DNA from: Escherichia coli
Lineage (GTDB): Bacteria; Pseudomonadota; Gammaproteobacteria; Enterobacterales; Enterobacteriaceae
Reading direction: 5' to 3' (one strand)
Assembly (NCBI RefSeq): GCF_003790525.1
Contig: NZ_CP033635.1
Length of the DNA: 64,000 bases
Part shown: positions 1 to 64,000 of the stretch, piece by piece
Numbering within the stretch: position 1 is the stretch's first letter
Layout of the letters: each line of letters starts with the position of its first letter
Made by a program: the position numbers and the translations under genes
The notes under the pieces: generated by a model
Seen by the model: the letters and a program-made list of their open reading frames with translations, nothing else
Databases searched by the model: none
Told to the model about the DNA's origin: nothing

Positions 1-244
1 GGCCGACATCTTCTAACGCAAGGGCTAACGTACAGACTTTCGAGATGGATTCCAGCGCAAAGCGGTAATCACAGTCACCCGCACTATAGACGTTGCCATC
101 GCTGGTCACGATAGCCACTGCCGCCAGTTGACCAGGTACATTCGCCAGAAAGGGAATGTAATCGGCATTTTGTCCGCCGTTAAGTGAGTGAAATTGGGTG
201 TAAGCCTGATCCACTGCCTGCTGTAATTTGTTTGCATCTAACAT
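1..244 (-). CDS. glsA: Glutaminase 1 (GlsA/YbaS), N-terminal 81 codons only; gene continues past the window start
   Basis: Reverse-strand ATG at 242-244 with upstream GGAG; translation MLDANK...FALESISKVCTLALALEDVG matches the E. coli YbaS N-terminus; divergent from copA. Confidence 0.8.
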   Translation of the reverse strand, partial: MLDANKLQQAVDQAYTQFHSLNGGQNADYIPFLANVPGQLAAVAIVTSDGNVYSAGDCDYRFALESISKVCTLALALEDVG

Positions 245-435
245 CTTTTGTTAACTCCTTTTTATAGATGCGGGAGGTAATTCCTCACCCCGGTGCCGAT
301 TTTCAGGCATCCTGATTTAACTTAGCACCCGCAACTTAACTACAGGAAAACAAAGAGATAAATGTCTAATCCTGATGCAAATCGAGCCGATTTTTTAATC
401 TTTACGGACTTTTACCCGCCTGGTTTATTAATTTC

Positions 436-466
436 TTGACCTTCCCCTTGCTGGAAGGTTTAACCT
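436..466 (+). promoter_or_regulatory. copA promoter with CueR (MerR-family) operator: -35 TTGACC, 19-bp spacer carrying the dyad CCTTCC-N7-GGAAGG, -10 TAACCT
   Basis: Dyad 440-458 lies exactly in a 19-bp spacer between -35 (436-441) and -10 (461-466), about 40 nt upstream of the copA ATG; typical MerR-type architecture. Confidence 0.75.
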
Positions 467-506
467 TTATCACAGCCAGTCAAAACTGTCTTAAAAGGAG
501 TGTTTT

Positions 507-3011
507 ATGTCACAAACTATCGACCTGACCCTGGACGGCCTGTCCTGCGGTCACTGCGTTAAACGCGTGAAAGAAAGTCTCGAACAGCGCCCGGATGTTG
601 AGCAGGCGGATGTGTCTGTCACTGAAGCGCACGTTACCGGGACTGCCAGTGCAGAACAGCTGATCGAAACCATCAAACAAGCGGGTTATGACGCATCTGT
701 AAGCCACCCAAAGGCTAAACCGCTGGCGGAGTCATCAATCCCGTCGGAAGCACTGACAGCGGTTTCTGAGGCGCTTCCGGCAGCGACCGCCGATGACGAT
801 GACAGCCAGCAGTTGCTGCTGAGCGGCATGAGCTGCGCCAGCTGTGTCACCCGCGTACAAAATGCGCTGCAAAGCGTACCGGGCGTCACTCAGGCACGGG
901 TAAACCTGGCGGAGCGTACTGCGCTGGTGATGGGCAGTGCCTCCCCACAAGATTTAGTGCAGGCGGTGGAAAAAGCGGGCTACGGTGCGGAAGCGATTGA
1001 AGATGACGCGAAACGCCGTGAGCGCCAGCAAGAAACCGCCGTCGCTACGATGAAGCGCTTCCGCTGGCAGGCGATTGTCGCACTGGCGGTGGGTATCCCG
1101 GTGATGGTCTGGGGGATGATCGGCGATAACATGATGGTCACCGCCGACAACCGCAGCCTGTGGTTGGTTATCGGCCTGATAACCCTGGCGGTAATGTTTT
1201 TCGCCGGCGGGCATTTTTACCGCAGCGCATGGAAAAGCCTGCTGAACGGTGCAGCGACGATGGATACGCTGGTGGCGCTGGGTACTGGCGTGGCGTGGCT
1301 CTATTCGATGAGCGTCAACCTGTGGCCGCAGTGGTTCCCGATGGAAGCGCGACATCTTTACTATGAAGCCAGTGCGATGATTATCGGTCTGATCAATCTC
1401 GGCCATATGCTGGAAGCGCGCGCACGTCAGCGTTCTTCTAAGGCGCTGGAGAAATTACTCGATTTAACCCCACCGACGGCGCGCCTGGTCACCGACGAAG
1501 GTGAAAAAAACGTGCCGCTGGCAGATGTTCAGCCAGGTATGTTACTGCGCCTGACGACCGGCGACCGTGTGCCGGTAGATGGTGAGATTACTCAAGGCGA
1601 AGCGTGGCTGGATGAAGCGATGCTGACGGGCGAACCTATCCCGCAGCAAAAAGGCGAAGGCGATAGCGTCCATGCCGGGACAGTGGTACAGGACGGCAGT
1701 GTGCTGTTTCGTGCCAGTGCGGTCGGCAGCCATACTACGCTGTCACGGATCATTCGCATGGTGCGCCAGGCCCAGAGCAGCAAGCCTGAAATCGGCCAAC
1801 TGGCGGATAAAATCTCAGCCGTATTTGTGCCGGTAGTAGTGGTTATTGCGCTTGTCAGTGCGGCAATCTGGTATTTCTTTGGTCCGGCACCGCAGATTGT
1901 CTATACCCTGGTGATTGCCACCACGGTGCTGATTATTGCCTGTCCGTGTGCGCTGGGACTGGCGACGCCGATGTCGATTATTTCGGGCGTCGGGCGGGCG
2001 GCTGAGTTTGGCGTGCTGGTACGGGACGCCGACGCGCTGCAACGCGCCAGTACGCTCGATACCGTAGTGTTCGATAAAACCGGGACGCTGACCGAAGGTA
2101 AACCGCAGGTTGTCGCAGTGAAAACGTTTGCTGATGTTGATGAAGCGCAGGCATTGCGTCTGGCGGCGGCACTGGAGCAAGGTTCCAGCCATCCGCTGGC
2201 ACGAGCGATCCTCGATAAAGCAGGCGATATGCAGCTGCCGCAGGTCAACGGTTTCCGCACATTGCGCGGGCTGGGCGTGAGCGGTGAAGCTGAAGGTCAT
2301 GCGTTATTGCTGGGCAATCAGGCGCTGTTAAATGAGCAACAGGTTGATACCAAAGCTATCGAAGCGGAGATTACTGCTCAGGCATCGCAAGGGGCAACGC
2401 CTGTGCTGCTGGCGGTTGACGGGAAAGCGGTAGCCCTGCTGGCTGTACGCGATCCATTGCGTAGTGATAGCGTGGCGGCGCTGCAACGCCTGCATAAAGC
2501 GGGATATCGTCTGGTGATGTTGACCGGGGATAACCCAACCACCGCCAATGCGATCGCCAAAGAAGCCGGGATTGATGAGGTGATCGCCGGGGTGCTGCCG
2601 GACGGTAAAGCCGAAGCGATTAAACGCCTGCAAAGTGAAGGACGTCAGGTGGCAATGGTGGGCGACGGCATTAACGACGCGCCAGCGCTGGCTCAGGCGG
2701 ATGTCGGTATTGCGATGGGTGGCGGCAGTGATGTTGCCATTGAAACCGCGGCGATTACCCTGATGCGCCATAGCCTGATGGGTGTTGCGGATGCGCTCGC
2801 GATTTCCCGCGCAACGCTGCGCAATATGAAGCAGAACCTGCTCGGTGCGTTTATCTACAACAGCATTGGTATTCCGGTCGCCGCCGGTATTTTGTGGCCG
2901 TTCACCGGTACGCTGCTTAACCCGGTGGTTGCCGGAGCGGCAATGGCGCTCTCGTCGATTACCGTAGTGAGTAACGCCAACCGGTTGCTGCGGTTTAAAC
3001 CGAAGGAATAA
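507..3011 (+). CDS. copA: Cu(I)-translocating P1B-type ATPase CopA (834 aa)
   Basis: ORF track 834 aa; two N-terminal heavy-metal-binding motifs ([16 protein letters not shown]), membrane CPC motif, DKTGT phosphorylation site, GDGINDAP hinge; AAAGGAG SD upstream. Confidence 0.97.
707..718 (+). other. copA: Programmed -1 ribosomal frameshift site inside copA (slippery heptamer C CCA AAG, then GGC TAA in the -1 frame), giving the 70-aa CopA(Z) metallochaperone
   Basis: Heptamer at 707-713 is in the X XXY YYZ register for the copA frame (codons 68-69 Pro-Lys); the -1 frame stops two codons later at 716-718, directly after the first HMA domain. Confidence 0.6.
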
Positions 3012-3059
3012 GTATGTCATTGCGGATGCGCTGCTTTAGGGTGGCGCATCTGGCATCGA

Positions 3060-3195
3060 CGCATGCCTGCCGGATGCGGCATAAACGCCTTATCCGGCCT
3101 ACGATTCAGGCACAGGGTTGTAGGCCTGATAAGACGCGTAAGCGTCGCATCAGGCAATGGTGCTCGGATGCCGGATGCCGGATGCGGCGATGTTT
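3060..3195. repeat. REP/BIME cluster (at least two inverted REP units plus a partial unit with a duplicated CCGGATG)
   Basis: GCCTGCCGGATGCGGC...CGCCTTATCCGGCCTAC and TAGGCCTGATAAGACGCG...CGTCGCATCAGGCA palindromic units typical of E. coli REP, in the copA-ybaP intergenic region. Confidence 0.8.
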
Positions 3196-3314
3196 TGGCA
3201 TTACGCGACCTTTTTGCACGTTTTCCCCGGCGTGCCAAATATTTAATCCGTCCCAACTCCATTTGCGCCATCCCTCACCGCGCGCTAGCATGATATTTCA
3301 CAAAGGGAGGTCGT

Positions 3315-4109
3315 ATGGATCTGTTGTACCGGGTAAAAACGCTTTGGGCCGCGCTGCGCGGTAATCATTACACCTGGCCTGCTATCGATATCTCTCTTCC
3401 CGGCAATCGCCATTTTCATCTGATCGGCAGTATTCATATGGGTAGCCACGATATGGCTCCCCTGCCCACCCGTTTGCTCAAAAAGCTCAAAAACGCCGAT
3501 GCGCTGATCGTCGAGGCGGATGTTTCCACCAGCGATACGCCTTTTGCTAATTTGCCTGCCTGCGAGGCGCTGGAAGAGCGCATTAGCGAGGAGCAACTCC
3601 AAAACCTGCAGCACATTAGCCAGGAGATGGGCATTTCTACCTCACTCTTTTCTACCCAACCGCTGTGGCAAATCGCGATGGTTCTTCAGGCGACGCAGGC
3701 ACAAAAACTGGGGCTCCGGGCAGAATATGGTATCGATTACCAGCTATTGCAGGCGGCGAAGCAACAACATAAACCCGTGATTGAACTGGAAGGGGCAGAA
3801 AACCAGATTGCCATGTTGCTCCAGCTCCCTGACAAAGGACTGGCACTGCTGGACGATACGCTGACCCACTGGCACACCAATGCACGGTTGCTGCAACAAA
3901 TGATGAGCTGGTGGCTGAATGCACCGCCGCAAAATAATGAAATAACGCTGCCCAATACGTTCAGTCAGTCGCTGTACGATGTGCTGATGCATCAGCGAAA
4001 TCTCGCCTGGCGGGATAAATTACGCGCCATGCCGCCGGGGCGATATGTGGTCGCGGTCGGTGCACTACACCTGTATGGAGAAGGGAATTTGCCGCAAATG
4101 TTGCGCTAA
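3315..4109 (+). CDS. ybaP: TraB/GumN-family protein YbaP (264 aa)
   Basis: ORF track 264 aa with GGAGG SD upstream; sequence recognised as E. coli YbaP. Confidence 0.85.
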   Translation: MDLLYRVKTLWAALRGNHYTWPAIDISLPGNRHFHLIGSIHMGSHDMAPLPTRLLKKLKNADALIVEADVSTSDTPFANLPACEALEERISEEQLQNLQHISQEMGISTSLFSTQPLWQIAMVLQATQAQKLGLRAEYGIDYQLLQAAKQQHKPVIELEGAENQIAMLLQLPDKGLALLDDTLTHWHTNARLLQQMMSWWLNAPPQNNEITLPNTFSQSLYDVLMHQRNLAWRDKLRAMPPGRYVVAVGALHLYGEGNLPQMLR

Positions 4110-4191
4110 AAAAATGGCCAATATCGCTATTGGCCCGTCAAAGAGGAATTTCATTTTTTTATTATTATGCCGTCACTTTAAGCGACGGTGT
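4108..4191 (-). ncRNA. chiX: ChiX (MicM/SroB/RybC) small regulatory RNA, 84 nt
   Basis: Reverse complement reads ACACCGTCGCTTAAAGTGACGGCATAATAATAAAAAAATGAAATTCCTCTTTGACGGGCCAATAGCGATATTGGCCATTTTTTT, i.e. the ChiX sequence with its GC hairpin and 7-U tail; convergent with ybaP. Confidence 0.85.
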
Positions 4192-4297
4192 AACTCGATT
4201 GTCGCTCAATCTCACCATCCTGCCAATACTCTTAGGCAAGATGACTCTTTTTTTTGGACCGCCATCAGGCGTATGCTTGCTTCGTTTTTTTGTTTAA

Positions 4298-4792
<495 letters not shown>

Positions 4793-4797
4793 GCATT

Positions 4798-4827
4798 GTG
4801 CCGGATGCAAATATCCGGCACTTTCGG
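4798..4827. terminator. Putative bidirectional terminator hairpin between convergent ybaK and ushA
   Basis: 9-bp perfect stem GTGCCGGAT/ATCCGGCAC with 6-nt loop, followed by TTTCGG; sits between the two stop codons (4790-4792 and 4829-4831). Confidence 0.5.
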
Positions 4828-4828
4828 A

Positions 4829-6481
4829 TTACTGCCAGCTCACCTCACCTTTCGGTTCATAAACACTCACATCCAGCGGCGAGCTTTTCTGGATATACGC
4901 TTTAAGCACTTCGGCATCAATAAAGCCGGTATTCACATAGCCCGGTTTGTTATCAAGGCGCGGATAGCCATCACCGCCGGTGGCATTGAAGTTTAATGTC
5001 GCCATACGATAAGTTTTCGCCGGATCGACCGGTTCGCCTTTGATTTTAAGGTCGTCCAGTTTGCCGCCTTTCGCCACAAAGCTAACGTTAGCAAATTGCG
5101 GGTAGGCACCTGAATCTGGCTTCATCTGCGCGACGGCGGTCAGGTAATCAATCACCTCTTTCCCGGTCATGTCGGCATACACCACCACATTGCCGAATGG
5201 CTGCACTTTCAGCACGTTTTTATAGCTGATATCGCCTGCTTCGATAGAATCACGAATTCCGCCTCCACTCATCACCGCAAAGTCAGCACCAGTGCGATCC
5301 ATTTGGGCTGCCAGAATTAACCGCCCCATATTGGTCTGTACAAAACGCACTTTGTCACGATCGCCTTCCAGACGACCATTGGTTTCGCCTATTTTCACTT
5401 CCAGCTGCGCTTTGCCTTTGTTCTGGAACGGCGATAACAGCGAGATCATTTGCTGGTTTTCAGCGATTTCAGGAGTGTAAAGCACGCGCTCGCTTTTCCC
5501 GTCTTCCCAGGTCACTTTCTTCTTCAGGTTCACCGGAATCAGCTGGTAGTTAACCATTTTCATTTCGCCATTACGAAACTCAAAATCAGCCCGTCCCACG
5601 TATTTGCCCCACTCATGCGCCTGCACAATCCAGATGCCGTTTTGTTGATCCGGTTTGCATGGCGTACCTGGCACGTAATCGACCTGTTTTTTGTTTTCTG
5701 CCGCCATGCAGACCGGATCTTGCGAGTGACCACCAACGATCATCGCCAGCGATCCGGCAGGCAGCGCGCGCGCCATCTCCACATCGCCCGGTGCGTTAGA
5801 GCCGTGCTCACCATTGTCGTAATGCCCCATATGGGTCGCCGCGATAATAATGTCTGGCTTTTCTGTCTGTTGCAGCTCCTGAATCACCAGCTTCGCTTCA
5901 TCGGCGGGCTTACGGAACTCAATATCGGTGAAGTTTTCTGGGTTGCCTAACTTCGCTGTATCATCCGTCGTCAGGCCAATAACGGCAATTTTCAGATCCT
6001 GACGCTTAAACAGCGCCCATGGTTTAAACAGGCGCTCGCCGGTACTTTTCTGGTAGATATTGGCAGAAAGTAACGGGAACTTTGCCCACTTTTCCTGCTG
6101 GCGTAATACGGTGAGCGGGTTATCAAATTCATGATTACCGATTGCCATCGCATCGTAGCCCACCAGATTCATGCCGCGAAAATCAGGTTCGGCATCCTGT
6201 AAGTCAGACTCGGGCACGCCAGTGTTAATGTCACCACCGGAAAGTAGCAGCACGCTACCGCCTTCAGCCGCAACCTCTTTGCGGATACCATCTACCAGCG
6301 TTTTTTGCGCCGCCAGACCATATTCGCCATATTCATTGCGCCAAAAATGCCCATGATGATCATTGGTATGCAGAACTGTAATTTTGTAGGTTTTATCCTG
6401 CTCATACGCCAGAGCAGCTTCACTCGCCAGTGTAAATGTGGTTAACAGTGCTAACGCCACGCCCCGCTGCAATAATTTCAT
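4829..6481 (-). CDS. ushA: Periplasmic UDP-sugar hydrolase / 5'-nucleotidase UshA (550 aa)
   Basis: ORF track 550 aa; N-terminal signal peptide, metallophosphatase motifs (HTNDHHG, GNHEFD). Confidence 0.95.
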   Translation of the reverse strand: MKLLQRGVALALLTTFTLASEAALAYEQDKTYKITVLHTNDHHGHFWRNEYGEYGLAAQKTLVDGIRKEVAAEGGSVLLLSGGDINTGVPESDLQDAEPDFRGMNLVGYDAMAIGNHEFDNPLTVLRQQEKWAKFPLLSANIYQKSTGERLFKPWALFKRQDLKIAVIGLTTDDTAKLGNPENFTDIEFRKPADEAKLVIQELQQTEKPDIIIAATHMGHYDNGEHGSNAPGDVEMARALPAGSLAMIVGGHSQDPVCMAAENKKQVDYVPGTPCKPDQQNGIWIVQAHEWGKYVGRADFEFRNGEMKMVNYQLIPVNLKKKVTWEDGKSERVLYTPEIAENQQMISLLSPFQNKGKAQLEVKIGETNGRLEGDRDKVRFVQTNMGRLILAAQMDRTGADFAVMSGGGIRDSIEAGDISYKNVLKVQPFGNVVVYADMTGKEVIDYLTAVAQMKPDSGAYPQFANVSFVAKGGKLDDLKIKGEPVDPAKTYRMATLNFNATGGDGYPRLDNKPGYVNTGFIDAEVLKAYIQKSSPLDVSVYEPKGEVSWQ

Positions 6482-6698
6482 ACTTCTCTCCCTGACCTGA
6501 TTTCAACGTGTTGAAAAATAGTATGACGCGACATCATAGACAAGTCTGCGTCCGGTGAAGATAAATCTGCATCCAGATTAGAAATTCTGTATTCAGCGTT
6601 GAGACTTCCTTCAGGCGACGCATACAGGTATGTTAGTCGGGTAATAATCACAAATAAGATCATTCTTTACATCGCAACCCTGAAAAAGTGACTTTCCT

Positions 6699-7919
6699 AT
6701 GGCAATGAGTGAACAAACCCAGCCTGTGGCGGGCGCGGCTGCGTCAACGACCAAGGCCCGAACATCGTTTGGTATTTTAGGTGCTATCAGCCTCTCACAT
6801 CTGCTGAACGACATGATCCAATCGCTGATTCTGGCGATTTATCCGCTGCTTCAGTCAGAGTTTTCTCTGACATTTATGCAGATTGGCATGATAACCCTCA
6901 CCTTCCAGCTCGCCTCTTCGCTACTGCAACCGGTGGTCGGTTACTGGACCGATAAATATCCGATGCCGTGGTCGTTGCCAATTGGCATGTGCTTTACCTT
7001 AAGTGGTCTGGTGCTGCTTGCGCTGGCGGGCAGTTTTGGCGCAGTTCTGCTGGCGGCGGCGCTGGTCGGTACCGGTTCATCGGTCTTTCATCCGGAATCT
7101 TCTCGCGTGGCCCGTATGGCTTCCGGCGGGCGGCATGGCCTGGCGCAATCTATCTTTCAGGTCGGCGGCAACTTTGGCAGTTCCCTGGGCCCCTTGCTGG
7201 CGGCGGTGATTATCGCGCCTTATGGTAAAGGCAACGTTGCCTGGTTTGTGCTTGCGGCACTGCTGGCGATCGTGGTGTTGGCGCAAATCAGCCGTTGGTA
7301 CTCGGCACAGCACCGAATGAATAAAGGAAAACCCAAAGCGACGATTATCAATCCACTGCCGCGTAACAAAGTGGTACTGGCGGTCAGCATTCTGTTAATC
7401 CTCATTTTCTCGAAATATTTCTATATGGCGAGCATCAGCAGCTATTACACCTTTTATCTGATGCAAAAATTCGGATTATCTATCCAGAATGCTCAGCTTC
7501 ATCTGTTTGCCTTCCTGTTTGCCGTTGCGGCAGGTACGGTGATCGGCGGGCCTGTAGGGGATAAAATTGGGCGGAAATATGTGATTTGGGGCTCTATCCT
7601 CGGCGTTGCGCCGTTTACGCTGATTTTACCCTACGCCAGCCTGCACTGGACGGGGGTTTTAACGGTGATTATTGGATTTATCCTCGCTTCGGCATTCTCT
7701 GCCATTCTGGTCTACGCTCAGGAGCTGCTTCCGGGACGTATCGGTATGGTTTCTGGACTCTTTTTCGGTTTTGCTTTTGGCATGGGAGGTCTGGGAGCGG
7801 CAGTTCTGGGGCTTATCGCCGATCACACCAGCATCGAGTTAGTCTATAAAATCTGTGCTTTCCTGCCACTATTGGGGATGTTGACCATATTCCTGCCTGA
7901 TAACCGGCATAAAGACTGA
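6699..7919 (+). CDS. fsr: MFS transporter Fsr (fosmidomycin resistance), 406 aa
   Basis: ORF track 406 aa; 12-TM MFS-like hydrophobic profile; position between ushA and ybaL as in E. coli. Confidence 0.9.
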   Translation: MAMSEQTQPVAGAAASTTKARTSFGILGAISLSHLLNDMIQSLILAIYPLLQSEFSLTFMQIGMITLTFQLASSLLQPVVGYWTDKYPMPWSLPIGMCFTLSGLVLLALAGSFGAVLLAAALVGTGSSVFHPESSRVARMASGGRHGLAQSIFQVGGNFGSSLGPLLAAVIIAPYGKGNVAWFVLAALLAIVVLAQISRWYSAQHRMNKGKPKATIINPLPRNKVVLAVSILLILIFSKYFYMASISSYYTFYLMQKFGLSIQNAQLHLFAFLFAVAAGTVIGGPVGDKIGRKYVIWGSILGVAPFTLILPYASLHWTGVLTVIIGFILASAFSAILVYAQELLPGRIGMVSGLFFGFAFGMGGLGAAVLGLIADHTSIELVYKICAFLPLLGMLTIFLPDNRHKD

Positions 7920-7926
7920 TTTCATT

Positions 7927-7960
7927 GCAGCCAAAGGCAAACTTTGGCTGCATCGTTTTA
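7927..7960 (+). terminator. Putative intrinsic terminator after fsr
   Basis: 10-bp stem GCAGCCAAAG/CTTTGGCTGC with 5-nt loop, 8 nt after the fsr stop, followed by ATCGTTTTA (weak T tract). Confidence 0.5.
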
Positions 7961-8156
7961 CAGTCGCCATAAGCCTTTCCTCTGTTAAACCGCCTTCAGT
8001 TTTCCGATCCGTGCTTTTTTTGCAGCTAATTCCATTTTTCTGCAAAATTCAACAATTATTCATAAACATCATCAATGAAATTGTCATAAACTATTACCTG
8101 TAATTTTGGTTTTCCCGGCCAAAAATGGACAATAACCACCAGGAAAAGGAGACGGA

Positions 8157-9833
8157 ATGCATCACGCCACCCCGCTTATCACCACCATTGTTGGCGGCCT
8201 TGTGCTCGCCTTTATCCTCGGCATGCTGGCCAATAAACTACGTATTTCTCCTCTGGTGGGATATCTGTTAGCGGGTGTGCTGGCAGGACCATTCACTCCG
8301 GGCTTTGTTGCCGATACCAAGCTTGCGCCGGAACTGGCTGAACTGGGCGTCATTCTGTTGATGTTTGGCGTGGGTCTGCACTTTTCGCTGAAGGATTTGA
8401 TGGCGGTAAAGGCCATCGCCATTCCCGGTGCGATCGCCCAGATAGCCGTGGCGACGCTGCTGGGTATGGCGCTCTCCGCCGTGCTGGGCTGGTCGTTAAT
8501 GACCGGTATCGTGTTCGGCTTATGCCTTTCCACCGCCAGTACCGTGGTGTTACTGCGCGCACTTGAAGAACGGCAATTAATAGACAGTCAGCGTGGGCAA
8601 ATCGCCATCGGTTGGTTGATTGTGGAAGACCTGGTAATGGTTCTGACGCTGGTGTTGCTGCCCGCAGTGGCAGGAATGATGGAACAAGGCGATGTGGGCT
8701 TTGCCACTCTTGCTGTCGATATGGGGATCACCATCGGCAAGGTGATCGCATTTATCGCCATTATGATGCTGGTAGGTCGCCGTCTGGTGCCGTGGATTAT
8801 GGCACGTAGCGCAGCAACCGGTTCCCGTGAGCTGTTTACCCTGTCGGTGCTGGCGCTGGCGTTAGGGATTGCCTTTGGTGCGGTGGAGCTGTTTGATGTC
8901 TCCTTTGCACTCGGTGCGTTCTTTGCCGGGATGGTACTGAACGAGTCTGAACTGAGTCACCGTGCCGCCCACGATACGCTGCCATTGCGCGACGCGTTTG
9001 CGGTGCTGTTTTTTGTCTCCGTCGGGATGTTGTTTGATCCGTTAATTCTGATTCAGCAACCGCTGGCAGTGCTGGCGACGCTGGCGATTATTCTGTTTGG
9101 TAAGTCGTTAGCCGCGTTTTTCCTGGTGCGACTGTTTGGTCACTCCCAACGTACGGCATTAACTATCGCCGCCAGCCTGGCGCAAATTGGTGAGTTCGCG
9201 TTTATCCTGGCGGGACTGGGCATGGCGCTGGATCTGTTGCCGCAAGCCGGGCAGAACCTGGTACTGGCAGGGGCGATTTTGTCGATTATGCTCAACCCGG
9301 TCCTGTTTGCGCTGCTGGAGAAATATCTGGCGAAGACCGAAACGCTGGAAGAGCAGACGCTGGAAGAGGCTATCGAAGAAGAGAAGCAGATCCCAGTGGA
9401 TATTTGCAACCATGCGCTACTGGTAGGTTACGGTCGTGTAGGCAGCCTGCTGGGGGAGAAATTGCTCGCCTCTGATATTCCGCTGGTGGTGATTGAGACG
9501 TCACGAACCCGTGTTGATGAACTGCGAGAGCGCGGGGTCCGCGCAGTATTGGGCAATGCGGCGAACGAAGAAATTATGCAACTGGCGCATCTGGAATGTG
9601 CAAAATGGCTGATCCTGACGATTCCCAACGGTTATGAAGCGGGCGAGATTGTGGCATCTGCCCGCGCGAAAAATCCGGATATTGAGATTATCGCCCGCGC
9701 CCATTATGACGATGAAGTGGCGTATATCACGGAACGTGGTGCGAATCAGGTAGTGATGGGTGAGCGTGAAATTGCTCGTACTATGCTGGAACTGCTGGAA
9801 ACACCACCGGCGGGTAAAGTGGTGACGGGGTAA
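8157..9833 (+). CDS. ybaL: CPA2-family cation/proton antiporter YbaL with C-terminal TrkA-N (RCK) domain, 558 aa
   Basis: ORF track 558 aa; multi-TM N-terminus plus GYGRVG Rossmann-type motif in the C-terminal domain. Confidence 0.9.
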   Translation: MHHATPLITTIVGGLVLAFILGMLANKLRISPLVGYLLAGVLAGPFTPGFVADTKLAPELAELGVILLMFGVGLHFSLKDLMAVKAIAIPGAIAQIAVATLLGMALSAVLGWSLMTGIVFGLCLSTASTVVLLRALEERQLIDSQRGQIAIGWLIVEDLVMVLTLVLLPAVAGMMEQGDVGFATLAVDMGITIGKVIAFIAIMMLVGRRLVPWIMARSAATGSRELFTLSVLALALGIAFGAVELFDVSFALGAFFAGMVLNESELSHRAAHDTLPLRDAFAVLFFVSVGMLFDPLILIQQPLAVLATLAIILFGKSLAAFFLVRLFGHSQRTALTIAASLAQIGEFAFILAGLGMALDLLPQAGQNLVLAGAILSIMLNPVLFALLEKYLAKTETLEEQTLEEAIEEEKQIPVDICNHALLVGYGRVGSLLGEKLLASDIPLVVIETSRTRVDELRERGVRAVLGNAANEEIMQLAHLECAKWLILTIPNGYEAGEIVASARAKNPDIEIIARAHYDDEVAYITERGANQVVMGEREIARTMLELLETPPAGKVVTG

Positions 9834-9840
9834 ACGGTGG

Positions 9841-9950
9841 TTGCCGGATAATAGGCGCGGATATGTAGGCCTGATAAGACGCGCCAGCGTCGCATCAGGC
9901 ATTGAGAGCAAAATGCCAGATGCGGCGTGAACGCCTTATCTGGCCTACGA
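9841..9950. repeat. REP/BIME cluster between convergent ybaL and gsk
   Basis: GTAGGCCTGATAAGACGCGCCAGCGTCGCATCAGGC and GCCAGATGCGGCGTGAACGCCTTATCTGGCCTAC REP units. Confidence 0.8.
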
Positions 9951-9962
9951 ACCGACGATAAC

Positions 9963-11267
9963 TTAACGATCCCAGTAAGACTCTTCCAGGCTGTCTTCAC
10001 GCTCCGGCAAGCCGCGCGTTAAACGAGGTGAATGCTGGTTCAGTACCTGATAGCTCACACGGTTAGCATATTTACACACCTGCGCTAACGATGAATAAGT
10101 TAACCAGGTGAATTTATGTTTGCTGGAGTTTGGTACGTTGCTACGGTGGTAGCTGTTGGCGGTAATGTCATGCAGCAACGCTGCCAGTGCGCCATCTCCT
10201 GCTCCGTTGGTATTCATGATTTTTTCCGGCCCGCCCATGTACGGCGCAATGTGCGAATAGACACGCAGCGGATTCTGGCAATCCTTGTGGCGCATGGCGC
10301 GGCTAAACTCATACTGGTTAAATTCCGCTATAGCACCCGGCAGCAGCGGATGCTGGGTTTTACGTTTCGCTTCGTCTTCGGTAAAGCCCGCCATATACAA
10401 GCCGATTGGCCCGGCGGTGCACAGCACCAGATCAACCCAGTCCAGCGCCTTGTCAGATGCCAACAACGGATCGCTTTCTCCGGTCAACGCTTCGGCTTCA
10501 TCTTCGTTCATCGCAAGGATAGAGACGTGGTCTTTGAGGAATTGCTGCCACCACTGCGGATTCTCGGCAATGACAAACTTGGTGCCCAGCGTCAGCACCA
10601 CCGGTACGTTATATTTCTTCGCGTACTCAATGGCTTTCATAGTTGCTTCCGGCATGGGTTCACCCGGCTTGCAACGCACCAGATAAGAGGTGAGAACCAG
10701 AGCCGAGGCTCCGGCAATCACATCTTCCGGAATACTTTCAGCCCGCAGCTGGTTCATGTGGCCGGGGCTGATAGCAAAGGTACGTTCCCCGGACTCGCCA
10801 ATCAGCGTAAAGCAACGACCAATCGGGCCATCCACGCCTTGTAGATAGTTAAGATCGGTACGGCTGGAGGTATTACACAGGTAACGATAGGCATAGCTGC
10901 CAATTTCAATATTGCTGCACATCACACCCAGCAGCACCGAACGGTCGTCCGCGAGCACCGAGTAGTTGTGCATGGTGTTGCCAATGGTGCCACCCGCAAA
11001 CTGATGGGTAATCAGGTTTTTCTGTTTTAGTTCCTGATAAAGCGCTTCGGCTACGTCATCCTCAATCACCAGTGAATGCCCGGCGCTTAATCCATAACGC
11101 TCAATGAATTCATCATCCACTTTCGCTTCAATATCGACCAGCGTTTGATCGATACCCACTACCCAGGCAGCGCTGGTTTCGTTTTCTGGCTGGAATTGCT
11201 GAAGCAGCGGATCGCGTGCATTTACGGGGAAGTAATGTTTGGATTTACGTTTACCGGGAAATTTCAT
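9963..11267 (-). CDS. gsk: Inosine-guanosine kinase Gsk (434 aa)
   Basis: ORF track 434 aa; PfkB-family sugar/nucleoside kinase sequence recognised. Confidence 0.93.
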   Translation of the reverse strand: MKFPGKRKSKHYFPVNARDPLLQQFQPENETSAAWVVGIDQTLVDIEAKVDDEFIERYGLSAGHSLVIEDDVAEALYQELKQKNLITHQFAGGTIGNTMHNYSVLADDRSVLLGVMCSNIEIGSYAYRYLCNTSSRTDLNYLQGVDGPIGRCFTLIGESGERTFAISPGHMNQLRAESIPEDVIAGASALVLTSYLVRCKPGEPMPEATMKAIEYAKKYNVPVVLTLGTKFVIAENPQWWQQFLKDHVSILAMNEDEAEALTGESDPLLASDKALDWVDLVLCTAGPIGLYMAGFTEDEAKRKTQHPLLPGAIAEFNQYEFSRAMRHKDCQNPLRVYSHIAPYMGGPEKIMNTNGAGDGALAALLHDITANSYHRSNVPNSSKHKFTWLTYSSLAQVCKYANRVSYQVLNQHSPRLTRGLPEREDSLEESYWDR

Positions 11268-11418
11268 GGTTGTTTTTACGGGTGGTTAACTGAGCGGCGA
11301 ATGTTAACACAATCTGACGGGAGCGCGCGAGATGCAGCCAGTTTCAATATCAGCAGGCGGGATCGCATTTTCATGGCAGTGGTTCCTTACAATGACGTAA
11401 TTTGAAAGGAGTTTTTGC

Positions 11419-12378
11419 ATGAAGCCGGAAAACAAATTACCCGTTCTGGACCTTATTTCTGCTGAAATGAAGACCGTTGTGAATACTCTTCAGCCGGATT
11501 TACCGCCCTGGCCCGCAACGGGAACGATTGCTGAGCAACGACAGTATTACACGCTTGAGCGCCGATTCTGGAATGCGGGCGCTCCAGAAATGGCAACCAG
11601 AGCTTACATGGTTCCAACAAAATATGGGCAGGTGGAAACACGTCTCTTTTGTCCGCAGCCAGATAGTCCGGCGACGCTATTTTATTTGCATGGCGGCGGT
11701 TTTATTCTCGGCAATCTCGATACCCACGATCGCATCATGCGCCTGCTGGCAAGCTACAGCCAATGTACGGTGATTGGCATTGATTACACCCTTTCACCTG
11801 AAGCGCGTTTTCCGCAAGCGATAGAGGAAATTGTGGCTGCCTGTTGTTATTTCCACCAGCAGGCGGAGGATTATCAAATCAATATGTCCCGCATTGGCTT
11901 TGCCGGTGATTCCGCAGGTGCCATGCTGGCGCTCGCCAGTGCGTTGTGGTTGCGTGATAAACAGATCGATTGCGGTAAAGTTGCGGGCGTTTTGCTGTGG
12001 TATGGGCTTTACGGATTACGGGATTCCGTGACTCGTCGTCTGTTGGGCGGTGTCTGGGATGGCTTAACGCAACAGGATTTACAGATGTATGAAGAGGCGT
12101 ATTTAAGCAACGACGCGGACCGCGAGTCGCCGTATTACTGCCTGTTTAATAATGATCTCACTCGCGAAGTCCCGCCCTGTTTTATTGCCGGGGCGGAGTT
12201 CGATCCGCTGCTGGATGACAGCCGTCTGCTTTACCAGACGTTAGCGGCGCATCAGCAGCCCTGCGAGTTCAAACTCTACCCAGGCACGCTGCACGCCTTT
12301 TTGCATTATTCACGGATGATGAAAACCGCCGACGAGGCTCTTCGCGACGGCGCTCAGTTCTTTACCGCTCAGCTTTAG
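11419..12378 (+). CDS. aes: Acetyl esterase Aes (319 aa), alpha/beta hydrolase
   Basis: ORF track 319 aa; HGGGF oxyanion motif and GDSAG nucleophile motif. Confidence 0.93.
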
Positions 12379-13337
12379 CGATACGCGGCAACAAGATTAG
12401 CCATCATTTCGATATGTTCTGGCGTGGCATTAAGCGCCGGAATATATTCATATTTTTTCCCGCCCGCACCGAGGAAGACCTCACGGTTTTGCTCGGCAAT
12501 CTCTTCCAGCGTCTCCAGACAATCCGCAGCAAAGCCCGGGCACATCACCTGAATATGACCTACGCCTTTTTCTCCGAGCATTTTCAGCGTTTCGTCGGTA
12601 TAAGGCATCAGCCAGGGTTCCCGCCCAAAGCGCGACTGAAAGGTCATCATCACTTTTTCCGGTGCCATCTCCAGTGCGGAAGCCAGTTCGCGAGTCGTTG
12701 TGCGGCAATGTTGCGGATAATCATCGCCTTCATCTGCATAACGCTGGGGAATGCCATGATAAGAGAGCAACAGCAGATCCGGTTCGCCATGTTTGGCAAA
12801 AGAAGCGCGTACGCTGTTCGCCAGTGCATTAATATAATCGTGGTTATCGGCGTAATCACGAATAAACGATATCCCCGGAATGCTACGTTTGCGCGCCAGA
12901 ATTCGCGCCAGTTCATCCCATACCGCACCGACAGTTGAACAGGAGTATTGCGGATAAAGCGGCAGCACCACAATATGATCTACATGCTCTGCCAGAAGTT
13001 CATCTACGGCGCTTTCCAGTGATGGCGAGCCGTAGCTCATTCCCAGCGCTACGGGCGTCTCCGGTAAACGTTGTGCCAGCGCCTGCTGTTGCTGGCGGCT
13101 GTAAACCATCAGCGGCGAGCCACCTTCCATCCAGACAGAGGCATACAGCTTCGCCACACGCGGCGAGCGCAGCGGCAAAATCACGCCGCGCAGCAACGGC
13201 CACCATAACAACCGTGAGGTATCAACCACGCGTCTGTCGCTTAAAAATTGTTTCAGATAGCGTTTTACCGCTTCAGGTGTGGGGGCATCGGGCGTACCCA
13301 GGTTTGCCAGCAGGATACCGGTTTTAGTCTGACGCAT
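12375..13337 (-). CDS. hemH: Ferrochelatase HemH (320 aa)
   Basis: ORF track 320 aa; ferrochelatase sequence recognised; 3' end overlaps the aes stop by 4 bp (convergent). Confidence 0.95.
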
Positions 13338-13468
13338 TACCGCCTCTTATCGATTCAACTTGTTGATAATTGTAGCGGAAAAGTGAAGAAGAAGAACTAA
13401 TTGCTGTGAGAGGTATTGCCTGAGGAGGATGAGCAGACCTGCCCGAAAGCAGATCTGCTGCGGCTTGA

Positions 13469-14185
<717 letters not shown>

Positions 14186-14249
14186 TCAAGAAAGGCACCT
14201 GGGGCTGAAACGGTTAATGGCGAGATAATTTGCGGAAAGTGCAGATGAT

Positions 14250-14288
14250 GAAAAGAAAAATGCCGGATGACACAAAGGTCATCCGGCA
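14250..14288 (-). terminator. Intrinsic terminator of htpG
   Basis: 11-bp stem TGCCGGATGAC/GTCATCCGGCA 6 nt after the htpG stop, followed on the transcribed strand by a T-rich run (TTTTTCTTTT). Confidence 0.65.
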
Positions 14289-14293
14289 TGACA

Positions 14294-16168
14294 TCAGGAA
14301 ACCAGCAGCTGGTTCATACGACGAATAAACAGGTTCGGATCTTCCAGCGTGCCGCGTTCTGCCAGCAGCGCCTGATCCAGCAGCAGTTCTACCCACTCGC
14401 TGAACTTGGCTTCATCTTCAGTATCTGCCGCACGTTTCACCAGTACGTGATCCGGGTTCAGTTCGAAGATGTATTTCACTTCCGGCACTTTCTGGCCCGC
14501 TGCGGCAAACAGTTTCGCTATCTGGGTGCTCATTTCGTCCGCGTCGGTAGAGACAATCGCTGGCGTATCGGTCAGACGGTGAGTCAGACGGACATCTTTC
14601 ACGCGCTCGCCGAGCAGGGCTTTCACACGGTCGATGAACGGAGTCAGTGCTTTCTCCGCTTCTTTCGCGCTCTCATCAACTTCGTCAGCCAGTTTTTCCA
14701 GCGACTCGTCAACTTTAGACACAGACTGGAACGGTTTACCGTCGAACTCAGTCAGATAGTTCATCATCCACTCATCGATGCGGTCGGAAAGCAGCAGAAC
14801 TTCGATGCCTTTCTTACGCAGCAGTTCCAGGTGCGGGCTGCTCTTCGCTGCCGCATAGCTGTCTGCGGTGATGTAGTAGATTTTCTCCTGCCCTTCTTTC
14901 ATGCGGGAAACGTAGTCTTCCAGAGATACGGTCTGCGCAGAAGAATCGGTATGGGTAGAAGCAAAACGCAGCAATTTGGCGATCGCTTCCTGGTTAGCGA
15001 AATCTTCCGCCGGACCTTCTTTCAGTACCAGGCCAAACTGTTGCCAGAAGGTCTGGTATTTTTCCGCGTCGTCTTTCGCCAGTTTTTCCAGCATTTGCAG
15101 CACACGCTTGGTCAGCGCATTGCGCAGGTTACGCGTTACCGTGCTGTCCTGGAGGATTTCACGGGAAACGTTCAGCGGCAGATCGCTGGAGTCAATCAGA
15201 CCACGCACGAAGCGCAGATAGTTCGGCATGAACTGTTCTGCGTCGTCCATGATGAACACACGCTGGACGTACAGTTTCAGTCCGTGTTTATGATCGCGGT
15301 TCCACATATCCCACGGAGCCTGGGACGGAATGTACAGCAGGCTGGTGTACTCCTGCTTACCTTCAACGCGGTTGTGGCTCCAGGTCAGCGGATCGTTAAA
15401 GTCGTGGGCGATGTGTTTGTAGAACTCTTTGTACTCTTCATCGGTGATTTCCGACTTGTTACGAGTCCACAGCGCCTGCGCTTTGTTGATTTTCTCCCAG
15501 GAGATAACGGTTTCGCCGTCTTTCTCTTCGCGTTTTTCGATCTCTACCGGCAGCGCGATATGGTCGGAGTATTTGCTGATGATGGAACGCACGCGCCAGT
15601 CATCGAGGAACTCGTCTTCGCCTTCACGCAGATGCAGGGTGATTTCAGTACCACGATCTTCTTTGGTGATATCGGCAACGGTGTATTCACCTTCGCCAGC
15701 CGATTCCCAGAAGACGCCATTTTCTGGTTTTTCGCCTGCCGCGCGAGTACGCACGGTCACTTTGTCGGCCACGATAAACGCAGAGTAGAAACCAACACCA
15801 AACTGACCGATCAGCTGGCTGTCTTTCGCCTGGTCAGAACCCAGGGATTCGAGGAATGATTTGGTGCCGGATTTAGCGATAGTCCCCAGATGGTCAATCA
15901 CTTCGTCGCGGGTCATCCCCACGCCGTTATCGGAGATGGTCAGCGTGCGCTTGTCTTTATCGAAAGAGACACGAACGCGCAGTTCGCCATCACCTTCGTA
16001 CAGGTCCGGGTTAGAGAGCGCGCGGAAACGCAGCTTGTCCGCCGCATCGGAGGCGTTAGAGATAAGCTCACGCAGGAAGATTTCTTTATTGGAATAGAGA
16101 GAATGGATCATCAGGTGCAGAAGCTGTTTCACTTCTGACTGAAAACCACGAGTTTCTTGTCCTTTCAT
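14294..16168 (-). CDS. htpG: Chaperone HtpG (Hsp90), 624 aa
   Basis: ORF track 624 aa; GHKL ATPase N-domain sequence recognised. Confidence 0.97.
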
Positions 16169-16217
16169 GTAGGTCTACCTCAATAATGCCATTTTAAGGT
16201 TAAAAACAGGATGAGGG

Positions 16218-16250
16218 AGAGATGGGGACAAGGGAGAATAATTTCAAGCG
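16218..16250 (-). promoter_or_regulatory. sigma32 heat-shock promoter of htpG
   Basis: Transcribed strand reads CTTGAAA-N14-CCCCATCT about 45 nt upstream of the htpG ATG; matches the sigma32 consensus. Confidence 0.65.
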
Positions 16251-16277
16251 AGAGCAGGTGATCCTGCTCTCGTTTGC

Positions 16278-16882
16278 TTAAAAACGAATCTTATGACGCC
16301 CGGCAAGGGAGTGTGACAGCGTGGTGCCATCGACCATTTCCAGTTCGCCGCCAACCGGTACGCCATGAGCGATTCGGCTGGCTTCCACGTCATATTGCGC
16401 ACAAAGCTCGGCAATGTAGTTAGCGGTAGCTTCACCTTCAACCGTGGGATTGGTGGCGAGGATCACTTCAGTGATTTTTTCCTCTGCCAGACGCTGTTCC
16501 AGACGATCAAGGCCGATATCATCCGGACCGATGCCGTCCAGCGGTGACAGATGCCCCATCAACACAAAATAACGACCTGAAAACTGCCCCGTCTGCTCAA
16601 TGGCGTAAATGTCCGCCGGACTCTCCACCACGCAGATTTGACCGTTTTCCTGACGACGCGGATTCGAACAGATGTTACAGACTTCCTGTTCGGTGAAGGT
16701 GCGGCAATCGGCGCAGTGGCCGATTTCCGACATCGCCCGGGTGAGCGCCTGCGCCAGACGCATCCCGCCGCTACGATCGCGCTGAAGCAGCGTGAACGCC
16801 ATACGCTGCGCCGACTTCGGGCCAACGCCCGGCAGACAGCGCAGTGCTTCCATAAGCTGTGTTAACAGCGGGCTGGTTTGCA

Positions 16883-16883
<1 letters not shown>
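16278..16883 (-). CDS. recR: Recombination protein RecR (201 aa)
   Basis: ORF track 201 aa; C4 zinc-finger (CxxC...CxxC) and Toprim-domain sequence. Confidence 0.95.
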
Positions 16884-17227
<344 letters not shown>

Positions 17228-17264
17228 TCACGTTAAGGATGACGAACGTAAGCTGTGCTTACGA

Positions 17265-19196
17265 TCAAATGGGGCGGATACTTTCTTCATCCAGCTCCGC
17301 ATCGAAGAATCGACGCAGGGTCTGAATATTATTATCCGCAATAATGGACTCGCGCGCCTGCGCAAGTTTTTCTTCGTATATCGCCTGACGCCATTCCAGC
17401 GGCGTACGCACCGCGGGATTATCATCTTCAACGATAGTCAGTTCAACCGTTGAACCTTTTAACGTGCTCAACGCTTCAGCCAGTTTTTGCTGTGCGCCGC
17501 GGTTGTTCAAATGCCGCTGAGAGGAGCGCAAATGCAGACATACTGCGTTGTCGCTCTCCTCTTTCCAGGCATTTAACGCCACCTGTTCGACCAGTTTTGG
17601 TAGCGAAAGTTGACTCACCTGAGCCGCCCACGGGTCGCGCTCAATGGCTTCTGCCGCCAGCTTCGCCGCCAGTTCCGGCGTTTTTTCATGTTCCAGCGCT
17701 TTTTTCAGCGCCTTCGGCGTGGCGACCACTTCTTTTTGCTGCATCACTGGAGTGGTCGCCTTCCAGCGATACGCTTCTTTTTTGGCTGGCGCTTTTTCCA
17801 GCGCCGATGGCACCGGGCGCGCCTGAACGCGATCGGTGACCGAAGCCAGTCTTTCCAGCGCAGCGTTATTCACCGGCCGCGCGCGGGTAGCGGCTGCCGG
17901 TTCACTCTTTTTTGCTTTGGTTGCTCCCTGCACGCGCTGCAACTGCTGGCGCGCCGCCAGCACCTGGCTGGTGGTTTCCGGGAGCGGTACAGTCGGTGCC
18001 TGCTGCGGCGCTGATTGCGGTTGCGGCGGCACCTGGGTTGGCGTCATTACTGCCGTTGGCGCAACGGGCGCAAAGGACTGGCGTGGCACTTCTGGCTCAG
18101 GCAGAGGCATACGCGGATGGAACGCCAGCGCGCGCAGCAGCGTCATCTCAACGCCCATGCGGCGGTCCGGCGCATACGGTAATTCTTTGCGACCAATCAA
18201 CAGCGTTTGATAGTAAAGCTGAATATCCGTCGGCGGTATGGTACGCGCCAGTTCACGCATCCGCAGCTCGATGGCGGCCATGTCGTTGCCAAGTGCAGCA
18301 GGCGAAAGTTGTACCATCGCAATACGATGCAACAAACCGAGCATTTCCACCAGCAACGCTTCCCACTCGATACCACGGGCAGCAGCTTCATTAATTAGCG
18401 CCATTACGCGCTCGCCGTTGGCCTCGACCATCGCTTCAACCAGCGACAACGCCTGATCGTCGTCAAGCGTACCCAGCATCGCACTGACGGCCTGGGTTGA
18501 AACCTGGCCGTCACCGCTGGCAATCGCCTGGTCGGTCAGACTTAAGGCATCTCGCAAGCTGCCTTCAGCGGCGCGCGCCAGTAATTGCAACGCCCGCGGC
18601 TCGTGAGCGATATGTTCTTCGTTGAGGATGTGCTCAAGCTGATGGCGAATTTGCTCGACATCCAGCGCCTTGAGATGGAATTGCAGACAGCGCGACAAAA
18701 TCGTCACCGGCAATTTCTGCGGATCGGTCGTCGCCAGCAGAAACTTAACGTGCTCCGGCGGCTCTTCAAGGGTTTTTAACAGTGCGTTAAAGCTGTGGCG
18801 CGACAGCATATGCACTTCGTCGATGAGATAAACTTTGAAACGACCACGCGCCGGAGCGTACTGGACGTTATCCAGCAGGTCGCGAGTGTCTTCAACTTTA
18901 GTACGCGAGGCGGCGTCGATTTCAATCAGATCGACAAAGCGCCCCTGCTCGATTTCACGACAGTTATCGCACACGCCGCACGGCGTCGCGGTAATGCCGG
19001 TTTCGCAGTTTAGCCCCTTCGCCAGCAGTCGGGCGATAGAGGTTTTTCCGACGCCACGGGTACCGGAAAAAAGATAAGCATGATGAATACGCCCTAACGA
19101 CAAGCCGTTCGCCAGTGCGGTCAGCACATGTTCCTGGCCGACGACGTCAGCAAAGGTTTGTGGGCGCCATTTTCGGGCTAAGACCTGATAACTCAT
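17265..19196 (-). CDS. dnaX: DNA polymerase III subunits tau (full length, 643 aa) and gamma (via frameshift)
   Basis: ORF track 643 aa; AAA+ Walker A GTRGVGKT; contains the known frameshift heptamer. Confidence 0.97.
   Translation of the reverse strand: MSYQVLARKWRPQTFADVVGQEHVLTALANGLSLGRIHHAYLFSGTRGVGKTSIARLLAKGLNCETGITATPCGVCDNCREIEQGRFVDLIEIDAASRTKVEDTRDLLDNVQYAPARGRFKVYLIDEVHMLSRHSFNALLKTLEEPPEHVKFLLATTDPQKLPVTILSRCLQFHLKALDVEQIRHQLEHILNEEHIAHEPRALQLLARAAEGSLRDALSLTDQAIASGDGQVSTQAVSAMLGTLDDDQALSLVEAMVEANGERVMALINEAAARGIEWEALLVEMLGLLHRIAMVQLSPAALGNDMAAIELRMRELARTIPPTDIQLYYQTLLIGRKELPYAPDRRMGVEMTLLRALAFHPRMPLPEPEVPRQSFAPVAPTAVMTPTQVPPQPQSAPQQAPTVPLPETTSQVLAARQQLQRVQGATKAKKSEPAAATRARPVNNAALERLASVTDRVQARPVPSALEKAPAKKEAYRWKATTPVMQQKEVVATPKALKKALEHEKTPELAAKLAAEAIERDPWAAQVSQLSLPKLVEQVALNAWKEESDNAVCLHLRSSQRHLNNRGAQQKLAEALSTLKGSTVELTIVEDDNPAVRTPLEWRQAIYEEKLAQARESIIADNNIQTLRRFFDAELDEESIRPI
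17907..17913 (-). other. dnaX: dnaX programmed -1 ribosomal frameshift heptamer (A AAA AAG) producing the gamma subunit
   Basis: Reverse complement of 17907-17913 is AAAAAAG, in register with dnaX codons 428-430 (AKKSEPAA context); GC-rich hairpin-capable sequence follows. Confidence 0.85.
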
Positions 19197-19324
19197 TGGC
19201 AGGCTCTGAAACGCTGGAAGGTGGATTCACGAGGGGGTAATGCTAACACAGCCCCGTCAGAACGGCGAGGCTGAATGCACATCTTGTGCTGTCCGTAGCG
19301 TGGGCAGCACAAGACTGGCGATAA

Positions 19325-19876
19325 TTAATGGCCCGGGAACGGGACAAGGCTGTAGCTGGTAATGCCCTGTTTTTCGAGACGCTGCTCGCCGCCGAGATCG
19401 AACAGGTTGATAATGAACGCAGCGTCAGCTACTTCACCACCCAGACGACGGATCAGTTTAACGGTCGCTTCGATAGTGCCGCCGGTTGCCAGCAGATCGT
19501 CCACCACCAGAACTTTGTCGCCCGGTTTGATGGCATCAACGTGGATTTCCAGCTGATCGGTGCCGTATTCCAGGTCGTAAGTTTCACTGATGGTTTCACG
19601 CGGCAGTTTGCCCGGTTTACGGACCGGTACAAAGCCAACGCCCAGACCCAGAGCTACCGGAGCGCCAAACAAGAAGCCACGCGCTTCGGTGCCGACAACT
19701 TTGGTAATGCCCGCATTTTTGTAACGCTCAACCAGCAAGTCGATGCTGAGAGCGTAAGCTTTCGGGTCTTCCAGTAAGCTGGTGACATCACGGAAAAGAA
19801 TGCCGGGTTTTGGGTAGTCCTGAATGCTTTTGATGCTATTTTTGAGATACTCAAGCTGCTGTGCAGTCGCGGTCAT
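19325..19876 (-). CDS. apt: Adenine phosphoribosyltransferase Apt (183 aa)
   Basis: Track ORF 201 aa; start taken as [16 protein letters not shown]; PRTase PRPP-binding motif [13 protein letters not shown]. Confidence 0.93.
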
Positions 19877-20028
19877 AAGTGTATGCCTGCTTGTTACGGT
19901 GGTACTCACGGCGCGTTTTAAACGTATCAAAAGTAACAGTTGTTTAACCTTTGACCGCCTGCGCCTGTGCTCGAAAACGCCAGAATGTACTGGCTGTACG
20001 CAATAATTGCAACTGCGATTGTTGTGCT

Positions 20029-20406
20029 TCAGTGCTTTTCTTGCTTTTCATCAATCACCGGAATTCGCCACATATAAAAAAGCAAACAGGCGAGAATTAC
20101 CAGCAACATGATGCGCACCCATGGCATCTGGACGAACCACAGAGAAATGGCAAACGTGAGCAAAATAAGCAAAATCGCCCGCGGTTTGACGCCGCGCGGC
20201 ATCGCATGATGTTTCTGCCAGAAACGTAGATAGCTGCCAAACCATGAGCGGTACAGCAACCAGGCGTGAAAGCGCGGGGAAGAACGGGCAAAGCACCAGG
20301 CCGCCAGCAGGATAAACGGCGTCGTCGGTAATACCGGTAATACCACGCCCAGCGTACCCAGCACTACCGCCAGCCAGCCAATGATGATTAAAATGATTCG
20401 TTGCAT
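20029..20406 (-). CDS. ybaN: Inner-membrane protein YbaN (DUF454), 125 aa
   Basis: ORF track 125 aa; hydrophobic, position upstream of apt as in E. coli. Confidence 0.85.
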
Positions 20407-20475
20407 ATTGAGTGTTGTCAGCTTACAGAGTTGCTACTTTAGCATAACAATTATCATTTTCATTGAGGTCTTATC

Positions 20476-21003
20476 GTGAAAACCGCCCTGCTGCTGGAAA
20501 AACTGGAAGGACAGCTCGCCACGCTGCGTCAGCGTTGTGCCCCGGTAGCGCAATTTGCCACGCTAAGTGCCCGTTTTGACAGGCACCTTTTTCAGACCCG
20601 TGCGACAACACTACAGGCTTGTCTCGATGAGGCGGGCGATAATCTGTCTGCGCTTCGTCATGCCGTTGAGCAACAGCAACTGCCGCAAGTGGCCTGGCTG
20701 GCGGAACATCTGGCGGCGCAACTGGAGGCTATAGCGCGTGAAGCCACAGCCTGGTCGCTACGCGAGTGGGACAGTGCGCCACCGAAAATTGCCCGCTGGC
20801 AGCGTAAACGTATTCAGCATCAGGATTTTGAGCGGCGGCTACGTGAGATGGTTGCCGAACGTCGAGCCCGCCTGGCGCGGGTGACCGATCTCGTGGAACA
20901 GCAAACGCTGCATCGTGAAGTGGAAGCCTATGAAGCGCGCCTGGCACGCTGCCGCCATGCGCTGGATAAAATCGAAAACAGGCTAGCGCGTTTAACCCGC
21001 TAG
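20476..21003 (+). CDS. priC: Primosomal replication protein PriC (175 aa), GTG start
   Basis: ORF track 175 aa starting at GTG 20476; PriC sequence recognised; divergent from ybaN. Confidence 0.88.
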
Positions 21004-21016
21004 CAATGGAGAAAGT

Positions 21017-21178
21017 ATGTCACTGGAAAATGCCCCTGACGATGTCAAACTGGCTGTCGATTTGATTGTACTGCTGGAAGAAAATCAGATCCCAGCCCGC
21101 ACCGTGCTGCGCGCGCTGGATATTGTAAAGCGTGATTATGAAAAGAAGTTACAGAGCGATGATGAGGCGGAAAAGTGA
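21017..21178 (+). CDS. ybaM: Small protein YbaM (DUF2496), 53 aa
   Basis: ATG 21017 to TGA 21176-21178, 13 nt after the priC stop; translation [53 protein letters not shown]; below the ORF-track size cut-off. Confidence 0.75.
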
Positions 21179-21229
21179 GAAATAAATGGGGTCGCTAAAT
21201 GTCCCCTAAGATTGCGGGCAAACGCAAAA

Positions 21230-21332
21230 CTGCCTGATGCGCTACGCTTATCAGGCCTACACCGCTCCTGCAATATATTGAATTCTTGCGGTTTCGTAGG
21301 CCGGATAAGGCGGTCACGCCGCATCCGGCATG
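21230..21332. repeat. REP/BIME cluster between convergent ybaM and mscK
   Basis: TGCCTGATGCGCTACGCTTATCAGGCCTAC and GTAGGCCGGATAAGGCGGTCACGCCGCATCCGGCA REP units. Confidence 0.8.
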
Positions 21333-21389
21333 AACAACGCGCACTTTGTCAGTAATCTCGGGGCAACTAAATGTCGCCCCCTTTGGTTA

Positions 21390-24300
21390 TTACCCTACCG
21401 CTGGTGTCGGATCGTCGCCTTTGTAGTCGCGTTTGACTTCCGTCACCTCATCGCCCTTCTCGTTGTGCAGATGCACTTCAAGCTGGTTAAAGGCAATGTT
21501 GATGTCGTTTTCACGGCACAGCTGATCGATAGTACGGTTCAGCTCATCGACAGTACGGCTACGGTCACGCAGTTCACGCACATACAGACGCAGCTCATGA
21601 TCCAACGTGCTGGCACCAAACGCCGTAAAGAAGACTTCCGGCATTGGTTCGTGCATCACCCTTGGGTGCTCAGTCGCCGCCTTCAGTAATACTTTACGCA
21701 CTTTTTCCAGATCGGAGCCATAGGCCACGCCGAGACGGATCACCAGACGCGTAGTCGTGTCAGTCAACGACCAGTTGATCAGACGCTCGGTAACAAACGC
21801 TTTGTTCGGGATGATCACTTCTTTGCGATCGAAATCGGTAATCGTTGTCGCACGAATACGGATCTTACTTACCGTCCCCGAGAAGCTACCAATGGTTACC
21901 GTATCGCCAATGCGCACCGGACGTTCGAACAGAATGATCAAACCGGAGACGAAGTTACCGAAAATTTCTTGTAAACCAAAACCAAGACCTACGGATAATG
22001 CTGCCGCCAGCCACTGGAGTTTATCCCAAGAGACGCCCAGCGATCCGAACACCGTCATCGCACCAACGGCAATAATGATGTAGTTAAGGATGGTAGTAAT
22101 GGCATACGACGCGCCCTGGCGCATATTCAATCGCGAGAGCACCAGCACTTCCAGCAAACCAGGCAGGTTGCGAATCAACGCCCAGGCCACCATTGAGGCG
22201 ATAATCGCAAACAACAGACTGCCCATGGTGACGTTTTTCACCACCGCAGCACCAGCTTCAGTACCGTTGTAATGCCAGAGCGTAATGCTGTCGAGATAGC
22301 TGAACACGGTGATCAAATCGGACCAAATTGCCCAGAACATGACACCGAACAGCGCAAACATCAGCAACATGGTAATACGCAGCGTCTGCTGGTTAACTTG
22401 CTCCAGTGCAATGGTGGGTTCTTCCGGCGGTTCGGCACCTTCTGCGCCCTCTTTCACCAGATTCTGCCGACGCGCCAGCGCACGACGCCAGGCGATACGC
22501 CGCGCCGCTACGCTTAAGCCGCGCAATACCGTCTGGTACAGCAGGTTCCAGATGATCACCAAATAAACGGTTTCAATCCAACGCCCGGAGAGGCGCAGCG
22601 TGGTGTAGAAATAACCCGTGGCGGTCAGCACCATCAACGCAATCGGGATAATCGACAGTACGGTAATGGTGACCAGTCGCATGGTGTGCGACTCTTTATC
22701 ACGCCAGCTTTCGCGGCACATCGGCCACACCAGGAAGGCAATCAGCAGCAAGTTGAAGAAAATCATCGCCTGCCCCAGCACATCATCCATCAGATGCAGC
22801 GGGGAAAGTTCTGCCACCACAGACCAGAAATGGATAGGCAGCAATGCGAGACTGATGCGGACAATTTGCCGACGCCAGTGGCTGGTCTGCTGTTCCGGCA
22901 TGCCGAAGTGACGCACGGCAACGCCGTTTTTCTCCAACACTTTCCAGCACAGGCCAAACACCAGCCAGAAAATCGCCAGTTTTTTACTGAACGACCATAG
23001 CAGTTCGCTGATGTTGAGCTGCATGGTCAACAGAATCAGGCCAACCGCGAGAATAATCAGGCACACCGGCAGCGCACGGATCAGGTCGATAAGGATCGCT
23101 TTTGGTGTGTTGAGCTGGCTGTCGTTACGCAGGGAACCCACAGCGGAAGCCAGTTTTTGTTGATACGCTTTCAGCCAGCCCAGACGCCAGTGGATCAGCC
23201 CGGCAATCAACAGCAGCGGCAAACCAGCGAGGAAAGCGATAAAAACGGCAGGCCAGGCTTTTTCCCAGTTCACCGTGATTTTCATCGACTTAAATTCATC
23301 TTTCAGGCTTTGCGGGAACGCTTTGATCCAGTTCCAGTCCATTGGACGGTTACTGTTCACCCAAAAGATTTGCTGAGTCAGGATGGATTTCAGGTTTTTC
23401 GACACACTCATTAACTGCTGCTGGTTGATTTGCAGGTTAATGGCCATCATCAATTGGTTACCCAACTGTTTGTTAAGCTGATCCAGCAATTCGCGACGCA
23501 TATCAACCACTTGCAATAATGCATCGTGAACTTCGCTGTTGACTTCGTTGGTGTGACCTTCTTCCAGTTTGTTGACGAACGCATCGCTCTGGAAGAGTGC
23601 ATCACGCTGCTGGTTAACTTCAAACTGTTCGAGACGCAAATCCGCGATGCGGTTGGTCATGTTTTCCAGTTCATCCGCCGAGGGCAGCGTTTGTTGTTGC
23701 TGGTAAAGGATACGAGACAACAGCAGGCTGCCCTTCAGGACGGCAATCTGCTCTTTAATATTGCGTTCCGATTGCAGCGCCCGCTCCAGCCAGTTTTTGA
23801 CTTTAATGTTTTGCTGCATCAACTGATTACCGTTTTCAGTCGCGGTAATCAGACGCTGACTTAACTGCTGGTTAATTTCCAGTTCCTGCTTCACCAGCGG
23901 ATTAGCCTGAATACGCGCGGCTTCATCCGGGGAGACGGCCTCCTGCGCCGTTTGTTCGGTTAAAGTCAGGCGCTTGCTGTTTACCGCTTCTTGCAACAGC
24001 TGCAACTGGTGCTCCAGACGGGCGCTGTTCGCCGTCACGTAATCCCGTTGCTTTTGCAAGGTATCCTGTAAGACTGTGTTTCCTTCCAGGCTTTTACGCT
24101 GCTGGTCAATCTCCGCATTCAGCAACGCCTGCTGGGCCTGCATTAACACTTTCTGGCTGGGACGTAAGGCAGTCTCGCCGACATCAGTCCCATCCAGACG
24201 ACTGCGAATTTGTTGCAGCTGCTGCGAAGCGTTATACATCGCATTTTGCACGCGTTCGGGCTGCGTCTGTAACGAAACCAGCTGGCTGTTATAAGACGCC

Positions 24301-24752
24301 AGATCGTTTTGTGCGTTTTGCAAATCGTCCAGCGCCTGGGCAACGCGAGTTTCCAGCTGGCGCAACGAAAGCGTGCTCAGAATTTTGCGCGTTTCTTCGT
24401 CATTATCGACATCGCTAAGTGCTGTTAACGCTGCGGTCGCCTGACGCATTTTTTCCGGCGCTTCAGCGACTTTTTGCCGTAGCTGAACTGTCTCTTCTTT
24501 TACGCGATCGATTTTATCGAGGGTGGCTAATGTATCTGTCAGATCCTGCTGCACCAGTTTGTCCTGAGCAGAAAGATCTTTTTGTTTATTCAGTGAGTCA
24601 AGTTGTGCCTGCAGGTCCGCTTTTGTCGGCAGATCACCATTCGATGACGCCCGCGCAAACGCCGTGTTCTGGCATAACAAGACAAAAACAAAAGCAATAA
24701 ATGCTGAAAAAACAAAATGCCGTGATCGTTTGTAATACTGGAACATAGTCAT
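21390..24752 (-). CDS. mscK: Potassium-dependent mechanosensitive channel MscK (KefA), 1120 aa
   Basis: ORF track 1120 aa; signal peptide, long coiled-coil periplasmic region, multi-TM domain and C-terminal MscS-like domain. Confidence 0.95.
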   Translation of the reverse strand: MTMFQYYKRSRHFVFSAFIAFVFVLLCQNTAFARASSNGDLPTKADLQAQLDSLNKQKDLSAQDKLVQQDLTDTLATLDKIDRVKEETVQLRQKVAEAPEKMRQATAALTALSDVDNDEETRKILSTLSLRQLETRVAQALDDLQNAQNDLASYNSQLVSLQTQPERVQNAMYNASQQLQQIRSRLDGTDVGETALRPSQKVLMQAQQALLNAEIDQQRKSLEGNTVLQDTLQKQRDYVTANSARLEHQLQLLQEAVNSKRLTLTEQTAQEAVSPDEAARIQANPLVKQELEINQQLSQRLITATENGNQLMQQNIKVKNWLERALQSERNIKEQIAVLKGSLLLSRILYQQQQTLPSADELENMTNRIADLRLEQFEVNQQRDALFQSDAFVNKLEEGHTNEVNSEVHDALLQVVDMRRELLDQLNKQLGNQLMMAINLQINQQQLMSVSKNLKSILTQQIFWVNSNRPMDWNWIKAFPQSLKDEFKSMKITVNWEKAWPAVFIAFLAGLPLLLIAGLIHWRLGWLKAYQQKLASAVGSLRNDSQLNTPKAILIDLIRALPVCLIILAVGLILLTMQLNISELLWSFSKKLAIFWLVFGLCWKVLEKNGVAVRHFGMPEQQTSHWRRQIVRISLALLPIHFWSVVAELSPLHLMDDVLGQAMIFFNLLLIAFLVWPMCRESWRDKESHTMRLVTITVLSIIPIALMVLTATGYFYTTLRLSGRWIETVYLVIIWNLLYQTVLRGLSVAARRIAWRRALARRQNLVKEGAEGAEPPEEPTIALEQVNQQTLRITMLLMFALFGVMFWAIWSDLITVFSYLDSITLWHYNGTEAGAAVVKNVTMGSLLFAIIASMVAWALIRNLPGLLEVLVLSRLNMRQGASYAITTILNYIIIAVGAMTVFGSLGVSWDKLQWLAAALSVGLGFGLQEIFGNFVSGLIILFERPVRIGDTVTIGSFSGTVSKIRIRATTITDFDRKEVIIPNKAFVTERLINWSLTDTTTRLVIRLGVAYGSDLEKVRKVLLKAATEHPRVMHEPMPEVFFTAFGASTLDHELRLYVRELRDRSRTVDELNRTIDQLCRENDINIAFNQLEVHLHNEKGDEVTEVKRDYKGDDPTPAVG

Positions 24753-24879
24753 GATGAATGAAGGTTTCTGAACCTGAAGAACGACCTGAAAAAGTCAAAC
24801 CGCAAGAATATCACGACGCAGTGAACCAGAATAGCAACGACGAAAATGTCCAGGAAAAATCCTGGAGTCAGATTCAGGG

Positions 24880-25527
24880 TTATTCGTTAGTGGCAGGATT
24901 ACGAAGCGTGGGGCACAGGAGATACATCTCCAGTAAGATGGCGACGTAATCGCGGGCTTCTTTTTTAAGATCAAAAGATTGCGGGGCAAAGAGCCAGTTT
25001 TCCATCAGGCCGGAAATATAGCCGCGCATAATAATTGCTGCGCGACGCGTCATTAAATCCGCAGGCAACATTTTCGCTTCAATACAATGTTTTAACGTTT
25101 GTTCTATACGGTCATAACTTTCCAGACAGAGATTACGTTGTGCCTGTTGCACAACAGCCATTTCTCCGACAAATTCGCATTTGTGGAATATAATCTCCAT
25201 CAATAATCGACGCCGTTCTTCTGTCACCGTGGATTCAAGAACATGAATTAATATCTCTCTTAATACTGAGAGTGGATCGCCAGGGAATTTTGCCTGATAC
25301 TCAAGCTCTAGTTCACCAATATTGGATTCTGACAGTTCCCAGATCTCACTGAACAAATCCGACTTGTCTTTAAAATGCCAGTAGATTGCACCGCGCGTAA
25401 CGCCAGCTGCTTTTGCAATCTCGCCCAGCGAGGTGGATGATACCCCCTGCTGTGAGAAAAGACGTAGAGCCACATCGAGGATGTGTTGGCGCGTTTCTTG
25501 CGCTTCTTGTTTGGTTTTTCGTGCCAT
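24880..25527 (-). CDS. acrR: TetR-family repressor AcrR (215 aa)
   Basis: ORF track 215 aa; N-terminal TetR HTH; divergent from acrA. Confidence 0.95.
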
Positions 25528-25555
25528 ATGTTCGTGAATTTACAGGCGTTAGATT

Positions 25556-25579
25556 TACATACATTTGTGAATGTATGTA
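25556..25579. promoter_or_regulatory. AcrR operator, 24-bp perfect palindrome TACATACATTTGTGAATGTATGTA in the acrR-acrA divergent promoter region
   Basis: Perfect inverted repeat read directly at 25556-25579, between the acrR start (25527) and the acrA start (25669). Confidence 0.8.
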
Positions 25580-25668
25580 CCATAGCACGACGATAATATA
25601 AACGCAGCAATGGGTTTATTAACTTTTGACCATTGACCAATTTGAAATCGGACACTCGAGGTTTACAT

Positions 25669-26862
25669 ATGAACAAAAACAGAGGGTTTACGCCTCTGGC
25701 GGTCGTTCTGATGCTCTCAGGCAGCTTAGCCCTAACAGGATGTGACGACAAACAGGCCCAACAAGGTGGCCAGCAGATGCCCGCCGTTGGCGTAGTAACA
25801 GTCAAAACTGAACCTCTGCAGATCACAACCGAGCTTCCGGGTCGCACCAGTGCCTACCGGATCGCAGAAGTTCGTCCTCAAGTTAGCGGGATTATCCTGA
25901 AGCGTAATTTCAAAGAAGGTAGCGACATCGAAGCAGGTGTCTCTCTCTATCAGATTGATCCTGCGACCTATCAGGCGGCATACGACAGTGCGAAAGGTGA
26001 TCTGGCGAAAGCCCAGGCTGCAGCCAATATCGCGCAATTGACGGTGAATCGTTATCAGAAATTGCTCGGTACTCAGTACATCAGTAAGCAAGAGTACGAT
26101 CAGGCTCTGGCTGATGCGCAACAGGCGAATGCTGCGGTCACTGCGGCGAAAGCTGCCGTTGAAACTGCGCGGATCAATCTGGCTTACACCAAAGTCACCT
26201 CGCCGATTAGCGGTCGCATTGGTAAGTCGAACGTGACAGAAGGCGCATTGGTACAGAACGGTCAGGCGACTGCGCTGGCAACCGTGCAGCAACTTGATCC
26301 GATCTACGTTGATGTGACCCAGTCCAGCAACGACTTCCTGCGCCTGAAACAGGAACTGGCAAATGGCACGCTGAAACAAGAGAACGGCAAAGCCAAAGTG
26401 TCGCTGATCACCAGTGACGGCATTAAGTTCCCGCAGGACGGTACGCTGGAATTCTCTGACGTTACCGTTGATCAGACCACCGGGTCTATCACCCTACGCG
26501 CTATCTTCCCGAACCCGGATCACACTCTGCTGCCGGGTATGTTCGTACGTGCGCGTCTGGAAGAAGGGCTTAATCCAAACGCTATTTTAGTCCCGCAACA
26601 GGGCGTAACCCGTACGCCGCGTGGCGATGCCACCGTACTGGTGGTTGGCGCGGATGACAAAGTGGAAACCCGTCCGATCGTTGCAAGCCAGGCTATCGGC
26701 GATAAGTGGCTGGTGACAGAAGGTCTGAAAGCAGGCGATCGCGTAGTAATAAGTGGGCTGCAGAAAGTGCGTCCTGGTGTCCAGGTAAAAGCACAAGAAG
26801 TTACCGCTGATAATAACCAGCAAGCCGCAAGCGGTGCTCAGCCTGAACAGTCCAAGTCTTAA
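25669..26862 (+). CDS. acrA: Multidrug efflux periplasmic adaptor AcrA (397 aa), lipoprotein
   Basis: Track ORF starts 36 nt upstream; start taken as MNKNRGFTPLAVVLMLSGSLALTGC (lipobox). Confidence 0.95.
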   Translation: MNKNRGFTPLAVVLMLSGSLALTGCDDKQAQQGGQQMPAVGVVTVKTEPLQITTELPGRTSAYRIAEVRPQVSGIILKRNFKEGSDIEAGVSLYQIDPATYQAAYDSAKGDLAKAQAAANIAQLTVNRYQKLLGTQYISKQEYDQALADAQQANAAVTAAKAAVETARINLAYTKVTSPISGRIGKSNVTEGALVQNGQATALATVQQLDPIYVDVTQSSNDFLRLKQELANGTLKQENGKAKVSLITSDGIKFPQDGTLEFSDVTVDQTTGSITLRAIFPNPDHTLLPGMFVRARLEEGLNPNAILVPQQGVTRTPRGDATVLVVGADDKVETRPIVASQAIGDKWLVTEGLKAGDRVVISGLQKVRPGVQVKAQEVTADNNQQAASGAQPEQSKS

Positions 26863-26881
26863 CTTAAACAGGAGCCGTTAA

Positions 26882-30034
<3,153 letters not shown>

Positions 30035-30051
30035 TACAACGTGTAATCACT

Positions 30052-30076
30052 AAGGCCGCGCAAGCGGCCTTTTTTA
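30052..30076 (+). terminator. Intrinsic terminator after acrB
   Basis: GGCCGC-GCAA-GCGGCC hairpin followed by TTTTTT, 20 nt after the acrB stop. Confidence 0.75.
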
Positions 30077-30579
30077 TGCATAACCTACGAACATTAAGGA
30101 GTCATTGAACCACCAACTCAGGATCTCATACGAAAACCAGTATTAAACACGTATAAAATTCATAAAAAATACTGATTGTTAGTTAATTTATATTAAGTAG
30201 CGCTAATAGATTTAATAATCCATAATCATTTAGAGGCTATTCTTAATTATTTGCGGTAATTCTTTATTCATTCCTCGGTTATTACGTCATATTCAGAGCA
30301 ATCCTGGTATTAGTGTTACCAATTTCATCTGGCGATAATCCTGAAATGTTATGAACAGTTCGAGCAAACTGCTTTTACCTGCTGCGGGTTAGTGCTAGTA
30401 TGAAAAAGTAAGTCCTGTCCCGCTTCCTTCCTAATTGTAATTTTTCGTAATAATGCGATGAAAACCTGCAAAGAGTGGCTTATAGTTAAGCTAACAAACG
30501 AGAGGGCAAGTCCAGGTCAGTAAGTTTTTTCCATCCCGAAAGGTGTCCGTTAGTTCAACCGCTAAGAAGGGGACGAGTT

Positions 30580-30954
30580 ATGGATGAATACTCACCCAAA
30601 AGACATGATATCGCACAGCTTAAGTTTCTCTGTGAAACCCTGTATCATGACTGTCTTGCAAACCTTGAAGAAAGCAATCATGGCTGGGTTAACGACCCAA
30701 CCTCGGCGATCAACCTCCAGTTGAATGAACTGATTGAGCATATTGCGACTTTCGCACTTAATTACAAAATTAAGTATAATGAAGACAATAAGCTCATTGA
30801 GCAGATCGACGAATATCTGGATGACACCTTTATGTTGTTCAGCAGTTATGGTATTAATATGCAGGATCTCCAAAAATGGCGGAAGTCAGGTAATCGACTA
30901 TTCCGTTGTTTTGTCAATGCGACGAAAGAGAATCCTGCGAGTTTATCTTGTTAG
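30580..30954 (+). CDS. tomB: Hha toxicity modulator TomB (YbaJ), 124 aa
   Basis: ORF track 124 aa; immediately upstream of hha. Confidence 0.88.
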
Positions 30955-30979
30955 AATTATTACAACCATGGGTAGAAGT

Positions 30980-31198
30980 ATGTCCGAAAAACCTTTAACG
31001 AAAACCGATTATTTAATGCGTTTACGTCGTTGCCAGACAATTGACACGCTGGAGCGTGTTATCGAGAAAAATAAATACGAATTATCAGATAATGAACTGG
31101 CGGTATTTTACTCAGCCGCAGATCACCGCCTCGCCGAATTGACTATGAATAAACTGTACGACAAGATCCCTTCCTCAGTATGGAAATTTATTCGCTAA
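30980..31198 (+). CDS. hha: Haemolysin expression-modulating protein Hha (72 aa), H-NS co-regulator
   Basis: ATG 30980 within the longer track frame; translation [72 protein letters not shown]. Confidence 0.92.
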
Positions 31199-31369
31199 TA
31201 AATAATTGGCTTTCGGAGCTATAACCAGCTGTTTATTAAGAATTTTATACTTTATCGCCATGAAGGCATACCCTATGTGATCTTCATCACACAGACGTAA
31301 TGGGAACGTTCTCTTCACTGACTTTTCGTCTTACTGTGTTGCCGCATTTTCAGCAACCGGAGGTCAGTA

Positions 31370-31921
31370 ATGAGCACAGAAAAAGAAAAGATGATTGCTG
31401 GTGAGTTGTATCGCTCGGCAGATGAGACGTTATCTCGCGATCGCCTGCGCGCTCGTCAGCTTATTCACCGATACAATCATTCCCTGGCGGAAGAGCACAC
31501 ATTACGCCAGCAAATTCTCGCTGATTTATTCGGTCAGGTGACAGAGGCTTATATTGAGCCAACGTTTCGCTGTGATTATGGCTATAACATTTTTCTCGGC
31601 AATAATTTTTTCGCCAACTTCGATTGCGTGATGCTTGATGTCTGCCCTATTCGCATCGGTGATAACTGTATGTTGGCACCAGGCGTTCATATCTACACGG
31701 CAACACATCCCATCGACCCTGTAGCACGTAATAGCGGTGCTGAACTGGGGAAACCCGTCACCATCGGTAATAACGTCTGGATTGGCGGACGCGCGATCAT
31801 TAACCCTGGTGTGACCATTGGTGATAACGTCGTGGTAGCCTCAGGTGCAGTTGTCACAAAAGATGTCCCGGACAACGTTGTCGTGGGCGGTAATCCAGCC
31901 AGAATAATTAAAAAATTGTAA
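31370..31921 (+). CDS. maa: Maltose O-acetyltransferase Maa (183 aa), hexapeptide-repeat acyltransferase
   Basis: ORF track 183 aa; left-handed beta-helix hexapeptide repeats ([25 protein letters not shown]). Confidence 0.93.
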
Positions 31922-32036
31922 CCAGTTTTTCGCAACTGTTATGCAAAATCGTGGCAAATCTGTTACTTTCCCTCTACTATTCCCACGTTAAAATAGGGTG
32001 TTCCCTGGAAAGTTGCAGATACCACGAAGGCAAACG

Positions 32037-32507
32037 ATGACCGAAATACAACGCCTGCTGACCGAAACGATTGAGTCTCTGAATACCCGCGAAAAACGCG
32101 ACAACAAACCCCGCTTTAGTATCAGTTTTATCCGTAAACATCCGGGGCTATTTATCGGTATGTATGTTGCTTTTTTTGCCACCCTGGCGGTGATGTTGCA
32201 GTCCGAAACGCTTTCAGGCTCTGTCTGGCTACTGGTGGTATTATTTATCCTGCTAAATGGTTTCTTCTTTTTCGATGTCTACCCACGCTACCGCTATGAA
32301 GATATCGACGTGCTGGATTTCCGCGTTTGCTATAACGGCGAATGGTACAACACGCGCTTTGTACCTGCCGCGCTGGTTGAAGCCATCTTGAACTCTCCGC
32401 GTGTCGCGGATGTTCATAAAGAACAACTGCAAAAAATGATCGTCCGTAAAGGTGAACTGTCTTTTTACGATATTTTTACCCTCGCTCGCGCCGAATCAAC
32501 ATCTTAA
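32037..32507 (+). CDS. ylaC: Inner-membrane protein YlaC (156 aa)
   Basis: Track ORF 169 aa; start taken as [15 protein letters not shown]; two predicted TM helices. Confidence 0.85.
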
Positions 32508-32664
32508 GTTAGGGTTACATACCAGGCGTAAAGCTCTGCGCCTGGTCAAATGACAACGTTCGTTTCCACCCATCACTTCATGAAATCCCGGCTCTACCTC
32601 CTTATCTCCTGCCAGCCTTTTTCCACAATCAGATATACTTTCCCTACACTGTGTTAATAAGGAT

Positions 32665-34221
32665 ATGCTGGTGAGAACACGACATCTGGTCGGCCTTATT
32701 TCGGGAGTACTGATTCTTTCAGTATTGCTGCCTGTCGGCTTAAGCATCTGGCTGGCCCATCAGCAGGTAGAAACATCATTTATTGAAGAGCTGAATACGT
32801 ATTCCTCCCGCGTCGCTATTCGGGCCAATAAGGTGGCGACACAAGGGAAAGATGCGCTGCAAGAGCTGGAAAGATGGCAAGGCGCTGCCTGTAGCGAAGC
32901 CCATCTCATGGAAATGCGTCGGGTATCTTACAGTTATCGCTATATTCAGGAAGTGGTTTATATCGATAACAACGTTCCCCAGTGTTCGTCTCTGGAGCAT
33001 GAAAGCCCGCCCGATACCTTCCCCGAGCCAGGTAAAATTTCGAAAGATGGTTATCGTGTCTGGTTAACATCGCATAACGATTTAGGCATTATCCGTTACA
33101 TGGTCGCCATGGGAACGGCACATTATGTCGTCATGATCGACCCCGCTTCCTTTATTGATGTCATTCCCTATAGCTCATGGCAAATTGATGCCGCCATTAT
33201 TGGCAATGCCCATAACGTTGTGATAACCAGCAGTGATGAAATTGCTCAGGGAATTATTACCAGACTACAAAAAACACCCGGTGAGCATATCGAAAATAAT
33301 GGAATCATTTACGATATCCTGCCCTTACCGGAGATGAATATTTCGATCATCACCTGGGCTTCAACGAAAATGTTGCAGAAAGGCTGGCATCGGCAAGTCT
33401 TTATTTGGTTACCGTTCGGGTTGGTGATTGGCCTGCTGGCAGCGATGTTTGTGCTGCGTATTTTGCGCCGTATCCAGTCACCGCATCATCGGCTGCAGGA
33501 TGCTATCGAAAATCGTGATATTTGCGTGCACTATCAGCCGATTGTCTCCTTAGCCAATGGCAAAATTGTCGGTGCTGAGGCACTGGCGCGCTGGCCGCAG
33601 ACAGACGGTAGTTGGTTGTCACCAGATAGTTTTATTCCGCTGGCACAGCAAACGGGGCTTTCTGAGCCGTTGACGCTACTGATTATAAAAAGTGTCTTTG
33701 AAGATATGGGCGACTGGCTGCGTCAGCATCCGCAGCAGCATATTTCGATCAATCTTGAATCCACCGTGCTCACCTCGGAAAAAATCCCGCAATTGCTGCG
33801 TGAAATGATCAATCACTATCAGGTTAATCCCAGACAGATCGCGCTTGAACTCACTGAACGCGAGTTTGCCGATCCGAAAACCAGCGCCCCGATAATTTCT
33901 CGCTACCGGGAGGCGGGCCATGAAATTTATCTCGATGATTTTGGTACGGGGTATTCAAGTTTAAGCTATTTACAGGATCTGGATGTCGACATTCTGAAGA
34001 TCGATAAATCTTTCGTTGATGCGCTGGAATATAAAAATGTCACGCCACATATCATCGAAATGGCAAAAACACTGAAACTGAAAATGGTAGCGGAGGGAAT
34101 CGAAACCAGTAAACAAGAAGAGTGGCTACGTCAGCATAGCGTGCACTACGGCCAGGGCTGGCTCTACAGCAAGGCATTACCGAAAGAGGATTTCTTACGC
34201 TGGGCCGAGCAACATTTGTGA
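32665..34221 (+). CDS. pdeB: c-di-GMP phosphodiesterase PdeB (YlaB), CSS-motif sensor plus EAL domain
   Basis: ORF track 518 aa; N-terminal TM and periplasmic sensor, C-terminal EAL domain (EALAR, DDFGTGYSS); start may be the ATG at 32665 or the GTG at 32671. Confidence 0.9.
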   Translation: MLVRTRHLVGLISGVLILSVLLPVGLSIWLAHQQVETSFIEELNTYSSRVAIRANKVATQGKDALQELERWQGAACSEAHLMEMRRVSYSYRYIQEVVYIDNNVPQCSSLEHESPPDTFPEPGKISKDGYRVWLTSHNDLGIIRYMVAMGTAHYVVMIDPASFIDVIPYSSWQIDAAIIGNAHNVVITSSDEIAQGIITRLQKTPGEHIENNGIIYDILPLPEMNISIITWASTKMLQKGWHRQVFIWLPFGLVIGLLAAMFVLRILRRIQSPHHRLQDAIENRDICVHYQPIVSLANGKIVGAEALARWPQTDGSWLSPDSFIPLAQQTGLSEPLTLLIIKSVFEDMGDWLRQHPQQHISINLESTVLTSEKIPQLLREMINHYQVNPRQIALELTEREFADPKTSAPIISRYREAGHEIYLDDFGTGYSSLSYLQDLDVDILKIDKSFVDALEYKNVTPHIIEMAKTLKLKMVAEGIETSKQEEWLRQHSVHYGQGWLYSKALPKEDFLRWAEQHL

Positions 34222-34261
34222 ATTTTAGGGCTGACGGCACGCCGCACAGCCCGTCCGCTAC

Positions 34262-34615
34262 CTACTCGTCGATGATTGATTCGAATCCACCATAGATCAT
34301 TCGCTTGCCGTCAAACGGCATGGACTCGCCGAACTCTTTCATCCGTGGGTCCGACATCATCTTTTGATTAGCAGCGTCGCGGACCTCTTTTGAAGGGTAT
34401 TCAATCCAGCTAAAGACAACCTCTTCATTCTCTTCAGCTTTTACCGCCATACGAAAATCGGTCACTTTGCCATCCGGTACATCGCTGGCCCAGCATTCGA
34501 CAATACGAAGCGCGCCAAACTCTTTAAACAATGGCGCGGCCTTAGCGGCCATTTCCCGATAGGCATCCTTTTTATCGGCAGGAACGGCAACAACAAAACC
34601 ATCAACATACTTCAT
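34262..34615 (-). CDS. ybaA: DUF1428 protein YbaA (117 aa)
   Basis: ORF track 117 aa; position between pdeB and ffs. Confidence 0.85.
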   Translation of the reverse strand: MKYVDGFVVAVPADKKDAYREMAAKAAPLFKEFGALRIVECWASDVPDGKVTDFRMAVKAEENEEVVFSWIEYPSKEVRDAANQKMMSDPRMKEFGESMPFDGKRMIYGGFESIIDE

Positions 34616-34725
34616 CAGACATACCTCCGAAGCGTACTGCGCAGCCAGACAATTCTTGCGACGTCAGTTGTGGTTAAAGTTTAGCCATGTTGGGATTTTT
34701 TGACGAAACGGTGGGAGGCAGAAAT

Positions 34726-34839
34726 GGGTGGGGGCCCTGCCAGCTACATCCCGGCACACGCGTCATCTGCCTTGGCTGCTTCCTTCCGGACCTGACCTGG
34801 TAAACAGAGTAGCGTTGCGGGAGAACCAACAGAGCCCCC
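34726..34839 (-). ncRNA. ffs: 4.5S RNA (signal recognition particle RNA), 114 nt
   Basis: Reverse complement reads GGGGGCTCTGTTGGTTCTCCCGCAACGCTACTCTGTTTACCAGGTCAGGTCCGGAAGGAAGCAGCCAAGGCAGATGACGCGTGTGCCGGGATGTAGCTGGCAGGGCCCCCACCC, the E. coli 4.5S RNA. Confidence 0.95.
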
Positions 34840-34915
34840 ATTGAGAGCGTTGAGAACCAACGCGCAGGCGCATTATCACTGCTGCCCCAGCTAATTGCAA
34901 CCCATTGCGTGCCGG

Positions 34916-35305
34916 ATGCTGGTTTCTTGCGCAATGCGACTTCACTCGGGCGTTTTTCCAGATTATGCTGAAAAATTACCTCAGGAAGAAAAGATGGAAA
35001 AAGAAGATTCATTTCCCCAACGCGTCTGGCAAATCGTCGCCGCTATTCCCGAAGGCTATGTCACCACTTACGGTGATGTGGCGAAACTGGCAGGATCGCC
35101 CCGCGCCGCGCGCCAGGTGGGCGGTGTGTTAAAGCGTCTCCCTGAAGGCAGCACCTTGCCCTGGCACCGGGTGGTTAATCGCCACGGCACAATTTCGCTA
35201 ACCGGACCGGATTTACAGCGTCAACGACAGGCATTACTGGCAGAAGGTGTGATGGTATCGGGAAGCGGGCAAATCGACTTGCAGCGTTATCGCTGGAACT
35301 ACTAA
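34916..35305 (+). CDS. atl: DNA base-flipping protein Atl (YbaZ), alkyltransferase-like, 129 aa
   Basis: Track ORF 136 aa; start taken at ATG 34916; MGMT-like C-terminal domain without the catalytic cysteine context (TYGDVAKLAGSPRAARQVG). Confidence 0.85.
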   Translation: MLVSCAMRLHSGVFPDYAEKLPQEEKMEKEDSFPQRVWQIVAAIPEGYVTTYGDVAKLAGSPRAARQVGGVLKRLPEGSTLPWHRVVNRHGTISLTGPDLQRQRQALLAEGVMVSGSGQIDLQRYRWNY

Positions 35306-35327
35306 CCCTCTCCGGGCGGAGAGGGTT
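35304..35327. terminator. Hairpin between convergent atl and ybaY (putative bidirectional terminator)
   Basis: 10-bp perfect stem AACCCTCTCC/GGAGAGGGTT with GGGC loop between the two stop codons; no strong U tract on either side. Confidence 0.45.
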
Positions 35328-35335
35328 AACTGCGC

Positions 35336-35908
35336 TTAATATTGCGTAGGAGCTGGAACTGCCGAAGACGGATTCACCTGAGTTGGTGAAGTCGAAGGTA
35401 CGGTAGTCGTTGCGCCACCGCTGGCCTGAACCGGCACGGCGGTTTGCTGCACCGGCACCAATGTCAGGTCGGCTTTAGTTCCGCCCTGGTTGATCACCGG
35501 CTGAACGGTATCGGTAATAAATACCAGTTTGTCATTCACGGTAATCGCCGCACTCAACAGAATACGCGCATTCGGCTGAACATCTGCCGGGTTAAATGGC
35601 AGAACAAAGCTGAATGGTGACTGTTTACCTTCGGTACGCACCGCTTTCTGCGCCAGCACTTTTGACGGTGCATCGGCTAACGACGCGTCAGAAAGTGTCA
35701 CGGTCAGCACGGCATCAGGCGGCAGTGCGACTTTCTGACGGATCCAAACGGTACCGGAGACATTCGGTTGCTGGATAGCAGGTTGTTGTGTTGCTGAAAT
35801 AGACGTATTTGCAGCCGGTGCTGGCGTCTGAATATCCGCGCTTTTATCTGCGCAAGCCGCCAACGCAATCGCAACCGCTAAACCACTGGCCATGTGCACG
35901 AGTTTCAT
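35336..35908 (-). CDS. ybaY: Lipoprotein YbaY (190 aa)
   Basis: ORF track 190 aa; signal peptide with lipobox LAAC. Confidence 0.88.
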   Translation of the reverse strand: MKLVHMASGLAVAIALAACADKSADIQTPAPAANTSISATQQPAIQQPNVSGTVWIRQKVALPPDAVLTVTLSDASLADAPSKVLAQKAVRTEGKQSPFSFVLPFNPADVQPNARILLSAAITVNDKLVFITDTVQPVINQGGTKADLTLVPVQQTAVPVQASGGATTTVPSTSPTQVNPSSAVPAPTQY

Positions 35909-36125
35909 TCTCTTCTCCTTATTATCAATGCACCAGCGGGCTAACTTTCCTCGCCGGAAGAGTGGTTAACAAAATAGTAACGTCAACAAGTGTGGCACAC
36001 ATCACGCATTTCTGCCTGTAATTAGCCCGTAATTCAGACCATTGCACCCATCGGACCAGTGGCAAATTTGCGTTATACTCAACTCACTTTGGCTTGCTGC
36101 GGCAGCTTTGTTACTGGAGAGTTAT

Positions 36126-36986
36126 ATGAGTCAGGCGCTAAAAAATTTACTGACATTGTTAAATCTGGAAAAAATTGAGGAAGGACTCTTTCGCGGCCAG
36201 AGTGAAGATTTAGGTTTACGCCAGGTGTTTGGCGGCCAGGTCGTGGGTCAGGCCTTGTATGCTGCAAAAGAGACCGTCCCTGAAGAGCGGCTGGTACATT
36301 CGTTTCACAGCTACTTTCTTCGCCCAGGCGATAGTAAGAAACCGATTATTTATGATGTCGAAACGCTGCGTGACGGTAACAGCTTCAGCGCCCGCCGGGT
36401 TGCTGCTATTCAAAACGGCAAACCGATTTTTTATATGACGGCCTCTTTCCAGGCACCAGAAGCGGGTTTCGAACATCAAAAAACAATGCCGTCCGCGCCA
36501 GCGCCTGATGGCCTGCCTTCGGAAACGCAAATCGCCCAATCGCTGGCGCACCTGCTGCCGCCAGTGCTGAAAGATAAATTCATCTGCGATCGTCCGCTTG
36601 AAGTCCGTCCGGTGGAGTTTCATAACCCACTGAAAGGGCACGTCGCAGAACCGCATCGTCAGGTGTGGATCCGCGCAAATGGTAGCGTGCCGGATGATCT
36701 GCGCGTTCATCAGTATCTGCTCGGTTACGCTTCTGATCTTAACTTCCTGCCGGTAGCTCTACAGCCGCACGGCATCGGTTTTCTCGAACCAGGAATTCAG
36801 ATAGCGACCATCGACCATTCCATGTGGTTCCATCGCCCGTTTAATTTGAATGAATGGCTGCTGTATAGCGTGGAGAGCACCTCGGCGTCCAGCGCACGCG
36901 GCTTTGTGCGCGGTGAGTTTTATACTCAGGACGGCGTGCTGGTTGCCTCGACCGTTCAGGAAGGGGTAATGCGTAATCACAATTAA
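36126..36986 (+). CDS. tesB: Acyl-CoA thioesterase II TesB (286 aa)
   Basis: Track ORF 314 aa; start taken as [20 protein letters not shown] at ATG 36126. Confidence 0.93.
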
Positions 36987-37025
36987 AAAAATAGCCGGAG
37001 GTGAAAACCGTCCGGCTGTTTTTTG
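36985..37025. terminator. Bidirectional intrinsic terminator shared by convergent tesB and amtB
   Basis: A7 run, stem AGCCGGA/TCCGGCT with 11-nt loop, then T6 run, between the tesB stop and the amtB stop. Confidence 0.7.
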
Positions 37026-37034
37026 CAGTGCTTG

Positions 37035-38321
37035 TTACGCGTTATAGGCATTCTCGCCGTGGCTGTTGACGTCCAGCCCTTCTCGCTCCTGTTCTTCCGG
37101 TACACGCAGACCAACCGTCAGATCCGCCAGTTTGTAGCCAATAAACGCCACCACACCGGACCAGACGATCGTAATGGCGATGCTTTCCAGCTGTACCAGC
37201 AACTGATGGCCCATCGTCACACCTTCAGCGAAGCCCACGCCGCCCAGCGAGCTGGCGGCAAAAATCCCGGTCATGATACAGCCGACAATGCCACAAACGC
37301 CGTGCACACCGAAAACATCGCAGGGATCATCCACCCGCAGCAAACGTTTGAGCATGGTAACGCCCCACAAGCCCGCCAGACCAGCTACCACGCCGATAAT
37401 CAACGCGCCGCCAACCCCAATGTAGCCACAGGCTGGCGTCACGCCGACCAGACCGGCAATCGCGCCAGAACACGCTCCCAGCAGTGAAGGCTTACCGCGC
37501 AGCGCCCATTCACCGAAGATCCAGCCAAGAATTGCTGCCGCCGTTGCGACCACAGTATTCACAAATGCCAGTGCTGCGATTTCATTCGCCGTGCCCGCTG
37601 ACCCGGCGTTAAAGCCAAACCAACCGATATAGAGAATGGCAGTCCCGGTGAAGACCATCGGCAGGTTGTGCGGTTTAAACGCCTCTTTGCCGAAGCCCAC
37701 GCGTTTGCCTATCAGATACGCGCCCACCAGACCGGCGATTGCGGCGTTAATGTGCACCACCGTGCCACCCGCGAAATCCAGTGCACCGTGAGAAGCCAGC
37801 AAACCGCCGCCCCAGACCATATGCGCAATCGGAATGTAGGAGAGCGTCAGCCATACCACCACGAAAATCAACACAGCTGAGAAGCGGATTCGTTCCGCCA
37901 GTGCTCCAACTATCAAGCCTACGGTAATGCAGGCAAACGATCCCTGAAACGCTACGTGGATATACTGATAAATGCTGCCCATCACCGCCGTCAGTTCGAT
38001 GTTTTTCAGCATCAACCAGTTAATGTTGCCGAAGAAGTTGTTTCCCTCACCAAACGCCAGCGAGTAACCGTAAACCACCCAGAGAATACAGACCAGTGCA
38101 AACGTCACCGTCACCTGCGTCAGCATCGACAGCACGTTTTTGCCGCGAATCAACCCACCGTAAAACAGGGCAATCCCCGGAATAGTCATAAACAGCACCA
38201 GCGCAGTACAAATCATCATAAACGCATTGTCGGCTTTATCGGCCACCGCAGGTGCAGCCATTACCAGTCCCGGCAGCATCGCCAGTGAAGCAAGCCCAGT
38301 TTTTATCGTCGCTATCTTCAT
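37035..38321 (-). CDS. amtB: Ammonium transporter AmtB (428 aa)
   Basis: ORF track 428 aa; signal peptide plus 11-TM Amt/MEP family sequence. Confidence 0.97.
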   Translation of the reverse strand: MKIATIKTGLASLAMLPGLVMAAPAVADKADNAFMMICTALVLFMTIPGIALFYGGLIRGKNVLSMLTQVTVTFALVCILWVVYGYSLAFGEGNNFFGNINWLMLKNIELTAVMGSIYQYIHVAFQGSFACITVGLIVGALAERIRFSAVLIFVVVWLTLSYIPIAHMVWGGGLLASHGALDFAGGTVVHINAAIAGLVGAYLIGKRVGFGKEAFKPHNLPMVFTGTAILYIGWFGFNAGSAGTANEIAALAFVNTVVATAAAILGWIFGEWALRGKPSLLGACSGAIAGLVGVTPACGYIGVGGALIIGVVAGLAGLWGVTMLKRLLRVDDPCDVFGVHGVCGIVGCIMTGIFAASSLGGVGFAEGVTMGHQLLVQLESIAITIVWSGVVAFIGYKLADLTVGLRVPEEQEREGLDVNSHGENAYNA

Positions 38322-38350
38322 TTTTCGTTCCTGTTGCTGTGTGCCAGAGA

Positions 38351-38689
38351 TTACAGCGCCGCTTCGTCGGCTTCGCCGGTACGAATACGAATGACGCGTT
38401 GCAATTCAGCGACGAAGATTTTGCCGTCGCCAATTTTTCCGGTGTAAGCCGCCTTACTGACGATATCAATCACTTCATCGAGTTGGTCATCAGCAATCGC
38501 CACATCAATTTTTACTTTTGGCAGGAAGTTGACGCTGTATTCCGCCCCCCGGTACAGCTCGGCATGCCCTTTCTGACGCCCGAAACCTTTCACTTCGGTG
38601 ACGGTCAGGCCCTGAATACCAATGGAAGATAACGCTTCACGAACGTCTTCCAGCTTGAATGGTTTGATTATCACGGTCACCAGCTTCAT
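38351..38689 (-). CDS. glnK: Nitrogen regulatory protein PII-2 GlnK (112 aa)
   Basis: Track ORF 158 aa; start taken as MKLVTVIIKPFKLEDVREAL (ATG 38687-38689, GGAGG SD); T-loop RGAEY. Confidence 0.95.
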   Translation of the reverse strand: MKLVTVIIKPFKLEDVREALSSIGIQGLTVTEVKGFGRQKGHAELYRGAEYSVNFLPKVKIDVAIADDQLDEVIDIVSKAAYTGKIGDGKIFVAELQRVIRIRTGEADEAAL

Positions 38690-38740
38690 AGATCCCCTCC
38701 GGTCAGAATTCGGTAATGGTTCTGCTACACGAAGAAGGTA

Positions 38741-38757
38741 TTGCAAGCGGTGTGCCA
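38741..38757 (-). promoter_or_regulatory. sigma54 (-24/-12) promoter of glnK-amtB
   Basis: Transcribed strand reads TGGCAC-ACCGC-TTGCA, a perfect sigma54 consensus about 50 nt upstream of the glnK ATG. Confidence 0.8.
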
Positions 38758-38804
38758 GAAATGAAAAACGAGAAAGAGAGCAGGAAGTTAAGAAGATTGA
38801 AAAT

Positions 38805-38860
38805 GAAAACGCACTATGACAGTGCACAGTGCGTTACATTATTGCACCAACGATGAAATA
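38805..38860 (-). promoter_or_regulatory. Putative NtrC enhancer sites upstream of the glnK sigma54 promoter
   Basis: Palindromic GCACTATGACAGTGC (38811-38825) and TTGCACCAACG half-site-like sequence 55-100 bp upstream of the -24/-12 element. Confidence 0.45.
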
Positions 38861-38869
38861 TTGCGCTAT

Positions 38870-42416
<3,547 letters not shown>

Positions 42417-42445
42417 GCGTTGTGTCCTGACCTGATTCTGGATAT

Positions 42446-42904
42446 TTATTCGATGGGTAAAGAAGTGGTGTATTTAATCTGTTCCATCGCGAAGCTGGAA
42501 GTGACGTCCGACAGCCCCGGCACGCTGTTTACCAGACGCTTATAAAACTCGTCGTAGCGTTTCATGTCGGCAACCTGGACGCGCATCAGATAATCGTATT
42601 CACCGGCCATGCGCCAGAACCCCAGCACTTCTGGCATTTCGGTAACCACCGTGACAAAGCGGCAATACCATTCGCTGCTGTGATGTTGCGTTTTTATCAG
42701 CACAAAGGCGGTCAGGCCGAGGCCTATTTTTTCCGGATCCAGCAGGGCGACTTTGCCGATAAGGATACCGTCGTCCTCCAGCCGTTTCAGACGCTTCCAG
42801 CAGGGGGTGGTTGTCAGATTAACGGCTTCAGCCAGTGCCTGCAAAGAGAGGGTGCAATCCTGCTGTAGCAAGGCCAGCAGCTTACGGTCAATTTTATCTA
42901 ACAT
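42446..42904 (-). CDS. decR: Lrp/AsnC-family transcriptional regulator DecR (YbaO), 152 aa
   Basis: Track ORF 228 aa; start taken as [31 protein letters not shown] (AsnC HTH), ATG at 42902-42904. Confidence 0.88.
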
Positions 42905-43056
42905 AGCCCTTCCACAGAGAATTTTTTTCTCTTTTAATTCTATTTTAAAGGTGAAATCGCGACAATTTATTCTGTGCGGTTTAAGCACCACGGCACAAAA
43001 TGACAAATTCAACGCAAAAAAAACCGGGCAATTGCCCGGTGCTGGAAGGGATCTCG

Positions 43057-43875
43057 TTATTCGGGGGAATAAGGTAGATGTGGATAGTCCAGCCAGTGCG
43101 TCAAATAGTGAGAGACAGCCTGATTTCGGCAATGTCCAATCACCGGTAAATGCGGGAGCTCCGCGCGCAGTTGCGGCATCGCATTGCCCATAATAAATCC
43201 GCTACCGACACTGCCTAACATTTCGCGATCGTTCATCGCATCACCAAAGGCCATGCAATCGCGTAACGATAAACCTAAATGTTGGGTCAGCACCGTCAAT
43301 GCAGCGCCTTTATTGCAGCCCACCGGCAGCACTTCGAGGCAATCCGTGGCGGAAAAACATAAATGTGCACGCTCGCCTAATGCTTCGTATAGCTGGATCT
43401 GCAAGCGTGTAAGATCGTCGTGATCGCCACAGAAGCAGATCTTGGTGACGCTGCCGAGTGGCATTTTTTTGACATCGATTATCTGATAACGAAAACCGCT
43501 ATAGACAAATGCCTGCAACAACGCAGGGATCTCTTTCCCGGTAAACCAACCGTCGTCATTGAAGATATGCATGCTGGCTCGGGTATCCCATTGCTGATAC
43601 AGCACCAGCTCCGCGACATCCGCAGGTAAATCATCACGATGTAAAAGTTCACCTTCCAGAGAATGCACGCGCGTTCCGTTGCCAGTAATCAAATATGCAT
43701 CCAGCGATAGCGCCCCGAGAATATGCTGCATCTCCAGCGCATGACGCCCCGTGGCAAAAGTGAGGGTAATGTCGCGTTCACGCAGCCGCGCCAAAGTAGA
43801 GAGGGTTTTCTCACCTAAATGATGGTCAGGCATCAATAAAGTGCCATCCATATCAAATGCTGCCAGACGAGCCAT
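43057..43875 (-). CDS. cof: HMP-PP phosphatase Cof (HAD superfamily), 272 aa
   Basis: Track ORF 276 aa; start taken as [14 protein letters not shown] (HAD motif I DxDGT). Confidence 0.9.
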
Positions 43876-43974
43876 TTCTTTCTCCACTCTGTGACACGGT
43901 TAATTGTGATTGAGTATCACCTGATATATACGGAAGTAATAGTGAATAGTTAAATAATATTGTTCCGGGTTTAT

Positions 43975-45675
43975 ATGCGACTGCTCAACCGTCTTAACCA
44001 GTATCAACGTCTGTGGCAACCTTCCGCCGGAAAGCCGCAAACCGTCACCGTCAGCGAACTGGCCGAACGCTGTTTTTGCAGCGAACGCCATGTTCGTACG
44101 CTGTTGCGTCAGGCACAGGAGGCGGGATGGCTGGAGTGGCAGGCGCAGTCAGGACGCGGAAAGCGCGGACAATTACGCTTTCTGGTCACGCCAGAATCGC
44201 TACGCAATGCGATGATGGAACAGGCGCTGGAAACCGGAAAGCAGCAAGATGTGCTGGAGCTGGCGCAACTGGCCCCAGGTGAGCTGCGCACTCTGTTACA
44301 GCCGTTTATGGGCGGACAATGGCAAAACGATACGCCCACGTTGCGTATTCCCTACTATCGCCCGCTCGAACCGCTACAACCGGGCTTTTTGCCCGGCCGT
44401 GCCGAGCAGCATCTGGCCGGGCAGATATTTTCCGGCCTGACCCGCTTCGATAATAATACCCAGCGCCCGATTGGCGATTTAGCGCATCACTGGGAAACCT
44501 CTACTGACGGGTTACGCTGGGATTTTTATCTTCGCTCAACCTTACACTGGCATAACGGCGATGCAGTAAAAGCCTCCCACTTACACCAGCGGTTATTGAT
44601 GCTGTTACAACTGCCAGCACTGGATCAATTATTTATTAGCGTGAAGCGTATTGAAGTCACCCATCCGCAGTGTCTGACCTTCTTTTTACATCGCCCCGAT
44701 TACTGGCTTGCGCACCGGCTGGCGAGCTATTGCAGCCATCTGGCGCATCCGCAATTCCCCCTGATCGGCACGGGTCCTTTTCGCTTAACACAATTCACAG
44801 CGGAACTGGTGCGCCTGGAAAGCCATGATTATTACCATTTACGTCATCCGCTGCTTAAAGCGGTTGAGTACTGGATAACTCCGCCGCTTTTCGAAAAAGA
44901 TTTGGGAACCAGTTGTCGGCATCCCGTGCAAATCACCATCGGCAAACCGGAGGAGCTGCAACGGGTCAGCCAGGTCAGTAGTGGCATCAGTTTAGGTTTT
45001 TGCTATTTAACGTTGCGCAAAAGTCCCCGACTGTCCCTCTGGCAGGCGCGAAAAGTGATCTCCATTATTCATCAATCCGGTTTATTACAAACGTTAGAAG
45101 TCGGAGAAAACCTGATCACCGCCAGTCATGCATTACTGCCAGGCTGGACTATTCCGCAATGGCAAGTACCGGATGAGGTCAAACTACCGAAAACCTTGAC
45201 GCTGGTTTATCACCTACCGATAGAACTTCATACCATGGCAGAACGTCTACAGGCGACACTGGCAGCGGAAGGCTGTGAACTCACAATTATTTTTCATAAC
45301 GCAAAAAACTGGGACGACACGACCCTACTGGCACACGCAGACCTCATGATGGGCGACAGATTAATTGGCGAAGCACCGGAATATACCCTGGAGCAATGGC
45401 TGCGTTGCGATCCACTGTGGCCACATGTTTTCGACGCTCCAGCATATGCACATTTGCAATCGACACTGGACGCGGTGCAAGTAATGCCTGATGAGGAAAA
45501 CCGATTTAATGCCCTGAAAGCGGTTTTTAGCCAGTTAATGGCAGACGCGACGCTGACGCCGCTATTCAACTATCACTATCGCATTAGTGCCCCTCCCGGC
45601 GTGAACGGTGTGCGACTGACACCGCGCGGCTGGTTTGAATTTACCGAAGCCTGGCTTCCCGCGCCGTCGCAATGA
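43975..45675 (+). CDS. ybaE: Solute-binding-protein-like protein YbaE (566 aa)
   Basis: Track ORF 571 aa; start taken at ATG 43975 (MRLLNRLNQYQ). Confidence 0.85.
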   Translation: MRLLNRLNQYQRLWQPSAGKPQTVTVSELAERCFCSERHVRTLLRQAQEAGWLEWQAQSGRGKRGQLRFLVTPESLRNAMMEQALETGKQQDVLELAQLAPGELRTLLQPFMGGQWQNDTPTLRIPYYRPLEPLQPGFLPGRAEQHLAGQIFSGLTRFDNNTQRPIGDLAHHWETSTDGLRWDFYLRSTLHWHNGDAVKASHLHQRLLMLLQLPALDQLFISVKRIEVTHPQCLTFFLHRPDYWLAHRLASYCSHLAHPQFPLIGTGPFRLTQFTAELVRLESHDYYHLRHPLLKAVEYWITPPLFEKDLGTSCRHPVQITIGKPEELQRVSQVSSGISLGFCYLTLRKSPRLSLWQARKVISIIHQSGLLQTLEVGENLITASHALLPGWTIPQWQVPDEVKLPKTLTLVYHLPIELHTMAERLQATLAAEGCELTIIFHNAKNWDDTTLLAHADLMMGDRLIGEAPEYTLEQWLRCDPLWPHVFDAPAYAHLQSTLDAVQVMPDEENRFNALKAVFSQLMADATLTPLFNYHYRISAPPGVNGVRLTPRGWFEFTEAWLPAPSQ

Positions 45676-45739
45676 ATAGCTGGTCCGGGTTAATCGCAGG
45701 CGTTACCATAACGCTTTTATTGTTCAAGCAGGATTATCT

Positions 45740-46435
45740 ATGAAACGTGCTGTCGTTGTGTTCAGTGGAGGCCAGGATTCCACCACCTGTCTGGTGCAGG
45801 CATTACAACAATATGATGAAGTCCATTGCGTGACGTTCGATTACGGTCAGCGACATCGCGCAGAAATCGACGTGGCACGCGAACTGGCGCTGAAACTGGG
45901 GGCACGCGCGCATAAGGTTCTTGATGTAACGCTGCTCAACGAGCTGGCGGTCAGCAGCCTGACGCGTGACAGCATTCCAGTGCCTGATTATGAACCTGAA
46001 GCTGATGGCATCCCGAATACGTTTGTCCCTGGGCGTAATATTTTGTTCCTGACACTGGCGGCAATATATGCGTATCAGGTAAAAGCAGAAGCGGTGATTA
46101 CCGGCGTCTGCGAAACGGATTTCTCCGGCTACCCGGATTGCCGCGATGAGTTTGTGAAAGCACTAAACCATGCCGTCAGTTTAGGCATGGCGAAAGATAT
46201 TCGTTTTGAAACGCCGCTGATGTGGATTGATAAAGCGGAAACCTGGGCGCTGGCAGATTATTACGGCAAGCTGGATTTAGTCCGTAACGAAACGCTGACC
46301 TGCTATAACGGCATTAAAGGCGACGGTTGCGGTCATTGTGCGGCATGTAATTTACGCGCCAACGGTTTGAATCATTATCTGGCCGATAAACCGACGGTGA
46401 TGGCAGCGATGAAGCAGAAAACCGGGTTGAATTAA
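45740..46435 (+). CDS. queC: 7-cyano-7-deazaguanine synthase QueC (231 aa)
   Basis: ORF track 231 aa; PP-loop SGGQDS and C-terminal zinc-binding cysteines (CxxC...C). Confidence 0.95.
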
Positions 46436-46449
46436 TTATTCCGGGTGTC

Positions 46450-46474
46450 GCCGGATGCGGCTTGAGCATCCGGC
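46450..46474. terminator. Hairpin between convergent queC and fadM (putative bidirectional terminator, REP-like)
   Basis: 9-bp perfect stem GCCGGATGC/GCATCCGGC with 7-nt loop; no clear U tract. Confidence 0.4.
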
Positions 46475-46486
46475 ACCACAAAACGT

Positions 46487-46885
46487 TTACTTAACCATCT
46501 GCTCCAGCTTTTCGCGCAATTCCCCTTCCAGAGCTAATGCTTTCTGCGTTTTAAGATCAATACAAACAAACGTAATAAGCGCATCCGCTACTACCTGCCC
46601 TTCCGGCTCCAGTGTAATGACCTGGCTTAAGATGCCACTTTTACCGTTTAATTGCTGCAACTGACTGGTAATAGTTAACAGGTCGCTTAATACCGCCGGG
46701 CGACGATAGTTAATATTGATATTGACCACGACGAAGGCGATGTTATGGGCCGTCATCCACTGAAAACTGTCGCTATTTTCCAACCCATCCCAGCGGGCTT
46801 CTTCGAGAAATTCAAGGTAGCGGGCGTTGTTTACGTGCTGGTAAACGTCGAGATGATATCCACGAACTTTGATTTGTGTTTGCAT
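46487..46885 (-). CDS. fadM: Long-chain acyl-CoA thioesterase FadM (YbaW), 132 aa
   Basis: ORF track 132 aa; hotdog-fold thioesterase sequence. Confidence 0.9.
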   Translation of the reverse strand: MQTQIKVRGYHLDVYQHVNNARYLEFLEEARWDGLENSDSFQWMTAHNIAFVVVNININYRRPAVLSDLLTITSQLQQLNGKSGILSQVITLEPEGQVVADALITFVCIDLKTQKALALEGELREKLEQMVK

Positions 46886-46938
46886 AGCGCAATAACCTTA
46901 CGTTGTTTTTATAAAAACTGTTATAAGTACAGAGGTCA

Positions 46939-49384
<2,446 letters not shown>

Positions 49385-49575
49385 GGTGTAACAACACTCC
49401 GCTGTAGATGACTGTGTACCTCACGCAACGTATCGATGCGCGCAAAGGCCTATTGTGACAAGAAACGGGGGCAATTGTCAGCCCACAAGACGCAGAAAGT
49501 CACCGATTACAAATAAAAAAGGCACATCAGTAGATGCGCCCTTGAACTTCGTCACATCCCCACTGGGGACAACGC

Positions 49576-49848
49576 TTAGTTTACCGCGTCTTTCAGTGCT
49601 TTACCTGCACGGAAGCTCGGTACTTTAGCGGCAGCGATGGTGATCTCTTTACCGGTCTGCGGGTTGCGGCCAGTACGGGCAGCACGCTCTTTAACGGCAA
49701 AAGTACCAAAACCTACCAGTGCTACATCATCCCCTTCTTTCAGAGATTCAGTTACGGAAGCAATAATAGCATCTAACGCACGGCCAGCCGCAGCTTTAGA
49801 GATATCAGCCCCTGCAGCAATCTTGTCGATCAATTGAGATTTATTCAC
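49576..49848 (-). CDS. hupB: DNA-binding protein HU-beta (90 aa)
   Basis: ORF track 90 aa; [38 protein letters not shown] family sequence. Confidence 0.97.
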
Positions 49849-49987
49849 TCTTCTCTTCCTCTTTATAATTTATATCGCACTTGAATCCTTCAAGGTACGA
49901 ACGCGCAGCAGTTATATCAGGCCAGCCATCCCCTTACAACACCCCTTAATAAGGGCAAGCCCAATCCGCCATCTAACTTAGCGAGAC

Positions 49988-50032
49988 AAAAAAAGGCTGG
50001 CAAGTCCGAATTAGCCTGCCAGCCCTGTTTTT
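49988..50032 (-). terminator. Intrinsic terminator of lon
   Basis: GGCTGGCA...TGCCAGCC stem about 30 nt after the lon stop, flanked by an A7 run (U tract on the lon transcript) and a T6 run. Confidence 0.7.
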
Positions 50033-50056
50033 ATTAGTGCATTTTGCGCGAGGTCA

Positions 50057-52411
50057 CTATTTTGCAGTCACAACCTGCATGCCAGACGGTTCATTTTGCA
50101 GCGCCAGAGTCAGAACTTCCTCAATGCGTTTCACAGGATGAATATCCAGATCGGCAATTACGTTGTCAGGAATCTCTTCCAGATCGCGTTTATTTTCGAA
50201 CGGAATTAACACTGTTTTAATCCCGCCGCGATGCGCTGCCAGTAGTTTTTCTTTCAAACCACCGATAGGCAGTACCTGACCACGCAGAGTGATCTCACCG
50301 GTCATTGCCACATCGGCACGAACCGGGTTACCGGTCAGGCAAGAAACCAGCGCGGTGCACATAGCAATACCGGCACTCGGACCATCTTTCGGCGTCGCAC
50401 CTTCCGGTACGTGGACGTGGATGTCGCGTTTTTCATAAAAATCAGGGTTGATCCCCAGTTTTTCCGCACGCGCACGAACCACCGTTAACGCCGCCTGAAT
50501 GGACTCCTGCATCACTTCGCCAAGCGATCCGGTATAGGTCAGTTTGCCTTTACCCGGAACGCACGCGGTTTCAATGGTCAGCAAGTCACCGCCCACTTCC
50601 GTCCACGCCAGACCAGTTACCTGACCGACACGGTTTTCGTTATCCGCGCGACCATAGTCGAAACGCTGAACACCGAGATAGTCATGCAGGTTATCGCCGT
50701 TAATTTCGATATGTTTTAATGACTTATCGAGCAGTAACTGCTTAACCGCTTTGCGACACAGTTTGGAGATTTCACGCTCCAGACCACGCACGCCCGCCTC
50801 ACGGGTGTAGTAACGAATAATGCCGATAATGGCGCTATCGTCGACGGTCAGCTCACCTTTTTTCAGTGCATTACGTTCAATCTGCTTCGGCAGCAGGTGA
50901 CGTTTGGCGATGTTCAGTTTTTCATCTTCGGTATAACCGGAGAGGCGAATCACTTCCATACGATCCAGCAGCGGTGCCGGAATGTTCATGGAGTTCGACG
51001 TCGCGACAAACATCACGTCGCTAAGGTCGTAATCCACTTCCAGGTAGTGGTCGCTGAACGCTACGTTCTGCTCTGGATCCAGCACTTCAAGCAGTGCGGA
51101 AGCCGGATCGCCTCGCATGTCAGAAGACATTTTGTCGATCTCATCGAGCAGGAACAGCGGGTTTTTCACGCCCACTTTCGCCATTTTCTGGATCAGTTTA
51201 CCCGGCATAGAACCGATGTAAGTACGGCGGTGACCACGGATTTCCGCTTCATCACGCACGCCGCCCAGCGCCATACGGACATATTTACGCCCGGTGGCTT
51301 TGGCGATGGACTGCCCCAGGGACGTTTTACCTACCCCCGGTGGCCCTACCAGGCAGAGGATCGGTCCCTTGATTTTGTTGACACGGCTTTGAACCGCAAG
51401 ATACTCAAGGATGCGATCTTTCACGCGCTCCAGACCATAATGGTCGGTATCAAGGATTTCCTGCGCCTGACGCAGGTCTTTTTTGACCTTGCTACGCGCA
51501 TTCCACGGTACCTGTACCATCCAGTCGATATAACCACGCACTACGGTCGCTTCTGCCGACATCGGAGACATCATTTTCAGCTTCTGCAACTCTGCTTCCG
51601 CTTTCTCTTTTGCCTCTTTCGGCATTTTCGCCGCGTCGATTTTGCGCTTCAGGGCTTCGTTTTCGTCCGGCGCGTCGTCCATTTCACCGAGTTCTTTCTG
51701 AATAGCTTTCATTTGCTCGTTCAGATAGTACTCACGCTGGGATTTCTCCATCTGCTTTTTAACACGGTTGCGAATGCGTTTCTCAACCTGCAGCAGATCG
51801 ATTTCCGATTCCATCATTGCCATCAGATATTCCAGACGTTCGTTAACGTCGGACATCTCCAGAACGGACTGTTTGTCAGCCAGTTTCAGCGGCATATGTG
51901 CAGCAATGGTATCCGCCAGACGCGCCGGATCGTCGATGCTATTCAGCGACGTCAGCACTTCTGGTGGAATTTTTTTGTTCAGCTTGATGTAGCCTTCGAA
52001 CTGGCTGATTGCAGTACGCACCAGCACTTCCTGTTCCCGCTCATCAATGGTCGGCGACTCCAGATACTCCGCCTTCGCAGAAAAGTGTTCGCCATTGTCA
52101 GAGAGCGCAGAAATACGCGCGCGCTGTAACCCCTCGACCAGCACTTTGACGGTGCCGTCAGGCAGTTTCAGCATCTGCAATATAGAGGCCACGGTCCCGA
52201 CGGTGAAAAGATCGTTTACACCCGGCTCATCCGTTGAAGCTTCTTTCTGCGCGACCAGCATAATTTTTTTATCATGGTCCATCGCCGCTTCCAGACAACG
52301 GATAGATTTTTCCCGCCCGACAAATAAGGGGATGACCATGTGCGGATAAACCACCACATCGCGCAGCGGCAATACGGGGATTTCAATGCGTTCAGAACGC
52401 TCAGGATTCAT
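50057..52411 (-). CDS. lon: ATP-dependent protease Lon (784 aa)
   Basis: Track ORF 799 aa; start taken as [23 protein letters not shown] (ATG 52409-52411); Walker [10 protein letters not shown]; protease active site DGPSAG. Confidence 0.97.
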
Positions 52412-52493
52412 AGAGCTCTCTCTTAGTTTAATTTCCGCCAGGTAATCAGATGACACGACTGTGCTTCACGCCATCTATTAACATGTACGTCAG

Positions 52494-52524
52494 TATATGG
52501 GGATGTTTCCCCCACATTCAACGC
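52494..52524 (-). promoter_or_regulatory. sigma32 heat-shock promoter of lon
   Basis: Transcribed strand reads GTTGAAT-N13-CCCCATAT about 75 nt upstream of the lon ATG. Confidence 0.65.
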
Positions 52525-52536
52525 CGAGAATAGAGG

Positions 52537-52570
52537 AAAAATTAAAGGGGAGATAAAATCCCCCCTTTTT
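52537..52570 (-). terminator. Putative terminator after clpX
   Basis: Short GC stem GGGGA/TCCCC with 7-nt loop followed on the transcribed strand by TTTAATTTTT, 30 nt after the clpX stop. Confidence 0.5.
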
Positions 52571-52598
52571 GGTTAACTAATTGTATGGGAATGGTTAA

Positions 52599-53873
52599 TT
52601 ATTCACCAGATGCCTGTTGCGCTTCCGGCTTGCCATAAATCAGCAACGGCTTGCTTTGACCATCAATTACCGATTCGTCGATAACCACTTTTTCGACGTC
52701 TTCCATGGACGGCAGATCGTACATGGTATCGAGCAGTGCGGCTTCTACGATGGAACGCAGGCCACGGGCACCGGTTTTACGCGCCATCGCTTTCTTAGCG
52801 ATAGCATCCAGCGCCTCGTCACGGAATTCCAGATCCACACCTTCCAGATTAAACAGCGCCTGATACTGCTTGGTCAGGGCGTTTTTCGGCTCTTTGAGGA
52901 TCTGAATCAGAGCTTCTTCGCTCAGTTCATTCAACGTTGCGACAACCGGCAGACGACCAATGAACTCAGGGATCAGACCAAACTTGATCAGATCTTCCGG
53001 TTCAACCTGCGCCAGCAGTTCACCTTCGCTTGCTTTGTCGGACTTCGCTTTTACCGTCGCGCCAAAACCAATGCCGGAACCGGTTTCTACTCGATGGGAA
53101 ATCACTTTATCCAGACCGGCAAACGCACCGCCACAGATAAACAGGATCTTAGAGGTATCAACCTGCAAGAATTCCTGCTGCGGATGTTTACGCCCACCTT
53201 GCGGCGGAACAGCAGCTACCGTACCTTCGATCAGTTTTAACAGTGCCTGCTGTACGCCTTCACCGGAAACGTCTCGGGTAATGGACGGGTTGTCTGACTT
53301 ACGAGAAATCTTGTCAATTTCATCGATGTAGACAATCCCGCGCTGCGCTTTCTGTACGTCGTAATCGCACTTCTGCAACAGCTTCTGAATGATGTTTTCA
53401 ACGTCTTCGCCCACATAACCGGCTTCGGTCAGCGTGGTTGCGTCAGCCATGGTGAACGGAACGTCCAGCAGGCGCGCCAGCGTTTCGGCCAGCAGCGTTT
53501 TACCGGAACCGGTCGGACCGATCAGCAGAATGTTACTTTTGCCCAACTCGACGCCATTGCTGGTATCTCCGTTGCGCAGACGTTTGTAGTGGTTGTATAC
53601 CGCGACCGCCAGCACTTTTTTCGCCTGTTCCTGACCGATAACGTAATCGTCCAGGTGGTTGCGAATTTCATGCGGCGTCGGTAGCGCACTGCGTTCACGA
53701 TGCGGTGCAACTTCTTTAATCTCTTCGCGAATGATGTCGTTACATAAATCAACACATTCGTCGCAGATATACACGGATGGACCGGCAATCAGCTTGCGCA
53801 CTTCATGCTGGCTTTTGCCGCAAAAAGAGCAATACAGCAATTTGCCTGAGCCATCTTTGCGTTTATCTGTCAT
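52599..53873 (-). CDS. clpX: ATP-dependent Clp protease ATPase subunit ClpX (424 aa)
   Basis: ORF track 424 aa; N-terminal zinc-binding CSFCGK...C...C; Walker A GPTGSGKT. Confidence 0.97.
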
Positions 53874-53998
53874 GGGTCAAAACCTCTTCTTTGTTCTTTG
53901 TGCCGCACACGACGACGCAAATGCCATTCTCAGGCGCAAGCCGCTTACAGCGTTGTGCCGCCCTGGATAAGTATAGCGGCACAGTTGCGCCTCTGGCA

Positions 53999-54622
53999 TC
54001 AATTACGATGGGTCAGAATCGAATCGACCAGACCGTATTCCACCGCTTCAGGGGCGGAAAGGAAGCGATCGCGCTCGGTATCACGTTCAATCTGTTCTAA
54101 TGATTGACCCGTATGAAGCGCCATAAGTTCATTCATGCGCCCTTTAACTTTCAGAATTTCACGGGCATGAATTTCGATATCGGTCGCCTGGCCCTGGTAG
54201 CCGCCCAACGGCTGGTGAATCATCACGCGCGAATTCGGCAGGCAGAAACGTTTACCTTTTGCCCCTGCAGTCAGCAAGAAAGCGCCCATCGAGGCCGCCT
54301 GGCCCATACAGATGGTGCTGACATCAGGCTTGATAAACTGCATGGTGTCATAGATAGACATCCCGGCAGTAATCACCCCGCCTGGAGAGTTAATGTACAG
54401 ATAGATATCTTTTTCTGGGTTTTCTGCTTCCAGGAACAGCATCTGCGCCACAATCAGGTTAGCCATGTGGTCTTCAACCTGGCCAGTCAGAAAAATGACG
54501 CGTTCCTTAAGTAGACGAGAATAGATATCAAAAGAGCGCTCACCTCGTGAGGTCTGTTCAATGACCATCGGCACCAGCGCCATATGGGGTGCAAAGTTAT
54601 CTCGTTCGCCGCTGTATGACAT
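53999..54622 (-). CDS. clpP: ATP-dependent Clp protease proteolytic subunit ClpP (207 aa)
   Basis: ORF track 207 aa; catalytic Ser context GQAASMGA. Confidence 0.97.
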
Positions 54623-54697
54623 TTCCGTCTCCTGGATAAAATTGAAAAAACCTGCTGTACCGATTGTAACCTTATGGACGGATTATCAGCTAGTCCC

Positions 54698-54733
54698 TGT
54701 GTTATGGGTACGGCATCACCATATTTCAAGCAT
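54698..54733 (-). promoter_or_regulatory. sigma32-type promoter of clpP-clpX
   Basis: Transcribed strand reads CTTGAAA-N15-CCCATAAC about 70 nt upstream of the clpP ATG. Confidence 0.55.
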
Positions 54734-54801
54734 AACAATCTTTTGTTGTTACGCTAACACCGAAAGAGGCTTTTCGCACGGTTCCATGCAAAATTCATGA
54801 C

Positions 54802-54833
54802 AAAAAAAAGCCCACCACCTGGCGGTGACGGGC
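54802..54833 (-). terminator. Intrinsic terminator of tig
   Basis: Imperfect GC-rich hairpin GCCCGTCACC...GGTGGTGGGC followed on the transcribed strand by T8, 35 nt after the tig stop. Confidence 0.65.
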
Positions 54834-54867
54834 CTTTGTGCGAATTTAGCGCGTTATGCTGCGTAAA

Positions 54868-56175
<1,308 letters not shown>

Positions 56176-56426
56176 TCAAAAAATCACAGTGCTCGGTCAA
56201 CTCTTACCCCGCAAGCACAGGTTGTTGGCTTCGCGGAACCGGGATGTTCTTATAATCAATCACATTCCCTGTTACCAGAATCATCCCGAAAGCATTCAAA
56301 TAGGACGCGGCATTATAGCGGCATCACTTTTATGAGTCGAGAACGGTTATTGCGCGCTGTCGCGTATTTTTTCACAATTCCCGGGCAATTTTCGTCTGAA
56401 TGCTGGGCAAAAAGCGCAAAATCCAG

Positions 56427-56452
56427 ACAAAACAAAACGGCCCGCAGGCCGT
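56427..56452 (-). terminator. Putative intrinsic terminator of bolA
   Basis: ACGGCC-CGCA-GGCCGT hairpin followed on the transcribed strand by TTTGTTTTGT, about 58 nt after the bolA stop. Confidence 0.55.
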
Positions 56453-56509
56453 TTTTCATAAAATCTTTAGCAACATACTGGAAAAGCGCCGACAGTTGCA
56501 AATGCGTTT

Positions 56510-56827
56510 TTACGCGATGCTTCCTGCTCCACGACAGGGAGGAGAGGCAAAGACGGTGTCCTGCAACCCTTCCCACTCCTTAATAGTGTAAGTATGCAGA
56601 GCCAGCGCATGAACGGTAGTAGAGAGTTCCTCCGCTAAAGTACTGTAAATCATTCGATGACGATTCAGAAAACGTTCACCCGTAAAACGATCGCTGACCA
56701 GCACAACTTTAAAATGGCTTTCAGAGCCGGCTGGGACATTGTGACGATAGCTTTCATCCACTACTTCGAGGAATACGGGTTGGAACGCCGCCCTTAATTT
56801 TTCTTCTATCCGCTCACGTATCATCAT
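56510..56827 (-). CDS. bolA: Morphogene/stress regulator BolA (105 aa)
   Basis: Track ORF 116 aa; start taken as [17 protein letters not shown] at ATG 56825-56827. Confidence 0.9.
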
Positions 56828-57131
56828 GAAATATCTCCTCCGACAACGCTGAGATGTCATCCATCCCTTTAAATACTAGCCGCTTTTACCGTTTCCATTG
56901 CAGCTTAACAACAAATATTTAGGTTTCGTCCTGGTTTTTCCGTCAAGCGTATGAAGTTTACTGATTTAAAGATTGAAACACAGGCCTCGCATCAGCGTTT
57001 CTTTTACCAGGGGCGATTATTTCGTCAACATGATGAATTTACATGCCTTACCCACTTCCCCTCGCCGTTGGCAATGTTATGATGGCGGGAATTTTTACCA
57101 AACACGCTTAAGAGTCTCTGAGAGCCCGAAC

Positions 57132-57710
57132 ATGTTCAAAAAAATCCTCTTCCCGTTAGTTGCTCTGTTTATGCTTGCAGGATGCGCAAAACCGCCAACA
57201 ACTATTGAAGTTTCACCGACGATAACACTGCCACAGCAGGATCCAAGCCTGATGGGCGTCACCGTAAGCATTAATGGTGCCGATCAGCGTACCGATCAGG
57301 CGCTGGCAAAAGTCACCCGCGATAATCAAATCGTTACCCTGACCGCCTCCCGCGATCTGCGTTTCCTGCTGCAAGAAGTGCTGGAAAAACAGATGACCGC
57401 GCGTGGTTACATGGTTGGTCCGAATGGCCCGGTTAATCTGCAAATCATCGTTAGCCAACTGTATGCTGACGTGTCCCAGGGCAACGTGCGCTATAACATC
57501 GCCACCAAAGCGGATATCGCTATCATCGCTACCGCGCAGAATGGCAACAAAATGACCAAAAACTATCGTGCCAGCTACAACGTTGAAGGTGCGTTCCAGG
57601 CCTCCAACAAAAATATCGCCGATGCGGTTAACAGTGTGCTGACCGATACCATCGCTGATATGTCTCAGGACACCAGCATCCACGAATTCATCAAGCAGAA
57701 CGCGCGTTAA
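57132..57710 (+). CDS. yajG: Lipoprotein YajG (192 aa)
   Basis: Track ORF starts upstream; start taken as MFKKILFPLVALFMLAGC (lipobox) at ATG 57132. Confidence 0.88.
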   Translation: MFKKILFPLVALFMLAGCAKPPTTIEVSPTITLPQQDPSLMGVTVSINGADQRTDQALAKVTRDNQIVTLTASRDLRFLLQEVLEKQMTARGYMVGPNGPVNLQIIVSQLYADVSQGNVRYNIATKADIAIIATAQNGNKMTKNYRASYNVEGAFQASNKNIADAVNSVLTDTIADMSQDTSIHEFIKQNAR

Positions 57711-57753
57711 TTTCTGCCCTCTGGCCCGGTGCAAGTCGGGCCTGTAGACGCCC

Positions 57754-59229
57754 ATGTCCAGTCAATATTTACGTATTTTTCAACAGCCGCGTTCAGCCAT
57801 ATTGCTGATTCTGGGTTTTGCTTCCGGGCTACCGCTCGCCCTGACATCCGGCACCTTACAGGCCTGGATGACGGTCGAGAATATCGATCTTAAAACCATT
57901 GGTTTCTTCTCTCTGGTAGGCCAGGCTTACGTTTTTAAATTCCTCTGGTCACCACTGATGGACCGCTACACGCCCCCATTTTTCGGGCGGCGGCGCGGTT
58001 GGCTGCTCGCCACGCAAATTCTGTTATTAGTCGCCATTGCGGCGATGGGTTTTCTCGAACCAGGCACCCAGCTCCGCTGGATGGCGGCACTGGCGGTGGT
58101 GATCGCTTTTTGCTCTGCCTCCCAGGATATTGTCTTCGATGCGTGGAAAACCGATGTGCTCCCGGCAGAAGAACGTGGTGCGGGCGCGGCAATCAGCGTG
58201 CTGGGTTACCGTTTAGGGATGCTGGTTTCCGGCGGCTTAGCCCTGTGGCTGGCAGATAAATGGCTGGGCTGGCAGGGCATGTACTGGTTGATGGCGGCGC
58301 TGTTGATCCCCTGTATTATCGCGACGTTGCTTGCACCAGAACCCACCGACACCATTCCTGTGCCCAAAACGCTGGAACAAGCGGTTGTTGCACCTCTGCG
58401 CGATTTCTTTGGTCGCAATAATGCCTGGCTTATTTTGCTTCTTATCGTGCTGTATAAGCTGGGCGACGCATTCGCTATGAGCCTGACAACCACGTTTTTG
58501 ATTCGCGGCGTCGGGTTTGATGCGGGTGAAGTAGGCGTGGTTAACAAAACGCTTGGCTTACTGGCGACCATTGTTGGCGCATTGTACGGTGGGATTTTGA
58601 TGCAGCGCCTGTCGCTGTTCCGTGCACTGCTGATTTTCGGCATTTTACAAGGTGCATCTAACGCCGGTTACTGGCTGCTGTCGATTACTGATAAGCATCT
58701 CTACAGCATGGGTGCAGCCGTCTTTTTCGAAAACCTCTGTGGCGGGATGGGTACATCAGCCTTTGTCGCGCTGTTAATGACGCTGTGTAATAAGTCATTT
58801 TCCGCTACTCAATTTGCCCTGCTCTCAGCGCTTTCTGCTGTAGGGCGAGTTTATGTCGGCCCCGTGGCGGGTTGGTTTGTTGAAGCACACGGCTGGTCGA
58901 CATTCTATCTGTTCTCCGTCGCCGCTGCCGTACCAGGGCTTATTTTACTGCTGATTTGTCGCCAGACGCTTGAATATACACGAGTAAATGACAACTTTAT
59001 CTCCCGTACCGAATATCCGGCAGGTTATGCCTTTGCCATGTGGACACTGGCGGCGGGCGTCAGCCTGTTGGCCGTGTGGTTACTGCTGTTGACGATGGAC
59101 GCGCTGGATTTGACGCACTTCTCTTTCCTGCCTGCTCTGCTGGAAGTCGGGGTTTTAGTCGCCCTTTCTGGCGTCGTGCTTGGTGGTTTACTGGATTATC
59201 TGGCGCTACGAAAAACGCATCTGACGTAA
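57754..59229 (+). CDS. ampG: Anhydromuropeptide permease AmpG (491 aa), MFS
   Basis: ORF track 491 aa; multi-TM MFS profile; 43 nt downstream of yajG. Confidence 0.95.
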   Translation: MSSQYLRIFQQPRSAILLILGFASGLPLALTSGTLQAWMTVENIDLKTIGFFSLVGQAYVFKFLWSPLMDRYTPPFFGRRRGWLLATQILLLVAIAAMGFLEPGTQLRWMAALAVVIAFCSASQDIVFDAWKTDVLPAEERGAGAAISVLGYRLGMLVSGGLALWLADKWLGWQGMYWLMAALLIPCIIATLLAPEPTDTIPVPKTLEQAVVAPLRDFFGRNNAWLILLLIVLYKLGDAFAMSLTTTFLIRGVGFDAGEVGVVNKTLGLLATIVGALYGGILMQRLSLFRALLIFGILQGASNAGYWLLSITDKHLYSMGAAVFFENLCGGMGTSAFVALLMTLCNKSFSATQFALLSALSAVGRVYVGPVAGWFVEAHGWSTFYLFSVAAAVPGLILLLICRQTLEYTRVNDNFISRTEYPAGYAFAMWTLAAGVSLLAVWLLLLTMDALDLTHFSFLPALLEVGVLVALSGVVLGGLLDYLALRKTHLT

Positions 59230-59685
59230 TCTGTAAATATTATTTAGCTGTAGTAATCACTCGCCGTAATTATTACGGCTAAATAAACATCAGCATCGCT
59301 TATTAATATTTGTTCTTTTGTGCGGCTTAGCGTCTGGAAATTATTGACGCTATTTATGAATTCTATTTTTCTTACACGATTCAGCAAATGAGTCTTTATT
59401 TTCTCACTACCAAGTTGTCACCTTAATGATAATTATTTGTTAAATAATTGTTTTATTTCGCATTGGTTATACCAATTGCCCGCCCAGACTCCTTCTGCAC
59501 TCCCCTTTTGTTATAACGCCCTTTTGCAACAGCTTCTTAAAATCAATCCGATATGTTTTGCAACATATGTGACCTGGAAGCCAAATCCAAGTAACAGGAA
59601 TTTAATCATGTTTACAGTAATGTAACCTTCCCGTAAAATGCCCACACACTTTAAACGCCACCAGATCCCGTGGAATTGAGGTCGT

Positions 59686-60636
<951 letters not shown>

Positions 60637-60645
60637 AGGGGTTGA

Positions 60646-63582
<2,937 letters not shown>

Positions 63583-63593
63583 GAGCGGCGGTT

Positions 63594-64000
63594 ATGATGT
63601 TTAAGCAATACCTGCAAGTAACGAAACCAGGCATCATCTTTGGCAACCTGATCTCGGTGATTGGGGGATTCCTGCTGGCCTCAAAGGGCAGCATTGATTA
63701 TCCCCTGTTTATCTACACGCTGGTTGGGGTGTCACTGGTTGTGGCGTCGGGTTGTGTGTTTAACAACTACATCGACAGGGATATCGACAGAAAGATGGAA
63801 AGGACGAAGAATCGGGTGCTGGTTAAAGGCCTGATCTCTCCTGCTGTCTCGCTGGTGTACGCCACCTTGCTGGGTATTGCTGGCTTTATGCTGCTGTGGT
63901 TTGGCGCGAATCCGCTGGCCTGCTGGCTGGGGGTGATGGGCTTTGTGGTTTATGTCGGCGTCTACAGCCTGTACATGAAACGCCACTCGGTCTACGGCAC
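63594..64000 (+). CDS. cyoE: Heme O synthase (protoheme IX farnesyltransferase) CyoE, N-terminal part; continues past the window end
   Basis: ATG 63594, translation [32 protein letters not shown]...; UbiA-family D-rich motif [18 protein letters not shown]; no stop within the window. Confidence 0.9.

Follow-up and report, generated by a model that had tools for sequence, protein, structure and literature searches.

The acrB-tomB intergenic region of Escherichia coli: a probable control region for tomB-hha that includes a candidate RcsB-type box

Introduction

What is encoded by, or acts through, the long AT-rich stretch that separates acrB from the tomB-hha operon in Escherichia coli? H-NS silences virulence and biofilm genes as well as horizontally acquired ones, and Hha and TomB tune this silencing; the timing of such adjustments therefore depends on the inputs to the tomB-hha promoter. 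An initial annotation, made from the DNA sequence, described the gap as AT-rich, ORF-free DNA of the H-NS-bound regulatory type, and proposed that it could hold a long leader, multiple promoters or an unannotated small RNA. These proposals were examined in a 64-kb stretch of E. coli DNA (hereafter, the window) and in the homologous loci of other enterobacteria. The features are collected in Table 1.

Table 1. Features located in the acrB-tomB gap and the downstream operon, in window coordinates.
Feature	Coordinates	Strand	Basis or remarks
Intrinsic terminator of acrAB, hairpin AAGGCCGCG-CAAG-CGCGGCCTT followed by a T-run	30052-30077	+	Terminator scan
Variable spacer, no cross-genus conservation	30078-30150		Column identity ca. 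0.02-0.16; gapped in the representative alignment
Distal conserved AT-rich module, TCATAAA..CTTATTGT..TTTATTTT..AATAAG..TATAAT	30155-30225		Conservation profile and consensus
RcsB-type pseudopalindromic box TCAGAGCAATCCTG	30293-30306		Center at -193.5, counted from the start site
PdhR-box-like site ATTAGTGTTACCAAT	30309-30323		Centered at -177; one mismatch to ATTGGTNNNACCAAT
Conserved nucleotide motif G-c-TAAc-N3-ATGAA-N3-tAAGg; E. coli AAATGTT-ATGAAC	30344-30392	+	ATG at 30351
Invariant block TAATTGTAATTTTTCGTAATAAT with tandem GTAAT-N5-GTAAT (30437-30451), CpxR-box type	30431-30454		Centered at -49, just upstream of the -35 element
Sigma-70 promoter of tomB-hha: -35 ATGAAA (30458-30463), 17-bp spacer, -10 TATAGT (30481-30486)	30458-30486	+	Promoter scan
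5' UTR of tomB-hha, 87 nt, start at A30493	30493-30579	+	Published start site; conserved block GTATCCATCCCGA
tomB-hha operon (context)	tomB 30580-30954, hha 30980-31198	+	Both genes AT-rich

Results

Locus and composition

The acrB open reading frame was found to end at 30034 and the tomB ATG to begin at 30580, which places the gap at 30035-30579, exactly the 545 bp first described. Its GC content is 0.374, compared to 0.518 for the whole window, and only 0.46% of the 545-nt segments across the 64 kb are equally AT-rich. The GC content is 0.344 in 30076-30430 and 0.30 in the core (30076-30300). In 50 kb of annotated genome with ca. 46 intergenic gaps, none is longer than the acrB-tomB gap. The contrast in composition that had been claimed for both flanks was evident for acrB (GC 0.537) but hardly for tomB (0.403) or hha (0.402); the true AT-rich island comprises 30076-31369 (ca. 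1.3 kb, GC 0.386) and takes in tomB-hha.

E. coli SMS-3-5 matches the window at 100% identity, and the gap contains no annotated feature in the RefSeq annotation of either SMS-3-5 or K-12. Of 5426 complete E. coli genomes, 5423 contain the gap, almost always as a single copy; among the 15 genome records listed, no annotated feature lies under the match. In K-12, the same locus is the promoter region of tomB (ybaJ)-hha (480709-481253, minus strand). Eight of the 545 bases differ (537 are identical), the promoter hexamers and the start site are the same, and nothing of substance distinguishes the two. All eight substitutions lie outside of the promoter, the CpxR-type tandem and the core of the RcsB-type box; one of them (30317) falls within the PdhR-like box, at a position that the consensus leaves unspecified.

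The description of the gap as free of ORFs was literally incorrect, given that mechanical ORFs of 21-40 aa were present on both strands, but none of these is conserved. Specifically, a 21-aa ORF at 30458 (which begins inside the -35 element) and antisense ORFs of 40 aa and 24 aa were discarded for want of conservation.

Conservation across enterobacteria

Synteny of acrB and tomB was established in 76 of 80 fetched loci (the other four had too little upstream sequence); with the window included, 77 gaps were compared. Over these 77 enterobacterial species, which represent more than 20 genera, the length of the gap is 435-559 bp and its GC content 0.35-0.40. The alignment features discrete conserved islands within a matrix that otherwise drifts freely.

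The first element of the gap is a Rho-independent terminator, as had been noted initially; the hairpin and its T-run were recovered by the scan. The stem has 8 bp with six G-C pairs (30052-30071) and is followed by TTTTTT. Fold z-scores of -2.4 and -2.6, the sole significant ones in the region, belong to this hairpin. The terminator was present in all 77 species, and both sides of its stem vary together (e.g. GGCCGCG/CGCGGCC to GGCCGCA/TGCGGCC); that is, the stem is kept by compensatory change.

Promoter, start site and leader

A single sigma-70-like site was returned by the promoter scan on the plus strand of the gap, and it matches the consensus at 9 of 12 positions. The identical hexamers, with the same spacing, have been reported as the RpoD-SELEX "constitutive promoter" of tomB-hha (PMC3946193). 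All 79 loci have the -10 hexamer TATAGT, 87-107 nt ahead of the tomB start codon. The 50 nt upstream of the published K-12 start site of tomB (87-nt UTR, 53 reads; PMC3415461 supplement) are identical in the window, where transcription would begin 7 nt after the -10 element. The same promoter is used in Klebsiella, with a 97-nt leader, and the start-site table contains no further site between those of tomB and acrA (PMC3415461 supplement). A GFP fusion of the -198..-1 fragment demonstrated that the promoter is active (PMC2408971); the primer site of that reporter corresponds to 30381-30400 of the window and is identical. Thus, neither the long leader nor the multiple promoters envisaged in the initial annotation were borne out by the mapped start sites and the consensus scan.

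The RpoS holoenzyme has been placed at this locus in two ways. A ChIP peak was reported at K-12 479920-480115, which was converted to 30397-30592 of the window, and a SELEX peak lies inside of the tomB-acrB spacer. In Salmonella, tomB is reported to be rpoS-dependent. If additional condition-specific promoters (e.g. RpoS-, Rcs- or temperature-dependent) were located in the distal part of the gap, they would produce tomB leaders of 170-350 nt, and the conserved islands could be RNA elements. We consider this arrangement rather unlikely, although a conditional upstream promoter retains some probability because the Yersinia ymoBA operon has two start sites (-188 and -106) and because of the RpoS-holoenzyme SELEX peak. 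The RpoS dependence in Salmonella points the same way, as do two conserved -10-like hexamers: one at 30214-30219, which is TATAAT in most genera, and one at 30396-30401, which is TAGTAT in E. coli and TATAAT or TAAAAT elsewhere. Against these observations, the published table lists one tomB start site each for E. coli and Klebsiella, the plus-strand scan detected no other site in the gap, the conserved TATAAT has no -35 element at 16-18 bp in the aligned species that were inspected, and the distal part has no stable RNA structure.

The leader itself carries CATCCC at 30532-30537 and a Shine-Dalgarno sequence, AGGGGAC, at 30568-30574. Pairing of CAUCCC with a Shine-Dalgarno sequence GGGAUG could subject the 87-nt leader to translational control, through a thermosensor, Hfq acting with a small RNA, or CsrA. 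The leader is well conserved within the Enterobacteriaceae, and 94.6% of the sequence-pair cells allow the 6-bp pairing, as opposed to 19-67% when the partner is slid. Further, the supplement of a Salmonella Hfq study has 18 vs. 4 cDNA reads for ybaJ (i.e. tomB), taken here as co-IP counts in a table whose headings are not shown. The helix shows zero covariation, though, and Escherichia has an uncompensated A.C mismatch (GGGGACG). The minimum free energy of the leader is no better than that of shuffled sequences (z = +0.49), and the RNAalifold consensus of 31 diverse leaders was just a 3-bp CCC/GGG helix (-5.3 kcal/mol). The CCATCCC block is missing in Cronobacter, Cedecea, Erwinia and Pantoea. 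Translational control of this kind is consequently held to be unlikely.

RNA content of the gap

A small RNA missing from the annotation had been among the initial proposals; located on either strand, it could account for a gap that is long, conserved in length and furnished with conserved islands. The evidence that was gathered makes it very improbable. At a permissive threshold, Rfam returned no family in the gap, and all of the sub-threshold matches were the acrB terminator hairpin. A second intrinsic terminator was found on neither strand of the gap, and sliding fold z-scores on both strands were never below -2 outside of the acrB terminator. No extra start site is listed, and the islands are short and palindromic or tandem, like protein-binding sites. 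The supplement of the Hfq study cited above does have ybaJ at values of about -2.9 (the headings not being shown), along with the read counts, but these entries are for the mRNA, not for a separate RNA.

The individual Rfam matches (uxuA, isrD, isrK, Trp leader, CRISPR-DR28 and STnc180) were rejected; all rest on the terminator hairpin. In Salmonella, STnc180 is located between acnA and cysB, not at the tomB locus.

Distal segments

Between the terminator and the RcsB-type box, two segments of different character were delineated. The first (30078-30150) is mostly missing in other genera and, judged from the alignment, looks like an extra segment specific to Escherichia. The second, the conserved module at 30155-30225, has no canonical -35 element, was not picked up by the promoter scan and has no listed start site; it could be an H-NS nucleation site, a set of sites for other factors or a conditional promoter.

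Closer to the promoter, the ATG at 30351 opens a 13-codon ORF (MNSSSKLLLPAAG; stop at 30390-30392). Of the 77 species, 72 retain this ATG, and its distance upstream of the tomB start codon is 227-262 nt. The near-fixed distance from tomB, together with the M-(N/K)-x-K start of many of the peptides, might suggest a translated small ORF or leader peptide that regulates tomB-hha. Such a function is hard to credit: the peptides range from 5 to 46 aa and are unrelated beyond ca. four residues, there is no consistent Shine-Dalgarno sequence, and the ATG precedes the only start site to have been mapped by 142 nt, ahead of any known transcript. Moreover, codon 3 has a fixed third base but variable first and second bases, the opposite of coding constraint.

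Site forms for IHF, Cra, SlyA, ArcA, OmpR and PhoP, as well as promoter forms for sigma-E, sigma-28 and sigma-S, were compared to the motif TAAC-N3-ATGAA..TAAGG, and none fits consistently across species.

That the gap is a functionless remnant of horizontally acquired or mobile DNA, as its low GC content relative to acrB, the extension of the AT-rich island over tomB-hha and the lineage-specific segment at 30078-30150 might imply, is largely refuted by the conservation data and was given next to no credence, given the near-universal, single-copy presence in E. coli (5423 of 5426 genomes), the retention of synteny, length and GC content over more than 20 genera, the strongly conserved islands and the absence of notable direct, inverted or tandem repeats from the gap.

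CpxR-type tandem

The consensus CpxR box is a tandem, GTAAA-N5-GTAAA. In the invariant block upstream of the -35 element, GTAATTTTTCGTAAT matches 8 of the 10 bases of this consensus, and its pentamers are 10 bp apart. The block is near-invariant over the 77 species. Erwinia and Pantoea, in which the upstream gene differs, have the tandem in the form TGTAATTTTTNGTAA; the -10 element survives there too. The tandem pattern occurs twice in the window, compared to an expectation of 0.33.

The CpxR regulon in RegulonDB includes tomB and hha, and the CpxR iModulon includes tomB; tomB is absent from the "direct targets" of the CpxR ChIP-exo study itself (PMC7657598). Phosphorylated CpxR (CpxR~P) gel-shifts the orthologous ymoBA promoter of Yersinia, where the motif lies 56 bp upstream of the second start site (PMC13353760). 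We infer that the GTAAT tandem is a CpxR operator in E. coli.

RcsB-type box

The pseudopalindrome TCAGAGCAATCCTG fits the RcsB box, TN(G/A)GAN4TC(T/C)NA, at every specified position except for the final A. In other genera the consensus is TAAGAATATTCCTr; in Cedecea the palindrome is perfect (TAAGAATATTCTTA), and the Cronobacter version reads TCAGATTAATCCCA. Compared to TAAGAATATTCCTA, 68 of 77 species agree at 11 or more of the 14 positions. For 12 or more positions the figure is 53 of the 77, vs. 3 of 385 shuffles. The box occupies the homologous place in 60 of 77 species, with its center 193-225 nt upstream of the -10 element, and constitutes an information peak between unconserved columns. 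For E. coli alone, a relaxed RcsB pattern was found nine times in the window, with 9.2 occurrences expected per 64 kb, which is the level of chance.

Based on its sequence and conservation, the palindrome at -194 is predicted to bind RcsB. A literature search found no paper linking RcsB to tomB-hha, and the box appears to be one modest new lead that we did not find described.

PdhR-like box

ATTGGTNNNACCAAT is the consensus of the PdhR box. With at most one mismatch allowed, it was matched at just two places in the 64 kb, namely the site at 30309 and a perfect box in the cyoA-ampG gap (the cyo promoter, a known PdhR target). The operon tomB-hha has been listed as a direct target of PdhR (PMC3265435). 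The 30309 box is probably the PdhR site in question. In the 77-species alignment the PdhR-like box is absent outside of Escherichia, with column identities of 0.1-0.5.

H-NS and Hha

The motif TCGATAAATT is a high-affinity nucleation motif for H-NS. It is not enriched in the gap, where one match with two or fewer mismatches was found (1.8 per kb, compared to 1.5 per kb in the window). This sole match overlaps the invariant GTAAT block.

A table of genomic SELEX results flags the tomB-acrB spacer "HNS", the meaning of which is confirmed by the legend; this is a flag and does not provide binding coordinates (PMC3946193). Hha acts as a repressor at the ybaJ(tomB)-hha promoter, where it binds in vivo, resulting in negative feedback (PMC2408971). 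These two reports bear out the initial view of the gap as H-NS-type regulatory DNA, and its status as an H-NS-bound region, i.e. an AT-rich tract with documented H-NS occupancy, is supported. The distal AT-rich DNA may act as a platform for H-NS nucleation and spreading. The initial annotation had named a single short tomB leader and a lack of H-NS enrichment as the observations that would argue against it; the first is what the transcript map gives, whereas the second is at odds with the SELEX flag.

Discussion

The 545 bp between acrB and tomB are very probably the control region of the tomB-hha operon, running from terminator to start codon. The elements of this reading that come from the present analysis or from the cited experiments are the terminator, the promoter and its start site, H-NS on the spacer, autorepression by Hha, the activity of the -198..-1 fragment and the pattern of conservation.

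The region would operate as follows. Transcription of acrAB would end at the strong intrinsic terminator. The next ca. 350 bp of AT-rich DNA (GC 0.34) would be bound by H-NS and, through H-NS, by Hha, such that Hha represses its own operon. Embedded in this DNA would be islands for protein binding: the RcsB-type palindrome (-194), the PdhR-type box (-177) and a pair of AT-rich motifs. The CpxR-type GTAAT tandem at -49 would act directly upstream of a sigma-70 promoter with a weak -35 element. Transcription from A30493 would then yield the 87-nt leader, with its GGGGA Shine-Dalgarno sequence, followed by the tomB ATG.

Such a control region is nothing unusual and was known before this analysis: publications cover the promoter with its start site, occupancy by H-NS, autorepression by Hha, and control by CpxR and PdhR. 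The long AT-rich gap in itself adds little because most of the control region is already in the literature. New from the comparative footprinting is a map of the constrained bases in the 545 bp over more than 20 genera, including the position-conserved RcsB-type palindrome. Tentatively, the distal half may be a conserved and hitherto undescribed regulatory module, in which an RcsB-type operator ca. 195 bp upstream of the start site places the production of Hha and TomB under the Rcs envelope-stress relay as well as under Cpx, and in which CTTATTGT..TATAAT and TAAC-N3-ATGAA..TAAGG serve as other inputs or as a conditional promoter. We regard this proposal as possible but short of probable.

Three comparisons with known systems place the locus. 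In Yersinia pseudotuberculosis, the orthologous ymoB-ymoA operon resembles tomB-hha in having a leader of ca. 100 nt and a CpxR motif that precedes the proximal start site by ca. 50-56 bp; in gel shifts the promoter is bound by CpxR~P, which also raises its activity (PMC13353760). It differs from the E. coli operon in its second start site at -188.

The published RcsB boxes of osmB and ytfK in Salmonella, which are located at -215 and -161 and are gel-shifted by RcsB~P, are similar to the tomB box. All are pseudopalindromes with an RGA-N4-TCY core located ca. 160-215 bp upstream of the start site (here, -194). The E. coli tomB box departs from the published RcsB consensus in ending in G rather than A, and its assignment is a prediction from sequence; its center is GCAA, whereas that of other genera is typically ATAT.

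The gaps upstream of csgD, flhDC, bgl and proU in enterobacteria are long, AT-rich, silenced by H-NS and subject to multiple inputs. The tomB gap is of the same type, comprising several hundred AT-rich bp with many factor sites, one main promoter and H-NS occupancy. Unlike in those gaps, the silenced operon at tomB encodes Hha, the co-repressor of H-NS itself, which closes the negative feedback loop that has already been published.

The tomB-hha control region

The 545-bp gap between acrB and tomB (alias ybaJ; 30035-30579) is the control region of the tomB-hha operon. It is already characterised; modestly new are a position-conserved RcsB-type palindrome and two conserved distal motifs, islands (c) and (e). 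All 545 bases were identical to those of E. coli SMS-3-5, and of 5426 complete E. coli genomes, 5423 carried the sequence, nearly all as a single copy; eight of the 545 bases differed from K-12. The RefSeq annotations of SMS-3-5 and K-12 place no feature within the gap.

The initial annotation had described a long AT-rich gap, and the measurements agreed: GC was 0.374 vs. 0.518 for the window, only 0.46% of 545-nt windows had equally low GC, and the gap was the longest of about 46 in 50 kb of annotated genome. Its description as ORF-free held for annotated features, but mechanical ORFs of 21-40 aa were present on both strands. Similarly, the proposed contrast with the flanking genes applied to acrB (GC 0.537) but not to tomB (0.403) or hha (0.402); an AT-rich island of ca. 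1.3 kb (30076-31369, GC 0.386) spanned the gap together with tomB, hha, and the hha-maa spacer. Repeat searches of the gap gave nothing notable, whether direct, inverted, or tandem.

Features of the acrB-tomB gap and its surroundings (window positions)
Feature	Position	Strand	Description
acrB end	30034		
Intrinsic terminator after acrB	30052-30071		8-bp G+C-rich stem, then T-run; terminator scan
Island (a)			acrB terminator; stem changes on both sides
Segment (b)	30078-30150		unconserved, mostly missing outside Escherichia
Island (c)	about 30160-30220		distal AT-rich module TCATAAA..CTTATTGT..TTTATTTT..AATAAG..TATAAT
Island (d)	30293-30306		palindrome
Island (e)	about 30344-30365		G-c-TAAc-N3-ATGAA-N3-tAAGg
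Island (f)	30431-30489		near-invariant TAATTGTAATTTTTCGTAATA..CGaTGAAAT..AGAGTgGaTTATAGTTA
Sigma-70 promoter	30458-30486	+	ATGAAA-17-TATAGT; promoter scan
Island (g)			tomB leader
tomB start	30580		
hha	30980-31198		

Conservation across enterobacteria

One genome per species was scanned, yielding 80 loci with TomB at ≥89% identity. The 76 with acrB upstream were aligned together with the window (77 gaps); the other four lacked enough upstream sequence. Conservation across enterobacteria was borne out: the gaps were 435-559 bp long (median 509) with GC of 0.35-0.40, and sharp conserved islands, (a) and (c)-(g), stood within a freely drifting matrix. All 79 loci carried TATAGT, which preceded the ATG by 87-107 nt. 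An imperfect 18-nt palindrome centred on TAGCGCTA (30188-30215), in the distal AT-rich module, was apparently Escherichia-specific.

The comparison was widened to Cronobacter, Cedecea, Erwinia, and Pantoea. In the Erwiniaceae pair (Erwinia amylovora and Pantoea, loci L085 and L086; 1000-1900), the gap was only ca. 145 nt, and the upstream neighbour was a 117-aa ORF, without a Pfam match, instead of acrB. TGTAATTTTTNGTAA and TATAKT were kept in register in both despite the different upstream gene, and are therefore regarded as the deep promoter core. A YscW-family gene lay downstream of tomB-hha in this pair. Separately, predicted proteins of 201-205 aa carried both YbaJ/TomB and HHA Pfam domains (P0005, P0008, P0010, P0026, and others in the protein collection); these apparent TomB-Hha fusions came mostly from read-archive assemblies and may stem from frameshifted alleles or from misassembly.

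Promoter and start sites

The terminator scan returned one site in the gap, directly 3' of acrB, and the promoter scan a single plus-strand site. RpoD-holoenzyme genomic SELEX had assigned the constitutive tomB-hha promoter to the same ATGAAA-17-TATAGT (PMC3946193). For K-12 tomB, one start is listed genome-wide, with an 87-nt 5' UTR and 53 reads (PMC3415461 supplement). The published 50 nt upstream of it matched the window without difference, so the start was placed at A30493, 7 nt past the -10 element. The same promoter serves Klebsiella pneumoniae tomB, with a 97-nt UTR (PMC3415461 supplement). The multiple promoters and long leader proposed at first were thus not recovered. A conditional upstream promoter is a less likely alternative: an RpoS-holoenzyme SELEX peak lies in the tomB-acrB spacer (PMC5493296), and transcription of the orthologous ymoBA operon of Yersinia pseudotuberculosis begins at two positions, -188 and -106 (PMC13353760). 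A sigma-S ChIP-seq peak at K-12 479920-480115 (PMC4447067) corresponds to 30397-30592 by our own arithmetic conversion.

Two hha-specific starts are reported inside K-12 tomB, 115 and 16 nt upstream of hha (PMC3415461 supplement); hha transcription without tomB is therefore possible. They fall at 30866 and 30965. The promoter scan inside tomB gave TTCGCA-18-TATAAT at about 30751-30780.

RNA and small-ORF candidates

An unannotated small RNA found no support in Rfam or fold scans. At a permissive threshold, Rfam matches in the gap were all sub-threshold and on the acrB terminator hairpin; STnc180 was rejected, as it maps elsewhere in Salmonella. Sliding 100-nt folds on both strands were unremarkable save for windows containing the terminator. 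The tomB leader folded no better than its shuffles (z = +0.49), and RNAalifold gave -5.3 kcal/mol for 31 diverse leaders. A 6-bp pairing of the conserved CAUCCC with the Shine-Dalgarno GGGAUG was possible in 94.6% of cells, without covariation; the Escherichia leader carried an uncompensated mismatch, and the CAUCCC block was absent in more distant genera. In supplementary tables of a Salmonella Hfq study, ybaJ has values of ca. -2.9 and, in a table taken to give Hfq co-immunoprecipitation counts, 18 vs. 4 cDNA reads; these entries hint at post-transcriptional control of tomB mRNA.

The ATG at 30351, 142 nt upstream of the sole mapped start, was positionally conserved in 72 of 77 gaps, the only such start among the window's small ORFs. 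It was rejected as a gene: its peptides (5-46 aa) were unrelated, no consistent ribosome-binding site was found, and the third base of codon 3 was fixed as the first two varied.

Regulators of the region

The spacer is flagged "HNS" (H-NS binding sites contained) in the RpoD SELEX table (PMC3946193), which, with the composition, upholds the idea of H-NS-type regulatory DNA. Because the H-NS high-affinity motif was not enriched in the gap, H-NS occupancy is argued from these two observations. The suggested link to Hha also stood, and this feedback loop has been in the literature since 2008: a -198 to -1 fragment (30382-30579) drives GFP, at levels that are higher when hha is mutated and lower when Hha is overproduced, and Hha was detected in vivo on its own promoter (PMC2408971).

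Direct PdhR regulation of tomB-hha has been cited (PMC3265435). ATTAGTGTTACCAAT (30309-30323) had one mismatch to the PdhR palindrome and was restricted to Escherichia in the 77-gap alignment. The only other match in the window was a perfect box, ATTGGTTATACCAAT (59462-59476), upstream of cyoABCDE. It lay between cyoA and ampG, in a 459-bp gap where the AT content of the window, taken over 545 nt, is highest. cyo is a known PdhR target, with which this box is consistent.

CpxR boxes take the form of a tandem pentamer, GTAAA-N5-GTAAA. Island (f) contained GTAAT-N5-GTAAT at 30437-30451, centred at -49 from A30493; the relaxed tandem occurred twice in 64 kb (0.33 expected). A perfect GTAAA-N5-GTAAA (GTAAAAGTCCGTAAA) lay at 401-415, minus strand, in the divergent copA-glsA intergenic region. 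RegulonDB's CpxR regulon includes tomB and hha, and the CpxR iModulon includes tomB, which is absent from that study's ChIP-exo direct targets (PMC7657598). In Y. pseudotuberculosis, CpxR~P raises the activity of the ymoBA promoter, to which it binds at a motif lying 56 bp 5' of the proximal start (PMC13353760). In view of the regulon membership and of the CpxR~P gel shift in Yersinia, we infer that the GTAAT tandem is the CpxR operator in E. coli. Read 5' to 3', the acrAB terminator is followed by an H-NS/Hha-occupied AT-rich region with factor sites, the CpxR-type tandem, and one sigma-70 promoter, whose transcripts begin at 30493 with an 87-nt leader.

A candidate RcsB box

Island (d) read TAAGAATATTCCTr in most genera and fitted the RcsB homodimer box, TN(G/A)GAN4TC(T/C)NA. 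Kluyvera matched TAAGAATATTCCTA at 14 of 14 positions, and at least 11 of 14 matched in 68 of 77 gaps; of 385 shuffled gaps, just 3 scored as high as 12 of 14. The centre lay 193-225 nt upstream of the -10 element in 60 of 77 gaps. Cedecea (perfect palindrome, TAAGAATATTCTTA) and Cronobacter (TCAGATTAATCCCA) had copies at the equivalent place. The E. coli copy, TCAGAGCAATCCTG, retained every specified base but the last; the relaxed pattern in E. coli was unremarkable alone (9 matches, 9.2 expected). No literature linking RcsB to tomB-hha was found, and the palindrome, a putative RcsB site, is offered as a lead, not a result. In sequence, it resembles the boxes of osmB and ytfK, at -215 and -161, which RcsB~P binds according to the study that gives the consensus (PMC7913699).

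Follow-up and report, generated by a model that had tools for sequence, protein, structure and literature searches.

The 64,000-nucleotide stretch of Escherichia coli DNA analysed here (the window) contains, between mdlB and glnK, what is almost certainly glnKp, the sigma54-dependent, NtrC-activated promoter of the glnK-amtB operon. The promoter is not new. It is textbook material, and glnK-amtB serves as a standard read-out of the nitrogen-stress response governed by NtrC. Beyond the known promoter, we can offer two minor additions: the distance between enhancer and promoter varies among enterobacteria in steps of whole helical turns, and the enhancer may overlap a transcription terminator of the preceding operon.

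The DNA of the window matches E. coli at 100%, and mdlB, glnK and amtB follow one another in that order on its minus strand. A 701-bp stretch over the region agrees with E. coli SMS-3-5 at 100% and occurs once in each of 5423 out of 5426 complete E. coli genomes, the annotation there being mdlB, glnK (P-II family nitrogen regulator) and amtB. The locus is the same as that of glnKp in E. coli K-12 (the glnK-amtB promoter; b0450), although the strain background of the window is SMS-3-5-like and not that of K-12. Over 241 aligned bases, from the end of mdlB into glnK, K-12 MG1655 differs from the window at two positions, both of them intergenic and both outside the motifs; the core promoter, the NtrC 17-mer, the Shine-Dalgarno (SD) sequence and the start codon are identical. 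At 38841, two bases 3' of the upstream TGGTGCA half-site, the window has T for the A of K-12. The neighbourhood of glnK is stable on a wider scale too. The gene upstream is mdlB in every Enterobacterales locus that holds enough upstream sequence, and amtB lies downstream of glnK in most loci, among them every one of the 14 mdlB-linked genome loci from Enterobacterales. The spacer between mdlB and glnK is 180 bp long in the window, and the features in and around it are the following, in the direction of transcription.

38870..38872, minus strand: stop codon TGA of mdlB, 35 nt upstream of the hairpin
38843..38849, minus strand: conserved upstream half-site TGGTGCA, whose 17-mer is centred 33 bp upstream of NtrC site 1 (about -120)
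38808..38835, minus strand: hairpin AACGCACTGTG-CACTGT-CATAGTGCGTT, then TTCATTTTCA; it overlaps NtrC site 1 and is a candidate intrinsic-terminator stem of mdlB
38810..38826, minus strand: NtrC site 1, TGCACTGTCATAGTGCG, centred about -87, identified by conservation and quantised spacing
38797..38809, minus strand: T-run TTTTCATTTTCAA after the hairpin, the U-tract if this is a terminator and possibly also a bend
38758..38768, minus strand: conserved T-rich block TTTTTCATTTC, directly 5' of the -24 element
38742..38757, minus strand: sigma54 core promoter glnKp, TGGCAC (GG at -25/-24), five bases, TTGCA (GC at -13/-12), in full TGGCACACCGCTTGCA
38731..38737, minus strand: CT-rich CUUCUUC ending at the putative start of transcription; published anti-SD insulator region, "centred at -4", the published segment corresponding to 38738..38732
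38727..38731, minus strand: putative start of transcription (C38731 or G38730) and the conserved GTGT after it
38694..38700, minus strand: Shine-Dalgarno sequence GGAGGGG of glnK, the purines ahead of the ATG being conserved across 15 Enterobacterales
38351..38689, minus strand: glnK coding sequence, 112 aa plus stop, 339 nt, from the RefSeq annotation of the identical sequence and the Pfam P-II match
37035..38321, minus strand: amtB, second gene of the operon, from the ORF list and RefSeq annotation

The initial annotation, made from the sequence, had described a perfect sigma54 promoter, TGGCAC-N5-TTGCA, on the transcribed strand. The motif is indeed there, letter for letter, at 38757..38742 on the minus strand, with its GG and GC doublets one helical turn apart as in TGGCAC-N5-TTGCW. 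It is the sole exact match on both strands of the 64 kb window, where 0.09 would be expected, and at least one exact match appeared in 9 of 100 shuffles. When two mismatches are allowed the pattern becomes uninformative (23 matches in the window versus 28.9 expected). The word "perfect" holds for this short consensus but not for a fuller model of the site: its published PSSM score is 10.5, in the middle of a listed range of about 6.8 to 12.4 (PMC4591121). Both halves of the motif, TGGCA and TTGC, are invariant across 15 Enterobacterales. The motif starts 68 nt before the glnK ATG in the window and between -64 and -71 in 66 of 71 distinct enterobacterial sequences. The T-rich block TTTTTCATTTC that adjoins it is conserved as well: three of its T positions reach 1.9 bits and one A is invariant (62 sequences).

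From the geometry of sigma54 promoters we infer that transcription starts at 38731, give or take one nucleotide. The start was placed 19 bp from the motif centre, following a published convention (PMC4591121), and this leaves 42 nt to the ATG. Near this point a G and a T, at columns 27-28 of the alignment, carry 1.7 bits (62 sequences). A primary mapping of the glnKp start was not found in the accessible literature, and the EcoCyc status of the promoter has been given as "predicted" and not "confirmed" (PMC4591121). A tandem sigma70 promoter, of the kind that glnAp1 represents, was also considered and was rejected, as a scan of 38300..39300 for sigma70-like promoters found none.

Comparison with the annotated glnKp, which had been proposed as a check, shows agreement in both motif and position. 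Bonocora et al. report a sigma54 ChIP-seq peak (OS03, FAT 18) whose motif is CTGGCACACCGCTTGCA. The start that they predict lies 42 nt ahead of glnK, and their distance from motif centre to ATG, 61, is that of the window (PMC4591121). In the gSELEX data of Shimada et al. the mdlB/glnK spacer has a peak with RpoN holoenzyme, with NtrC and with the two combined, and the sigma54 motif that they list is the one of Bonocora et al. (PMC8743547). Zhao et al. include glnK among known sigma54-dependent genes, place its promoter at -68..-51 from the ATG and report an 18.8-fold drop for glnK upon rpoN deletion (PMC2831329). Both the published K-12 motif and the -68..-51 position match the window exactly. 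As to the activator, the first NtrC ChIP-seq peak of Brown et al. (peak 1, 39.7-fold) is at glnK-amtB (PMC4066584). Lack of induction by nitrogen limitation had been named as grounds for abandoning the promoter assignment; what was observed is induction, since glnK mRNA goes up on nitrogen starvation, is hard to detect when glnG is deleted and returns upon complementation (PMC4066584). Schumacher et al. relied on glnKp to report purely on NtrC activity, with 400-fold NtrC-specific activation (PMC3870243). Thus occupancy by sigma54 and NtrC and dependence on rpoN and glnG are published for the identical K-12 sequence, and the sequence elements, their conservation and their phasing come from the present analysis.

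Upstream of the core promoter, a palindrome and a half-site at 55 to 100 bp had been proposed as an NtrC-activated enhancer. Counted from the T of TGGCAC, the elements are found 54 to 91 bp further upstream. The palindrome, GCACTATGACAGTGC at 38811..38825 on the plus strand, exists but is imperfect, with arms of 5 bp (GCACT/AGTGC) around five bases. The TGCACC half-site occurs at 38843..38848 on the plus strand, that is, as GGTGCA on the transcribed strand. A pattern scan, suggested at the same time, does recover the NtrC-type 17-mer, yet the pattern by itself is at the level of chance. The 17-mer TGCACTGTCATAGTGCG has three mismatches to TGCACC-N5-GGTGCA (9 of 12 specified positions match), and the window holds 35 such 17-mers of that quality where 35.6 are expected. 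Because of this, the weight of the 17-mer lies in its position and its conservation and not in the pattern.

That conservation is high. GCAC...T.GTGCG of site 1 is invariant in 15 Enterobacterales, and its TGCAC and GTGCG reach 2.0 bits (62 sequences) and are invariant in sets of 43 to 62 sequences. The upstream TGGTGCA carries 1.5-2.0 bits, conservation collapses directly 5' of it, and the gap from it to site 1 is fixed at 16 nt in all Enterobacteriaceae sequences. The left half of its 17-mer is not conserved. Judged by these features, the 17-mer of the half-site is probably a weak second NtrC site. Pairs of NtrC-type 17-mers with a spacing of 33 bp recur upstream of glnK in Pseudomonas. There is another weak 17-mer, TGCAATAATGTAACGCA, 20 bp upstream of site 1. 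The enhancer probably consists of one full site and a weak half-site, with this alternative 17-mer as a further candidate. When sequences are anchored on the site 1 17-mer, a conserved block emerges that begins with TGGTGCA (38849) and stops where the T-run does (about 38802), and conservation collapses on both sides of it.

The comparison drew on 79 glnK loci from species-representative genomes and on 65 metagenome loci that share the SD-ATG sequence. In the alignment of 15 Enterobacterales, invariance in the intergenic region is limited to GCAC..T.GTGCG, TGGCA, TTGC and two positions of the SD, together with the start codon; the remaining intergenic positions diverge and contain indels. We defined a composite as a sigma54 motif with at most two mismatches and intact GG and GC, combined with an NtrC-type 17-mer 50-170 bp upstream. 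This composite is present in 38 of 80 glnK loci and is absent from 254 kb of control sequence taken from the same loci. Both elements are found in 71 of 72 distinct enterobacterial upstream regions.

The distance between the two elements takes only certain values, namely 69, 78/79, 89-91, 100/101, 112/113 and 122-124 bp. E. coli belongs to the shortest class and the commonest class is 90 bp. The best period is about 10.8-11 bp (Rayleigh R = 0.955 for the six class means), with a Monte-Carlo p of 0.002 that is approximate because the spacing classes are not phylogenetically independent. These steps of a helical turn link the 17-mer functionally to the promoter. Such quantisation is as expected if a nearby enhancer contacts a closed sigma54 complex by looping that depends on the face of the helix. 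Looping of this short-range, face-of-helix kind is otherwise known from engineered constructs; shifts by single helical turns over about 70 natural variants are evolutionary evidence for it.

Another known system close to this arrangement is glnAp2 of E. coli, which has the sigma factor, the activator and the looping mechanism in common with glnKp. Its NtrC sites are centred at -108 and -140, and in both promoters the paired positions are about 32-33 bp (three turns) apart. In the 90-bp class of glnK loci, site 1 would centre about -108, like a glnAp2 site, and in E. coli the glnK enhancer is two helical turns closer to the promoter (about -87 and -120) than that of glnAp2. Other differences are that the second site of glnKp is a half-site only and that glnKp has neither an overlapping sigma70 promoter, such as glnAp1, nor governor sites. 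The glnK enhancer is reportedly weaker than that of glnA, so that glnK fires later than glnA, at higher NtrC~P (Atkinson et al. 2002).

In all likelihood the promoter works as follows. At the -24/-12 element (38757..38742), sigma54-RNA polymerase forms a closed complex and is unable to initiate by itself. When nitrogen becomes limiting, phosphorylated NtrC occupies the enhancer, consisting of the dyad at 38826..38810 and presumably the GGTGCA half-site 33 bp further upstream. NtrC oligomers would then reach the polymerase by looping out the short intervening DNA, provided that they sit on the right face of the helix, and hydrolysis of ATP by NtrC would open the promoter. Transcription would begin at about 38731, and the 112-aa GlnK is translated from the ATG at 38689.

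Two further suggestions do not compete with this scheme but would add to it. The first is that the block 38849..38797 has a dual use, serving as the NtrC enhancer of glnK at the level of DNA and as an intrinsic terminator of mdlAB at the level of RNA; we would put its chances at close to even, leaning slightly against. In this geometry the right half of NtrC site 1 supplies the 3' arm of the terminator stem, and the T-run acts as U-tract. If correct, the same block would end mdlAB transcription and activate glnK.

Several observations speak in favour of such a terminator. A terminator scan flags an 11-pair hairpin with a T-run 35 nt past the mdlB stop. The hairpin is the main element of the predicted RNA fold (z = -2.36; 6 of 200 shuffles are as good), and its predicted dG of -14.4 kcal/mol compares with an ortholog median of -15.1. 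At least six T in the eight nucleotides after GTGCG are found in all 43 blocks, the first four T of the run carrying 1.9-2.0 bits. The upstream arm AACGCAYC lies outside the NtrC 17-mer and is still conserved, at 1.6-2.0 bits, and mdlB, the gene to be terminated, is upstream in all Enterobacterales loci. Changes in the stem are compatible with pairing (C-G 36 / U-A 6; C-G 30 / U-G 12; A-U 41 / G-U 2), and over 43 distinct sequences 88% of the cells pair, versus 28-61% when the partners are slid. The variable base in the 3' arm shows covariation with the upstream arm but none with its partner in the NtrC dyad; inside the dyad there is no covariation. The window hairpin also has what canonical intrinsic terminators have, a G+C-rich stem and a T-rich run past a co-directional stop codon.

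On the other side, the hairpin differs from canonical terminators in that it overlaps a transcription factor site which is itself a dyad. Since the NtrC site is a dyad, a short palindrome of 6 bp could come from protein binding alone. Only one stem pair is changed in a compensatory way (the 36 C-G / 6 U-A pair), the other variable positions showing wobble changes only, and this two-sided change is confined to the Escherichia/Citrobacter group and may reflect a single event in one clade. In Yersinia and Rahnella the NtrC site is present, but no terminator-like site was found anywhere in the spacer. Alternatively, the T-run may bend the DNA and so aid a short loop, and in E. coli the U-tract is interrupted, TTTTCATTTT. 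The stronger notion that a terminator is always needed at this place was discarded, because the genera that lack the T-run differ among themselves: Photorhabdus has a separate terminator, and Yersinia and Rahnella have none. External sources gave no support. The Term-seq supplements of PMC7815308 and PMC12207403 list no entry for an mdlB or glnK RNA 3' end, a literature search on mdlB, glnK and terminator returned nothing relevant, and Rfam gave no family, only a chance snoRNA match of 18.8 bits against a threshold of 50 bits.

The second suggestion concerns transcripts that read through from mdlB into glnK. The pyrimidine-rich promoter region could act at the RNA level as an anti-Shine-Dalgarno insulator: CUUCUUC in the mdlB read-through RNA would pair with GGAGGGG and block translation of glnK, and transcripts from glnKp would be free of this effect as they do not contain CUUCUUC. 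We consider such insulation tentatively, at somewhat less than an even chance. Its basis is the work of Levy et al., in which a 50-bp glnKp fragment silences read-through translation via CT-rich segments, chiefly the one centred at -4, and glnKp is the founding example of CT-rich anti-SD insulators (bioRxiv 10.1101/086108). The published silencing is independent of rpoN, depends on orientation and is relieved by mutating the CT-rich segment (bioRxiv 10.1101/086108).

The experiments of Levy et al. were done with a synthetic RBS and context, not with the native glnK leader (bioRxiv 10.1101/086108), and what we can add here are folding predictions on the native leader, which point to a compositional effect. 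In the minimum free energy structure of the native read-through RNA, CUUCUUCG (38737..38730) is paired with CGGAGGGG, and in the predicted fold of the sigma54 transcript the SD is largely open. The predicted probability that the SD is unpaired is 0.50 for the sigma54 transcript of the window and 0.00 for its read-through RNA. Among orthologs the probabilities are 0.43 and 0.14, respectively, with the read-through value lower in 58 of 62. Replacing the upstream 60 nt with 60-mers of mdlB coding sequence gives 0.34, the native value being lower in 50 of 53 (pyrimidine fraction 0.67 versus 0.47).

Arrangement appears to contribute little to this masking. When the native upstream 60 nt are shuffled (mononucleotide), the SD is masked to the same degree, 0.13 versus 0.14, and a conserved anti-SD helix that depends on the arrangement of the bases is thus not supported. 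As shuffled sequences mask equally well, SD masking in these predictions is a matter of conserved pyrimidine-rich composition rather than of a specific helix. The read-through fold as a whole is not unusually stable either (z = 0.63). It should also be noted that efficient termination at the upstream hairpin would leave little read-through to insulate against.

Taken together, these suggestions would give a picture for the Enterobacteriaceae in which the NtrC enhancer of glnK is merged with the mdlAB terminator in one block of 48 bp, the anti-SD effect serves as a backstop and the enhancer has moved only by whole helical turns. We consider this picture somewhat less likely than not. Such an overlap of terminator and enhancer, in combination with the anti-SD effect of Levy et al., would account for the protection of a tightly silenced sigma54 gene from an operon that ends only 180 bp away.

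An alternative of a different sort concerns the protein. The open reading frame list contains a 158-aa ORF (38827..38351), and one might take it for a real GlnK with an N-terminal extension, as the reading frame is indeed open from the GTG at 38827. The initial annotation had regarded this ORF as an over-extension of glnK, with the true start at an internal ATG preceded by a GGAGG SD, and this is right: the ATG is at 38689 with GGAGGGG at 38700..38694, 5 nt upstream of it, and the GTG has no SD. Positions 1-102 of the P-II model (Pfam PF00543) align to residues 47-152 of the ORF, so that the first model position falls on residue 47, and the RefSeq annotation gives 112 aa. The extension cannot be aligned among Enterobacterales, where its lengths differ by non-multiples of three. 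In addition, the GTG lies about 96 bp upstream of the putative transcription start and one base before the NtrC 17-mer. A genuine longer protein is therefore rejected, on the P-II alignment, the RefSeq annotation and the non-conserved extension, and its probability is negligible.

Equally negligible is the reading that the sigma54 and NtrC motifs are chance matches and that glnK expression stems from a different promoter or from mdlB read-through: the NtrC-like 17-mer by itself does occur at chance frequency, and an exact sigma54 match does arise somewhere in 64 kb in some shuffles, but this reading is refuted by the comparative and published data, since the match stands at -68 before the glnK ATG as in the published promoter, the region scanned around it gave no sigma70-like alternative, the composite occurs zero times in the control sequence, the elements are invariant between genera whose flanks diverge, and the identical sequence has direct ChIP-seq, gSELEX and genetic data behind it.

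Upstream of glnK, the NtrC site and the sigma54 core are separated only by 69, 79, 90, 101, 112 or 123 bp in the collected loci L004-L020 and L083-L147. The steps between these classes are about one helical turn, and E. coli and E. albertii fall in the shortest class. Within the spacer between mdlB and glnK, the window differs from K-12 at only two positions, each a T for A on the minus strand. One (38841) falls 3' of the TGGTGCA half-site, at a distance of two bases, and the other (38796) lies beyond the T-run listed below. One match to the SD-ATG search pattern, L122, is off-target, having no mdlB, amtB or sigma54 motif.

Further features of this region are:

38758..38768, minus strand: T-rich block TTTTTCATTTC, directly 5' of TGGCAC and beyond the canonical -24/-12 elements
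38727..38730, minus strand: conserved GTGT at the inferred transcription start
38808..38835, minus strand: terminator-like hairpin, overlapping NtrC site 1
38797..38809, minus strand: T-run of that terminator-like structure

The T-rich block is strongly conserved, with three T positions at 1.9 bits and one A invariant; it may serve as an UP-like element or a bend. The true initiating base may be the purine G38730 instead of C38731. Pyrimidines make up 77% of the transcribed strand in the stretch of 60-70 nt that precedes the start (38731..38800, minus strand), and this bias is kept in orthologs (0.67 versus 0.47 in mdlB coding sequence). The pyrimidine-rich stretch fits the published CT-rich insulator of the glnK promoter, its anti-SD region (bioRxiv 10.1101/086108).

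The hairpin lies 35 nt after the mdlB stop. Its upstream arm is kept across Enterobacteriaceae, and all changes in it are compatible with pairing. In the mdlB-glnK spacers of Yersinia and Rahnella (L013 and L014, 1100-1510), which are much longer, we found no terminator-like hairpin. Photorhabdus has a separate one directly after its own NtrC site (L017, 1351-1375). L096 and L106, which represent one lineage, carry the NtrC site CGCACCAAAGCGGTGCG and a GC-rich stretch in place of the T-run.

In the glnK loci of Pseudomonas (L021-L046), pairs of NtrC-type 17-mers, exactly 33 bp apart, lie roughly 290-350 nt ahead of the ATG (e. g. -349/-316 in L043 and -320/-287 in L022), upstream of a TGGCA..TGCT motif. 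Since this motif is about 200 nt before glnK, the leader is longer than in the enteric loci.

Three more motifs from published sigma54 ChIP-seq (PMC4591121) are found verbatim in the window:

54787..54803, minus strand: OS02, upstream of clpP
25486..25502, plus strand: IA05, within acrR, antisense
57267..57283, minus strand: IA04, in yajG

Follow-up and report, generated by a model that had tools for sequence, protein, structure and literature searches.

Canonical sigma-32 promoters, such as dnaK P1 and groE, carry the consensus CTTGAAA-N13-15-CCCCATnT, which is said to go back to Cowing et al. in 1985 and Nonaka et al. in 2006. In the classical heat-shock regulon of E. coli, lonp, clpPp3 and htpGp1 are already known as curated promoters that were mapped by experiment, and all three lie in the 64-kb stretch of E. 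coli DNA analysed here (the window). On its minus strand the window carries tig-clpP-clpX-lon-hupB-ppiD, plus htpG 36 kb further on, and the intergenic settings of the three sites are clpX-lon, tig-clpP and recR-htpG. The genes and gene boundaries referred to below are as follows:

54868-56166, minus strand: tig, open reading frame
53999-54622, minus strand: clpP, open reading frame
52599-53873, minus strand: clpX, open reading frame, annotated as clpX in NC_010498.1 and NC_000913.3
52599-52601, minus strand: TAA stop codon of clpX, end of the open reading frame
52411, minus strand: ATG of lon, start of the open reading frame
47513-49384, minus strand: ppiD, open reading frame
14294-16168, minus strand: htpG, open reading frame

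Queries of 1 kb (clpX-lon) and 2 kb (htpG) were each matched in 5424 of the 5426 complete E. coli genomes, and over both stretches the strain is 100% identical to SMS-3-5. Compared with K-12 MG1655, the clpX-lon and tig-clpP intergenic regions are identical base for base, and the DNA upstream of htpG shows one single-nucleotide difference (A to T), located 2 nt short of the +1. The interval 52494-52570 is almost certainly the E. coli clpX-lon intergenic region, comprising the clpPX terminator and the lon sigma-32 promoter, with equivalent promoter sites upstream of clpP and htpG.

Working from the letters and their open reading frames, the original prediction had read heat-shock promoters upstream of lon, clpP and htpG, whose elements we delineated as follows:

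52516-52522, minus strand: lon promoter -35 element GTTGAAT, a string match present once
52495-52502, minus strand: lon promoter sigma-32 -10 element CCCCATAT, a string match at N13 from the -35
52492-52497, minus strand: overlapping sigma-70-like -10 element TATACT, 18 nt past TTGAAT
52484-52486, minus strand: lon transcription start, at 52486 (Cho 2014) and 52484 (RegulonDB lonp)
54701-54730, minus strand: clpP sigma-32 promoter clpPp3, with -35 CTTGAAA at 54730-54724, -10 ACCCATAA at 54709-54702 and start at 54694
16212-16248, minus strand: htpG sigma-32 promoter, with -35 CTTGAAA at 16248-16242, -10 CCCCATCT at 16227-16220 and start at 16212/16213

The predicted strings GTTGAAT-N13-CCCCATAT for lon (52522-52495) and CTTGAAA-N14-CCCCATCT for htpG (16248-16220) each occur exactly once, on the minus strand. 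The string proposed for clpP, CTTGAAA-N15-CCCATAAC, is likewise present once on that strand (54730-54701), but its -10 at 54708-54701 is 1 nt out of register with the orthologues, by which it is better written N14-ACCCATAA; locus and start are otherwise those of RegulonDB clpPp3. Scored against CTTGAAA/CCCCATnT, the sites match at 14/14 positions (htpG, N14), 12/14 (lon, N13) and 12/14 (clpP, N14).

Published transcript starts agree with these assignments. Cho et al. used 5′-triphosphate-enriched RACE under four conditions, and their Tables S4 and S6 give a 51-nt sequence for every start, with the start at its end, which leaves the conversion of coordinates to the window in no doubt. The lon 5′ end at K-12 position 458037 (window 52486; 1744 reads) lies 9 nt past the -10, the clpP 5′ end at 455829 (window 54694) lies 7 nt past the predicted -10 and 8 nt past it in the consensus register, and the htpG 5′ end at 494300 (window 16212) lies 8 nt past the -10 (Cho et al. 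2014, PMC3923258). All three fall in the range of 5-10 nt downstream of the -10 on which the prediction had been staked; the exception is the RegulonDB +1 of lonp (458039, window 52484), which at 11 nt is just beyond that range and 2 nt from the RACE start. In RegulonDB, as reprinted in the S2 Table of Shimada et al. (2017, PMC5493296), RpoH promoters are listed at each of the three sites with IDA, TIM or IEP codes: lonp is assigned to RpoH with an IDA code, clpPp3 has its +1 at 455829 (window 54694) with experimental evidence codes, and htpGp1/p2 have theirs at 494299/494308 (window 16213/16204), also with experimental codes. For lonp the window differs in nothing of substance from the RegulonDB/EcoCyc entry, the locus being the same and the K-12 region base-identical, and it holds for htpGp1/p2 as well that the locus is the same, apart from the single difference near +1.

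Moreover, sigma-32 ChIP-chip regions cover the clpP, lon and htpG promoters; the signal at the htpG promoter is from sigma-32 only, and at lon sigma-70 and sigma-32 signals are both present (Cho 2014, PMC3923258). Mapped starts, sigma-32 ChIP-chip and RegulonDB therefore bear out the reading of heat-shock promoters upstream of lon, clpP and htpG: at every one of the three sites, -35 and -10 boxes with the appropriate spacing are found together with a published start 6-10 nt downstream and published occupancy in vivo. In two-box architecture, spacing and distance to the start they resemble the canonical sigma-32 promoters. Heat induction and sigma-32 dependence of lon, clpP and htpG are supported by curated databases (RegulonDB codes IDA and IEP) and by prior knowledge. 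As to conditions, the starts at 54694 (clpP) and 16212 (htpG) were called in stationary and/or glutamine samples, not in heat shock, and lon alone was called under heat shock (PMC3923258). The lon start at 458037 was called in stationary, glutamine and heat shock samples, with a printed upstream sequence that ends in ...GTTGAATGTGGGGGAAACATCCCCATATACTGACGTA (PMC3923258). In genomic SELEX with the RpoH holoenzyme, lonp, clpPp3 and htpGp were all absent from the sites recovered; the S2 Table of that study puts the lon, clpP and htpG promoters under 'not identified as constitutive', and the main-text RpoH SELEX tables list none of them (Shimada 2017, PMC5493296). This negative result carries low weight, because groSp, grpEp, clpBp and hslVp were also missed, which points to a low sensitivity of the assay.

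Sigma-32 ChIP signal has been reported elsewhere in the window too, at clpX-proximal starts (K-12 456426 and 456560; about 53960-54100, covering the clpP 3′ end and the clpP-clpX junction), at cyoA and at ybaK/ybaP (Cho 2014, PMC3923258). The sigma-32 scan found no obvious consensus motif in these regions at the clpP-clpX junction, upstream of cyoA and at ybaK/ybaP.

To follow the lon promoter across species, we scanned one genome per species with a degenerate pattern for Lon residues 7-25, which is blind to the upstream DNA. The scan yielded 120 loci, one per species, from Enterobacterales, Vibrionales and Aeromonadales, 117 of them with enough flanking sequence, and RTTGAAT-N13-CCCCATAT was present at most 200 nt from the lon ATG in 108-110 of these 117 species. 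In an alignment anchored on the -10, the boxes TTGAAT and CCCCATAT reach about 2.0 bits per column (1.8-2.0 for TTGAAT; 101 distinct sequences from three orders), while the 13-nt spacer remains mostly at 0.0-0.7 bits, rising to about 1 bit at the pair of positions that adjoins each box. Invariant boxes at a fixed spacing around a free spacer read as a classical promoter footprint. Purifying selection on the boxes with a free spacer was seen for lon and for clpP. About 47 of 77 species, all of them Enterobacterales, retain the clpP promoter in the form CTTGAAA-N13/14-CCCCAnnT. The canonical sigma-32 consensus has TTGAAA; at lon, nearly all species examined have TTGAAT in the -35.

Conservation at lon runs on through CCCCATATACT, with TATATT, TATAGT or TATAAC in divergent genera, so a sigma-70-like -10 is preserved as well, in keeping with the joint sigma-70/sigma-32 ChIP signal. 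Unlike canonical sigma-32 promoters, the lon promoter shares its -35 with an overlapping sigma-70-like -10, TATACT. Could the promoter be essentially a sigma-70 promoter, TTGAAT-N18-TATACT, with an incidental CCCCAT match to sigma-32? A sigma-70 scan gives 9/12 matches for this arrangement, the starts at 52486 and 52484 bracket the ideal sigma-70 +1 at 52485, the sigma-70 ChIP signal is present, and conservation reaches the last bases of TATACT/TATAnT; for the position of the start, sigma-70 geometry fits at least as well as sigma-32 geometry. Nevertheless, the CCCC lies outside any sigma-70 element and stays unchanged across about 110 species with a variable spacer, and the sigma-32 ChIP signal, the RpoH assignment of lonp with its IDA code and the detection of the lon start under heat shock all speak against sigma-70 acting alone, which we regard as very improbable. 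A dual sigma-70/sigma-32 reading of the lon promoter fits all data better than sigma-70 alone. In the favoured account, sigma-32 (RpoH) RNA polymerase recognises GTTGAAT and CCCCATAT, 13 bp apart and ~20 bp beyond the terminator, and the lon mRNA starts at an A ~9 nt downstream of the -10 and carries a 5′ UTR of ~75 nt; basal expression of lon by sigma-70 probably proceeds from this -35 in combination with the TATACT that follows at 18 bp.

Beyond the promoter, the last ~35 nt of the lon 5′ UTR (52412-52445, minus strand; CCTGGCGGAAATTAAACTAAGAGAGAGCTCT before the ATG) are conserved at near 2 bits per column among 77 Enterobacterales, with the rest of the UTR free, and a purine-rich AAGAGAGAG within the UTR is kept even in Vibrio. 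This conserved 3′ end of the UTR gave no Rfam match and may be a translational control element.

Immediately upstream of the lon promoter lies the end of the preceding operon:

52537-52570, minus strand: clpPX intrinsic terminator, consisting of an A-tract, an 11-bp hairpin (52568-52544) and the T-tract AATTTTT (52543-52537)

The hairpin, AAAGGGGGGAT-TTT-ATCTCCCCTTT, is G/C-rich, has 11 bp and a folding energy of -15.5 kcal/mol, and is followed by AATTTTT. It starts 31 nt past the clpX stop codon and ends 21 nt short of the lon -35, so the description of the clpX terminator and the lon sigma-32 promoter as sitting back to back was accurate. Term-seq places an RNA 3′ end at K-12 458758 (window 52541), in the T-tract, with an intrinsic score of 6.2, where values above 3 are taken as suggestive; the same 3′ end was also flagged within a Rho-termination region, with a Rho score of 1.66 (Adams et al. 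2021, PMC7815308). In all 109 species tested, the lon -35 was preceded by a hairpin and T-tail, with a median of 19 nt between hairpin 3′ end and -35 (IQR 18-21); in the Vibrio loci among those printed the distance was smaller, about 10-13 nt. The stems themselves differ between genera (GGGGGGA/TCCCCCC, GAGGG/CCCTC, GGAGG/CCTCC), and this conservation through sequence change was judged by inspection of the stems rather than on a formal covariation statistic. The element thus shows a G/C hairpin followed by a U-tract, 3′ ends within the U-tract and a structure kept despite sequence change, and transcripts of the clpP-clpX operon end at this Rho-independent terminator, at an 11-bp G/C hairpin and then a T-tract.

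Since the T-tract of the terminator falls at about -51 to -57 relative to the lon start, the usual location of an UP element, it could serve the lon promoter too. Terminator and promoter might form a coupled unit rather than being neighbours by chance, and in such a unit the T-tract would act as an alpha-CTD contact or an insulator and Rfam sraA would be a by-product; we advance this proposal tentatively and consider it rather unlikely.

The small RNA SraA reportedly came from the screen of Argaman et al. in 2001. The corresponding Rfam family matches the opposite strand of the same DNA:

52483-52578, plus strand: full-length match to Rfam RF02029 (sraA), scoring 106.7 bits (gathering threshold 56)

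This match covers the same 96 bp, exactly antisense to the lon promoter, and one hairpin serves both sraA and clpX as terminator. One might suppose that the conserved sequence exists to encode antisense SraA and that promoter and terminator only appear beside it as secondary features, as the strength of the match, the occurrence of sraA in 11 of the 17 genera sampled, each time antisense to lon, and the placing of SraA between clpX and lon in sRNA catalogues would suggest. The pattern of constraint argues otherwise: two invariant boxes around a free spacer are the footprint of a promoter and not of an RNA structure. The sole helix of sraA apart from the terminator (helix 1) is formed between the complement of CCCCA and the spacer, and it showed no covariation, with 76.7% of cells paired against 76.5% after shuffling (86 distinct sequences), without real compensatory change, and with the four inner G pairs broken in 27-47% of the 86 sequences. 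RNA structure as the cause of the conservation was therefore rejected, pairing being no better than in shuffles. Furthermore, the DNA where an SraA promoter would be expected (52440-52480) is poorly conserved, with no conserved antisense promoter visible, and the table of Cho et al. contains no opposite-strand start in the interval (PMC3923258). The lon boxes are also kept in Vibrio and Aeromonas, yet the single loci sampled from Vibrio, Aliivibrio and Aeromonas gave no sraA match above threshold. We give the antisense explanation very little credence. Because the lon promoter and the clpX terminator constrain the same bases, the conservation of the Rfam family looks like a by-product of these two elements, and it is to them rather than to RNA structure that we attribute it.

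The lon promoter also coincides with an insertion-sequence target:

52499-52512, no strand assigned: IS186 target GGGG(AAACAT)CCCC, formed by the lon spacer and the CCCC of the -10, as read from the sequence

The target motif of IS186 is 5′-GGGG(N6/N7)CCCC-3′ (PMC5009759), and the lon promoter is a known IS186 hot spot (PMC3045373, PMC11251521); the insertion present there in BL21(DE3) has been tied in the literature to loss of lon expression. The lon promoter region is split in 56 of 5425 E. coli records. In BL21(DE3) (NC_012971.2), IS186 lies between GTTGAATGTGGGGGAAACATCC and GGGAAACATCCCCATAT, parting the lon -35 from the -10, with junctions at 460-500 and 1800-1840 of the extracted lon locus. 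Insertions at this exact site are found in genomes of the BL21 and REL606 lineage and in some clinical isolates, the junctions having been read in NZ_CP137697.1 and BL21(DE3), whereas the window carries the same GGGG(N6)CCCC intact and uninterrupted. The G-run of the target occurs in Escherichia alone, with GTGTGGG standing in its place in Citrobacter, Enterobacter and their relatives. In NZ_CP137697.1, labelled 'plasmid pEcFELIX533.1' (128.8 kb), positions 1-6133 join chromosomal lon-hupB-ppiD via one IS186 to hokE/ybdK, which looks like either a circle from recombination of the lon-promoter IS186 with the hokE-adjacent IS186 or a misassembly.

At clpP, a second start and an upstream terminator accompany the sigma-32 promoter:

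54722-54737, minus strand: second, stronger clpP start at 54722, inside the sigma-32 -35
54798-54837, minus strand: hairpin and T-run of the tig terminator; the clpP -35 follows about 70 nt downstream

The start at 54722 corresponds to K-12 455801, with 3166 reads in all four conditions, E, S, G and H (Cho 2014, PMC3923258). Judged by its spacing, which is ideal, we infer that it would fit an extended -10 sigma-70 promoter, TGtTATGCT (54737-54729). As this start lies within the sigma-32 -35, clpP has two nested promoters 28 nt apart.

Upstream of htpG, a strong hairpin follows recR (16242-16283, minus strand); folding of a 76-nt segment gave -26 kcal/mol, with z -4.65. The htpG -35 (GCTTGAAA) forms the 3′ arm of this hairpin, and here the upstream terminal hairpin overlaps the sigma-32 promoter and does not merely abut it.

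RegulonDB lists a fourth sigma-32 promoter in the window:

49461-49489, minus strand: ppiDp1, with a weak motif CTTGTGG-N12-CCCCGTTT (49489-49463) and a listed +1 at 49461

The entry places ppiDp1 at K-12 461062 (window 49461; reprinted in PMC5493296), and the ppiD starts of Cho 2014 show sigma-70/sigma-38 binding only (PMC3923258). The only sigma-32-like motif at ppiD is a 10/14 match, too weak to count as a clear one, and the listed +1 is just 2 nt past it; motif and start do not fit each other in geometry, which makes the sigma-32 assignment tentative.

How much the motifs would weigh by themselves was gauged by counting matches to CTTGAAA-N12-16-CCCCATNT with at least 12/14 positions on both strands of the 64 kb, against dinucleotide shuffles. 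The window holds exactly three such sites, those of lon, clpP and htpG, and shuffles average 2.3. By number alone, the motifs do not exceed chance, and a count of consensus matches would not by itself have justified the call. What is above chance is the intergenic position, the correct strand, the distance of 44-100 nt to the ATG, the mapped 5′ ends and the cross-species footprint. The view that the three matches are chance resemblances without function can appeal to the shuffles, which reach 2.3 equally good matches in 64 kb, but it is already refuted by the coincidence of mapped starts, ChIP signal, curated entries and deep footprint at all three sites, and we put its likelihood at practically nil.

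The prediction had further stressed that three heat-shock promoters share one 40-kb stretch. This is true and unremarkable, being about the genomic average, and the count missed the fourth promoter, ppiD. From the 312 sigma-32 targets that Cho et al. (2014, PMC3923258) found by ChIP, about 2.7 would be expected per 40 kb, and the four curated sigma-32 promoter loci, ppiDp1 included, span 38.5 kb. When 69 curated non-computational RpoH promoter loci were placed at random in the genome, some 40-kb window held at least three loci in 100% of simulations and at least four in 69%, and three loci fell within 5.2 kb in 17%; on this basis the idea of a statistically significant cluster of promoters was rejected. 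That the three or four promoters are held together by selection as a heat-shock 'island' is suggested by the clpP, lon and ppiD promoters lying within 5.2 kb, with htpG 36 kb away, and by all the genes encoding proteases, chaperones or foldases. Against it stand these random trials, the similar groups at clpB-grpE and fxsA-groS-mutL-miaA, and the more than 30 unrelated genes that separate ppiD from htpG, and we consider selection for such an arrangement improbable. Of the proposed compact proteostasis cluster of tig, clpP, clpX, lon and htpG, what stands is a neighbourhood of proteostasis genes; the promoter density is ordinary, and tig is without sigma-32 binding, its ChIP-chip signals being those of sigma-70, sigma-38 and sigma-54 (Cho 2014, PMC3923258).

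These results indicate that a reading of sequence alone can place sigma-32 promoters to the base. Four annotations overlap within 96 bp of the clpX-lon region: the clpX terminator, the dual-sigma promoter of lon, the sRNA family on the antisense strand and the hot spot for IS186. These overlaps matter when the conservation of 'sraA' is read or lon expression is engineered, as in the repair of lon in BL21. If it is true that the spacing of terminator and promoter reflects functional coupling, the sraA family would be a by-product of that arrangement and not a selected small RNA.
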